From NCBI GenBank assembly GCA_017499595.2, contig CM038998.1, positions 4,154,001 through 4,218,000 of the forward strand: 64,000 bases of DNA. The letters run 5' to 3'. This document shows positions 1-64,000 of this stretch, in pieces (position 1 is the stretch's first letter; each line of letters opens with the position of its first letter). Below the pieces are notes generated by a model. That model ran no database searches. It saw only the letters and a list, made by a program, of their open reading frames with translations, and was not told the DNA's origin. Both the position numbers and the translations under genes were made by a program. This DNA is from Psilocybe cubensis (lineage: Eukaryota).

Positions 1-820
1 TTGTCAGCGATGAATCCAGCGACAGTTCTTCTTCATAGGGTGTCACTGATGTATCTAAATCGGACAACTGGGCGTCAGAGTCCTCGTTTGTCCGTCTCTG
101 CACTTCTCCAAGTTGAAATGAGAATGGCATTTGATGGGAGCCTAGAAGTTTGCCGTCTTTAACTGGACTAAGCTTATGCCATAATAGATAGCTTTGATCC
201 AAGATTTTGGTAGAAGATTCGGAGTACCAGTTCCATACCTTGCCCTGAAGCTGTTGAAGCAAATCAACAAATTTCATCAATCACAAAAAATCTACACGCA
301 CAGCGACAGTAATCTGCTCAATAATACCCTTTGGACTGTCTATATCCAGCTCTAGCATTCCGAGCACCGGTTCCTGACCATATATCACGGGCACTCTGAG
401 AGTAGTTTGAGATGATTTAGGCATTCCAGGCATAGTCTTCGGGGTGAACAGGTACACGGTTGCCCACGGCTTTTTGCTTTGGACGGAGAAGGCATGCTCG
501 TAGTGTTGCACCACAAGCGAATCTTCATTGGGTTGTTCCACTGTTGGATGGGATGTCGATATGGTCGAATATCGTGGAGGAAGGACGGTGCGATCAGATT
601 GGAAGGATGACCGACTGGCTCTAGTACGATATTGAGGCCGCTGTGCGGAAAGCACTTGAAATCTGAGTGTCTTCCCTCGTATATCCTGCTCGAAAGAAGA
701 TGGCGCGTCTGCTTCTTCGGCTGAATCGCTGTATTGCGGCAATATGGTATTAATGCTCAGTGCTACGCTGTAAACAGAGGATCTCAAAGATGTTTCCTCG
801 TTCGATTGGATGTCGGGCAT
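1..820 (-). CDS. Hypothetical protein, probably arrestin-N-like; runs off the left edge
   Basis: ORF 281-820 ends in VLGMLELDIDSPKGIIEQITVAV at a GTGCGT donor (~300). Downstream minus-strand sequence reads ...GKLLGSHQMPFSFQL..., resembling the G-x-x-x-x-PFSF strand of fungal arrestin-like proteins. Confidence 0.5.
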
Positions 821-1414
821 CTTTAATCTTCAATACTTGGGAAGAAGTAGTAGGGATTCGTGGTAGATAGAGTTAAAGCTTGAAGCATTGACGTTGTGTG
901 ATCTATGAAGCTTGACGCATGGGCACTTTTTGATGGTTCCCAAATCCTAGCCTCCGCTCGAAGCCAAAGTCCCCACAGTCGATCCAAGTTCGGCGGCTTC
1001 TCGGCGGTTATTTATATTGGAATTCAATTCATGGACTACTAATAAAGTGACATTGACAATTAGTTATCAGAATGAAGAGACCCACAAGTCATTAAATTAT
1101 GGCTATGCAAGATCAGCCATTGAAAAATGATCTACTAGCAACCCTCAAACCGAAAAATTTTCTAGATGAATTTTAGCCAAAATGGGCAATAACTTGCTGA
1201 AGGTTTCATAGTCCGTATGTCGCCATGAAGTCGAGCTGTGTGTTACCCCAGGTGTCTCGCCGGTGATCGATTGGTCCGGTTAAATATTTCACCTCTGTCA
1301 GAATTGTCGATGTCTTCTTCTGCACACTATCAGCACAGCAAGTCAAGATTGGATGCACGGGAGGAATTGGTTCGGGTACAAATACACAGGTCTTGGTACA
1401 ATTGTGGCTTTTTG

Positions 1415-1827
1415 TCATGAAACTGGTGCTGAGCCAACTTTTCTCTCCGCCGTTACTTTGTAGGAAATGTCAACATAGAAGAGTCTAGACCTGAAAAGAG
1501 AACGCACACCACGGTTTTCGGTCCATGGGACACTGCTGTTTTGACGCGGCAGTTCCAATCCACTTCAAGAGGCAGTGCATATGAAAGACATGTGTACATT
1601 CTCCCCAAACTACGTGCAACCCCGTGAACATCGTTAGCGCATAAAGGAATCAAATACTCACTAAGCGGACAGTCATCACCAGGCATCTTACACGATGGAC
1701 AGCAGCCTTCATAGGGTACTCTACAGATACCACAGACATCACCTTCGCCGTCATCGTCCTGCTCTGAGTGCCCTGTGTCCCACCGCCACTGCGCGACTGC
1801 GTGCCATTGCTTGACGGTAACTTTCAT
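1415..1827 (-). CDS. APC11: Anaphase-promoting complex subunit 11 (RING-H2), 3 exons
   Basis: Spliced translation MKVTVKQWHAVAQWRW...DVCGICRVPYEGCCPSCKMPGDDCPL-IWGECTHVFHMHCLLKWIGTAASKQQCPMDRKPW-VTAERKVGSAPVS*; two GT-AG introns; stop at 1417-1415. Confidence 0.95.
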
Positions 1828-2990
1828 GACTATTCAAAATTCGAATAATGAAATAAGAGAAAAAACAGGGTAGAGAGTCGCGATATTAACGCGTCAGTTG
1901 CAATGATTGTATGGAAAGATTATCTGTGACGCGGTTGAACCAAGTAAACGCGCCTTCCACCGCGTCTGGGCTTATGTAACAGATTCAAATTCCGATGACC
2001 CTTTCGGGAACTTGCCGAATACATGCCGAGTTCTGTTAGTGCCCTGAGTCTCGAAAGATGCAATAAGTTTTCATTGCACAACAAATTCTGTATAAATTTA
2101 GAGAGTGCTTCCAAAGATTTGCATATACAACGTTTACTAATACAAAAAGTTCGACTTGGGAGAAAGCGTCCTAGTAGTAACCGGGGATCGATCGACAAAA
2201 TCGAGTAGAGACGTAAATTCTGGCAGTAAACGTGCTGAAAGTCGAGCCATAGAAGAAATGCACACACCAGAGACGGTGAATAAATATGGGAGGTGTGTCG
2301 AGGTAATATAGATAAAAGAAGGCAAGCAGACCATCGTACAAGTACAGATGAAGAAGAGGATAGGGGCTCAGAGAAAGCAAGAACAAGTGAAGATGTGATG
2401 ATGGAGGGAAATTGCATATCTAGACCATTTGAGAAGAACTAGAACCAAAATTGAGTGAGAGAGAAGATGAGAGAGAAAACAAGAAGAACAAGCCATATCG
2501 TGAGCTTTCGAAATGGATAGATAGGATATTTTGAATGGCAAGTAAGGTTGTCAAGTGTACGAAAAGATGGCAAAATTTTGCGCATATTTTTGAAAGTGTC
2601 CGTTTTAGTGGTTACAGCTGAGACCTTCGGCCTGAAGTTTTTGCATGCTTGTGTCTTTTGGTGTAAATCGAGGGTTAGTTGAATATTCGAACTGGTCCCC
2701 TTGTTCGACTGGTGTCTGGTTTTGTCTTCTCTACACTGGTCGTTTATCGAGTAATTCTCGCTGTAGTGTACGAGAAGATAAAGTGTATTGTTGCAATACG
2801 TGGTTGCCTTCGAGTTATTATCCTCCTGATGCCCGCCACGCATTATGTATCTTTGCCTCTAATCCGGAGCAAAGATCAATCAAGTTCGCCACGACGAAGG
2901 AATTTAGTTTTGGTCAGGATGCTTTGAGAAAAAATACAGGTATAGGGAATATGAAATTTGTATATGATGCGACGATAATGCTGGGCCAGA

Positions 2991-5535
2991 TTATTGTTCG
3001 AAGCCAGCTCCTCCTTGAAGGGAGGCCATCCATATTCGTGTTTTGTACAACCTATAGTACCATGGATATATGTTTCCATAAATATAGCAGAGACAAAGCA
3101 GAGGGACGTACCGGAAGAGCTCTCTAACCAGCTCTCTGAAATCAATCCTCTTCTCAGCCACGAAATAAAACGTCAACTTTCTGCGATCCCATTGATACTC
3201 GGCGTCAATAACCTCCATAGGAAGCTTCTTCGCGCGGACTTTACTCTGACATAACTGCAGAGCTTTCGCCTCGTCCTCAGTTTTCGTGGCCAACAACCTT
3301 GAAAAGAGGAAAGTAAGAAGCAGGTAAGTATCAAAGACTCACAAACACGAGGTAAGAAACAGAATGATGCAAATGTACGCCGAGTATATCAGAATATAGC
3401 GAGAGGAATACGCACTGCAGTTCCTGTTGCCCTGCCTTCTTATAAATCTGCTTAGGATTAATATCCTTCTTTCCTCCCGCGCCGCCACCTCCAGGGCTTG
3501 TTGGCACTCCATCATCCCCTCCACCACTTCCACTTCCGAATCCTTTCTCCGCTTGCTGCCTCTGGAAAGCCTCCACCTCCGCAAGCGTAATGCTATCATT
3601 CACCACCTTACCCAAATCCTTCCCTCTGTCCGCCTCCACAATCACCAAATCTCCAATCCTGATGTTCTGTGACAAATCCACGAGATAAAACAAGTCCGTC
3701 CTCCCAGCTTTAAATTCGACGATGAAGAGGGGGCAGGACGCGGGGACCGAGTGCAGTGGTACGCCTTTGCCTAGGTCTGCAAGGTTCGTCCCCGGGCCGG
3801 ATCCCGGCCCTCCAGCACCTTGCCCGGAAGGGTGAGCAGAAGTGGGCGTAGGAGGCTGCTGGTGCTGCGCGTCCGACATCCGGCGCTGTGTCTGCGGGTA
3901 ATATGGTGGTTGCTGGGGATTAATAGGACGGGTGCTGGGCGAGATAGGGGACTGCAGGGTGTTGGAGTACGACGGCGCGCGTGCGCGCACGTACTGTGCA
4001 TTATTGCCAGTGTTATTGTTGCCTATCCCATGGTGTGACTGCTGCTGTTGGGATTGTTGTTGGTTGTGGTGAGGAAGTTGTTGGTGGTGTTGAGGTTGGA
4101 AATGCTGTGATTGTTGGTGTTGGGGAATACCGTACTGAATGCCGTGTCCGGGCATGTATCGAGCAGGAGGGTCCTGTTGCTGCTGTTGCGAAGGCAGGGC
4201 TCTAGACACATTGTACTGATGATCATCGTACAACCCTCTCGGTGGGCTGCCTCCCGAGGAGTAATCTCCACTGTCGCTCGGCGTGCCCACGGGCTGCCTG
4301 GAATAGTTGTTATTGTTCCCGCTCGGGATGGTGAGATTGATGGATTGGTAATTCGACATCAGATCTCTCGAAGGCGGGCTGCGCGAGAGCGGCGCGTAAA
4401 TAGGCAGAGAAGAGGGCTGACTCGGCGGATGTTGATGTGAAGAGGTCGATGAAGGGAGAGCATCACTAGGATTGATGTTCAACAGCCCAAGATCACTGGC
4501 AAGCTCGTCATCTGAAAGTAGCAGCCCACTACCGCGCCCACTGTAGGCAGACTGAAAAGTGGGCCGCGGGGCATCCTCGGAGGTGTCTACCCCGCCTAGA
4601 AGGGGCGCATTGAACCCCACAATGTTGCCTCGACGAGGCTGCACGACGCTGACACTGTGTCGTCGACTGGTCGTGCCACTTCCACCGCCGCCATTCTCAT
4701 CACGCGGCGGGTTCATCCCGGCCCATAGCTCTCTGAATGCAGATCCGTCATCCAGCAGAATTTGGCCAACATCCCGGACGAAGGGACTCATATTGGAAAT
4801 ATCCGTCTGCTGGTTCCTGCCGTGGTACCCGTTCCCCGAAAGCGAGCCACCGGTCGGAGACGAGGTGGATGGCGACCTGCCCACTGTCCCAAGCGAACCG
4901 TAGCGGCTCTGCCCAGGGGGCCTGATCTCTCCGTAACCCCGTCCACTGGACGGGATATTCAGGGGATTCGTATGGGAGAGATATGATTCATTCCAGCTCT
5001 GCATTGCAGAGGACCCCGTGTAAGGGCTTCCAACGGGGCCAGGACGTCCAGTCGCTAGAGACTGGGACCGGGAACGACTGATGTCCTGATTGTAGTTGTT
5101 CCGCCCACGAGCCAAAGAGGGTGGTACGTAACGCTCATCATACGTGTCCGAAAGGGCCTCGGACTCGTCATCCTCGAAGGTGGATGGGAATGCACGATCG
5201 CGCATGGTCGATGAGAAGGGGTTCTGGGGGTGCGAAGAGAACGAGGAGCTCCTAATCGGAATAGGCTGTCCGCGATTTGGGCTCAACATGCGTGAACTGG
5301 CGCTCGAGGTATTGCTGTTAGACCATGGGCCCCCGACGGCGGACGGAATAAAATGTTGAGTAGGCGGAGACGAGACAAAAGAGGCGGCGTCAGACGAGCG
5401 AGGGGGCTGGCTCGCAGCCCTTTCCCGAAGGTGCGCTGCCCCTCCGTTTTCTGGCCCCAGTGTATTTCCCTGGAATCTGCTCTTGCGATCATCGTCACCG
5501 TCGTTGCTGTCGTGCCCCGAGCCACTTCGTTCCAT
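2991..5535 (-). CDS. PSP1 C-terminal-domain protein with a long S/P/Q-rich N-terminus, 3 exons (5535-3416, 3297-3112, 3051-2991)
   Basis: FIVEFKAGRTDLFY...IGDLVIVEADRGKDLG...LPMEVIDAEYQWDRRKLTFYFVAEKRIDFRELVRELFR-LYKTRIWM is the PSP1-C signature; splice sites preserve the frame. Confidence 0.9.
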
Positions 5536-5877
5536 TTGTCACTTTTGGATGTACGCTGATTACGACACCGTTCAGGGGGCGGTTCAAGGAGACTACTGCT
5601 GGAACAGTGTGGTGATCCCCTGGTATCGGAATCAATGTATCTGAGGGTTCTACGGGTCTACTGGCCTGCTGGCTGTTGCTGTCTCAGCTCCGGAGAACAA
5701 AGAAGAGAAGGGTAACCGAGACGTACCCGTTGTCGTCTCAAGTATATGGAAATTAAGCAGCTGTGAGATCTAATAAGATTTGCTATCTAAGTGGTGTGGA
5801 AGAAAGAGAGAAAGAGAAAGAGAAGAAACGTCTATGGAGGATCAGAAGAAGGGACGATGAGGAGGAGATTTGTGAAA

Positions 5878-7500
5878 GCGCCCTGGGAGCGGACTTATGC
5901 CCAGCTGACCTCCTCCATCGGCTACAACCACATAAAGTCACATGTTCGTCCCTCCAATACATTTCAAACATACTCCTTCTCTTGTTCTTCCACCACGCCA
6001 AACAGCTCACATGTCGCACACTACTCCTTAAGCCGCCGGTGTGAGCCCAGGCGCAATTCTCAGGCAACTCTAGCTGCTTTCAGAAAGCAATCCTTTCTCT
6101 AGGCCCTGTGATCACCAACTATCACCTCATTTACGTCAAACAATCTGGGGTTGACTGAACTGCAGTTCCGGCGTAGTTCGTCTTAATTTAGGCGCTATAC
6201 ATTTCGTTTAGAATATGTTTATTAGTGTGCAACACAAAATCAAAGTGCTATGGCGCACTGGTGAGTGTTGCTCGCCTTCCTACGCTAATGCTTACTATCA
6301 GGATTTGTATATCCAGAGGACCATGTGTAGGTTGTGTTTGCGTTATTGGTAGATGCTATACATATACAGCTATACATATACTCGCCCCAACATAATGTCC
6401 CTGGTGCCGAGCCGAGTCAACGATCGTGTGCGCCACACAGATCAATATGAACCAATGTTTATCAGGCAGGCAGTCCACCGTAGGTATAGCGGCTATGCTT
6501 TCTCAAGTTCCCTCAGCAAAGCTGGATTTCTCCGTACCCAAAGAAGACCGCTGTCTAGACTTTGGCTGGGCATCACTCGTCTTGGTGCATCTTTCGCGCT
6601 GTCTATTTATGTTTCGTTCTCTGCTTTCTCGACGGATCTAGATTCGACGCTGTACTGCTATGAAGCATGAGCTACTTGAGGGCCTCATAAATCCTGATCC
6701 AGTCGCGTGCATGTTCTCCTATTCGGAAACAAATGACATGTTAAAAGGACTAACCGTGCATCGTAAGGTAATTTCCTTGTAAAATAAAGTCATTTTGGAT
6801 TGATACCTGTTGGACTACAGCGTAACATTGTTGGTGCATAACCAACTCGCTTTTCCTAGGAGGAAGAATCTGTCTGCATCTGATAGATTCTTGTCATCCC
6901 AGTGAGGACTGCATCAAAATATAGCCCTGCGGAACGAATCTCTCGAGCTCGAGGCACAATGGCAATCAGACTTCCAGCGTGCGAGGCCACCTTTGCACAA
7001 TGTTCCCAAGGAACCGCAAATCATGGAAAATACCGCACCAGCCACGCCGCTGTAGATCAATGTGTCTGGGAGAGTTCACACCGTCCACTACAATTTAGCG
7101 TAAGCTCTGGCCGACCAATGGGATTGCGAGAGCGAGGTGGAGCAGACTTCAATTCAATCTGAGGGCGAACCCGCGAAGCTTTGTGAGCCTTAAAATGTAC
7201 CAGCAAAAGCTTGTGGCAAGTCGCGTCGGCGTGACATAGTGGGACTTGTCATTTGGATATAGTCCACTGTTTCTGTCAGAAAACCATATTCACCTATCAC
7301 TCAAATTGAGCCATGGGATAGAGAAATCTAGCCACAGCCTTTTGTGTAGGCAATATCGACGTATTGTCGCGGCTTATTCCAGGTCTGTTCACGTGCTTTG
7401 CTGGACCCTACCAGTCAACAGTCGCTGATAAAGCGACTTGGCAAATATTTACATCCTGACTGACGATTCACATAAAGTTGGCGGATCGACCGAGTGTTAG
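5878..7500 (+). repeat. Segmental direct duplication, copy 1 (pairs with 11490-13127)
   Basis: Near-identical ORF translations offset by 5583 bp (6353/11936, 6902/12485); shared ends GCGCCCTGGGAGCGG and GATCGACCGAGTGTTAG. Confidence 0.95.
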
Positions 7501-8205
7501 GCAATGGGATTGCGAGAGCGAGGTGGAATGATCCGAGAAAGTGATGGGAACAGAGAATAATTTCCTTATAAGAGATGATTTTCTCATGAAAAGCGACCCT
7601 GATGAAAAGAGATAGAAGTTTTTTCTCTGTTTTCGCAATATCTACTGACATAATTTCTCCCCGCCCGAAGGCCTCTGTACATCGAAAAGGAGGGCAGACA
7701 AACTGCCCTGGCACAGCAATGTGCTCACAGAAGGTATGGCGGTCTGGCATAAGGACGGCGTACGGTCTGCACCTTCCCAATCCCCCTCACTCTTTATACT
7801 TTTTCTATAGCCCACGTGCGCTTCTTTATGCTAGACGAGATTACGGCGCAATGTAACATAAACATTATTTAGTAGCCGCTCACATAGTATATCAACGTAA
7901 TACTCCTCAAGCACGGTGCGCAGTGATACGTGGCGCCTTATTTTTTTTCTGTTTATTATCGTGCAACAAGTAATCGATGTGCTAAGACGCACGGGTACAT
8001 GAGCTGTTTGGAGTCGACTGAGAGCGCATGGTATGTGGTTGTTTTTATGTTTCTCGTTACTGTTGTTTTGATTCTAGTACAATGTTATTGATGATGTAAA
8101 ATATGTTTATGTTTACGAGATTACCAGAACCGCCCGCCATGTAGCAGCGGAAGGGCCCGATTCCTCCCCTGTTCTACACAGAACGTCATGGCGCATGCAG
8201 TTGTA

Positions 8206-8495
8206 TCACGGGCGACAAGGGCAAGAGCACTCCCTGCCCTGCATCCGGCTCAGCACATGATACACAAAGCATGCAAACTTTGGTAGCAACTCGTCGTGGC
8301 CCAGGAAGCGGCGAAGCAGGTCATATCTGTCTCCAGTCTTTTTCACGTCCCAGCATTCCCTCGGGTAAGCCTCTTTTGCTTCATTCAAGAGAACCAGTCT
8401 TCTCAGCTTTATCGGGAGGGGGCATTCTAGACATTCCATCAAAGCATGAGGTTTGTCTTCAATATCTGTTTTCAGAACCGGCATAGTCTTCTATA
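8206..8495 (-). mobile_element. Degenerate 3' fragment of a non-LTR (LINE-like) retrotransposon ORF2
   Basis: Minus strand reads RRLCRF(1-nt frameshift)KTDIEDKPHALMEC...LRR..., matching the RxCRFC...E...HA..EC zinc-knuckle region at the end of fungal LINE reverse transcriptases. Confidence 0.55.
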
Positions 8496-11489
8496 TTGAC
8501 AAAGCATGCTTTGAAAAGGAGACACTACAAGTCCTCGCTGAGGCTAAAAATTACAAAAACAGGAATTGGCGCGGGATACTGATTTTTGCGACTGTCAAAG
8601 TCAAAATACGGCGATTATACAAACCCCTCTATTCTTAGGACACAGTAGATACCTTGGCGTAGAAAGGTGAGAAACACTTACCACGAAGTAACCGCGCTCC
8701 AACAAACTCAAACACAAAATTGAAAAAGGCTTACAAACCCACATTCCGTACACCCTCCTCCTGCCCCAATTCAACATTCCACACCATTTCTAAGGCTCAG
8801 ATCCGGCTCTGCTTCTTTTTCACACTAGTTTGGCTTATATATAGCCCATGACAACGTCTAGAAGCAGCCTTGTAATGAGCTCCAGAGATGCAATTTGAAT
8901 GAATGCCATACTTACCTGCCCGCGCTCCCGAACCATTTCCGGGCGTTTTTACAGTTTCTTGAGTCTTGGACGAGTTAGTATGCTAGGAGCTTCTGTGGAG
9001 TAGTTCAGGGGCTCACGAAAATTGAAAAAAAGTATAAAAAAATTCGGCCGCGTGAATGGTTCTCCGGTGAGTTGGAAATCGAGAAATACGCTAAATGTGC
9101 TGTTTCCGAGCACTTGAACGGGATATCTATAAACCACATAAGTACTGGCTATAGCCTTTGAATACAGGTTGAAGTGAAAAAAATTACAGCTAAAACAGAA
9201 AACCGCACATTAGACGCCCATTGCAATACACACCGATTTTACAACAACACACACCTTTGCAGCACACATTCCGCCAGACACACTATATACCCACACGGCC
9301 CAGCACCCAACCCGCAACGCGCAGCACAAATACGAGTCAAAAACCAAAAAAAACTTAGCGTTCTTGGCACCCTCCTCCTCCTCCTCCGATTCCGCACTTC
9401 ACCGTGTTTCGTTTGCTCAATTGCTCTTTTGCCGCACATATCCGGTGCTAGTACGCACCCTACTCGGCTCGCATATATTGCATTGCAATGCCCTAGAAGC
9501 ACACTTTGCAATGAGTTGCAAAGATGCGTGAATTCAATGGAAAGACATGTACGTTGCCCGTGTGTTTTCTGCTGAGCATATCGCCCTTTTTTTCTGTGTT
9601 TTGGGGATACTGGAATGTTAGGGGTAGCTCAGGGTCGGGTCATACGGGTGAAAGAGTCGTAAATCAATAGAACACTTGTGACATTGTACTGAATCATTAC
9701 CGCCGTTTTGGAGCTTTGTAAATCCACCAAATACATCATAGTCACCTGTATATGAGCTATTTGAGCACTCAAGCAGAAGAGATTACAGAGCTGAAGATGT
9801 GGATTGCGGAGAAAGTCAAGAAACCGTTAAGCGCCGGCCGCGATTCAATTCACTTGCAAAACACATTTCGCCACATTTCGTTTTCTTTCATATCGCATTC
9901 TATCTATCTCACGCTATTCCAGGTAACGTTCACTTTTGCAATTTACGAGCTTTGATCCTAAACAGATTCTGTATTTACAACATGCGAGCTCGTCCAATCG
10001 CGATGCAAACTCAACTCAAATGACTGAAGAATGAAGAAAAGAAAACATAACGAAACAAAAGATCGAGACGAATCCGGAACCCAGCATCCATCCTTACATA
10101 CACCCACATAGCACTAGTTGAAAAAAAAAATTTGTACTCAAACGTAACGTAAACAGCGGCGGAATTCAAACGAGAAGGGGAGCTTTCCTTGCACTAGCCG
10201 TCCCTGGAAGAAGAGTTCTGTATAAAAAAGGCCAGAGATGTGGTTGGGATTATTCATCCCCTCGGCCTTTTCTCTCATCTCCTCTCCTTTCCCTCCAGCT
10301 CTGCACCAACACCAACCGCGTCCCACTGTGAGTCACAGCCGCTCTCATCCTTCCTCGCAGCTGATACCGCCCCCAGACCGTTCCTCTCGCCCACAAGTGC
10401 GACACCGTCGATGTAAGTGTCCCTGCGACGCGACACAACAAGCTGACCAACCGTAGTACAAAGCACCAGCTGGCACAGCTGGCAGACACATGAACGCAAC
10501 GCCGGTCGCCAACGCGCAGCCTTAATGCATCCCCGCGCCCAACACTTGTTTTTGACCCCGAAACGCGTCGGGCGTCGTCTGAGAGCGTGTAAGCAGCAGC
10601 ATTCGCAATAGAATGTGTGACTTACCTATACGCACTCTGTAGATCCCGCCTGTGCTCTCGTTCTGACCACGGCATGCTGGATACGCCCATGGTAAAATGT
10701 CCCAAAAAAATGCCTTTACGCCGTTGCTGACGCATCCCCACAGCAGGGTTACACCGGCTGCCCCGACCACGACGACGACGAAGGTGTAACTGGAGGACAA
10801 TACAACGGGACACACCGACGCGACTGCGAGGATGACAACCTCGGAGACGGTGAGGACACGACGGGACATGAGCTTGATGGAGCGGGACACGAGCTTGATG
10901 GTGACCAGGTAAGCAATGTCAACCTATGTAACGTACTTGTATCCACCCCGCGAGAGCAGCCATTCGTCCCGTCCCCCTGACCTTTGAGTACGTTGGTGAC
11001 ACCTGCAATGAACCAGAATGTTGACAAAAGGTGAGTGGGAGACAATGTTGCACGCACCAAGGTGGCAACACGACTGTCGGGGTAGGATAGTGTGTGTTTG
11101 AGATGCAGAGGGAGGGAGGGCGCGTGCGAGTACACTAGTAACAGCAAGGTGAGTCGTTGGCACTCTAGTTGACGCGCTGTTACTGACCGTCCACCTGTGC
11201 CTTGGCTAGCAAGGTGTTGGCACTCAGCATTGGTATGCGCTCAGTACGGCGCGATGGACATGAGAGGAGAGGAGATTTAGGGAAGGTGAGTCGGTCAGCA
11301 CAGACCAATGTCTGGGAAAGCACGGTGAGTGGAGAGAGCGTTGATGTAAGCCTCGAGTGAGCAGATGAGTGAGATAAGACTCCGCCTAGGATAGAAATGA
11401 AGTTGGTAGCGTAGACAAGTATGTAGCAACTTGAAGCAATGCGATCGAGTTTGACAGAAAAGAAGACGCGTCAGAGTGAGACAGAAGCC

Positions 11490-13127
11490 GCGCCCTGGGA
11501 GCGGACTTGTGCCCAGCTGACCTCCTCCATCGGCTACAACCACATGTTCGTCCCTCCAATACACACTCCTTCTCTTGTTCTTCCACCATCCCAAACTGCC
11601 TACATCTCGATGCTACTCCTCAAGCCGCCGGCGTGAGCCCAGGCGCGATTCTCATGCAACTCTAGCTACTTTCTGAAACCAATCCTTTCTCTAGGCCCTG
11701 TGATCACCAACTATCACGTCAAACAAACTGCGGTTGACTGAACTGCAGTCCCGGCGTAGTTCGTCTTAATTTAGGCGCTATACATTTCGTTTAGAATATG
11801 TTTATTAGTGTGCAACACAAAATCAAAGTGCTATGGCACACTGGTGAGTGTTGCTCGCCTTCCTACGCTAATGCTTACTATCAGGATTTGTATATCCAGA
11901 GGACCATGTGTAGGTTGTGTTTGCGTTATTGGTAGATGCTATACATATACAGCTATACATATACTCGCCCCAACATAATGTCCCTGGTGCCGAACCGAGT
12001 CAACGATCGTGTGCGCCACACAGATCAATATGAACCAATGTTTATCAGGCAGGCAGTCCACCGTAGGTATAGCGGCTATGCTTTCTCAAGTTCCCTCAGC
12101 AAAGCTGGATTTCTCCGTACCCAAAGAAGACCGCTGTCTAGACTTTGGCTGGGCATCACTCGTCTTGGTGCATCTTTCGCGCTGTCTATTTATGTTTCGT
12201 TCTCTGCTTTCTCGACGGATCTAGATTCGACGCTGTACTGCTATGAAGCATGAGCTACTTGAGGGCCTCATAAATCCTGATCCAGTCGCGTGCATGTTCT
12301 CCTACTCGGAAACAAATGACATGTTAAAAGGACTAACCGTGCATCGTAAGGTAATTTCCTTGTAAAATAAAGTCATTTTGGATTGATACCTGTTGGACTA
12401 CAGCGTAACATTGTTGGTGCATAACCAACTCGCTTTTCCTAGGAGGAAGAATCTGTCTGCATCTGATAGATTCTTGTCATCCCAGTGAGGACTGCATCAA
12501 AATATAGCCCTGCGGAACGAATCTCTCGAGCTCGAGGCACAATGGCAATCAGACTTCCAGCGTGCGAGGCCACCTTTGCACAATGTTCCCAAGGAACCGC
12601 AAATCATGGAAAATACCGCACCAGCCACGCCGCTGTAGATCAATGTGTCTGGGAGAGTTCACACCGTCCACTACAATTTAGCGTAAGCTCTGGCCGACCA
12701 ATGGGATTGCGAGAGCGAGGTGGAGCAGACTTCAATTCAATCTGAGGGCGAACCCGCGAAGCTTTGTGAGCCTTAAAATGTACCAGCAAAAGCTTGTGGC
12801 AAGCCGCGTCGGCGTGACATAGTGGGACTTGTCATTTGGATATAGTCCACTGTTTCTGTCAGAAAACCATATTCACCTATCACTCAAATTGAGCCATGGG
12901 ACTCAGTTCAGGTACCATAGAGAAATCTAGCTACAGCCTTTTGTGTAGGCAATATCGACGTATTGTTGCATCCCATTTTTGCGGCTTATTCCAGGTCTGT
13001 TCACGTCCTTTGCTGGACCCTACCAGTCAACAGTCGCTGATAAATTAACTTGGCAAATATTTACATCCTGGCTGGGCGTACTATGACTGACGATTCACAT
13101 AAAGTTGGAGGATCGACCGAGTGTTAG
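11490..13127 (+). repeat. Segmental direct duplication, copy 2 (pairs with 5878-7500)
   Basis: About 4 substitutions over ~1.15 kb of core; small deletions relative to copy 1 in its first ~250 bp. Confidence 0.95.
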
Positions 13128-13674
13128 ACAATCCTGTCAAGAAACAGTTGAACAACTCATATGCATCGTCAAGTAAAGAGGTAATATTGATTTCTTCAAT
13201 TATATAGCGGATATAATCTGAATGTCATGTAGAGCCCACCAATATTGCTTGCAAATATCTGCCTACTGATTCTTATAATCATGTTGTTTTTGACAAAGTG
13301 CGCGAAGCTGAAATTGATGTCGGCTTGTATGCCGTGTGTCTATTCAAGATCCGATGGAAAATGCCGTGAATGCCAGCGGCAAAATTGCTTTTGGAAATAT
13401 TTTCTCATCACCCATGTTAGATCCTTGCCGTCACCGATAAATCGAGCATTTGCAACCTCTCTGGAATTTCCTAGTACACCAAAATCTCACATATCTCTAA
13501 ACTTCTCTAGAAAGAGACCCTTATTTGTTGTGTACGTACATGCGTAAGGATATCCATTGACCCACCATCATCATTATCAGGGACCCAGACCATGTGCTCC
13601 AATGCTGCGCACAACCCCGTATTCTGTATTCACAGTCACTATATGTCCGCCTTTCTTGTTGATTTACCACTACC

Positions 13675-15757
13675 ATGATCTTGTCCGGCTTGCTTCTGGG
13701 CAGCTTAATTTCTTGGACCGCTTTTGCTCTTAGTTCAAGTGTGGAATCACAAAAGGTCCAGGCGATTCATGGCCAGTCCCAGACGCCTTTGGTCGACATG
13801 TCAACGCTGTCGGAGACTGAATACACAATGCTCGGTCATCCAGCATTCCCGCGCTATTGCGTTCGTGTAAAGAAGTCAAACTTCTGCGACGGAACGGTCA
13901 AGTAAGATCTGGATGTCCTTCCCATTTGTGATTTTGTGTGCTTATGGCGTTCATTCTCTAGTTCTTACACTGGCTACATAGATATCGAGGCGCGACATTT
14001 GTACTTTTATTTCTTCGAAAGCAGAGCAGACCCAGACAAAGACGATGTGATCTTTTGGGTGAATGGAGGTTCGTAAATTTAGTATGCGCATGTGACTGGC
14101 TCGAGCAAAGGTTTCTTCTGGTAGGTCCCGGTGGGTCCTCCGCGATGGGACTATTCATGGAAATGGGTATGGGGATAATACATCCATTGTACCTGTTGAT
14201 TTACTTACACAAGTCGACATATGCAAGGTCCGTGCAGGGTCGTAAATTCCACCCACACAGAGTACCACCCATACTCTTGGAACTCAAATGCTAATATCTT
14301 CTTCGTCGACCAACCGGTAGGCGTCGGATATTCATATGCAGATTACGGTGAAACTGTGGTACGTGCATGATCAACGTCATCGTGCATTCATCAATATTGT
14401 TTATATTGTTACGACAGACTACAACCGAGGAGGCTGCAAAAGACATAGCTGCATTTATTGCTATATTCTTCGAAAATTTCAGTAAATTTAAAGGGAGACC
14501 ATTGCACATGGCAAGCGAGTCATATGGAGTAGGTTGATGTGTTATGTTTACAGAGATTGAGCTGATTATTGATAGGGACGATATATTCCCGTTTTTGCGT
14601 CTGAGGTATTCGATCAAAACCAGAAGTTGGCTCAGGCTGGATTGGTACCTGTCAATTTAACATCCATTATGATAGGTGAGCTCAGACTGGCTTGTCTTGC
14701 GTCTCACTGGCTTATAGTTAAAATTATGTGAACGAAGGAAACGGGGACACAGATATTTTCACTATGGGACTGTCATACTACGATAAATCATGTACCGCGG
14801 CGTCAGGCTCTCCGATTCTCGATATTAGGTAGATGGTACATATTTGCTTGAGTTGATATGTGTACACTGACAAATTGGTAGAACATGCATTAAGATGAAG
14901 CAAGTTGTTCGTATGCTTCTGTTTTGTATGATGCCATTGTTCTGACCTATATGAAGCTCCCTAGATGTAAAAAATGGATGACAGAATCTTGTATAGACCA
15001 ATTTGATGCCATTAGTTGCAGTGCTGCAGTGTCGTTCTGTGAAGAGCAATTAATAGGACCTTTCTCCGCCACCGGTTTGAGAATTCCACATTTTGCGCCA
15101 TGGGTAATGGACTCTTAACACCAATGTGTAGGTATCAGTCCATACGATATCACACGCAAATGCGAAGGCGCACCTGAAAAGACTGCCTGTTACTTCCTCA
15201 CCGAGTATGGAAGATTTCACGTATTCCACTCTACCCATGCTGATCGCTATGTTACAGAGATGTCGAAAAGTACATCAACCTCCCCGAAACTCGGCAAGCT
15301 ATGGGTATTGATTCCACCGCGCCCAAATTCAATATAATGTCTATGAAGGTTAATAGTGATTTTGCTAATACCCTCGATGGCTTGCATCCAACCTACGACC
15401 ATGTCGCAGCGCTACTGGATCGGGGTGTGCGTGTCTTGATCTACGTCGGGAGAAACGATTGGATCTGCAACGATCTCGGAAATGAAGCTTGGACGACACA
15501 GTTTGACTGGAGTGGACATGACGAATTTGCATCGCAGCCACTGAGGGAATGGAAAATTGACGATCGGAAGGCTGGTTTCACCAGAAGTGCGAAAGGATTG
15601 ACGTATGTCAGTGTTGACGGGGCGGGACACATGGTTTGTGGTTTGTTTTATTTCATAAAATACTTGTTCACATGTTATATTGGGATAGGTGCCTTTTGAC
15701 AAGCCCAAGGAATCACTAGTGCTTGTAACTCGATGGTTGAATAATCAGGAATTGTAG
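13675..15757 (+). CDS. Secreted serine carboxypeptidase, family S10 (carboxypeptidase Y-like), multi-exon, paralogue 1
   Basis: Signal peptide; YTGYIDIEARHLYFYFFESR, WVNGGPGGSS, FVDQPVGVGYSY, HMASESYG (catalytic Ser), DWICN, GAGHMVPFDKP (His); stop at 15755-15757. Confidence 0.92.
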
Positions 15758-15960
15758 TTTCTCTACAATTGTTGAGACTGTTGTATTTCAGCAGTTTACA
15801 ATACCATGACTGTTTGACGTTGAACCTCAATTTCCTCCGGAGAGCACATTCGCGTTTTAAATAATAATTCCATGCACTTTTAGTCATTGACTCATTTGTA
15901 CTTCAATTCCCTAACGTGAGCCTTTCTGAACATAACCGCAAAACAGGCAGTCCGTGTATA

Positions 15961-16048
15961 TCCCGCTTAGCTCAGTGGTAGAGCGCGTCACTAGTAATCA
16001 CGTTGTTTGATTATGACGAGGTCAGTCGTTCAAGTCGGCTAGCGGGAA
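15961..16048 (+). tRNA. tRNA-Thr(AGT) with a 16-nt intron (15997-16012)
   Basis: Acceptor stem TCCCGCT/AGCGGGA; D arm GCTC-AGTGGTA-GAGC; anticodon stem CGTCA/TGACG with loop CT-AGT-A|intron|A; T arm AGTCG-TTCAAGT-CGGCT; downstream T runs. Confidence 0.93.
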
Positions 16049-16300
16049 AAGTTTTGCTTGTTTTTTGTACAGCAGCGTGTCATCACTGTAAAGTAATTTA
16101 TGGAATCTTTTTTTGTAATCAACTTCCGCAGCGCTTCAGACCAGCAGACGCGTGTAAAATATCAAGCAGAGCTACTTGCCGAATTTTATCTTATCGTTAT
16201 GTGCTATTCTTTCTCACATTAGCTTTGAGCCACGCGCTCCTGGTCCTAACCTCTGGATTATCAACATACATTCCCAGACTGGACTATCTTGTTGACTACC

Positions 16301-18374
16301 ATGTTCTGGGCTGCTGGCTTGCTGTACTTAGGAGCGTTGGCGTTGGCACAGCACGATTACCAGCGCACTTTTGCTGGTGAGTTCAAAAAGCATCAACAAC
16401 TTCGCGAAAGCAGTTTGTACTAAGTTACTTGACACAGCCAACCATGGGCAATATAACGAAGGCTTATTCACACCAGCTGAAGACCTGTCAATCCTATCTG
16501 AAACCGAGTTTACGACGCTCAGCCATCCTGAATTCCCTCGTTACAGCGTGCGCGTCAAGAAGTCGCAATTCTGCGACGAGACAGTAAAGTAAGGTCACGG
16601 TGTAGTTGGGTGCGGCGTTGTTGCTGAGGGGCGCCTTTGAAAAAGGTCATACACGGGGTACATCGATATTGAAGCGCGCCATCTGTTCTTCTACTTCTTC
16701 GAGAGCAGAAACAACCCCGACAAAGACGATGTCATATTTTGGACCAACGGAGGTTCGTGTTAATTCAGGCAATGGGATATATATTGGATTAACCGTCGTA
16801 GGCCCTGGGTGCTCTTCTTCTCTCGGGCTTTTCATGGAACTCGGTGAGTGCTACCCGCTGAATTTCGACTTGCAGGTGATTATATACATTCAAGGCCCCT
16901 GCAGAGTACTAGATGCTAACGGAACCAAATTCCACCCCGAATCGTGGAACTCGAACGCGAACATCTTCTTTGTCGACCAACCTATCGGTGTTGGATTTTC
17001 TTATGCAGACTATGGTGAAGTTGTGGTGCGTAACGCGCCCCTAAATTGCCCCGACGTCCCCATTAACTTTATGATTAGAGCACGACAGAGGAAGCCGCGA
17101 AGGATATAGCTGCATTCGTTGCCATTTTCTTCGAGAACTTTAGCAAATTCAAGGGCAGAGCATTCCACATGGCCGGCGAATCGTACGGGGGTCGCTACAT
17201 TCCTGTTTTCGCAGCAGAAGTTTACGACCAGAACAAGAAGCTTGTAGAGGCCGGAATGACCCCAATTAATCTCACTTCTATCATGATCGGTACGTTCTAT
17301 AATGGTTGTTGTACCTAACGCTTTTTCTGAAGCAAAATTGCATACAGGAAACGGAATCACTGACTTTTACACCATGATTCCATCGTACTACGACATGGCA
17401 TGCACCCCCGCATCTGTAGCGCCGATTCTTGACATTTCGTGAGTCTATCAATGGATCATGTTGTTGCAATTCTGAGTCGCTAATTTATACAAGAACATGC
17501 ACTCGCATGAAGCAAACGGTCAGCATCATCCACTTGGCGCGCAAAAGCACTCCTCATATCTCATTTATAACCTCCTCCAGATCCCAAGATGCAAGAAATG
17601 GTTGAAAGAATCATGTGTCGACCAACTTGACGCCATCTCATGCGAAGCCGCAAATGTATTTTGTTCTCAAGAGCTCTCTGCCCCCTTCTTTAGTTCCAGT
17701 AAGCTGATATTTGAATCCAAAAAAAGCGTCATCACTAACAACCAGACAGCCAAGAACCCTTACGACATCAGTCGTGACTGTGAAGGTGAAATCAGCGACA
17801 CACTATGCTACCCAGTCACCAAGTACGTCTTTACCCCAATTCTCAAAAGATTTCACTCTCACAAATACATCAGGCACATTTCATCATTCCTCGATCGCGC
17901 CGACGTGCGCTCGACGCTCGGCGTCGACCCGTCCATCACAGCCAACTTCTCGTCGTGCTCCAACGACGTCGGTTCGCGGTTCTACGCCAAACTGGACGAA
18001 TTCCACCCGACGCACCACTATGTGTCCGCTCTGCTCGACCGCGGCGTCCGCGCGCTCATCTATGTCGGACGTAACGATTGGATATGCAACCACGTCGGGA
18101 ACGAGCGATGGACGCTCGAGTTCGAATGGAACGGTCACAAAGAGTTCAGCGTGCTGCCTCTGAGGGAGTGGAGTGTTGCTGGCAAGAAGGCGGGCATGAC
18201 TAGGAGTGCCAAGGGTCTGACGTACGCCACAATCGACGGTGCAGGACATATGGTTCGTGTCTTTCCTCATTTTCGATGTTATCAACCTCATCAAAACCAT
18301 CGTAGGTTCCTTATGACAAACCCAAGGAGGCCCTCGAGCTCGTCAATAGATGGTTGGGAAACCAAGATCTGTAA
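16301..18374 (+). CDS. Secreted serine carboxypeptidase, family S10, multi-exon, paralogue 2
   Basis: MFWAAGLLYLGALALAQ signal; WTNGGPGCSS, FVDQPIGVGFSY, HMAGESYGG, DWICN, GAGHMVPYDKP; TAA at 18372-18374; most intron positions shared with paralogue 1. Confidence 0.93.
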
Positions 18375-18408
18375 CCAATGCTGATAGTACAAATATTCCA
18401 TACATAAC

Positions 18409-21405
18409 CTATGCAATATACTTATACACGCTTCTATCGGTTTCGCTTCTTTCGAGATATTCCGTCTCCACGAGGGTGTCGATTCGCCTCTTGATGGTTT
18501 CGACTTGTGGCACAAAGTGGTTCTTGACCGCGTCGATAGTCGCCGCCTTAAGCTGTTCATAGGTCATTTCTTTGCGGGCCTTCATCACGCGCACAATCGC
18601 AGCGTCGAGGTAATGCTTCCTGTCATCCTCAATGGATGCGTTGGTCTTCTTAGATTCCTCGGGCTACGAGTCAGGGGTGATCAGAGCCTTAAATTACGAC
18701 AGTGATATTATTATCAATTACTCACCGAGACTTTCGCTTGAATAGAGTTAATGTGTACTTTAGGATGAGGATCCTTGAAGTCGGGGTTGAAGTGGAACAC
18801 GTCGGTATCGTCGACATCCCTTCCAACCGGAACCTTCTTAAGAACCTTTTTCTTCCCGCAAGCTAGACTCTGCAAAGTCCTCTTCAATTCGGCTTCGTCT
18901 AAGAAAGTATGACAAGGATGATGAGATCTCCTTATGAGCACCTTCAAATAAGATAACGGTGCGTACCCATGCTTGTTTGCTCTTTGATATCAGCATACGG
19001 AATTTCGGGAGATTCATTGAATAAAAGCAGAACGATAGCCTGGTACAAACTGACAGTCAGCTCCTTGGCCCCAGTATTGAACCTTGCTTTCAGAGTGGCG
19101 GTGCCGAGAGAGTGGTTCCACGCAAGGACATGTCCAGTATGCTTTGATTTGTAGTAATCCGTATATTTCGTGAGTTCCTCTTGCATCTATAAGTAGAAAT
19201 GATAAGTTAGACGGAATATCGAGCACAGATACAACAGGCGTGACTTACGCCGGGGGGCAGGTCGATAGAATCTTTCTGGGCAGAAAATGGCCATGCGCTC
19301 CTTTGCAGGACCATGGCCGTGAGTTTATGCCCTGGGCTATCCTCTGGCAATCGGCTATGGTATTCGCGAATGGACTCCCTTGATAGAGCAAGGTCTTTAA
19401 ACATATCTTCTCCCATACCAAACTCTGGGTCGTATTCTGTAAAAAGAGAAGGTCAGGACAAAAAATACATGATTAGACGGAAAGAAACTTACTCTCTTTC
19501 AACTTCTTCAACATAGCCTTTTCAAAATCATCTGAGGCACTCTTCTCCAGGAGCAACCTCTTCGCAAGACCTCGATGATAGAATGTCCTAAACACATCTT
19601 TGTCGTCCGTATAGCGATACAGTGCAAGAACTTTGTCCAACATGTCTTGGAACTCGGCGTCGCTAAGTTTTCCCTGCCCTTTACGCATAGATTTGTCGAC
19701 ATACTTGGCAATCATCTCTGCAGGCTTCGATCGGCGGGACTTGAACCCTATTGTGAACGCATCTGTCAGCGCGTATAGGAATTGTTGGTCAGGCTGTTTT
19801 GCGGGCAGCTCGCTGGCAGAGGCAATTGGTGTGATGGGAATATTGGAAGAATTCGTGACAGTTACTTGGCTCTTCTCGGCCAAGAATGAGCGGGTAGTAG
19901 CTTGGTCGGCCACGTCCTTGAAGTCTAGAAGACGCTGAACCATATCGTCATCCCTGTCGACATCTTGGACAATGTTGGCTACCCTTGTCTGGAGAAACAG
20001 TCAGGGGATATAGATTAATGGAAAATAAATAACTAACATACCCTTATATGTGCTGCGAATGCATCGCACAGAGCTTTCGTCCCGTCAACTCTGGAGAAGA
20101 GTGCATACATGGAACCCAGTTTTTCAAAGTTCTTGGTATCCATGTAGGATGAAAGAGCTTGGTGAGGTGGATCAGCTTAAGTATTTCAAGATATACAAGA
20201 GAACATACTAGCATTTGCCAGCCATTCCAATCTGCCTTTCCACAGAGAATTCTCTGTTACCTCTCGTACAATGCTCCATGTTGCGACAGGTAAAACAGCA
20301 TTGCTGCGTTCAATTTCCTCTCTGATTCGCGCGCTAGCTTCGTCAAAGAAAAGCTGGGGATCGGCTTTCAGAGCGACTGATTTAAACGATGATTCTTCCA
20401 GGTAAAAAGTACGCGTAATGTCAATGTAATACTCTTCGAATGGTGAGTACTGGTGATGGCGAAGGAGATGTTCGATCAGAGCAGGGATCACTTCGCGATC
20501 TCGGTGGGGTCGACTGACAGCAAATTAGAGGATGCTCAAGGAAAAAGAATGATATTATACTTGTTTGCTCGCTCCCAATTAAGCCATGATTTCACATCAC
20601 TTCGCATTCTCCCAATGACTTGAGCATTTCCAAAGATGGTTGAGGCAACCATCGAATAGGCGAGATCGCTGGGTAGAGGTGAGATCCAAGCAAAACTCGA
20701 TGCGGCCAACAACCTCACTGGATGCTCTGAACATTCTTTTCGCGGATAACATAAACTTGGTCCAAGTATGTCAAGAGAGATATCAAAAGAGACTATGTCC
20801 GTCGTTCAGCAACGTTACTCGGGTCTGAATAGTAAAACTCACGATCTGAGTCTCTAGCCATTTCAACGCAGCATTAAAAGAGAATAGCCATGTCATTTCT
20901 TTCTCAGGAGACGACAATAAGTTCCTTGACAATTGGCCGATCGATTGTTGCAGTTCAATCTTCAAAATATTGTACAACTGTTCTCCACAGTCGGAGTCGG
21001 AGACAACGCTGTGGCATGTATTGTAAATGTTTTCATAGGTGGCAGGGATGATATCGTGTGGGCCAGGTTCGCGTGTCAATATCGTTTTGATACATCTTCG
21101 GAGTACATTCAATTGCTTTTCTTTGGGATTCTCCTTGGATTCTAGAGAAGAATGAGGCACTATCTTGTCAAGATTATGGAGTACACACTATAATCCCCAA
21201 TCACTCGGATTTGGAGTGACCCTCCGATGTGCGTTGTTGTCTTTGATCTAGAAGCAGAAGCAGAATCAGAATCGGCGGTCAACCGCGCAACTTTGCGAGG
21301 AGGAGATGCCGACCCTTCATTCTGTTCTGTGACTACTGTCGGACGTAGGGCAGTTAAGCCCTCCGAGGTCTTTGGCAGGGAAAGCAAAGCAAATAAGGTA
21401 GCCAT
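18409..21405 (-). CDS. CUL4: Cullin, CUL4-like, multi-exon
   Basis: KPAEMIAKYVD, DKDVFRTFYHRGLAKRLLLEKSASDDFEKAML, MFKDLALSRE, ELKRTLQSLACGKKKVL, and C-terminal DAAIVRVMKARK neddylation motif ending YLERSETDRSVYKYIA*. Confidence 0.88.
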
Positions 21406-22539
21406 GTCTTTGGTCGTCCACAATCGCAAAATATTGCAATGGGATGTGGACCGTGGTTAGTCCTGAGAGCAGGAAGTGCTCATCGTTCCAGACGATGACG
21501 ACGGACTTTGACATTCTCACGAATGCACGTGGTATTTACCCCTAACATTGAATGCACTGACCTACGACTTCAAACTTCTTGCTGCAAGTTCCTTGAGCAA
21601 CCTGGAATCGGTCCACTGATTTTATACGGGATGTTATTGCTTGTGATTTCAGCAGGAGCTTACTACAAGACGTATCTTCGTTCGTGAAATATGGCTATCA
21701 GCGTCCTCCCACTGATCAACTCAAAACTTACCTGAGTAAACCAAAGCACATTGCCGATACCAGGCGTAGCTTTCAAGAATTTTGACCAGCATAAGGCTAC
21801 ACGCACAAGTTAGTATATAGATAACCTGTTTTGGAATGAGGTATCATCGAAGTCAGTGATAGGCGCCCTGTCAAACCTTGTCGGCCATCACAAATGATAC
21901 AGGCGCTCACTATTGACAAGTATATTAGTATGAGAAATATGTGTCAAGATTTACGTTTCCGTAAAATGACGGAATTGGTCATTAATTTCTCGTTCCTTTC
22001 ATATTTTTCTATTAAACAGTGGTCCAGGTCTTGGTCTGGCGCCCACCGTGTCAGAGTTCACGATGTTGATGGGCCTGCGCTTAACATTTTGTCACTTAAT
22101 TGTGTTACTCAGCGCTAAGTACCGTGTAGTAGCTCCAGAAGCTATTCTGTGTAAGTATCCGAAAAGGTTAGCTCCGGGGAAAACTGGACTTGGTGGTAGC
22201 ACGATTCACCAATCCTCTGATTCCCCGCTAGTTCGTAGTTCAATTCCACCGTGACCGCCACCTGGGTCTCACGGCATGAGCAAAATATAAAGTGATGGCC
22301 CAGTTTCTGGGTGCCCCAAGAATCGACATACTTGGCGTTACCATGCAGTGAGATGACCGCTTTCTGACCTTTTAAATCCGTTTCAGAACTGCGGCAGTCC
22401 ATATTTGATGACGGTTGGCGGTGCCACACCTCACCCGATAGCTATATAAGCTAACCATGCGCATATTATACCCCACACGTTGACCGTCTTCATCAGTGTT
22501 TTCTGCAGGCCAGAAAACTAACGATATTCAAAGTCAAAT

Positions 22540-23823
22540 ATGAAAATCTCCGCCGCGATTCAAACCCTCCTCGTGCTGGGAGCATCAATCACAGTGCCGA
22601 TCTCCCTGGTACAAGCAGCACCCCAAGGCGAGTACTCTCTGGAGAAGGCCTTTGCAAGCTCTTTTTCTAGCCACCGATATAATGCCAAAAGGTGTGTATC
22701 ATGTACTGTCTTTTTCGCTCTTCAGCTATTTGCTAACATATGCTCTTATTCTGACGATCTAGGCTATGCGGTACACACATCAGCGCGGAAAGAAAGGCGT
22801 CTGTCGAGCGCAAGTTCGCTGCACAGCGAATAGCAGCCCCAGAAACTGCCAAGGCAGTAGCGCCAGTCATTGACGTATATTTCAATGTTATTGCTGCAAA
22901 TAAGACTATCGCTGGAGGATGGATCCCGTACGTTACAAATCCCTTCTGATTCTCGGAAGAAGTAGGTTTTTATTCCCATTTTTATCTTCAGGGCGCACCA
23001 GATCAAATCTCAGATTGCGGTTCTGAATAGAGATTTCAAGAGCACTGGAGTACAATACCGTCTGGCGAAGGTAACAAGATACATCTCGAAGCGGTGGTTC
23101 AACGGTGTTGCTCCTGAAGGGTGCGCATTCAAGAATGCTGCATTTCGCGTCAAATATTAAAAGATATTAGGGCTATGCAAACTGAAATGAAACAGAAACT
23201 CAGAAAAGGTGGACCAGAAACACTCAATGTGTATACCGTTGGGTAAGCTAGGTTTCTACTCTGCGGGTCAACGGTCAAACTCCAATGAGTGCGTAGGTTC
23301 CATAACACACAGGCAGAGGGCCTACTAGGACATGCGACATTCCCCACAGACTACAAGAGTCTCCCGAAGGACGACGGGGTTGTGATCCAGTATGGCACCC
23401 TTCCTGGGGGCAATTTGGCTCCGTTCAACAAAGGCAAGACGCTCACACACGAAGTCGGTCATTGGGTCGGACTTTACCACACTTTCGAGGTAAGTCTGAA
23501 AGTAATATCAGCGCAACCTCTGAACCTAGTATTTTGCTAGGGAGGATCTTGTTCATCGAGCGGCGATGAAGTCTCCGACACCCCTGCCCAATTAAAGCCT
23601 ACATCTGGATGCCCCATTGCAAACCCAGACACTTGTCCTGGCAAGGCTGGTCTCGATCCTATTCGTGCGTTGATTTCTATAGCTTTCAAATTCTACGGCA
23701 ATAACGGCTCTGATAGACAACTTTATGGATTACTCGGATGATGTCTGTTTGACACATTTCAGCGCTGGACAAGGGACACGCTTGAGGGCACAGCTGAGAA
23801 CATACCGAGAAATTGATGTCTGA
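22540..23823 (+). CDS. Secreted M43-family (pappalysin/Mep1-like) zinc metalloprotease, multi-exon
   Basis: Signal peptide; [29 protein letters not shown] (HExxHxxGxxH), [17 protein letters not shown] Met-turn; TGA at 23821-23823. Confidence 0.92.
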
Positions 23824-24967
23824 GTATGCTTGCTACTAATTTTATGTTGGAATTGCGCAGCGAAAAGCCTTTTCCATCAGATGACAGGCATCGTTGGGCC
23901 CCACACACTGTGCTTCGCTTGAGACTTTTCCGTCATGATGGTCGTTTCTATGCACCATGTATGCACAATGCAATGCCTCCGGACAGTCCTGCGTAGACAA
24001 TCGGTAGTATAACAACGTTTGGAACTCGGTGTGTGTGCTCCTAAGCGCCAACTACAAATCTCACCTGTACTGGCACAACGAGTTCAATTCCCAGGTGGAC
24101 TGTATGGTATACAGCAGTGTTTGCCATTTTCCCCAGAGTTACCGCTTGCCGTGAATACATGGCTCCATTGTGGGTTGCGACGCGGTCAAAAGGAAAGAAA
24201 GGTAAATGTCATTTTTGAAAGAAACATGCAACAATCTCCAATATACATGCTCGACTACCTTCTGATCCATCAATGACCTCCGTCCACTCGGCTTTCTCGT
24301 TATTACAGTTTAGTCTGGGTGATCTTGCCCTACCAAGGTCAGCGCTGACAGGGTGATATGTTACAGTGTTGGTACAGCAGCAAACAAGCGCCGAGGTTGC
24401 GGGTACACCATCACCCATATGCCACGTTTGTGAGGAGTTCTTTGCTCATGGTCCCTCATGACCTCACACAGCGGCGGTGAGCTGATATTATATTAATATG
24501 AATGACATCCTCGCAGAAATGACCATGCAGCAGATGGGCTACCAGCATTTGATGATGTAAAAAAGCTCTGATTTAGAAGTGGAGCTTTCTTCGATTTAAC
24601 TAAATGCACCCATATCTTAAATCCAGGCTGTGGTAGCACTAGTGTTCCGTTATGGAACATGAACAATCGTGCCGCGTAGAGAAATGCGGCGACCTGCGGA
24701 TCGGGATGCAGAGCTGATAAAAGGAAACCGCCAGCTGTTTGTAGATTGTCGCTATCTACGCAACACCAGTTCAATGTTGAGATGCTTAATTGAAGAATCT
24801 GATGGGAAAATGAAAAAAGTGAATGACGTCTATGGGCAATTATGAGTAATAAACGAATTAGGTACAGAAGCAGGTCATTTGTTTCAAGGACAAAGCGGCT
24901 TGATCACCAACGACGACGACCGTCTCACCCTTGCTCGACGATTCTCTTCCAGTGCATTTCCGAGTTG
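22870..24967 (+). repeat. Segmental direct duplication, copy 1 (pairs with ~43323-45308)
   Basis: Core 23101-24117 matches 43437-44453 (offset 20336) with about 2 substitutions; flanks diverged with indels. Confidence 0.93.
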
Positions 24968-25199
24968 GATACACCATTTTGGCGGACACTTGGTGCACCT
25001 GTCTCACTTCAACTTTCGACATCGTCCCACTTCCCTCCCTGCTATTCATCCCTCTGCTCCACACTTTTCTCTGGTCAATACCATTCATCACCGTCATAGT
25101 TCCTGTCCAACTTACTTGCCTTTTTCATCCCCTCCTACCATTCCTCATTCACAACACCCAAGCAAATCACGACCGTGACTTGGCAGAGTGCGCGCTTTG

Positions 25200-26400
25200 G
25201 AGGACTACCGCAGTCCCATATTGGGATCTATTACCAAGGTGCGTCAGTACTCTTGATCAGAGTAGTTGGTATACTGCTTACTCTGCTATGCTGCTCCTTC
25301 GTCAAGCTTGACGAAATCAACGCTGGACCGTGTAGCGATAGCAATAATAATCCCAACCCGGCTTGACGAGCGGCCGCTTTGAAAGACAGCAGCAGTCCAG
25401 TGTTAGAGATCTACTACCAAGGTGCGTCAGAATTGTTGATCAGAATAGTTTGTATACTACTTACTCCATGGCTTCATACCATTCCTTCATCAAGCTTGAC
25501 AAGCTCGACGGCGAGGACCAAGGACCGATGGCTCGCAGTAGGTTGCGATGGCAAAAAAAACTCGACCCCGACTTGACAAGAGAGGCTGCTTCGAAAGACA
25601 GCAGCAATCCTGTATTGGAGATCTACTACCAAGGTGCGTCAGTACTGTACCTACTCCATGCCGTCATACCATACCTTCTTTAACAGAAATTAACAGTGGG
25701 GTCTGAGAACCAAGGCTCGCTGTGGCAAGAAAACTCGGAATCCGACTTGACAAGAGGAGGTGATTTTAGAAGACTGCAGCAGTCCCATTGGGGATCTACT
25801 ACCGAGGTGCGTCAGTTCTGTTGATCAGAGTAGTTGGTATATTACTCACTCTGCCATTCCGTTCCTTTGTCAGGCTTGACAAAATCAACAATATGGGACC
25901 AAGGTCCGTATAGCAATGGCAAGATAATTGAGACGCAGCTTGACAAGACAGCGGTAATCCTGTATTGGAGATATACTACCAAGGTGCGTCAGTACTGTTG
26001 ATCAGAATGGTTTATATACTACTTACTCCATGCCGTCATACCATCCCTTCAACACCTGTGTACAGATATTGACGGTGGGGTTTGAGGACCGAGGGCTCGC
26101 AGTCGCAAGAAAACACGGAATCTGACTTGAGAAGAGGAGGTGATTTTAGAAGACAGCGGCAGTCCCGTTGGGGATCTACTGTCAAGGTGCGTCAGTATTG
26201 TTCATCAGAGTGGTTAGTATACTACTTACTCTACGCCGCCATGTTGTTCTTCCTTCAAGTTGACCAGCTACGCACAGAGATCGACAGTGGAGTCCGAGGT
26301 TCGAGGGCTTCCAGTGGGTAGCAATGGCAAGACCTTTGACCAGCGGTAGTCACAGTCATGTTGCGCAGCGTTGGAAACTCCCTGCCAAGGTGTGTCAGTA
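25200..26400 (+). repeat. Degenerate tandem array of 7 units of ~175-210 bp
   Basis: C(A/G)AGGTG(C/T)GTCAG core at 25235, 25418, 25630, 25803, 25980, 26183 and 26386; the first six are preceded by GATCTACTAC-like sequence. Confidence 0.85.
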
Positions 26401-27487
26401 CCGTTTACCAGCGCCGCGGCACCCTTTCTCACCTTTCGTCTCTCTTTAGCGTGTCTGCAATGCCATTAACGGCGCGTCAAACGACTCAGATGGGGAGGGA
26501 GGGGTGGGGCACAGCCACTGGAGGGGGGTGTCAGTCATTCAAACAACATGCACCACACTCTGTTACTCACCATTCTTTTTCCCATCCTTCCAGCATTCTC
26601 CAATCCCCCGCTATTGCCCTCTCGTATCGTTACCAGCCAATCGCACCTCGTGTTCCAGACGGCGGCGCTGCGAGTCAGAGCTTGCGGGAGGGGGCCTTGA
26701 CAACTTTCTGAATCGCAACTCGGGTTCGAGACGGCGGCGGATCAGTCTACGCTGTACTGACTTTACCTGCCATTCCTTCTCTGAGATCAACGACGACGAC
26801 AACTGTGGGCGGGGCCGCGGGAGCAGGGTGACGAACTGCGGGCACTTGTAAGTTAGCTACACAGCTGGAATTGCACACTTACTCGCCTTTTGTTTTTTCA
26901 GCCTGTCTGCATCGACGTTGTTTGCGTGAGACTGCAATAAGGAGTTGCAGGGTACGACCACTGCTGAATACTATAGGTCAGTCACTGAAACAATATGTCA
27001 TACCCTGCTGCTCACCATTATTTTACCATCTCTAGTGACTTCAAATCATCGTTGGCCTCGCGTTTGTAATGGAGCAAGTGTTGCGCCCGTCTTGGGAGAT
27101 GAGTGAAAGGTCCCAACATCAAGCGGGCGAGGCTCCGCCATGTGGTAGATCTGCAACAAGGGCATTATGTGAGTGACTCTCTTATTACTCTGAACTTTAC
27201 TTACCGCCATTTGTCTCCCTAGCCGCCACAACAGTGTACGCACTCCGGAGACCGACTGACAGCGGAGTGCGAGGCGGTTGCGATGACAAGGAACCGCTCG
27301 TCGTTGACGAGCGCGTTGCTGGAAAGGTGCATCAACACTGTGGGTATGGATTATCAGGGTTTTGCTTACCATTTTGTTTTCAGTTGTACTTGTTTTAGTG
27401 GGCCACCGCGGAGCGTGGCATGACGAGTCTTTACGATTCAGTGTCACGCTTTGTAATAATATAATATATATATAATATAATATAAAT

Positions 27488-28462
27488 ATGTCCAACTTTG
27501 ATGTGGATATCGGTGCAATGGACGAAGTGATATTCAGACTCCAAGGCATAGTTAGCGACAAGATGCTACCACCAATGGCAAAGCCTGCTTCGTACGTCCA
27601 CTCCATTGAGGTGAATTAATTACAAATGAGGACTGTTACAGCTGCGACAGAACGGTCAAGCAACAACCATATTTATGTACCGCCATTGCTATCACGGGAC
27701 TCGGAGACATTGTGTTCAATAAGGTGATGGAAAAGCTAGAAGAAGTTTTCCTCCGTTTTGCAAACAATTTTCCCGCGGACAGCGTCAGCGGCTATGACCC
27801 AGTTCTTCACAAAGACACGGGTTTCAATGTTTTCCATGCACATAGCCAATATTTCACGAAGGTATCCACATATCAAGACAAATCTGACAACATAGGTTTT
27901 CATCCCCTGGTCGACCCTGATAACGTGTTGGCGTCCATGGTAGGGGACAGTTTCATCCACGCAATCGATAACAAGGTACAGTTTCTTTGTCGGGAGATAC
28001 TTCCTGACGGAACAGCCAGGTATGTTTAGAAAATACCAACAACACATCACAACCAAACTAATATCATGTTGCAACAGATATTATTCTTATAATCCTGCCT
28101 CCATACAAATTGGAGACATTGTCGAGATCAGTGTTGCCTTTGTCGCATTTCCTGCCCAAGGAAACAAGTACAAATTTGTTGTCGCTCTTCGCGGAATACT
28201 TGTCTTGGACCAGGAGGCAAGAGAGGTAAGCAATGTTACATTGAACAGTCTCATAGCCATTCATAACTTCCAACAGAAAGCTCATATTCTCAGAATGCGG
28301 TTGCGCTATACTCCAGCAAAAAGACAGGTTGCTGTTTTGTGTAGGACAAAGAGGCAGCTGTACAAAGGTCAGATTGACATTGAAGACACGCAACAGAGGA
28401 TGGCACATATGCGCTTAAATGAGGACACAGTCCACAATAGCAATACTATGTCCCAAGATTAA
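27488..28462 (+). CDS. Cargo gene 2 of outer element X: uncharacterised protein, multi-exon
   Basis: Spliced MSNFDVDIGAMDEVIFRLQGIV...ITGLGDIVFNK...SQYFT...VDPDNVL...HAIDNKVQF...YNPASIQIGDIVEISVAF...LRGILVLD; GT-AG introns. Confidence 0.6.
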
Positions 28463-28607
28463 TACATATGTACATAGAAAGACAAGGATATCATAAATGT
28501 GCTGAAGGAACAATCAATCGATTTGCGTGAACATTGTAAATAACAAGGAATAATTTGTCAAGTCATTTTCATGACAGAAATTATCTGAAGGTGTTAGTTG
28601 GCACCCC

Positions 28608-28787
28608 ATGGGAGAATCCTGCGTACACTGTACGCAGAATATTCCCACACTTGGCTGAATATCGGCGAGGAAGTCCGTGGGAGAATTCTGCGTACACTGT
28701 ACGCAGAATATTCCCACACTTGGCTGAATATCGGGAGAGGTTGACCGTGGGAATATTCTGCGTACACTGTACGCAGGATATTCCCAC
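28608..28787. repeat. Three tandem 41-bp palindromes, period 69-70 bp
   Basis: GTGGGAATATTCTGCGTACA-C-TGTACGCAGAATATTCCCAC variants at 28608, 28677 and 28747. Confidence 0.92.
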
Positions 28788-28868
28788 GCTCATTCGCAAG
28801 TCAAACTTACAAATTAAGACAAAAAGAATGAGGACGAGAACACAAGTTTATTTCGAACAAAAATTTGA

Positions 28869-29844
28869 CTAAGGATGGAAGAAATTACAAATATCCATTC
28901 CACAAGAGGCTTTGTGGTTGAGGGCGATGCAACCAAAAAATATCTGCCTTTCTGGATAGCAAATACAAAACAGTTGCATGTACACGGTCATCTTTTTGCC
29001 TACATTACAGGAATTAAATTGACAAATACTAAAACTAAAGAGCACACACCTTATACCCCTTTCCCAGGATTTGATAGCTTTTTTGACACGCTTGTGTAAT
29101 TGGTAAACATCTGCCGCTGTGTAGTGAAAATCTAATGCGATACCGCTGATGTGACGGACACCAAAATGCAAACAATCAAATTCATTGAGCAACAATGCCC
29201 ACGAATTGGCTTCAACAAAGGAAGTCTGATTTGCTTTGGGTAAAAGAGGCAAAGAATAAACCCAACAATGCCTGTCGCCAACCCGTCTAATCCCAGGAGA
29301 GAACAACTCTGGATAAGGATCGTAATCCAGCACAACGAGAACATGACCACGAGATGAACTATACCCAACATTTACGTTGTCTCTGATAGACTGTATCCTG
29401 CTTTGGATATGGCGGTCCATTTTTAAAGTTTGCAATGGAATGGAAAGAACAAATTTCAAGCCACGGGAATGATATTTTGCAAGAAATTTTTGCGCGCGCT
29501 TGAGGTTGGCAGAAGGTTGCAACAAAGAGACTTGATGTCCAAAGGTAGCATTTGGATACAAGCTGTACACCTTCTCAAAGGTAACAAAATTCATGACGCC
29601 AGCTGCAGTAGAACAAAATTGAAGTTAACATTGTTTTGACACATGACATTGGGGACATACTGCTATGATACCCCAAAATGCACTCTACCACCAATTGACA
29701 AGTTGTAATCAGTTGGACAAAAGAACCTTGGCACCATAGGTTAACGACCACTCCAGTGGTATTGTAATATCGATGAAGAGGATGTTTATCTGTGCTCGAC
29801 ATACATGTCCATGTCACCCGGAATCCATATATTAGCACGATTGA
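28869..29844 (-). pseudogene. 3' part of cargo gene 1 in outer element X (5' part at 36533-36845); disrupted by element Y and by a ~120-bp deletion near 29788
   Basis: Reverse complement of 33579-34673; lacks inner-copy bases ~33637-33755. Confidence 0.75.
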
Positions 29845-31701
29845 TTACAAAACTTTATGTAAGTAAAGCAAGTTCTTTTATCCCCACAACCCACTGTACA
29901 AAAATATGTCCTTGCCAATTGTCCCCATCAGTAAATCATTGATGCCATTAAAATTGCGTGATTAATACCGGTTTTTTACTTAACCGGTATGCTTGACTTA
30001 ATAATCGGTTACTATCATAGAATTTCTGTTAGTTTTTGTTCCTACCAAGGGGATATGGAAATTAAAATACTAGATATTAGCTAGGTAGATAGGTTAGCTG
30101 CCATATGGTAGAAAACAAAATTAGATACCATTACATTATGACTTTTTAATTGCAAGTTAAACATTTTGACGCAGATAATCATTGCTCATAACCAAAAATT
30201 TTATAATAATGACCTCATTCAACTGATTTAAGGCCATTAATTAGTCACAATCAATTACATACCAACTGTTTTGCATGCTTTATACACCTCTAACGGCAAG
30301 TAGAGGTAAATAGAATGCTTTATTGTTATCAAAAAAAATTTAGCATGAATGACTAGCAGACTGTAATGGCATAGAATAAAGAATAATAAACATTATGTAT
30401 CTAGCTATTATCTTTAATGCCACTTCAAATAACTTGTCATATTAAACTTGTTGTGCTGTTCATACTGGCCATGAATTAATAAGCAGACTGTGGGAATAAC
30501 TTGCATATAGTGTATGCAAGTTATTCTCACGGTTGCCGCACTTTGCATTGAGCAACTTGAACTTCTCTGGTAATTCCTAATATATTACTGAGATGCATTG
30601 CATATACTTTAGGTAAAATACAAGTATTTTTGGCAATAATAATTATTGTCAGTCCTAGTTTAGATGATCTTATTATATTTTACTTGCTGTGGTGTTTGTA
30701 CTGGCCGTGAATTAATAAGCAGGTCGTGGGAATATCCTGCGCACACTGTACGCAGGATATTCCCACGGTCACTATACTCAATTTGCATTGAGCACTGGCC
30801 ACTTTGGTCAAGAGATGGTCATTTTGAATAATGTTTTCCATGCATTGAATGTATTTTGGGGAAGAAATAATGCACTAACACTTGCAAATTATGCTTGAAA
30901 TATGTTTCCACACAGCCAATTGTGTTCACAGCAACATCAAACTATACCAAAAAGAAATATGCGCACCAAACAAATGTTTTTGCACACAATATTGTTTCAC
31001 TCTTGATGCACTTTTCAAAAATAAGAAAATTACGAGTCTTTACGTAAGTAAAGATGAGTTCTTTTATCCCCACAACCCAGCGAGCAAAAATGTCCTAGCC
31101 AATTGTCCCCATCAAAATATTATTGATGCGATCAATGTCGTTACCGCTATCGGTATTTTCCTTAAGCGGTCACCGGACCCCCTAAGCAACCCCTTTCCAA
31201 TTCATTCTACGACTTCTTTTTACCATTGGTTACTTTAAAGGTTGTTTTTGATTTGTTTTGATCGCAATGTGAATGTGCGTTTCCATAAAATTAATTATAC
31301 CCAACAACAATAGTCCTACTCAATTCACTTTTTTGCGTTGTTGTTTAATTTTTAAAACCATGTGGAACCGTCTAGCCAACGTGCTTATATATTGTACTAA
31401 TACTTAGAGATGGAACCAAATGCACTCTTTGAACTATGGGTCTGAAAGGTTGGAAATAGAACTGTGCAGGCACACACGTTCCTTGATATCGGTAGCTTCA
31501 TCAATCAGAGTTCAAATAGAAATAATTACGCGTTCTTGGGTTCTGGGCGTTCTGTACTATTTGAATTTGATTTTCTGATTCATGATCGTTTCTCACGCAT
31601 ACTAATTTGTTCTTCCCCTACGTCGGGCATCTATCAGCTTACGGTTAATATATTTATTGACGTAGTATAGACAATGCACTTTTCTCCGCACTGTTTTACC
31701 C

Positions 31702-34673
31702 ATGGCTTCCGCGTTATCCCCCCGTTTCCAACAGTATGTTCACTGTTTTATCTCATTTGGTTATTACTTATTTTTTAGAGTCTTTCCGCCTCCTATGGAC
31801 GATGTGTACATGGATCAGATGGATCTGAAAACCCTCTACCGTTTCTCTTGGACTTGCAAGGAGCTAAACGACCGCGTTTCGGGCTATATGCGCCGCGCCT
31901 TCCGTCCCAAAAATTTATTTGCTCCTATCTTCAAACCCAATGAACATTTGCTGTTTTGTCTTCTCCAGTTCAAGACTGGCCTGGTTATTTCAGGTTCCAC
32001 CGTTTTGCATTTTACTTGTTTTAGTGGTCCAACGCAAAGCGTGGCATGACAAGACTTTACATCTCACAATTGTATAAAATATTTTTTAATCTAGATTTAT
32101 ATAACATAGTTAATATATATTAATATGTTCTGAATGCACAGCCAGATACTGGGCAAGGTTATAATTAATTACTATGACTTAGGTCTACTACAAGCTTAGT
32201 TGTGTCAGACACAAAAAATAGCTGTACAGGTTATAAGGCCTAATTGTAAGGAAGAACTTGTCTATTATAATTTTCATACCTGCTAAATATTGAAGAATTC
32301 CAGATCTGCTGGGAGAATTCTGTATGGAAAACTGATGGAAGAATGCTCATGTGTATGGCTGCCCAAGTGGGGACATATTTCCCATAAATATAATTTTCTT
32401 ATTTTTGAAAAGTGCATCAAGAGTGAAACAATATTGTGTGCAAAAACATTTGTTTGGTGCGCATATTTCTTTTTGGCATAGTTTGATGTTGCTGTGAACA
32501 CAATTGGCTGTGTGGAAACATATTTCAAGCATAATTTGCAAGTGTTAGTGCATTATTTCTTCCCCAAAATACATTCAATGCATGGAAAACATTATTCAAA
32601 ATGACCATCTCTTGACCAAAGTGGCCAGTGCTCAATGCAAATTGAGTGTAGTGACCGTGGGAATATCCTGCGTACAGTGTGCGCAGGATATTCCCACGAC
32701 CTGCTTATTAATTCACGGCCAGTACAAACACCACAGCAAGTAAAATATAATAAGATCATCTAAACTAGGACTGAAAATAATTATTATTGCCAAAAATACT
32801 TGTATTTTACCTAAAGTATATGCAATGCATCTCAGTAATATATCAGGAATTACCAGAGAAGTTCAAGTTGCTCAATGCAAAGTGCGGCAACCGTGAGAAT
32901 AACTTGCATACACTATATGCAAGTTATTCCCACAGTCTGCTTATTAATTCATGGCCAGTATGAACAGCACAACAAGTTTAATATGACAAGTTATTTGAAG
33001 TGGCATTAAAGATAATAGCTAGATACATAATGTTTATTATTCTTTATTCTATGCCACCACAGTCTGCTAGTCATTCATGCTAAATTTTTTTTGATAACAA
33101 TAAAGCATTCTATTTACCTCTACTTGACGTTAGAGGTGTATAAAGCATGCAAAACAGTTGGTATGTAATTGATTGTGACTAATTAATGGCCTTAAATCAG
33201 TTGAATGAGGTCATTATTATAAAATTTTTGGTTATGAGCGATGATTATCTGCATCAAAATGTTTAACTTGCAATTAAAAAGTCATAATGTAATGGTATCT
33301 AATTTTGTTTTCTACCATATGGCAGCTAACCTATCTACCTAGCTAATATCTAGTATTTTAATTTCCATATCCCCTTGGTAGGAACAAAAACTAACAGAAA
33401 TTCTATGATAGTAACCAATTATTAAGTCAAGCATACCGGTTAAGTAAAAAACCGGTATTAATCACACAATTTTGATGGCATCAATGATTTACTAATGGGG
33501 ACAATTGGCAAGGACATATTTTTGTACAGTGGGTTGTGGAGATAAAAGAACTCGCTTTACTTACATAAAGTTTCGTAATCAATCGTGCTAATATATGGAT
33601 TCCGGGTGACATGGACATGTATGTCGAGCACAGATATGCTCTTCCCGTTCTTTCCTGGATGATGTCCATTGGATTTACTATCATGCTGCATCCCAAATAT
33701 CCGGACAACACCACAGCGGAAAAAATTTTGAAAATGGAAAAAATCGTCCTTCAGAAACATCCTCTTCATCGACATTACAATACCACTGGAGTGGTCGTTA
33801 ACCTATGGTGCCAAGGTTCTTTTGTCCAACTGATTACGACTTGTCAATCGGTGGTAGAGTGCATTTTGGGGTATCATAGCAGTATGTCCCCAATGTCATG
33901 TGTCAAAACAATGTTAACTTCAATTTTGTTCTACTGCAGCCGGCGTCATGAATTTTGTTACCTTTGAGAAGGTGTACAGCTTGTATCCAAATGCTACCTT
34001 TGGACATCAAGTCTCTCTGTTGCAACCTTCTGCCGACCTCAAGCGCGCGCAAAAATTTCTTGCAAAATATCATTCCCATGGCTTGAAATTTGTTCTTTCC
34101 ATTCCATCGCAAACTTTGAAAATGGACCGCCATATCCAAAGCAGGATACAGTCTATCAGGGACAACGTAAATGTTGGGTATAGTTCATCTCGTGGTCATG
34201 TTCTCATTGTGCTGGATTACGATCCTTATCCAGAGTTGTTCTCTCCTGGGATTAGACGGGTTGGCGACAGGCATTGTTGGGTTTATTCTTTGCCTCTTTT
34301 ACCCAAAGCAAATCAGACTTCCTTTGTTGAAGCCAATTCGTGGGCATTGTTGCTCAATGAATTTGATTGTTTGCATTTTGGTGTCCGTCGCATCAGCGGT
34401 ATCGCATTAGATTTTCACTACACAGCGGCAGATGTTTACCAATTACACAAGCGTGTCAAAAAAGCTATCAAATCCTGGGAAAGGGGTATAAGGTGTGTGC
34501 TCTTTAGTTTTAGTATTTGTCAATTTAATTCCTGTAATGTAGGCAAAAAGATGACCGTGTACATGCAACTGTTTTGTATTTGCTATCCAGAAAGGCAGAT
34601 ATTTTTTGGTTGCATCGCCCTCAACCACAAAGCCTCTTGTGGAATGGATATTTGTAATTTCTTCCATCCTTAG
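31702..34673 (+). pseudogene. Cargo gene 1 of inner X: F-box-like N-terminus plus GS...DxD motif, interrupted by element Y'; 3' end approximate
   Basis: Removing 32015-33578 restores the frame TGLVISGSTVLHF-INRANIWIPGDMDMYVEH...VQLITTCQSVVECILGYHS-(intron)-AGVMNFVTFEKVYSLYP. Confidence 0.75.
32015..33578 (-). mobile_element. Small non-coding related element Y' (~1.56 kb) inserted in cargo gene 1 of inner X
   Basis: Same terminal motifs as X, diverged: 5' TTACGAAACTTTATGTAAGTAAAGCGAGTTCTTTTATC; 3' ...CATGCCACGCTTTGCGTTGGACCACTAAAACAAG. AT-rich, no credible ORF. Confidence 0.8.
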
Positions 34674-34754
34674 TCAAATTTTTGTTCGAAATAAACTTGT
34701 GTTCTTGTCCTCATTCTTTTTGTCTTAATTTGTAAGTTTGACTTGCGGATGAGC

Positions 34755-34934
34755 GTGGGAATATTCTGCGTACAGTGTACGCAGAATATTCCCACGGTCA
34801 ACCTCTCCCGATATTCAGCCGAGTGTGGGAATATTCTGCGTACAGTGTACGCAGAATTCTCCCACGGACTTCCTCGCCAATATTCAGCCGAGTGTGGGAA
34901 TATTCTGCGTACAGTGTACACAGGATTCTCCCAT
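34755..34934. repeat. Three tandem 41-bp palindromes (inner-copy counterpart of 28608-28787)
   Basis: 34755-34795 has perfect 20-bp arms around a central G; further units at 34825 and 34894. Confidence 0.92.
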
Positions 34935-35079
34935 GGGGTGCCAACTAACACCTTCAGATAATTTCTGTCATAAAAATGACTTGACAAATTATTCCTTGTT
35001 ATTTACAATGTTCACGCAAATGGATTAATTGTTTGTTCAGCACATTTATAATATCCTTGTCTTTCTATGTACATATGTA

Positions 35080-36054
35080 TTAATCTTGGGACATAGTATT
35101 GCTATTGTGGACTGTGTCCTCATTTAAGCGCATACGTGCCATCCTCTGTTGCGTGTCTTCAATGTCAATCTGACCTTTGTACAGCTGCCTCTTTGTCCTA
35201 CACAAAACAGCAACCTGTCTTTTCGCTGGAGTATAGCGCGACCGCATTCTGGGAATATGAGCTTTCTGTTGGAAGTTATGAATGGCTATGAGACTGTTCA
35301 ATGTAACATTGCTTACCTCTCTTGCCTCCTGGTCCAAGACAAGTATTCCGCAAAGAGCGACAACAAATTTGTACTTGTTTCCTTGGGCAGGAAATGCGAC
35401 AAAGGCAACACTGATCTCGACAATGTCTCCAATTTGTATAGAGGCAGGATTATAAGAATAATATCTGTTGCAACATGATATTAGTTTGGTTGTGATGTGT
35501 TGTTGGTATTTTCTAAACATACCTGGCTGTTCCGTCAGGAAGTATCTCCCGACGAAGAAACTGTACCTTGTTATCGATTGCGTGGATGAAACTGTCCCCT
35601 ACCATGGACGCCAACACGTTATCAGGGTCGACCAGGGGATGAAAACCTATGTTGTCAGATTTGTCTTGATATGCGGATACCTTCGTGAAATATTGGCTAT
35701 GCGCATGGAAAACATTGAAACCCGTGTCTTTGTGAAGAACTGGGTCATAGCCGCTGACGCTGTCCGCGGGAAAATTGTTTGCAAAACGGAGGAAAACTTC
35801 TTCTAGCTTTTCCATCACCTTATTGAACACAATGTCTCCGAGTCCCGTGATAGCAATGGCGGTACGTAAATATGGTTGTTGCTTGACCGTTCTGTCGCAG
35901 CTGTAACAGTCCTCATTTGTAATTAATTCACCTCAATGGAGTGGACGTACGAAGCAGGCTTTGCCATTGGTGGTAGCATCTTGTCGCTAACTATGCCTTG
36001 GAGTCTGAATATCACTTCGTCCATTGCACCGATATCCACATCAAAGTTGGACAT
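35080..36054 (-). CDS. Cargo gene 2 of inner element X (copy of 27488-28462)
   Basis: ORFs 35513-35830 and 35080-35520 are near-identical to 27712-28029 and 28022-28462. Confidence 0.6.
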
Positions 36055-37140
36055 ATTTATATTATATTATATATATATTATATTATTACAAAGCGTGACG
36101 CTGAATCGTAAAGACTCGTCATGCCACGCTCCGCGGTGGCCCACTAAAACAAGTTATATTTATGGGAAATATGTCCCTACTTGGGCAGCCATACACATGA
36201 GCATTTTTCCATCAGTTTTCCATACGGGATTCTCCCAGCAGATCTGGAATTCTTCAATATTTAGCAGGTATGAAAATTATAATAGACAAGTTCTTCCTTA
36301 CAATTAGGCCTTATAACCTGTGCAGCTATTTTTTGTGTCTGACACAACTAAGCTTGTAGTAGACCTAAGTCATAGTAATTAATCATAACCTTGTCCAGTA
36401 TCTGGCTGTGCATTCAGAACATATTAATATATATTAACTATGTTATATAAATCTAGATTAAAAAATATTTTATACAATTGTGAGATGTAAAGTCTTGTCA
36501 TGCCACGCTTTGCGTTGGACCACTAAAACAAGTAAAATGCAAAACGGTGGAACCTGAAATAACCAGGCCAGTCTTGAACTGGAGAAGACAAAACAGCAAA
36601 TGTTCATTGGGTTTGAAGATAGGAGCAAATAAATTTTTGGGACAGAAGGCGCGGCGCATATAGCCCGAAACGCGGTCGTTTAGCTCCTTGCAAGTCCAAG
36701 AGAAACGGTAGAGGGTTTTCAGATCCATCTGATCCATGTACACATCGTCCATGGGAGGCGGAAAGACTCTAAAAAATAAGTAATAACCAAATGAGATAAA
36801 ACAGTGAACATACTGTTGGAAACGGGGGGATAACGCGGAAGCCATGGGTAAAACAGTGCGGAGAAAAGTGCATTGTCTATACTACGTCAATAAATATATT
36901 AACCGTAAGCCAATAGATGCCCAACGTAGGGGAAGAACAAATTGGTATGCGTGAGAAACGATCATGAATCAGAAAATCAAATTCAAATAGTACAGAACAC
37001 CCAGAACCCAAAAACGCGTAATTATTTCTATTTGAACTCTGATTGATGAAGCTACCTATATCAAGGAACATGTGTGCCTGCACAGTTCTATTTCTAACCT
37101 TTCAGACCCATAGTTCAAAGAGTGCATTTGTTCCATCTCT

Positions 37141-37240
37141 AAGTATTAGTACAATATATAAGCACGTTGGCTAGACGGTTCCACATGGTTAAGTATTAGT
37201 ACAATATATAAGCACGTTGGCTAGACGGTTCCACATGGTT
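37141..37240 (+). repeat. Perfect 50-bp tandem duplication present only in outer X
   Basis: AAGTATTAGTACAATATATAAGCACGTTGGCTAGACGGTTCCACATGGTT occurs twice; the inner element has a single copy (~31357-31406, reverse complement). Confidence 0.9.
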
Positions 37241-40200
37241 TTAAAAATTAAACAACAACGCAAAAAAGTGAATTGAGTAGGACTATTGTTGTTGGGTATA
37301 ATTAATTTTATGGAAACGCACATTCACATTGCGATCAAAACAAATCAAAAACAACCTTTAAAGTAACCAATGGTAAAAAGAAGTCGTAGAATGAATTGGA
37401 AAGGGGTTGCTTAGGGGGTCCGGTGACCGCTTAAGGAAAATACCGATAGCGGTAACGACATTGATCGCATCAATAATATTTTGATGGGGACAATTGGCGA
37501 GGACATTTTTGCTCGCTGGGTTGTGGGGATAAAAGAACTCATCTTTACTTACGTAAAGACTCGTAACTTGCGCCAGCGTATCCAACTTCTGTGGTGCATC
37601 AAGTCAAAGCCGGCATAGCATGAATTGCGACCAACACTCACTGTTTTGCGGGCACGCTGCCGATGAGAGAGAGGCCGAGGGGAGTGTTGAGGTGCGTTGT
37701 CGATATTTGCACTCTTGCTGATCTGTTGGACCTGTGCAGCGATGAGCAGGGAGTCAACACAAGGGCGTCGTTTAGGGGATGCTACTCACCATATTACATC
37801 TTCACAACTGTTCTGTTGAGGACACCATCAGCGCCGTCATTGGCAGCCCACAATGCAACGATGCTTACCGTCTCGATGCAGTCACCACCATATGAGGCTT
37901 GAAAGGGCGAGGGGCGCTGAGAGAAGAGCTGAGAAGACAAGGGGATGAGGGAATGAAGGTTACCAGCAAGGTGCATACCCTTTATATACCCATGGGGTTC
38001 TAGTACGAGTGTTATTAGTACGTCTGTTACATGTCGTAAGTCGACCGAATATACAGATTTTTTTTTTCGTGTCGCTTGTTAGTGTATATTCGGGTTACGC
38101 GAGGTGTGATCGGTGTGTTGAGATTGTGTGTTGGATGGGTTGGATATTGGAATAAGTGTGCTTTGACGTTGGTGCGGTACAGATATTCTTTAATGCAATG
38201 AATGAATGATATTGCGATATTGCGTCTAATCTACGAAAGCGGTTGCAGGTGTGATACGCTCAACAGGATTTGCTCAACTTGAACTGCATTTGAGCATTCG
38301 ATAAGGAATTGGAACACAAAAAGACTATTGAATAATCCATCTCAGAAGGCCTCAACTCATGTCGTTCAATCCAATTTGTTGCACTCCCGCAAAGACAAAA
38401 TAACGAAATACCATAAAATCTCTCGCAACCATCTTGAAATTTGCAAAACCCTCGATGGCTCGGGAACAGGTACGTACACCCAGACCTCGAACCATACGTA
38501 CTCGACACAAAACCCGCGTTCTAGCACTCCCGAAGGTGCGGACACTTGTTCTGGAGTCAAAAGCATGGAATACTCATCTTGTGTTCTTCTGTTCTTCTGC
38601 ACAGCGACAAATTGGACGCCGCTGCTTCTGCTAGTGGATGTGCCGTTATTGCTTAGCCGAGGGTGTTTGGGCTAGTGTAGGGCACGGAGCCGAGTTGGAG
38701 GGGAAACGATTGGAATTGGGTGGAATGCAGATTTGGGAGAGGAGGTGGAGGTGTGGTTGGTTGGGATTTGCTGCGGCAGTTGTGAGTTGTCGGCTGGATG
38801 GGGGGCTTAGAAATGTATGGTAGGATACCTTTGACTCCTATGTGAGCTTAGTAAAGGTACGCAATTGCTGTTTAAGGTGTTATTTGCATCGTATTGAACA
38901 TGTGCATTCTGGGCGCTTAACTGATCAATCGACAGTTCCACATTGCACACAGGGAATGCTGACTCTCAGACCGCTACAGAACGCACAGGTAAGATTTGTA
39001 CTTCTAATTAGGGGTTATCCAACATTGAAAAACGGCTATTCTAGGTCAGAACGTTATTTGAACGATGAGGGCATATTGACTCGGGACAACAGTACGCAAC
39101 TCGAACAAAATTTCCGACTTACCAACAATTCATCCGGGCATATTTCAGAAGCCTCACACCATACTCAACGTACTACACAGTGACTAGGTCCGGGAAAGAT
39201 GCAGAATGCACTCAAAATTGCACGCTACGTATATTGCACGCTGCAATTTGTTCAATGCCGATCTCGTTGTACTCATTTTTTCAGACCTTCTAGTTGGTAT
39301 GACGGCACCTTAGCCAAGCCGAGTAGGTCCCCGCTAGTGCCCGAGAAGACCCGCAACGAGAAAAGACGTTGGAATTAGGCTGGAATTGCGAAACGGGGGC
39401 GGGGAGGATGTGTACATGTACGTGAGTTGACATTATTGACAAATTTTGTGTGATTGCTGACTTGGGATGGATGGTATGAGTGCTTTATCGTATACCTTGT
39501 AGTCTGATAGTACAGGTGTTTCTGTGGATAGGCTTTGAAAACGAGGTATCCTCTCATTTCAGTCTGATTTTGTTGAGTCCGCGTTTGGGCGCTTAATTAT
39601 TTTGACATCCCCAACTTTTCTCAGCGTCTCAAAACTCAAGTATCACATTGAATCAGGTACGTTACATCTTGTTAGGCACCCCTAATACTCAAAAACCACC
39701 ATAGAAGTGCTCAGAGAATGAAAATGTGCAATATGTGCAAGTTCACGGCTCGGCGTGAACATGTCAAAACTTTTGGTATTTTTGCACCACCATGGGCCGT
39801 CAGCTCAGCAACCTCGCATTCCAGCATCCAGGAATGCACGGTACTACCTTTGAAAGACCGGAAATTCGACGTACGGCCTCGGTACGGCTGCCACGTCTCG
39901 TTGATACGAGCTTGCAATGGTTGGAATTGCGTACGTTTTCCAACTCGCTTCTGGGCTCTAGATCACATAGTAACAACGTCATTCATTAGCCAAGTAGCAT
40001 TAAACCCGTTGATAAGAAGATAAGCCCCAAAAACAACGAGTGAGCGACGTAAAATGATGAATCGGGGCAGGAGGAGAATGTCATTGATTTGAAGTTGTCA
40101 TAGAGTTTGCCGTTTCCTGTGTTCAAATGAGGTCAGTTCTGGATAATATAGGAATGCTTTCATAGCTTACGACCTGGAGGTGTATTGTATGTGCTGTGGT

Positions 40201-43162
40201 GAGCTATTTCCTGCAAGGAAACCGTGTTTTATGGGGCGTAAACCGTGTTTTCACTTCAAATTCAACTTGATTTTTGATTTTTGACCAGTGTTATTTACTT
40301 TTTACATTCAGGATTGAACTCTATGTCTCCTGGACCTCTGATAGAGCTCTACATAGTGCAAAACTGCGTGCCACGTCATGGTACGTTCTCCACTCGATTC
40401 GCAGTTTTACCCCGAAATTCTGCTCTTTGGACATTGTGATGGCTAGAAATAGCCAGCGCGCTAGCCTAATTAGTGTTCATGGTTTCAGAAGACCAGATTA
40501 CAGTGACTACGAGCTTGTATTCGCGATGCTGGGCTGTTGGTTTCCAGAGCAAAATCCCCTAGTTGTGCTATATTCTCGTGCACACAAGTGCCAAACTTCC
40601 ACGGACTCTGGGCGCTTATTCGCACTTTGAATGTCCTGGCATTCCGTTGATCTTTAAAATTGATTTATACCTATATGTAGTGCTTTGTGAACCTGTATCT
40701 GCCACTTTTAGCCAGTCATGTCCCTCACACGGTATGTATTTTTGGCGTGACTCTTGAAAACCTCAATTAGTAGTCGGCAGTCTTGAAATGTATAGTTCAA
40801 AGTTGTAAACCTCAAGTAGTTTGTTACATTCACGTAGGAATTAGACTCGTTGGAGAGAACTTACGTAAATTTGGGCCTGAATGTCAGATTTTAAAATCGC
40901 GATTGCGATGCAAAACAAATCGGGCACGAGTCCGACTAATCCTAAAGCGGATTGAAAGGAAGCAGCGGCGCTTATTGCATGTTACAGCACATATCGTCAT
41001 TGAATTAGAGGTGTTTAGTACACGCGTGATTTGCTGGAAATTTTAGAAGCTGTGAGACGCGTTTGACGCGTCGCGTCGCGTACAGGTGGGTGAATACTTT
41101 GGAGCCGGTGAGGAGGTGCGAGGGATTGGTGCACGTAATGTCCGAGCAACATTCAATGAAACCGGGAATCTACACATGTCCGGGTCTAACTTGTGAGGTG
41201 TTGTCAACGCCCAGTGGTTGCTGCATGCTGAAATATACAACAGCCCAGAAGGTGATCACTTCAGTATTCGGGCGTGGATTTCAGCAAGTCTACATAACAT
41301 TTAGTGTAATTCAGGTAATGATTTGACTCATAGAACCCAAGAGATTGCGAATTGTCAAGGTCCCCTAAGAAAAGAATTATGGCATTTGTATAAAAGATTT
41401 ACTTGCCTTGTAAGCTAAGGAAACAAAGTTCGTTGAAGCGAGGAGCTAGCAAAATGGTCTGAGATGCTAATAAAAATTTGACGCGACCCTGGTCAAAAAG
41501 TGTATAAGAAGGGAGTTGAATTGAGTCAACTCCAGCTATGCATTATGCCCCAATGCTGGGGGCATGCTATTCCATCCTTCTGTCGTCGTTGTGCTTCACC
41601 CCTAGCCGTTGTTTGGTCATGCCAAACACGGACTTCATCTCGCGTCATACTTTGACTTTATCCACTACCATGAGTACGTTGTATTCCTTTTTATCAAGCT
41701 TCCATGGTCTCATAATCCATCGCAGGGTTAAATTCGAGATTCGGACTTCCCGGAAACGCTGTCAAGAAGATGGCTTGTGTGTAGTAACAGGTATGTGAAT
41801 TACCTTCTGGTGTTGACCCCTGTACTGAGTGTTTATTAGTTGAAATCAGGAAGCTACGTGTCGACATGTAGGGGTTGTAATGAAAATGGAAGCCGAGCTT
41901 TTGGTTAGTACAGATTTGGACGTGTTTTAACTTGATTTTGTAGGCCAGAATGCTCCGACGCTATGTATCGCCTTCCCGCGACCTGCTTCGCCGATTCATC
42001 ACACCGAGGAAACTACATGTCGACTGCTAGGAAGGCCTTTGTAAGTAGATGTTGGAGATTTTGTATGTGCATGCACTGACCGTGATACTGTAGCTCTGAC
42101 ACAATATATCGATTTCCCGCGGATTCGAGTTGGAATTTGAACGCAATGGGTCAACAGCTAGGGATTTGTAGGCCGGGTTCTGGTAAGTATATAACGTTGT
42201 ATGGTTTGTATATGGTCTGACCTTGATGTTGTAGTTTTTATGCGTCCCGCTACCGCCATGTCTTCGTTCCCTCGCATTTCCTCCAACGCTATATAACGAC
42301 GCCCGGCAACCTCTCATCTCGTCTCAATGACTCTCCGCAATCACGTCCCAGCAAACAGTGTACTCGCTACGTTGACATGCTCAGACACGACGTATCGCCA
42401 TCCGGCGAGGGCTCTGTGCATCGTCATTGCTCCGACGTAATGTATGGACGTCCGGCAAGAGCTCTGTGCTCAGACGCAATGTATGGACGTCCGGCGAGCT
42501 GGAAAGTACAGGGTGTACTTTATTAATGCGGCGGAGCGATGGACCTATCCTGGCTGGGTACTTGTCAATACTCCTGGCCTGTGACAATGTACGGCTACAT
42601 TGCCGTCCCATCTCATTGTCCCAATCCCTCCATTCCCTCACAATTTCTCCAACCCTATTCAATGAACCCTCGCAATCTGCCCGTCGTGCCAATCTCTTTA
42701 TCCGGTCACTTTGCTTCCAACTCTCCGCAATCCTGTGTCCCAGCAAACAGCCTACACGCTGTTTCAACATCGCAAACTGTGACAATTTGTTCAGACACAA
42801 CTCCAGCGAGTACTTGGGGCATCAAGACCACATCGATGCGGAGGGAGGGACGCATCCCGGCTGGGGTACTTGCTCCAGGCTTTGGTCTCTGCCGTATTGC
42901 CGTCCACGGAGCTAAAGACCCACCCCTTCACCAATACGTTCAATCCGACAATGCACGCAACTTGTTCAACCACGGCGTAATGCTTACGGCATGTCTAAGA
43001 GAGCAGCGGCAGATCTGGTTTTCGACATTCCGAGAGCTTCAACCCTACAACCACCAGTTGAGTGGACATGTGAGTAATTTCATTTTCATTGTATTTGGCA
43101 CTGACTGACTCATTATACAGGACTTGCAGGTAAGTTTTATGTACAGTAGATAGACCGGTTAC

Positions 43163-43202
43163 GCCCCTGCATGGCCTTCGGGCGGGGCTAACCTCTGCTA
43201 GT
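43163..43202 (+). mobile_element. Candidate canonical Helitron 3' terminus
   Basis: GC-rich hairpin GCCCC...GGGGC (43163-43188), 9-nt spacer, then CTAG (43198-43201) followed by T. Confidence 0.5.
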
Positions 43203-43322
43203 ACGATAAATGTAAGGTGTTGCGTTGCATGGACTACGCTCTTTTTTTGTCCTATTAATAGATCTCGACATTTTACCGAGTACAATCTCGCCAGAAAACA
43301 CGTTAAGCGAGCCTGTTCTTCA

Positions 43323-44159
43323 CATCGACGTATTGTTATTGCTGGAGGATACATTTTATTCCCATTTTTACCTTCAATATCAGATTGCGGTTCTGAATAG
43401 AGATTTCAACAGCAAAGGTAACGAGATATATCTCGAAACGGTGTTGCTCCTGAAGGGTGCGCATTCAAGAATGCTGCATTTCGCGTCAAATATTAAAAGA
43501 TATTAGGGCTATGCAAACTGAAATGAAACAGAAACTCAGAAAAGGTGGACCAGAAACACTCAATGTGTATACCGTTGGGTAAGCTAGGTTTCTACTCTGC
43601 GGGTCAACGGTCAAACTCCAATGAGTGCGTAGGTTCCATAACACACAGGCAGAGGGCCTACTAGGATATGCGACATTCCCCACAGACTACAAGAGTCTCC
43701 CGAAGGACGACGGGGTTGTGATCCAGTATGGCACCCTTCCTGGGGGCAATTTGGCTCCGTTCAACAAAGGCAAGACGCTCACACACGAAGTCGGTCATTG
43801 GGTCGGACTTTACCACACTTTCGAGGTAAGTCTGAAAGTAATATCAGCGCAACCTCTGAACCTAGTATTTTGCTAGGGAGGATCTTGTTCATCGAGCGGC
43901 GATGAAGTCTCCGACACCCCTGCCCAATTAAAGCCTACATCTGGATGCCCCATTGCAAACCCAGACACTTGTCCTGGCAAGGCTGGCCTCGATCCTATTC
44001 GTGCGTTGATTTCTATAGCTTTCAAATTCTACGGCAATAACGGCTCTGATAGACAACTTTATGGATTACTCGGATGATGTCTGTTTGACACATTTCAGCG
44101 CTGGACAAGGGACACGCTTGAGGGCACAGCTGAGAACATACCGAGAAATTGATGTCTGA
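43323..44159 (+). pseudogene. 5'-truncated and eroded duplicate of the M43 metalloprotease
   Basis: 3' exons nearly identical to 23101-23823; upstream part has several deletions (e.g. loss of ACTGGAGTACAATACCGTCTGG) and no start codon or signal peptide. Confidence 0.85.
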
Positions 44160-45308
44160 GTATGCTTGCTACTAATTTTATGTTGGAATTGCGCAGCGAA
44201 AAGCCTTTTCCATCAGATGACAGGCATCGTTGGGCCCCACACACTGTGCTTCGCTTGAGACTTTTCCGTCATGATGGTCGTTTCTATGCACCATGTATGC
44301 ACAATGCAATGCCTCCGGACAGTCCTGCGTAGACAATCGGTAGTATAACAACGTTTGGAACTCGGTGTGTGTGCTCCTAAGCGCCAACTACAAATCTCAC
44401 CTGTACTGGCACAACGAGTTCAATTCCCAGGTGGACTGTATGGTATACAGCAGCGTTTGCCATTTTCCCAAGAGTTACCTGAGAGGAACCTTCGATGCCT
44501 ATGAATACATGGCTCCATCGTGGGTTGCACTGCGGTCAAAAGGAAAGAAAGGAGTAGAACTGTGGAGGTAAATATCACAATTTTTTGAAAAAAAAATTGC
44601 AACGATCTCCAACATACCTGTTAGACTAACTGGGTTCCGATCCATCGACGCTTTCCGTCCACTCGGCTTTCTCGCTATTACAGTTTAGTCTGGGTGATCT
44701 CGCCCTGCCGAGATCAGCGCTGAGGTCCCGGGTACACCATCACCCATATGCCACGTTTGTGAGGAGTTCTTCGCTCATGGTCCCTCATGACCTCACACAG
44801 CGGCGGTGAGCTGATAATATATTAATATGAATGTCATCTCGCAGAAATGACCATGCAGCAGATGGGAATACCGGGCTATCAGCATTTGATGATGTGAAAA
44901 AGCGCTGATTTAGAAGTGGAGCTTTCTTCATCGTTTTAACTAAATGCACCCATACCTTAAACCCAGGCTGTGGTAGCACTAGCGTTCCGTTATGGCTCCT
45001 AAACAATCGTGCCGCGTAGAGAAATGCAGCGACCCTACGCATCGGAATACAGAGCTGATAAGAGGAAATCGCCACGCTGTTCGCAGATTGTCGCTATCTA
45101 CGCAACACCAGTTCAATGTTAAGATGCTTAATTGAAGAATCTGATGGGAAAATGAAAAAATGAATGACATCTATGGGCAATTATGAGTAATAAACGAAAT
45201 AGGTACAGAAGCAGGTGATTTGTTTCAAGGACAAAGCGGCTTGATCACCAACGACGACGACCGTCTCACCTTTGCTCGACCACTCTCTTCCAGTGCATTT
45301 CGGAGTTG
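43323..45308 (+). repeat. Segmental direct duplication, copy 2 (pairs with 22870-24967)
   Basis: Homology ends at CCAGTGCATTTC.GAGTTGG, about 100 bp upstream of the G-alpha start codon. Confidence 0.93.
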
Positions 45309-45411
45309 GCGGAGGTATTATTACTTGCTCCTGTCATCACGGACATCCTTAGTATCTTCGATCCCAGCAAGCTTCAATTTTGAACAGTCGTCTTTGAAGT
45401 GTCTAATCGCC

Positions 45412-47188
45412 ATGGGCGCATGTATGTCGGCACCCGCAGGGGTCGAGATATCGGAGCAAGACAGGATTTTGCATAGGGAAGCAGAGAAACAGCTCAAAGA
45501 AGTGCGTACTATCTGTAAACTCTCATGCCACAAGCTTCAGCTAATCACTGTCATCGGCATAGGCGAAGGCCAAGTTGTCAGCCCAGGTCAAGGTTCGTCC
45601 GGGTCTGTACTTGCTCGATGCATTGACTTAGATGTGGTGCAGGTTCTTCTTCTTGGCTCAGGAGATTCAGGGAAGTCTACTATCCTCAAGGTCTGTTCTT
45701 GCCTATCATAACTTGGCGAGGTCTCACCCGGGCGCACGTATTCCCAGCAAATGCGCCTGATACACAAGGTCCCATTTTCGGCTCAAGAAATTGAACATTA
45801 TCGACAGCTGGTATTTGACAACCTCACCCGAGGACTGCGATACCTTCTGGACGCCATGGAGGACATGGAGCTCACCGTTTCAGACGAGAACCTTCCGCAC
45901 TTGGAGCTGATTGATGGTGTCAGAGATATCCGTGATGGAGAACCTTTCCCTGTTGCCTACTATGTGCCGCTCAAATCCCTATGGTCGGACCCTAACGTGC
46001 AAAAGGCATGGGCCAGAGGAAACGAGGCTGCTCTGCCGGAGAAGCAAGTCGCCCGTCCTTCATTCATCCATTATTCTAATACATTTCTTAGTCTTTCCTA
46101 CTTTTATGCAGACCTCGAGCGATTGTTCGACCCAGCCTATCAACCTACCGAGCAGGATATCATTCGTTGTAGGGCGCGGACTATCGGCATTACAGAAACT
46201 ACCTTTACGCTACGGGAGCACGAGATGCTCATGGTCGACGTTGGAGGGCAGAAAAGCGAGCGACGAAAATGGATACACTGTTTCCAAGACGTGACGAGTA
46301 TATTGTTCCTGGTAAGCTTAAGCGGGTACGATCAATGTCTGGTGGAGGACAAGGATGCAGTATGTCTTCTGATCGTCACGCATCACGGAGTAATGGCGCT
46401 GATTGTATCGGCTACAGAACCAGATGCAAGATGCCATGACTATCTGGGATTCAATTTGCCACTCACAGTGGTTCAAGCAAACATCAATCGTAAGCTTTGT
46501 ATGCATGTCATTGATTGATTGCTCATGTATTTCAGATTCTATTTCTCAACAAAAACGATCTTTTCGAGAAAAAAATACCCACATCTGATATAAAGAACTT
46601 TTTCCCGGTATATACCAGTTCTTCTATCTGTCGAATGCAATCTAATGCTCATGATGTGATTGTGATTCTATTAGGATTTCGAAGGCGAGCCAGGTGACGT
46701 CCGCGCCGGGCGGGAGTATTTTAAACGTCGATTCGCAAGACTGGCTCAGAAAGCGGGTAGATCAAAAGAGAGAGAAATATACATCCAGTCAGTCTTTCTT
46801 TAACTCTTTTGCGTATAATATCTAATGTACAACTATTTTGCATCTTCACTTCGCCTTTTGGGCAATAGTATAACGACGGCAACTGATACGGCGCTGCTCC
46901 GAGTAGTGATGGCCGCGGTCGAAGGTACTTTTTATTTTTATTTATTCGCATAAGAATGATATATCTGACTTATGTGTTCCACAGAGTGAGTTTTCATTTC
47001 TATGTTATTTTTTTCCATTCTACTTGGTTGCACACCGTTGCTTTTTTCTCTTGTGTTGTCGGAATTTCGGGGATGCGTCTCCGAAATTTCCAAGTGTCCA
47101 ACTGTACGCTCATCATGTATCCCTTTTCTTTTTGCACTTGCACAGCATCACTCTCCGATCAAGTCTCGAAAGTGCAGCATTGATTTAA
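45412..47188 (+). CDS. Heterotrimeric G-protein alpha subunit, multi-exon, including a GC-AG intron and a predicted 1-nt exon
   Basis: MGAC N-terminus (myristoylation/palmitoylation type), LLLGSGDSGKST, RARTIGI, DVGGQKSERRKWIHCF, LFLNKND, TTATDT; last exon 47146-47188 gives DITLRSSLESAALI*. Confidence 0.95.
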
Positions 47189-50123
47189 TCATTTTTCTTC
47201 CTTTTTATTTCAGCATCATTTATTTATTTTACAACTATCTTTCCACCATATATGTCAATCGCCCGACTTTAGATTTTCATATTGTCATAATGTTTTTTCC
47301 TTCTGGTTGTGTATGGGATGCGCACACTGTTTTTGTTCTTCTCATGTCTGCTTGCCTTTTCTTTGGTCACTTTTCTAACTGGAACTCCTTTTTCCATTTC
47401 TATTGCTCTCAAAACACCTACTTCACCTACTGCCTACTGCCCAATCCAATCGCATGCACACAAATTCTCATTCTGCTTCGTGAATGATATCCGCAAAAAT
47501 CCAATAATTATGTCCGCGATATGCAACACGTTTTGCAGCGGGATCGTGAGCAAAAATGTACGTCTTAACTCCTTTTTGCCGCCGATTTTGTTTCCGCCCC
47601 CGTTCTAGAATCCCGGGTTTTCTGTTTCCCCTCTCCGACCTCGATCCTCCTTACAAGCATCCCATCAGCCATATCTGCCTCCGCCAATGTGCTATCGCTG
47701 ATGTTTCTTTTTCCTTTTTTGAACAGATACGGTCCATTATGCTTTGAATGAAGATCCTGCCATGCAATCCTGATTTCTATGTTCATGCCTTTGGTGCGTA
47801 GTGCCCCTATAGGTCACTCATGCGCTCCCCATAGCAATTATTGACTGACCATACCGTTAGTTTGTCTCAAAGCCCCTTTCGGGCATCACACCTTACGCAG
47901 ACTCACATTCATTTATTGCTAATATACTGCCAGAACTCCTAATGTGAGGAATGGAAGTGACAGAAGCTATTCCTAATCTCAGTCATTAACCATGCATACC
48001 ATCTCCCACCTTTACTTACATCTTGTCGCTTCAATGCCAATGCCAACGCCAACGCCAACGCCATTGTCAGAGTAACCTGAGGCCGGACTCACACCTGAGC
48101 CGGGGTTCATCTCCGGGTCTCGTCATCGACTGCGGGTTCACCAAGACATTTTCAGTTCATCTCTTCAGCAATCAAACTCTGCCCTGTCTTGCTCGTGTGC
48201 TACAATACCCGGTTCATATACCCTCTTTCTCTGTAGGCTTATCCTCGATTCGTGGACACGAACTTTTAATAATCCTCTCAAGCGTCCAGCTCTACACTAA
48301 GAATTACAGGGATGACCGAAACCGTTTGCTGGAGTGAGCTGGAGTGGTGGCCCATTTACTTTGTACCTTAACCGGCGTGGATTGGCACGATAGGCTTGGG
48401 GATGGATGGGTTGAAGTGGGTTGCAACCGGTTTCAGTGTGGTTGGATTGGTTCTTTTTAAGCTCTTTTTCTCGTCAACACACTCCATTCTTTGGTCAACA
48501 ATCCTCAGGTCGAACCTATTCACTCGGCCAGTTGCAGGATTCCCCAAGGATGGATCGTCGCCTTAGATTCGCTAACCTGGTGTCCTCTGGTTCTCCGGGG
48601 TCATGTCATCAACCCCGTCGACGAGCCCAATCACGAGATTTTACAGATGTTGGTGGATTGATTGTACTTTCAAGATTTCCGGAGACCAAGCCTTAGTTCA
48701 TCTTGGAAACCGTTGATACACGATTGCGACTTCCTGTTGGGAATGAAAGGATAATAAACGCCTTGTCTCTCTTTGGACCTGGTGACGAGTCGTTCAGCGT
48801 TGTCGACCCGGACAATGCCGTTGGATCAGTCTTCATTGGATTGAGTCGTTTGCGACTTAAGCGTTATTCGTTTGTGCGTGTCCTCAAGTTGGTGTCTGGG
48901 ACCTCATTTGCTGCTGCTTCTTTCTTTTATTACCCAGTCTTCTTCTCTCATCTGACCTGATGTATGTAATGGTTCGTGTTCTTCGCAATCCCTCTTGGTT
49001 CTTCCCTTTGCCACTCATACCCCACTGCCTTGCTTAATTTATACACCATTCATCCCCGGCTACTTTTCTTTATTTTCCATGCATGTTGACATAGAATAGG
49101 GTCCGTCGGGCACATTCAATTACTATTTCTTCAAATTTCGCCCAAGTTAACCTATTGACTACAATTCCCCGTTTCTCAATATTGAACATGTGTGTTATCA
49201 TGTAGCCTATCCCACCCCTGTTTTCGAAGCGTCTACTTCCCTCTCAAGGATATAATCTCTTCTTGCCTCGAACAATCATACCACGGGTCGCCCAAACTTC
49301 TATCTGTCTGATGGAACTGGTTGATTGGCCGTTTTCGCTGGCTGCATGGCTATTTTTCGGTGATGATACTTGTCGAGATTCCGAAAGAATCTGACAATCA
49401 CACATCCTTCTGTTGGTCACTAACCTGTGTAGACAGGGTAGAGATACCCAAAATTGTACTAAATCGAGCTCGACACGATCTACTCTCCGGTCCTGGATTC
49501 TGGAGCTCCATCGTTTTGGATCACTCTCCAAGCTAGTGAATACGGTTGAGGTTCGGAAGATAAAAATGGCTGGTTTTCTAGGGGTTTCTTGAAATTCGAA
49601 AAATAGATTGTTCAATGAAATGTGCTATTTTAATTGTTAGTATGAATTGGGGGGGTTATCATTCAATAACAGTGTCCACAACGATGGAAAGTTGTAAGGC
49701 AGCGGGTATACGCATTGTCTACAAATCTAGATGCCTCCTCATAATTGGTAGAAAGTTGATAAGTTTCAGTATCGTCTTTTATTGTGCCAATGCTGCATTG
49801 TGGAGATTTCGCTTTCAACCGACTTCCCACAATCTGGCTCATCCCTGGCGGTATGCTATGGTTCCAGCGCTTATCTGTAATGGCACCACCTCCAAGGATC
49901 ACACAATGATATAAGCACATCGTGGTTTGGTGGTAAAATGTGTCTTGATCGAGCATGCACAAATAGTAGGCCGAAATGCCGAATGTGGGACCAGGCGCTT
50001 TTCAAGCTTCCAGTTTTTTTTGACGTTACTTCGTCCTTGACGTTTCCAAAAACTGATATCCAGTGCGAAAAGTCTCAACCTGACTCTTAACATTCTCCAA
50101 AGTCGTTAACTATTTCTCAAGTC

Positions 50124-51872
50124 ATGGCGTTTCAAATGACCGTGCTAGGGCAGCAAGTGTTGTTCGAGCCGCCGCCCCATACTTGTGACGAAAATTGCAC
50201 GGACCCATGCACTGCAAATGGCGACGTTGAGGCGACACAAAAGATGATTAGGAATATGATGGCCGAGATGGAACGACGCGTTGCGCAACAACTGGGAATC
50301 CAATTGGGGAATAAGAACCTTTGTGATCCCATATCAAACCTACTACCTTTCGAAATTTCGGCCAGTATATTCGAGCTCTGTCTTCCTCGCTGGAAGCGAA
50401 CCACAGAGCTGAGTCTGTTCGAGGAAGATAATGCGTCTACTTTGTTCACGCTCGGTGCCGTTTGCAAAACGTGGCGTCATATCATTTGGTCAACACCCTC
50501 CTTCTGGTCGCATTTATTGATATTGATCGACCCTTCCACTGTACGTTCTTATACTCCTCTTGTCGAGGAGTGGATCGTTCGGTCAAAAGATGTCCCTTTG
50601 TCGCTGGCGGTGTATTATGGTAAAGGTCCGGATGAACCCACGGGATTTGAAGAATGGTTTCCGCCCTTGAGCAAGATTATCAACGCATCATCAAGTCGTT
50701 GGGAATGCCTCGATCTCTCGATTCCAAAATGCCTCCGTGTTTTCTTCGCTCAGCTCCCTTCAAACCTACGCGAGCTTAAAATCGAGAACACGGGACCCAG
50801 TGGACGTACATTTGAAAATGCCTTTGAATCTCAAACTACGACAGGGCAGTCGAGTTTTTCTGCTCCAACGTATGTCGATATCGACTACTATATTTCTTGG
50901 GAATCGGTTCCCATTCTGTGGAACAACGTCACCAAAGTTAAGATACAAGGCTTGACTGTTGTTGATTGCCTTGAGTTGTTACGGCTAGCGCCAAAGCTCG
51001 AATCGTGTACCTTTCCTAGAGGCAACCCGGACAATGTTGCAGGTCATGTTCCCCTGCCAGTGGTTCATGCCAAGCTGGAAGAACTTCACATAAATGAACC
51101 TGCACCTCTAAATTTTGTGCACGCCCTATGTGACGCACTCACGATTCCTGCACTGGAAAATTTGACCGTTCAACACAATGTATTCGAACGCCTGCCTACC
51201 GACAATTTGCTGGCCTTGATGAAGCGCTCAAGTTGCTCTCTGAAAACCGCGGAAATAGGCTGCCTCTTGCATGAAGACGACATAATTACCTTCCTTCAGG
51301 CAACCCCTTCACTTCGGCATCTGACTTTTGGTGAAAACGCACCTGTTGGGAATTTCAAAGCTAGAAATTTCTTCAAAAAACTCGCCCGGACGGCTCATCT
51401 AGGCGAAAGTGATACCGAAAGCTCCTCATCTCAGGAGATATTCCTTCCTCATCTAGAAAGCCTGGCATATTTTTCAAGCAAGCCAGATGACTGTGAAAGC
51501 ATTTGGGATGTTCTTCCTCGGATTTTTGGTGTTCCGACGGATGATTACGATTATGAAACTGAGGATTTGGATCCTTATCGACGGCCGTTGAAAGATGTGA
51601 AGATTCTTTATGAGCAATATCAAGAAGAGCCAGGACTCGACTCGAGCCTTGACGACGAACCTCCTACTCGAACAGTCCCTCTCCTTTCGAAGCGAACGAT
51701 CCTCAAAATCGATTGTGTTACCAGACTCGGATCTGTAGACCTCCGTATCTTGGCGCATTATAAAGCTCATGATCACTTAGAAGATCTAATAGAAGTCTCA
51801 AATTTAGCGTGCGATTGGGACTGGGATGGGGACTTGGAATACACGTCATCTGAAAGCTCTGATGATGAGTAG
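50124..51872 (+). CDS. F-box-like / LRR-like protein of an expanded agaricomycete family, single exon, 582 aa
   Basis: DPISNLLPFEISASIFELC...LGAVCKTWRHIIWSTPSFWSHL F-box-like motif, followed by LxxL repeats (LRELKI, APKLESCTF, PALENL, TPSLRHL, LPHLESL). Confidence 0.85.
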   Translation: MAFQMTVLGQQVLFEPPPHTCDENCTDPCTANGDVEATQKMIRNMMAEMERRVAQQLGIQLGNKNLCDPISNLLPFEISASIFELCLPRWKRTTELSLFEEDNASTLFTLGAVCKTWRHIIWSTPSFWSHLLILIDPSTVRSYTPLVEEWIVRSKDVPLSLAVYYGKGPDEPTGFEEWFPPLSKIINASSSRWECLDLSIPKCLRVFFAQLPSNLRELKIENTGPSGRTFENAFESQTTTGQSSFSAPTYVDIDYYISWESVPILWNNVTKVKIQGLTVVDCLELLRLAPKLESCTFPRGNPDNVAGHVPLPVVHAKLEELHINEPAPLNFVHALCDALTIPALENLTVQHNVFERLPTDNLLALMKRSSCSLKTAEIGCLLHEDDIITFLQATPSLRHLTFGENAPVGNFKARNFFKKLARTAHLGESDTESSSSQEIFLPHLESLAYFSSKPDDCESIWDVLPRIFGVPTDDYDYETEDLDPYRRPLKDVKILYEQYQEEPGLDSSLDDEPPTRTVPLLSKRTILKIDCVTRLGSVDLRILAHYKAHDHLEDLIEVSNLACDWDWDGDLEYTSSESSDDE

Positions 51873-52416
51873 ATGCGATTACCTAATTTTTTACGATTTT
51901 CTCTCCACATTATAGTTTATTTACATGTAGTGATCCAACCAAAATTGGTTTTCAGGATAATAGGGGGTTTGTCTATATACGGAAATACGATTGCGGACCC
52001 AGTGAACGACTCTGCCGTTGCACTCATCAGGTAGCGCCTGTCTGTGAATTATTTCTTGTCCAATACGTCCATCTCACCTTCACTGCCCATTAAACCAACA
52101 GTACAAGACAGTCGCTCACCTTCATATGCGCCCTTGATCTCGAGTGCTGCACTTTAGGGTACTGGTGGTATTCCCATGCTAAACTTGAAGTCATTATCTT
52201 ATCAGTGTTCTAACATTTACCAGGCCCTTATGATGCATCGCCAGAAGTATCATCAGACCGAAGGTGACGAACAGATGATCACTTGGAGCTGCTCTAGTAG
52301 GATGATGGAAACATGAGGGGCCTCCCTCTTTCCCCCTTTCAACTTTCTTGCTCTTCATTTTTCTTTTCTTCGACACTTTCTTCCCTTTCTTGACTTGGAT
52401 ACAGAGTATTCAACTG

Positions 52417-55400
52417 ATGGCGTTGGCTCAGATGTCTGCTACCAAGAGGGGTGGTCCTGAACAACACCAATCTTGGAGTTTGCGTGAGCACAGCGCACTT
52501 ACACAGTACATTCAAACGGCTTTTTCATATCTTATCTGGACTGACTAAACGGCATGCAGAGCAGATAATAATCAGGATGGGGCGCCTATAATCGGACAAC
52601 AACAGCAGCGGCAGCATCCATCGCATTCCAGCTCCAGAGGGCGCCATCAGCCGCTAGCATTTCCCTGGTCGGCCCACCGACTCAATCTTATCCCTCCAAG
52701 AATTATAAGCAAAACCGGCATCAATGTCCCCACCTCTCCCTCAACCTCACCATTCCCGCGATACGGTCACGCTTTGTCTGCGACGGGATCCCTAGCCGGT
52801 TATCTTTATCTCTTTGGAGGGCTCGTCCACGACTCGGCGCAGAACGACACCTACATATTGAACATCCGCAATAACACCGCGAGCCTCTTTCAAACCACAG
52901 GGCGGATTCCCTGTCCACGATTCGGCCATGTATGTGCTTTAGTAGGAGACGTGTTCGTCGTATGGGGAGGCGATACAAACTCAGACCCTAATTTGGAGCC
53001 GTCGGATGAGCATGATAACCATTTGTATCTTCTCAATCTCAGTGCGTGTTGCGTGGTAATATTCTGCATGGTATTAATGATGCTGAGAATTAATTTCTCT
53101 TAGTTTCACAGGATTGGAACCAAATAAAAGTCTTTGGTCCCGCACCTGTTGGAAGATACGGACATGCTGCGACTACGGTTGGCACCAAATTATTTATATT
53201 TGGTGGGCAGAATGGCGGGCAGTTTCTGAATGATTTATGGGTATTCGACCTCAATTATCGTATGCCTTCATGAACCTCACTACTTGGTACAAATATATTA
53301 ACCTGCTATGTTAGCCCGTTTGGGAGCAATTGGAACCTTCAAGCCTTGAGCGACCCGCCCCAAGGACTGGTCACTCCTGTGTAGCGCACGCAGACACCAT
53401 CATTGTGTAAGGTTCTTCTCTTCAATTCTTATTAGGGGAGGTCAGAGTGGACGATTCGGAGGCGATTCAGCGACACGATTCAGAGACGATTCTGGTCATC
53501 AAAAGCGTGGGAAGACGCTGAATCGCCTCAGAACGTGAATCGCCGAATCGCTGAATCGTCTCTGAATCGAGCAGTATTTACACAGCACAAAATTGTAAAA
53601 TGTGAAACGCGCAAATTGTGGGAGATTATGAAAAGATCTGGGAATGTGCCGAAAATGTGACTGCCGAAAATGTAAAAACGTCGCATTCTACGAGATTTTG
53701 ACAGATTTTGGAAGCCGAGAATGTGACGAAAATTCATTCAAAAGGTCCTGCTCTGGAAAAGAACTTAGTGAATTTTTCAATCAAGGATATCACGTGCTTC
53801 TGCCGCTCGATTTAGCACGGAGCCTGAATCACCAGGTCTTGCGCTGTTCCTTCTCTTTCGCCTTTGTTGCATCCATCACCTACTCGTCCTTGCCACTTAC
53901 TCGCCATGGCTACCTACTCGCCATTGTCACCTACTCACCATTACCACTCTACTCGCCATTATCACCTACTCGCCATTGCCACTAACTTGTCATTGTCACC
54001 TACTCGCCATTACACCTACTCGTGACACGTTATATCTCCCCGCCAATCACTCATCATTTCTTTCGACTCGGCGAGCGAACCGGAGATATGCTGTGATCTC
54101 AAGAAGTAGAAAAAAAATTGGCGGGTAGTAGGCGGGCACTATTAGTATAAGCTGGTGCGTGTTAACTTCAATGAATCTGTATGACCATCGCCTTGCAGAC
54201 CAACCCCTAACCTAACCGACTTTAAAACTATCACAAGCATAAGGTGTGTTAAAGAATCTTACCAAGCAATTTAACACTCATGTATAAAGCAAGGTGCGAT
54301 TTGGACATTCTAACGGCGGGGTGTTTATTGGTTCACGGTCGTGAAGCCTTTAGACAGTACTGCCAATGCGGGCAGTTTGTATACATTGTACTCTTTCTCT
54401 CTAGATTATTACTTGTATATCTCTTCACCACTATAATTTTTTATAAAACCTGTTGTATTCTACTGGACAAAACTGTAGTATTCTGCTGGAAGGGACCCAA
54501 AGGAATGTATACCCCACTACTGCCAGTGGACCCTGACTGGACCCTCGATTTATTTTTACCACAAGTAAAATGTTCGGACCAAAACTACATGCATTCTGAG
54601 TATATTCCGAGTACATTCTGAGCACATTGCCGTCTAAATTGAGGAAAGGTCCTACAATGTCTAAACGTGCACATTTCAAGTACATTCCCGTCATATTGCC
54701 AGGGATTGTGACAATACGACGGGAATATGCCGGTCGTCACATTTTACAATTTTGTGCTGTGTTAATTTATTAATTATTTTCAATTTACCTAATTATATAT
54801 TTGATCTTGACATGATCAAGATTTTTCTCCATCATCGTGAGGGCTGGTGTGATACACAGACTCTTTCTGTGAGGCTCTCACTATGGCCGCCAAAAATTAG
54901 AGCCGTACAACTCGTTCAGCATCGTCAAAATTGCTCAGCAAGACCACGTTACCCAAGAAACCTACCAAAACACAGGCCAAAAAAGCAAAATCTACACGGC
55001 GGGCCAAACAGAAGGAGGCTAGCATCAAAGTAGTAAAATACTCGGCTAATACTACCGTGAATCGCCTACTGAATCGAAGGTGAATCGAAGTTTTGAAATG
55101 GGGAGGTCAGAGTGAATCGCGCTTCGGAAGCAAATTTCTGCGTCAGAATCGGTCTTGAATCCTGACCTGAATCGTTCGCGAATCGCCTCCGAATCGTCCA
55201 CTCTGACCTCCCCTATTATTTTGGCGCCAATATAGCTACTCAAACTATTTCTAATAGCTTTGGTGGGACGGATGGCAAATATTACTATGGGGATACCTGG
55301 TCATTCAATCTGCAGACCAGGAAGTGGACAGAATTGAATTGCTTAGGGCTCATTCCTTCTGCCCGAGAAGGCCATGCTGCTGCTATTGTGGGCGACATTG

Positions 55401-55770
55401 TTTACATCTTTGGTGGGCGAGACACCAATGGCAAGGATTTGAGTGACATGGCTGCTTTCAAACTTTCAAGTGAGTGCAAATGTTGTGTTGGATTTTATTG
55501 AGTTAGTGGACTCTTTCTTAGATCACAGGTGGTATATTTTCCAGCACATGGGCCCTTCGCTTGATGGGCGGTCTGGACATGCCATGGCGTCTAATGGCAC
55601 CAAGGTATATGTTCTTGGGGGAGAATCATTTCCATCTTCCGAATTGGATCCAAACATCATGTATTCACTGGAGACAAGTTGTGTGGATTTGCCAATTTTA
55701 TGCCTGGACAATGTATTAATCACCCTATGTGGGATTTTTGCTCGTAGAAATGATCAGACTTCCGGGTTAG
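52417..55770 (+). CDS. Kelch-repeat protein resembling the N-terminal propeller of Kel1/Tea1; possibly a pseudogene
   Basis: SPFPRYGHAL, YLFGGLV, PRFGHV, VWGGDT, GRYGHAA, IFGGQ, PRTGHSC, FGGTDG, AREGHAA, GRSGHAM, VLGGE. One intron holds 1.8 kb of transposon DNA; there is a phase mismatch at 53259/53315. Start is tentative. Confidence 0.75.
53581..54761. mobile_element. Nested non-autonomous CACTA/CMC-like element with CACAG termini
   Basis: 25-bp perfect TIR CACAGCACAAAATTGTAAAATGTGA (53581-53605 / 54737-54761); 3-bp TSD TTA. Confidence 0.85.
53878..54023 (+). repeat. Minisatellite of about 8 units of 17-18 bp (CCTACTCGCCATTGTCA-like)
   Basis: Directly visible inside the CACAG element. Confidence 0.85.
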
Positions 55771-56113
55771 TAAATGTGCCCTATGGAGACGCTGCCTTTT
55801 TGTTTGTTGACTTGACATGGAGGGAGTTAGGATTATAAAGTACTTAGATAAGATAAGATTAACTTTTACTCGAAAAGGCGGCTTCGCCGCGATTACCTGC
55901 CATTGAAAGACTGTTTACTATTGTGTACCAGATTACATATAATAATGTTACTTCAGAATACCTGCCATGGGCAGGTAACGTAAGGACCAACGCTCAACAA
56001 AGTGCACTTCACTGGTGAACCCTTTTATTTATTTAAAACCTTGCGACCAGCAATTGCGGGTAATCAAACCTGGATCTACCTTTGCGTAACTTACGAATTG
56101 GCCTCGACAGCTC

Positions 56114-59100
56114 ATGTCGGGGTTTCGTTCGTCGTCCCCGTCACGCTCGAAAGCGGAGTCGCTTTCAAATACCAACCACCAAACAGAGAGCACGTTGGCA
56201 GCCAGGAGGCCATCATGGACACCGTCTATCACAGAACCTGAAGACAGTCGTTTCCAATCAAGACGCCGTTCAAAACACTCTGAAGAAAATCTATCAGATT
56301 GGGCCGGCTCTGCATCAGCCCTTTCCAAGTCACGAAGACCGTCCTTTCCTCCTCCCATCACAGAAGGCTACCAACGCGCTAGAAGACCTCGCGTCGAACA
56401 TGAAGAAAGCCCAGAGATTGTCAAGTTCGGTGGAACGAGTCAGCCTGCATCGGAAGGAAAGAGCCTATATTCGAGTTGGGAAATCAATGTAAAGGATTTG
56501 GTGGGCGATGCTGTCGGGAATGTAAGCAGACTTTTACCTACCAGCGCGTCTACTGAGGAGACAGTAGATGAGCATAAGTCCAGCGTCGCGTGATATCGTT
56601 TTGGCTGCGTATGTTCGTTTACTCGCTTTTCGTGAAAGTTCGATTTACAATTTAACAGCCGACGAGGTCTATTCATTATCGACCTCGACTACCCCCTCAG
56701 GATTCCCAGATTTCTTCCTCAGGGCGGAACCTGGGATGTAGCAGATGTACAGTGGAACCCTCATCCGAGTCATGCTCAGTATATTGTGTCGACATCCAGC
56801 GAGAAACTGTGAGTTCAATCTGTTCTCGAACCCATGCTGGAACCCATACCTTGTTAGACTTATTTGGAACCTGCGCCTTGGTGGAAAGACTTCCATTGAA
56901 CACATCCTCAAGTCGCACTATCGAGCTATCACAGACATCAATTGGCATACGACAGAGTGCGACATTGTGGTCAGCACTGGAATAGATTCATGGATCTGGG
57001 CATGGGATCTTAGAGAACCCAATAAGCCGATTTTTGGTTTATCCGCCTTCAAAGGTAAGTTTTCAGCTCCTATATATGTTGAATATATCTATATATCTTT
57101 GGCAGCGGGTGGAACACAAGTCAAATGGAACTACCAAGACGGAAATCTACTAGCGTCGTCCCACTCCAACGAAGTCTTGATTTGGGATAGGCGGAAAGGA
57201 TCTCTTCCAATTACACGGATTCGTGCCCATTCCTCAAAAATATACGGGATTGATTGGTCGCGCACATCTCGAGACCAAATCGTCACCTGCTCCTTGGACA
57301 AATCTATCAAAACTTGGAATATCAATGCGGTCGACGCCGATAACCCTGAACCTGAATCATACATCCGAACAACATACCCGGTCTGGAGAGCGAGGAACTT
57401 GCCGTTTGGAGAGGGGATTCTGAGTTTGCCACAGCGTGGCGAAACGACACTTGAGATGTATGCCAAAAGTGATCCACATGCGCCGGTTGAAGTCTTCGAA
57501 GGACATTCCGATGTTGTGAAGGAATTCGTGTGGAGGAAAGGAGACCAAGGTACGTTTTCATTTCCAGTGGTAATTGGTTGCAACTTATCTCTCTTTCACT
57601 AGACGACTTTCAGCTAATCACATGGTCCAAGGATCGCACCCTGAGGTTCTGGCCGATAGATGGAGAAGCTATGCAGGTAATATCCTCTTCGTTATTCGCT
57701 GACATTATTACCTGACAGATACATTAGAAAGTCGGCCACAACCCACAAGTAGTACGCGGTCGCTCAAAGCTGACCCGATCTGCCATGGAGTACTATGACA
57801 CATTCCGCAACCCGCCAGACACAGAAGCCAAAGAAACATATTCCACCATCTCAGCGCCAATAGGTAATCGAGGCATACTGGCTGAAGTTCGAGCTTTACA
57901 CCCGTCGAAGGGTAGTCATCCGATCAGGCGAGCCTTTGAAAGCAACCTTTCTTCGCGGATTGGCGACGAGCATTCCACTCCAACTACGCGATCTATTGCC
58001 TTTGTTCCTGGTCGTTCAGTTGGTGGTACTATGAGCAAAGGCGGTACTGGAATTAAGAATGCTGCCCAGCTCGATCAGCTGACCTGGCTTGCAAACGTCA
58101 AAGTCGGCAGTAAACGAGGAAGTAGTTCGGGAGGGGGGAGTCATGGTGCCAGTAGACCTCCGTCCAGGCTTCGTTCGGGTTCAAGGCCGCCTTCGGGTCA
58201 TGACAGGAGTATCAGTGAAATTGGAGGACGACAAAGGAGTGGAAGCTTGAGTCGAGCCTTGGATGACCGCAAGGAAGCTGATAACAACCAGTCCTTACAG
58301 GAAGAGTGAGTGTAATTTTCATGGCGCCTAGGACATCAACCAACAACAAACCCTTACTAGGATTACGACCGTGCTTACTAAATTGGCTGCTTCAAAAATC
58401 AAGTTAGAAAAGGTGTGTTTTACCATTTGTCAGCGAAATATTCGTGTTTGATAATTTTTCTGTAATCTAGCACGATCTGACGAAAAAGAGGACGTGTACT
58501 CTTGGCCTGCACGGACCGTGGGGAGAGACATCCTCCGTGTTCATGAGGGTGACGTTCACTTTCCCTCGCGATTATCCTTATTCTACACATCCTCATGGAA
58601 CCCCTGCTGTTGAACTTGAACGCAATCCATTGATATCGATGAGGGCTCGTACCTACATTTTGAAACACCTCCGAAGGATACGAGAAAGAAAACGACCTTG
58701 CTTAGAGGCCTGCCTTCGCTTCCTTTTATTTGCTGATGAAGGTCATACCGATCAGGACTTCGCGGACTCTGAATCGTCTTCAGACGACGATCAACCTTCT
58801 GGGAAAAAACCGAGAGATATCACAGTGTCCCTGTTAAGAAATAACAAAAACCTGGCAGAGCCACGGACATCGCAGGGTGCTTTTGGGCCAAATGGTATGT
58901 CTAGGCATTATCACTTCTCATCCTATCGTTCTTATCATTTCTTTACACAGGCGAGCTCATATGCTTCTTCAGGGCACCGCCTAGAATCGTTCGAAATGTA
59001 CTACGGGATCTCACTGGAGCAGGAAACAAAGCAACAGAAGAGCCTTCGACACCTCAGCCTCAGGATCAGCCGTTGCCACCGCCTGTACCACAGCCACAGC

Positions 59101-60947
59101 AAAAGAAAAGCTACTTCCAGTCTCCAGCCTTGGTTTCCGACGCGGTTCGCCGATTAGGCCTGGCAGCAACTGACCGCACAGTACAGCCAATTGATCCTAA
59201 GCGCCCAGAAGCAGAACTCAATATCCTTCGTGCTATGACCAATCTTTTGACTATGCCACAGCAGCGGCGTCGGGATTCGGATGCAAAACAACCAGAAGAG
59301 GTGCCAAAAAATTACGCACTATTTACTGCCCGCCGCAGTACTGTTTTTCTCACAAGCACCAGAGATTTTACCGGTGCAGATCAAAAGGTCACTTCGGAAT
59401 ATATATTTATGGCGGATTCTTTGGCAGCCGTATGCGATACAAATGCCAATGTGGCCAGGCGGCATGGACGATTCGATCATGAACGAATTTTCAAGACGTT
59501 GGGGACATTGTTCAATCAACCAGATATCGATAAGAAGGCGAAAGAATCGAGCTTTGTCTCAGATTCTCTTGCAGCCTCTGTTATCAAACAACTGTACGTT
59601 CAACTTTTTTCAATTTGGATAGTTGTAGTCTTACTTATAAGATTTTCTAGGTATTCCAATCTCGTAATTGAAAAGGACGTGCAGATGTTAGCAATGATCG
59701 CTATGCTTGTGCTACAAACGGAGCATGGCATAGCTCCTCATCCCACTATCGGGAGAAGAACAGAATCTTTCACCCCTGTTCCTCATGTTAGCATCCCTTC
59801 CCGACTCGGCGGAATGGATTATTTTAGCCTTACGAAAGCCATCAACCCCTCCAGCCCCATCTCACCTGCCTGGCCAAGGCTACCATCTCCAGCAACGGCT
59901 CCACTGGCCCCTTCGGTTTCATCTTCTAACTCCTCTCGTGGGTCTTGGTCCAGTTTATTCAATACAGGGAGTGCTGTGCGACAATTCATGAATGGCATGC
60001 AGGATACTTTTAAGGATGGCCTGACAACCCCAACGGAGACAATGCCAACTACGCCATCTGCCGATTTACCCGGTCATGGTGCTTCTCGATCGGCTGAAAA
60101 GCCCTCGAAAGTCCAGGATCCAGCAGCACAGGATCCAAGGAAAAAAAGGATTAGAAAAGATTCATCCTTCCAGTCTCCTACGCCGGTCTCCAAGTCTTGG
60201 AACGATGGAACGACCAATTCTTCAAAGATAATGTCTTCCTCGTTTTTTTCGGCAGGGCAGAAAAACCTATCCTCAAACTTGTTCATGGCCGACAAGCGCC
60301 GCATTCGATTCGAACCTCTTATTTATGAAGAAACGTACGTTTTCTATTTTTTTTGTGAATAAGTCTCATTTTTCCTGTTGTTGTGATATAGATCCCCTCC
60401 CCTGTTCGAAGCCGACTTGATCGAACGATTCAAGCTAAACGTATACGCGTATTCGGAGCTTCTCTTCAGATGGCAACTATACCATAAGCGTTTGGAATTA
60501 CTGAAAGCGGTCAATCAACGAAATCTAATACCCACAGTCAAGACAGAAATACACAGCATTGGCCTCCACCGCATTTGTATTCGACCTGATTGCAAAATGA
60601 TGATCCCGGACAAAAGCCATACATGCCAATATTGTGGAACATCTTGCTCGATGCCAGCCTGTACAGTATGCAGACTTCCTATTAGAGGTGAGCAAACTCT
60701 TTAAAATTCGTCTCCAATTGCATATGTCTGACACATTCCAGGTCTTTCGAGGACGTGCATAAACTGCTCGCACGCCACGCACATATCTTGCTGGAACTCT
60801 CTGGAAGTAACTGTTCCTATTTGTCCCTCTGGATGTGGCTGCTTCTGCTCTGGATCCGATGGTCCTTTCACTCGACCTTCGACTCGACTCGGCCTCACCC
60901 CTCCCATGCCTACTTTATTAATTGCCGCTGATACACCTTGGCAATAA
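56114..60947 (+). CDS. WDR59: WDR59/SEA3 (Mtc5) subunit of GATOR2/SEACAT: WD40 + RWD-like + C-terminal RING, multi-exon
   Basis: RRGLFIIDL...GTWDVADVQWNPH, HYRAITDINWH, QVKWN, IWDRRKGSLP, YPVWRARNLPFG, GHSDVVKEFVWR, LITWSKD, FPRDYP, and C-terminal CTVCRLPIRGL...CINCSHATHISCW...CPSGCGC; TAA ends at 60947. Confidence 0.9.
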
Positions 60948-63328
60948 ATAACCCCCAAAAAAACCTTCAACTCTCCCTTTTCTCAAGAGGATGACATTTT
61001 CAGCTCAACACATGAACCTAATTGATTTTCTACGTCCTAGGATCACTTGGGCAACTTTCCCTCTACCCCTATATATGGAACACGTGACTCAGGATTATTC
61101 ATATTTCCCAGAGCCATTCCTCAGAGCAGAAATCTAGCAGCTGGGTTGACAAGTTCACTATAGTTGAAGAGACACGACACTTCCGACTGTCTACTAACAT
61201 CGAAGGCATGTCTTAAATACCCCTACGCCTACGCAACCGACATGGCCTTCTCGGACCAAACTGTCATCCATCAGTCGCCAACCGGAGGGTTCTTATGGAG
61301 CGCTTTGTATTCTGACATGTTTATTCTTGATGCGAAGTCGTCGTTCCTGAAGTACTCCTTCATCATGCATTAATTGCTATGCACCTCCTCTCCATGTCCT
61401 CCCTGGCCCTACTTCTTCAGTATCGATCGCCTATGGAGTCTCTTAAGCCAACCCATTGGAATTGACTGTGCTTTACGCCGAATAAAAAACGTGCTTCTCA
61501 GCGGTTCAATCCTGGCACCGGATTCATATACACAAGCCAATCAGCTTCAAACCCCTACCTCTGCTCTGCCTTCAATGTATATCTTAATCTTTTCTTCAGC
61601 CGCTCAATGCAAACCATATTTCGAGACCGAAGGCGGGATTCAACAAGCACCGGTTTATATGATATTGGAGAAGTCGACTGTTTCGCGTCTCCCAGCGTCC
61701 GGCTTGCATAGTCGGCTTTCGCTGCTTATCAATTAGCTAATCGCCTTCTTTTGCGAGTCTAACTGGTTGAAAATCCCCGTTGGCAACATCAAGCATATTA
61801 ATGATTTAAGTGTTGCATATCAAAGGATCATAGAACTTTGCCGTTTATCTCGCCTGACGTGGTGGCCTTCACTCAATTGAAGAAGGTGATGATACCATTT
61901 GCTTAACCATCAGGAAGGAGTGTTATCTGCTCTGGCATCGTAAGAGTGGGACGTCTGATAACTTATCGACTAACTACAATTGAACCTTTCTGAATTGAGC
62001 TTCCTAGCACGCCGAACTCGACTCTATCGCGTCGATAAGACTGACATGGGTGTTGCGCGTCAAAAATTTTCCGCGCTCGTTCAAGAGTGCATAGTTGGAA
62101 ACCGGCGTCAGTCTAAGGCGGTAGAGTTTGCTATTCAAAGCTGGTGTGTGTGAATCATAACACAATGTCGCATTGACATCAATAAGTCGGACAGCAGCCA
62201 TCCGCTTGCGGCGTTGTTCCGTTGGTTTTGAGAGCTTTTGGGAGTGGCGGGGTTCTACTCTAGCTTCACTTGCACTAATCCGTCGGGCTATTAAACGTGC
62301 TACTCACAACACAACTATTCAAGTGAGTGAAAGTGTTAGCAAACATGCTAACTTATTTTTGACGCGGTGGTTCATTTCCTGGTAGAGCAAGGCCAAATGT
62401 ACGATCTGGCTTCAGGCTAAACGTTAGGCCGCGGAAAAGTTAAAGTTCTGATCAACCTCCCTTTCTTTGTCTCTTATCGTCCACTGGATGAGAGTTCCTG
62501 GTTCTTGCGTGATACTGTTTGCGTGCATGTTAGTACTATATAAACTGGTCTGATCGCAAATTTATCTGATTCTCACAGAATGTGTATGTTGTACTTTTGA
62601 AGACAAAGCAATCAAAGAAATCTTTTCGCTTCTCATACCTGCAGAAATGAAGTTCATTACATTAGACTTCGTGTGAACATCTACAAACATCCGAGTCGGT
62701 CAACATCGGATAATTCAAAGATAGCCCTAGATCGAAGAAGGCCGTCTTGTAATTGACACAAGCTGAGCGGTGTTCTTCAACCAACTCCTGTCTCAACTTT
62801 AATGTTCAAGCCTCAACCCACCCCAAGGCTCAATCCTTATAGGGAGCACAGAGTAGATAAGGTAAATATGTTATTTTGAGCTTCGTATGTTTGAAGTTTG
62901 TTGGTCACTTTTCTACAGAGGTTCGTCGCATCGTATCTTGTCATCCCGGCGATCGTCTGTCCTAATCCGTTGTCACGCCAAATGTTCCTGGCGTACCTTA
63001 TAATAATTACCTACGATGTCGTATGAAATGACATCGGGCCAAGCAAAAAATAGTACGAGACGGTATGTACGGAAAAAGCACTATCGCTATAAGCGTGGTG
63101 CCGCCATGCCACCTAGTTGCTGCACGGCGGCAGTGCAGATGCTTCGAAGTTCGACGGTTTCCAAAACGCCATTCCGAGTCATGAAAGGGATAATTGTCCC
63201 TGATACCATCTATTAAATACATAGCGCCGCTAAGTCCCCTTATACTTGATCTTGACCTTCACCTTGTATTTCGACACCACCTCTCACCGAAAGAATCCGT
63301 ATCATCTCTTACTTCTACAGACGGCAGA

Positions 63329-64000
63329 ATGACTGGTTCAACACCGCCTGTTCCATTCCCCGCCACCTCACAGACCCCTTCATTACCGTCCAATGGAAGT
63401 AATGTATCATTATCTCTGGTCAGTGCAACAATGGCAACGACGACGGCATCCCAGCAGGCGTCCGCACCGCAAGTCCGCGTCGGAGGTGCCCGTCCTCCTG
63501 TTCGTCCAGGGCTCGTTTATAACGTGGCCCCCCACCCTTCCCCTATGCCCCAGTCACCAAGTCAGATCCTAAACGCTGGACCCTCGATACAGCGCATGTC
63601 CAAGGTGTACTCTTCGACTGCTGAGGCAATCGCCAACTTCAAGCCAACGCCACGCGAGGTGATCAGTGGAATTGCACCACACGTGTTTGATGAGAGGAAA
63701 AGGAGGCGCAGTCAGCGGCGGAGTCAAGGACATGGAGCCCCAAAGCCATATTGGTATGAGAACGGGCAGAAAAGGTCGTCGCCTCTGCGAGGCGCGACTA
63801 TCATTGCATGGGACGAGCATTCGATTTATCTAGGTGAGTCTATCTGGTCCTCATTCACTGGCAGATATTGACATCTGTATCACAGAACAACCCGACCACA
63901 AGCGGGCGACGTCACCTGAGAAAAAGGTCGAACGCGAACTTACTCCTGGGTCCGAGACTGAGCAGGTGCAGGAATCGACCACGTCCGACCAAACAGAAAG
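63329..64000 (+). CDS. Hypothetical Ser/Pro/Thr-rich protein, 3'-partial
   Basis: Open frame from ATG 63329 (MTGSTPPVPFP...) to a GTGAGT donor at ~63834, with a CACAG acceptor at ~63885; continues past the window edge. Confidence 0.5.

Follow-up and report, generated by a model that had tools for sequence, protein, structure and literature searches.

The window, a stretch of 64,000 nucleotides of Psilocybe cubensis DNA, carries a gene for a G-alpha subunit (Table 1), and its 98-aa query exon is 100% identical to a Psilocybe cubensis entry. After ten shared exons the coding sequence ends in a single tail exon (type 1) or in a pair of them (type 2), and joining the exons in silico yields open frames of 362 aa (type 1) and 361 aa (type 2), which are also the lengths of the transcripts of relatives. 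The product belongs to the heterotrimeric G-protein alpha subunits, as the Pfam profile PF00503 matches the window exon at 46093-46359 (E 3.5e-39), P0001, the public protein of P. cubensis (E 1.4e-110; score 370 bits, cut-off 48.8), and the isoform pair P0186 and P0004 (E about 1e-116); its closest solved relatives are the G(o) and G(q) alpha subunits (E about 1e-84). The translation starts with MGAC, an N-terminal lipidation motif, and it carries the nucleotide-binding motifs GSGDSGKST (the P-loop), DVGGQ, NKND and TTATDT. The public model retains the GC-AG intron of the gene as coding sequence, which adds 16 aa. A search of Rfam over 46500-48200 gave no match, and the open reading frames listed for both strands of 46800-47800 are purely mechanical.

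Table 1. Features of the G-alpha gene in the window.
Feature	Position	Strand	Sequence or content	Basis
G-alpha gene, coding span	45412..47747	+	ATG to stop of the distal tail	exon joints from spliced contigs
GC-AG intron	46044..46091	+	donor GCAAGT	joint 46043->46092 marked 'GC..AG' in X1 and X2
Exon 9	46869..46924	+	ends GTCGAAG; encodes ITTATDTALLRVVMAAVE and G, the first base of the Asp codon	
Intron 1	46925..46984	+	60 nt, GTACTT...CTGAC...CACAG	sequence, in-silico joining
One-nucleotide exon	46985..46985	+	A, middle base of the Asp codon G-A-C	spliced contigs; orthologous loci
Intron 2, proximal acceptor	46986..47145	+	160 nt, GTGAGT...CACAG	sequence, contigs
Type-1 tail exon, coding part	47146..47188	+	C, ITLRSSLESAALI and TAA (stop 47186-47188)	joint with A in X1 and X2
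Intron 2, distal acceptor	46986..47538	+	553 nt, same GTGAGT donor, ends TTTTGCAG	X1 joint
Type-2 tail, first part	47539..47557	+	19-nt micro-exon, C and GIVSKN	X1 joint, sequence
Type-2 tail intron	47558..47726	+	169 nt, GTACGT...GAACAG	predicted from sequence and conservation
Type-2 tail, second part	47727..47747	+	IRSIML and TGA	matches ends of relatives' transcripts (e.g. ..SKNIRSIML)

The initial annotation of this locus proposed that exon 9 is followed by an exon consisting of the single nucleotide A 46985 with an intron on either side, and the coordinates and introns it gave proved to be as described. The sequence at 46980-46991 reads CACAG-A-GTGAGT, in which the A sits directly between an acceptor AG and a donor GT, both canonical. 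Three AG-N-G(T/C) sites occur within 46925-47538, and the one at 46985 alone combines an A with a consensus donor. No other GT/AG pair restores the frame, as had been claimed, and 46985 is the only A that has AG before it and GTGAGT after it. Reading the conserved alpha5 tail in frame needs A 46985, and the frames joined through G+A+C, as originally suggested, are open in both forms of the transcript. The motif AGAGT is found 110 times in the window of 64 kb when both strands are counted, a rate of 0.86 per kb and strand, and about 0.2 occurrences are expected by chance in the 221-nt interval between the flanking exons; the sequence alone is weak evidence for a one-base exon.

Several other readings of the junction were considered and set aside. 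A stwintron was rejected, as each intron already has its full set of signals before splicing (GTACTT..CTGAC..CAG in intron 1, GTGAGT..CAG in intron 2), and a recursive splice site or ratchet point (AG-GT) was rejected, as one base separates the two sites and stays in the RNA. The donor GTACTT is unlike the U12 consensus, which disqualified a U12-type intron, and an alternative acceptor AG at 46985-46986 leads into an unrelated frame.

The decisive support comes from contigs assembled from runs X1 and X2, which belong to one study and whose RNA type is a tool's guess. These contigs are free of the nine other introns of the gene and join 46924 to 47146 ('skips 221'), a single A being the only letter between the two sides. 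Because these contigs lack any intron they derive from spliced RNA, and the base A is thus all that lies between the flanking exons in the mature RNA they represent. The depth figures at this joint are 272.6 in X1 and 490.6 in X2. A second joint in X1, from 46924 to 47539 ('skips 614, GT..AG'), contains the same A; it comes from one contig, whose shorter flank at the joint measures 24 nt, and is absent in X2. Every contig at the 46924 joint therefore carries the A, which is what had been anticipated for RNA from this locus. The contig depths in X1 (257 in the body, and 272.6 and 214.1 at the two joints) are non-additive and do not rank the isoforms, and abundances, rare forms and splicing intermediates are not visible in contigs, as opposed to reads.

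Single-base indels are a common assembly error, and one could argue that the real genome has a contiguous GAC from which a base was lost at 46924 or 47146. A DNA contig from run X4, of the same organism, speaks against this explanation. Over its 10.8 kb it is colinear with the window across the whole stretch, unspliced and free of any joint, and it comes from a different strain, with 5 substitutions and a set of listed insertions relative to the window, every one of them intronic. An indel error at either position, which the initial annotation had named as a way in which its reading might fail, is excluded by this colinearity at both junctions, and the one-nucleotide exon is not attributable to a genomic indel or, as far as this DNA contig shows, to a second DNA copy. 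Moreover, all 88 orthologous loci, drawn from many metagenomes, split the codon in the same way, and the frameshifted public models from other orders miss the same base. The probability that an assembly or sequencing error underlies the one-base exon is therefore negligible.

A further question is where the A in the spliced contigs comes from, as the aligner reports only that one A lies between the sides and does not give its source. The base could in principle be supplied by a single non-canonical intron, by RNA editing or by insertion. However, 46924 is followed by a G and 47146 is preceded by one, so that no single excision yields the observed mRNA, and moving the boundary by one base to make GA a 2-nt exon would call for introns with GG..CA ends. 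In addition, no A other than 46985 lies between an AG and a GT donor, and the flanks of this base are invariant in the 88 orthologues. We consider these sources of the base extremely improbable compared with an exon of one nucleotide.

Orthologous DNA was collected with a pattern that ended at the first donor GT and required GARG-GT, which returned 89 metagenomic loci, all 89 with the same end of exon 9. The motif AG-A-GT, whose conservation the initial annotation proposed to examine, lies 48-89 nt past the same donor in all 88 loci having at least 100 nt downstream (65 distinct sequence groups), a count that is conditional on the presence of intron 1, as orthologues without that intron would escape the pattern. 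In these loci intron 1 measures 48-89 nt and always ends in a YAG acceptor (88 of 88); 81 of the 88 have a YTRAY motif within the final 45 nt of the intron. The two donors are constrained to very different degrees: donor 2 is GTGAGT in 79 of the 88 loci and carries 1.51, 1.66 and 2.0 bits of information at +3, +4 and +6, whereas donor 1 takes the form of 23 different hexamers and carries 0.22, 0.53 and 0.42 bits at the same positions.

The protein record is divided according to its origin. Aspartate is the next residue in all 67 transcript-like homologues that reach ..MAAVE, and the tail that follows is type 1 in 32 of them and type 2 in 35; with both frames open and the motif present in the 88 loci, the single-nucleotide exon is required for the frame and conserved in orthologues. 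None of 117 public genome-derived models (57 + 31 + 29) has the Asp together with a correct tail. In the first of these sets 27 of 57 models end in 'E*', because G+AG and then TGA are read out of AG-A-GTGA. The public P. cubensis model ends in precisely the tail that had been predicted for skipping of the A, which bears out the earlier suspicion that gene finders miss the exon. Both NCBI models of C. cinerea, P0053 and P0057, are wrong at the one-base-exon junction, and the GenBank G-alpha entry P0021 of Flammulina filiformis is truncated; a study of four G-alpha genes in this species is available (PMC9030616). Since no model among the 117 has the right C-terminus, work on mushroom G proteins has used proteins whose receptor-contact ends are lacking or wrong.

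The initial annotation went on to suggest that inclusion versus skipping of the A could act as a switch, which would toggle the subunit between a receptor-competent form and a frameshifted, uncoupled one. A direct splice from donor 46925 to acceptor 47146 is sterically undemanding and would produce the frameshifted tail, and a minor skipped form is compatible with the contig data, contigs being blind to rare forms. The idea nevertheless finds no support: there is no contig without the A at either joint, the Asp is present in 67 of 67 transcript-like homologues, and the out-of-frame tails of the genome models vary between species in sequence and in length. Regulated skipping is thus very unlikely, and the choice between the exon at 47146 and the exons at 47539/47727 is more likely to be the regulated step than skipping of the A.

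Intron 2 has two acceptors, 47146 and 47539, which lead to alpha5 C-termini of 13 and 12 residues, the distal joint in P. cubensis being seen in one contig. The exon at 47146 that the initial annotation had described is indeed used in X1 and X2, but it is not the sole terminal exon, and the second set (47539-47557 and 47727-47747) had been missed. The comparison of the X1 and X2 contigs reached to 47600, with 47563-47600 uncovered in both; neither this gap nor the lack of a type-2 joint in X2 was counted as evidence. The second record of X1 stops at 47562, where it has 1 differing letter and 6 loose ones, as a joint of 47557 to 47727 predicts. A type-2 tail read through without the intron at 47558 had been considered and was dropped once IRSIML was seen at 47727. 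The isoforms have identical bodies and diverge only over the final 12-13 residues of alpha5. In alignments with human G(o) alpha, each tail falls on the end of alpha5 with no gap, and the fungal Asp pairs with the human one.

Several G-alpha genes exist in Agaricomycetes, and Armillaria has two paralogues of the gene in the window, which raises the possibility that the two tail types stem from two paralogous genes and not from alternative splicing of one. Against this stand three protein pairs that show 0 mismatches over 343-349 aa of body and differ only in their tails, the joining of the same A to both acceptors in X1, and the presence of both tail exon sets behind one shared exon 9, in the window as well as in 65 metagenomic loci. 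Both tails also occur inside 9 of 10 clusters at 90% identity. A paralogous origin has very little probability, and the tails, which have a single locus, identical bodies and different ends, are alternative terminal exons of one gene.

The type-1 tail is present in 76 of the 80 loci with at least 400 nt downstream and was not found in 4. Among the 59 loci with at least 1400 nt downstream, the first type-2 exon followed by GT is present in 50 and was not found in 9, and the second part of the tail is present in 47. Loci where a tail was not detected may reflect loss of one tail in a lineage, or the patterns may have missed it. Wherever both tails occur, type 1 lies upstream of type 2 (66 of 66 sequences). 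Divergence is highest at the third codon position in the type-1 tail (0.65 vs 0.33 and 0.26) as well as in the type-2 tail (0.56 vs 0.26 and 0.09), a pattern that points to purifying selection on both tails. Judged from orthologous DNA and homologous proteins, the combination of the one-base exon with two tails is conserved across Agaricomycetes.

The last residues of alpha5 determine receptor coupling in animal G-alpha subunits. Given the position of the tails at the end of alpha5 and the purifying selection that seems to act on them, the two isoforms would be expected to couple to different receptors. Literature searches turned up no report of a fungal G-alpha with alternative C-terminal splicing, and the part of PMC10282164 that was covered does not mention G-alpha.

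How might an exon of one base be spliced? The A is abutted by two ordinary U2-type introns, with the CAG of intron 1 just before it and the GTGAGT of intron 2 just after it, and G 46924, A 46985 and the first base of the next exon together form the codon for the conserved Asp in helix alpha5. Within the space that one spliceosome needs, the intron 1 acceptor probably overlaps with the intron 2 donor, and the introns would therefore be removed consecutively, in either order, with excision of either one leaving the other intact. The near-invariant GTGAGT, which is perfectly complementary to U1, probably offsets the missing exon context. Use of the proximal acceptor at 47146 gives the 362-aa protein with its 13-residue tail, and use of the distal acceptor at 47539 together with the predicted removal of one further small intron gives the 361-aa protein ending GIVSKN+IRSIML. 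If intron 2 were retained, the product would be a subunit without a tail, ending ..AAVEE and presumably unable to couple to receptors; the GTGAGT donor gives an immediate in-frame TGA in 85 of 88 loci.

Taken together, it is highly probable that the G-alpha gene has a true, constitutively spliced exon of one nucleotide, A 46985, followed by an intron 2 with two acceptors, and that this arrangement is conserved throughout the Agaricomycetes. A more speculative possibility is that the exon is a conserved splice hub, at which regulated acceptor choice rewires the subunit between two receptor sets in mushroom development and retention of intron 2 contributes a tail-less third product. We regard this wider proposal as rather unlikely. 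If it were true, a three-way signalling switch would hinge on one base and would have gone unseen because every genome annotation breaks there.

The smallest possible exon is here under class-wide constraint: across 88 loci the A and its YAG acceptor are invariant and the GTGAGT donor is nearly so. For splicing research it offers a naturally occurring system in which to compare how spliceosomes deal with an exon that has no length. Receptor-selecting tails might also be a means by which few G-alpha genes could serve many receptors.

Mammalian G(o) alpha has alternative C-terminal exons that give Go1 and Go2, for which coupling to different receptors has been reported. The fungal gene is similar in that one G-alpha gene gives rise to isoforms differing in the C-terminal, receptor-contacting region. 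Mammalian G(o), however, exchanges about a third of the protein, whereas the fungal subunit exchanges only the last 12-13 residues, and its switch point is a one-base exon.

Two kinds of splicing element resemble the junction in part. Recursive splice sites, also known as ratchet points or 'zero-nucleotide exons', are described in Drosophila and vertebrates (PMC8605326, PMC6224609) and likewise have an acceptor abutting a strong donor and stepwise removal; a ratchet point keeps no base, whereas the G-alpha exon keeps one coding base between short introns (60 and 160 nt). Stwintrons are spliceosomal twin introns of fungi (PMC5587772, PMC8469720), and they share with the G-alpha junction two U2 introns at one site and consecutive excision. 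In a stwintron the inner intron breaks a splice signal of the outer one, while the G-alpha introns are each complete and have an exon base between them.

The nearest parallels are other exons of one nucleotide. The single-nucleotide exon of Arabidopsis thaliana APC11 (Guo and Liu 2015, PMC4674806) is, like the G-alpha exon, constitutive, flanked by two canonical introns, essential for the frame and mis-annotated in databases; it belongs to a plant and to another protein, and the abstract reports no alternative downstream exons, whereas the exon here has class-wide fungal conservation over 88 loci. The CYP621A P450 genes of Fusarium contain a one-nucleotide exon, AG-G-GT, which was deduced from a phase mismatch, confirmed by SRA reads and called the first in a fungal gene (Nelson and Syed 2026, PMC12940212). 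That exon is similarly fungal, lies within the codon of a conserved motif and is conserved among orthologues, but it is from an ascomycete, its base is G and it is conserved within one genus (24 genes); the G-alpha exon is from basidiomycetes, its base is A, its distribution is class-wide and it is followed by a two-way choice of terminal exons. A long-read re-annotation of Coprinopsis cinerea lists 13 one-nucleotide exons in 13 genes (PMC12230235), a set that comprises the same kind of feature in the same fungal class. The main text of that report names no genes, and the G-alpha orthologue may be among the 13. One-base exons have thus already been published for Arabidopsis, Fusarium and Coprinopsis, and judged against the literature covered, the exon of the G-alpha gene is a new and well-supported case.

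The A at position 46985 of the window, which the initial annotation had predicted to be a one-base exon of a G-alpha gene (coding span 45412..47747), is carried by contigs of spliced RNA. Six public sequencing runs contain the stretch, and contigs of X1-X4 were aligned to window positions 45300-47600. Runs X1 and X2 belong to one study, and that they are RNA is a guess; about half of the sampled words are present in them, as for exon-only sequence, and 85-89% in X4-X6, as for DNA. All introns of the gene are absent from the X1 and X2 contigs, including a GC-AG intron (46044-46091, donor GCAAGT), and these contigs therefore come from spliced RNA. The joint 46924->47146 in both runs 'skips 221, GT..AG' with a single letter A between its sides (depth figures 272.6 and 490.6 in X1 and X2), matching the first of the two strings foreseen by the initial annotation, whose coordinates for the end of exon 9, both introns, the A and the last exon were exact against the sequence. 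The A is thus in the RNA, and it is flanked in the genome by two complete canonical introns.

An alternative explanation, acknowledged in the initial annotation, is an assembly indel at 46924 or 47146. Run X4 excludes this, since its single 10.8-kb DNA contig, from the same coded organism, follows the window colinearly without any joint; the joined form is therefore absent from X4 DNA. The contig differs from the window by 5 substitutions and listed insertions, all of them intronic. We consider it virtually certain that the one-base exon is real.

Features of the G-alpha gene around the one-base exon (window positions)
Feature	Position and content	Strand	Basis
Exon 9 end	..GTCGAAG at 46924	+	sequence
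Intron 1	46925-46984, 60 nt, GTACTT, branch-like CTGAC, CACAG	+	sequence
One-base exon	A at 46985	+	sequence; spliced contigs
Intron 2, proximal acceptor	46986-47145, 160 nt, opens GTGAGT	+	sequence; spliced contigs
Type-1 last exon	from 47146; first base C, then ITLRSSLESAALI + TAA	+	sequence; spliced contigs
Type-2 first exon	from 47539: C + GIVSKN, then donor GTACGT at 47558	+	X1 joint; sequence
Intron inside type-2 tail	47558-47726	+	inferred; beyond aligned stretch (end 47600)
Type-2 second part	from 47727: IRSIML + TGA; preceded by pyrimidine tract + AACAG	+	sequence

The exon at 45748-46041 is 100% identical to P. cubensis protein P0001 (376 aa), named 'guanine nucleotide-binding protein alpha-2 subunit' in NCBI. 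Pfam assigns both the window exon 46093-46359 (E 3.5e-39) and P0001 (E 1.4e-110) to the G-alpha family PF00503, and among solved structures human G(o) and G(q) alpha come nearest (E about 1e-84). P0001 contains two errors: the GC-AG intron is translated through, adding 16 aa, and the A is left out, giving a frameshifted tail that is the one the initial annotation derived for skipping of the A. The GC donor at 46044 is, to judge from the orthologues, lineage-specific, because the metagenomic loci have GT there in 67/67 cases with the junction found (22/89 lack it). The motif AGAGT occurs 110 times on the two strands of the 64-kb window and so is unconvincing by itself; of three AG-N-G[TC] sites in 46925-47538, only that at 46985 combines an A with a consensus donor. 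Other features at the site, on either strand, were limited to mechanical ORFs, with no Rfam families. Downstream of the gene, hexamers resembling GCCAAC are repeated over a short stretch (about 48036-48062), and G+C is 0.35-0.41 over 28001-34000 versus 0.43-0.55 over most other parts.

Conservation of AG-A-GT, which the initial annotation proposed to check, was examined by scanning metagenome contigs with a degenerate L-R-V-V-M-A-A-V-E pattern followed by G and GT, with nothing specified beyond the first donor; the scan finds only genes with intron 1 at this place, in loci without taxonomy. All 89 loci recovered have xT[TN]ATD..LRVVMAAVE ahead of the donor, and AG-A-GT lies 48-89 nt past the donor in 88/88 loci with at least 100 nt downstream (71 distinct strings; 65 groups at <=5% mismatch). 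Within these 88, the intron 1 acceptors divide equally between CAG and TAG (44 each), and donor 1 takes 23 different hexamers. Donor 2 is GTGAGT in 79 and GTAAGT in 6, and 3 loci have some other hexamer; its information at +3/+4/+6 is 1.51/1.66/2.0 bits, versus 0.22/0.53/0.42 at donor 1. Among the introns of the window gene, only intron 2 has GTGAGT as its donor.

With the intron 1 acceptor and the intron 2 donor one base apart, simultaneous use would be impossible and the introns would be removed sequentially. Either order should work, since each intron has all its own signals, and the three bases before the intron 2 donor are A-G-A with or without removal of intron 1. The near-invariant GTGAGT would fit selection for a donor recognized unaided by exon bases. 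If intron 1 were removed and intron 2 kept, G+AG would be followed by the TGA of the donor, and the tail-less product would end in ..AAVEE; this immediate stop is found in 85/88 orthologous loci. The same ..AAVEE end occurs in P0021, the entry for a G-alpha of Flammulina filiformis, a species in which four G-alpha genes have been studied (PMC9030616).

Homologous proteins reveal the same structure through the errors of gene models. Sorted by source, the 120 homologues listed divide into 66 genome models from NCBI/nr and 54 proteins for which JGI, Logan or ENA is the sole source; most of the complete proteins among the 54 are on contigs of 1.2-2.4 kb with unbroken frames, and the complete ones thus look like transcripts. 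Asp follows ..MAAVE in 37/37 transcript-like proteins that reach it, 19 with a 13-residue tail (type 1, ..LR..L...ALI) and 18 with a 12-residue tail (type 2, ..SKNIR..ML), and in 0/57 genome models that extend to this motif. The latter end in E-stop (27), G-stop (3), Gly for Asp before a type-2 tail (3) or otherwise (24). An E-stop end arises when a gene finder excises intron 1 and reads G+AG and TGA from AG-A-GTGA, and such ends indirectly mark the same structure in the genomes concerned. Models starting A.. or V.. after the junction follow the skipped-A frame; in Daedalea quercina, moving the out-of-frame tail by one base gives, by eye, the type-1 tail found in a related transcript. Twelve models (P0011, P0020, P0091, P0106, P0126, P0129, P0130, P0136, P0205, P0212, P0228 and P0230) have the right tail with G (or GH) for D, as a forced non-canonical splice lying one base inside the acceptor would produce; a Gly for Asp is a single-residue error at a conserved position of alpha5. 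Cluster members added 30 transcript-like proteins, all with Asp (67/67 overall; 32 type 1, 35 type 2), and 60 genome-derived models (31 + 29), none with Asp plus a proper tail; P0221 has the Asp and then unrelated residues. The C-terminus is correct in 0/117 genome-derived models, in line with the initial expectation that gene finders miss such exons. Both Armillaria paralogues (P0071 and P0106 clusters) are mis-modelled at this junction, so the one-base exon is older than their duplication. A taxonomy look-up of five species places P. cubensis in the Agaricales; the named species with homologues come from Agaricales, Polyporales, Russulales, Thelephorales and Boletales.

The second tail is also joined to the A in P. 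cubensis. X1 contains a joint 46924->47539 that 'skips 614, GT..AG' and again carries this A between its sides (depth 214.1; shorter side 24 nt), so intron 2 is spliced to two acceptors, and in-silico joining yields open reading frames of 362 and 361 aa. That P. cubensis itself has the two-tail arrangement is likely from this one contig. X1 record 2 is contiguous over 47146-47562 with one other letter, leaving 6 loose letters. Its ending is exactly what a joint of 47557 to 47727 predicts, as the next exon starts ATACG and the intron GTACG, and is compatible with that joint rather than proof of it. Type-1 transcripts extend through the first type-2 exon in this record, which places the type-2 exons in the 3'UTR of type-1 mRNA. 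Removal of the 47558-47726 intron from that mRNA would fall about 370 nt past the type-1 stop codon and might expose the mRNA to nonsense-mediated decay.

The orthologous loci were scanned for the type-1 tail exon as AG followed by C or T, 13 codons and a stop; it was found in 76/80 with at least 400 nt downstream and not in L004, L010, L019 and L069, where some misses may be caused by the pattern. For the first exon of type 2, sought as AG followed by C or T, then 6 codons of which the last is N, then GT, the count was 50/59 with at least 1400 nt downstream, again with some misses perhaps due to the pattern, and the second part of that tail (..IR..ML, stop) was present in 47 of those loci. 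Type 1 precedes type 2 in 66/66 cases having both (65 loci and the window). Variation falls mainly at third codon positions in both tails, which are therefore under protein-level constraint. Both types occur within 9/10 clusters at 90% identity, and the pairs P0111/P0179, P0170/P0173 and P0186/P0004 have 0 mismatches over 343-349 body residues and differ only past the Asp. The two-tail arrangement is very probably conserved across the family. The related loci L004, L010 and L019 have no type-1 tail by scan despite about 2-3 kb of downstream DNA, and the proximal tail may have been lost in their lineage; a ..IISRN type-2-like exon is present in L004 and L019, scored by the scan in L019 only.

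In an alignment with human G(o) alpha, the Asp to which the A contributes falls on the Asp of ..AVTDIII.., and both tails align gap-free with the rest of alpha5. Receptor choice in animal G proteins is set by the final residues of alpha5, and it is thus a reasonable inference that the two isoforms would be expected to differ in receptor coupling. The idea that skipping of the A acts as a switch was not borne out: the joint without the A is absent among X1 and X2 contigs, no conserved product of skipping was seen, and inclusion looks constitutive, although a rare skipped form would be invisible in contigs.

One-base exons have been published for Arabidopsis APC11 (PMC4674806) and Fusarium CYP621A, whose authors describe it as the second case on record and the first from a fungal gene (PMC12940212). 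A long-read re-annotation of Coprinopsis cinerea reports 13 in 13 genes, unnamed in the main text (PMC12230235), and an orthologue of the window gene may already be among them. Our literature search found neither a one-base exon in a G-alpha gene nor alternative alpha5 tails in a fungal G-alpha described. The structure resembles ratchet points and stwintrons but lacks the defining feature of each. It is notable for the depth of its conservation and for the fact that all public gene models examined are broken, with the one-base exon serving as the branch point between two putative receptor-contact tails.
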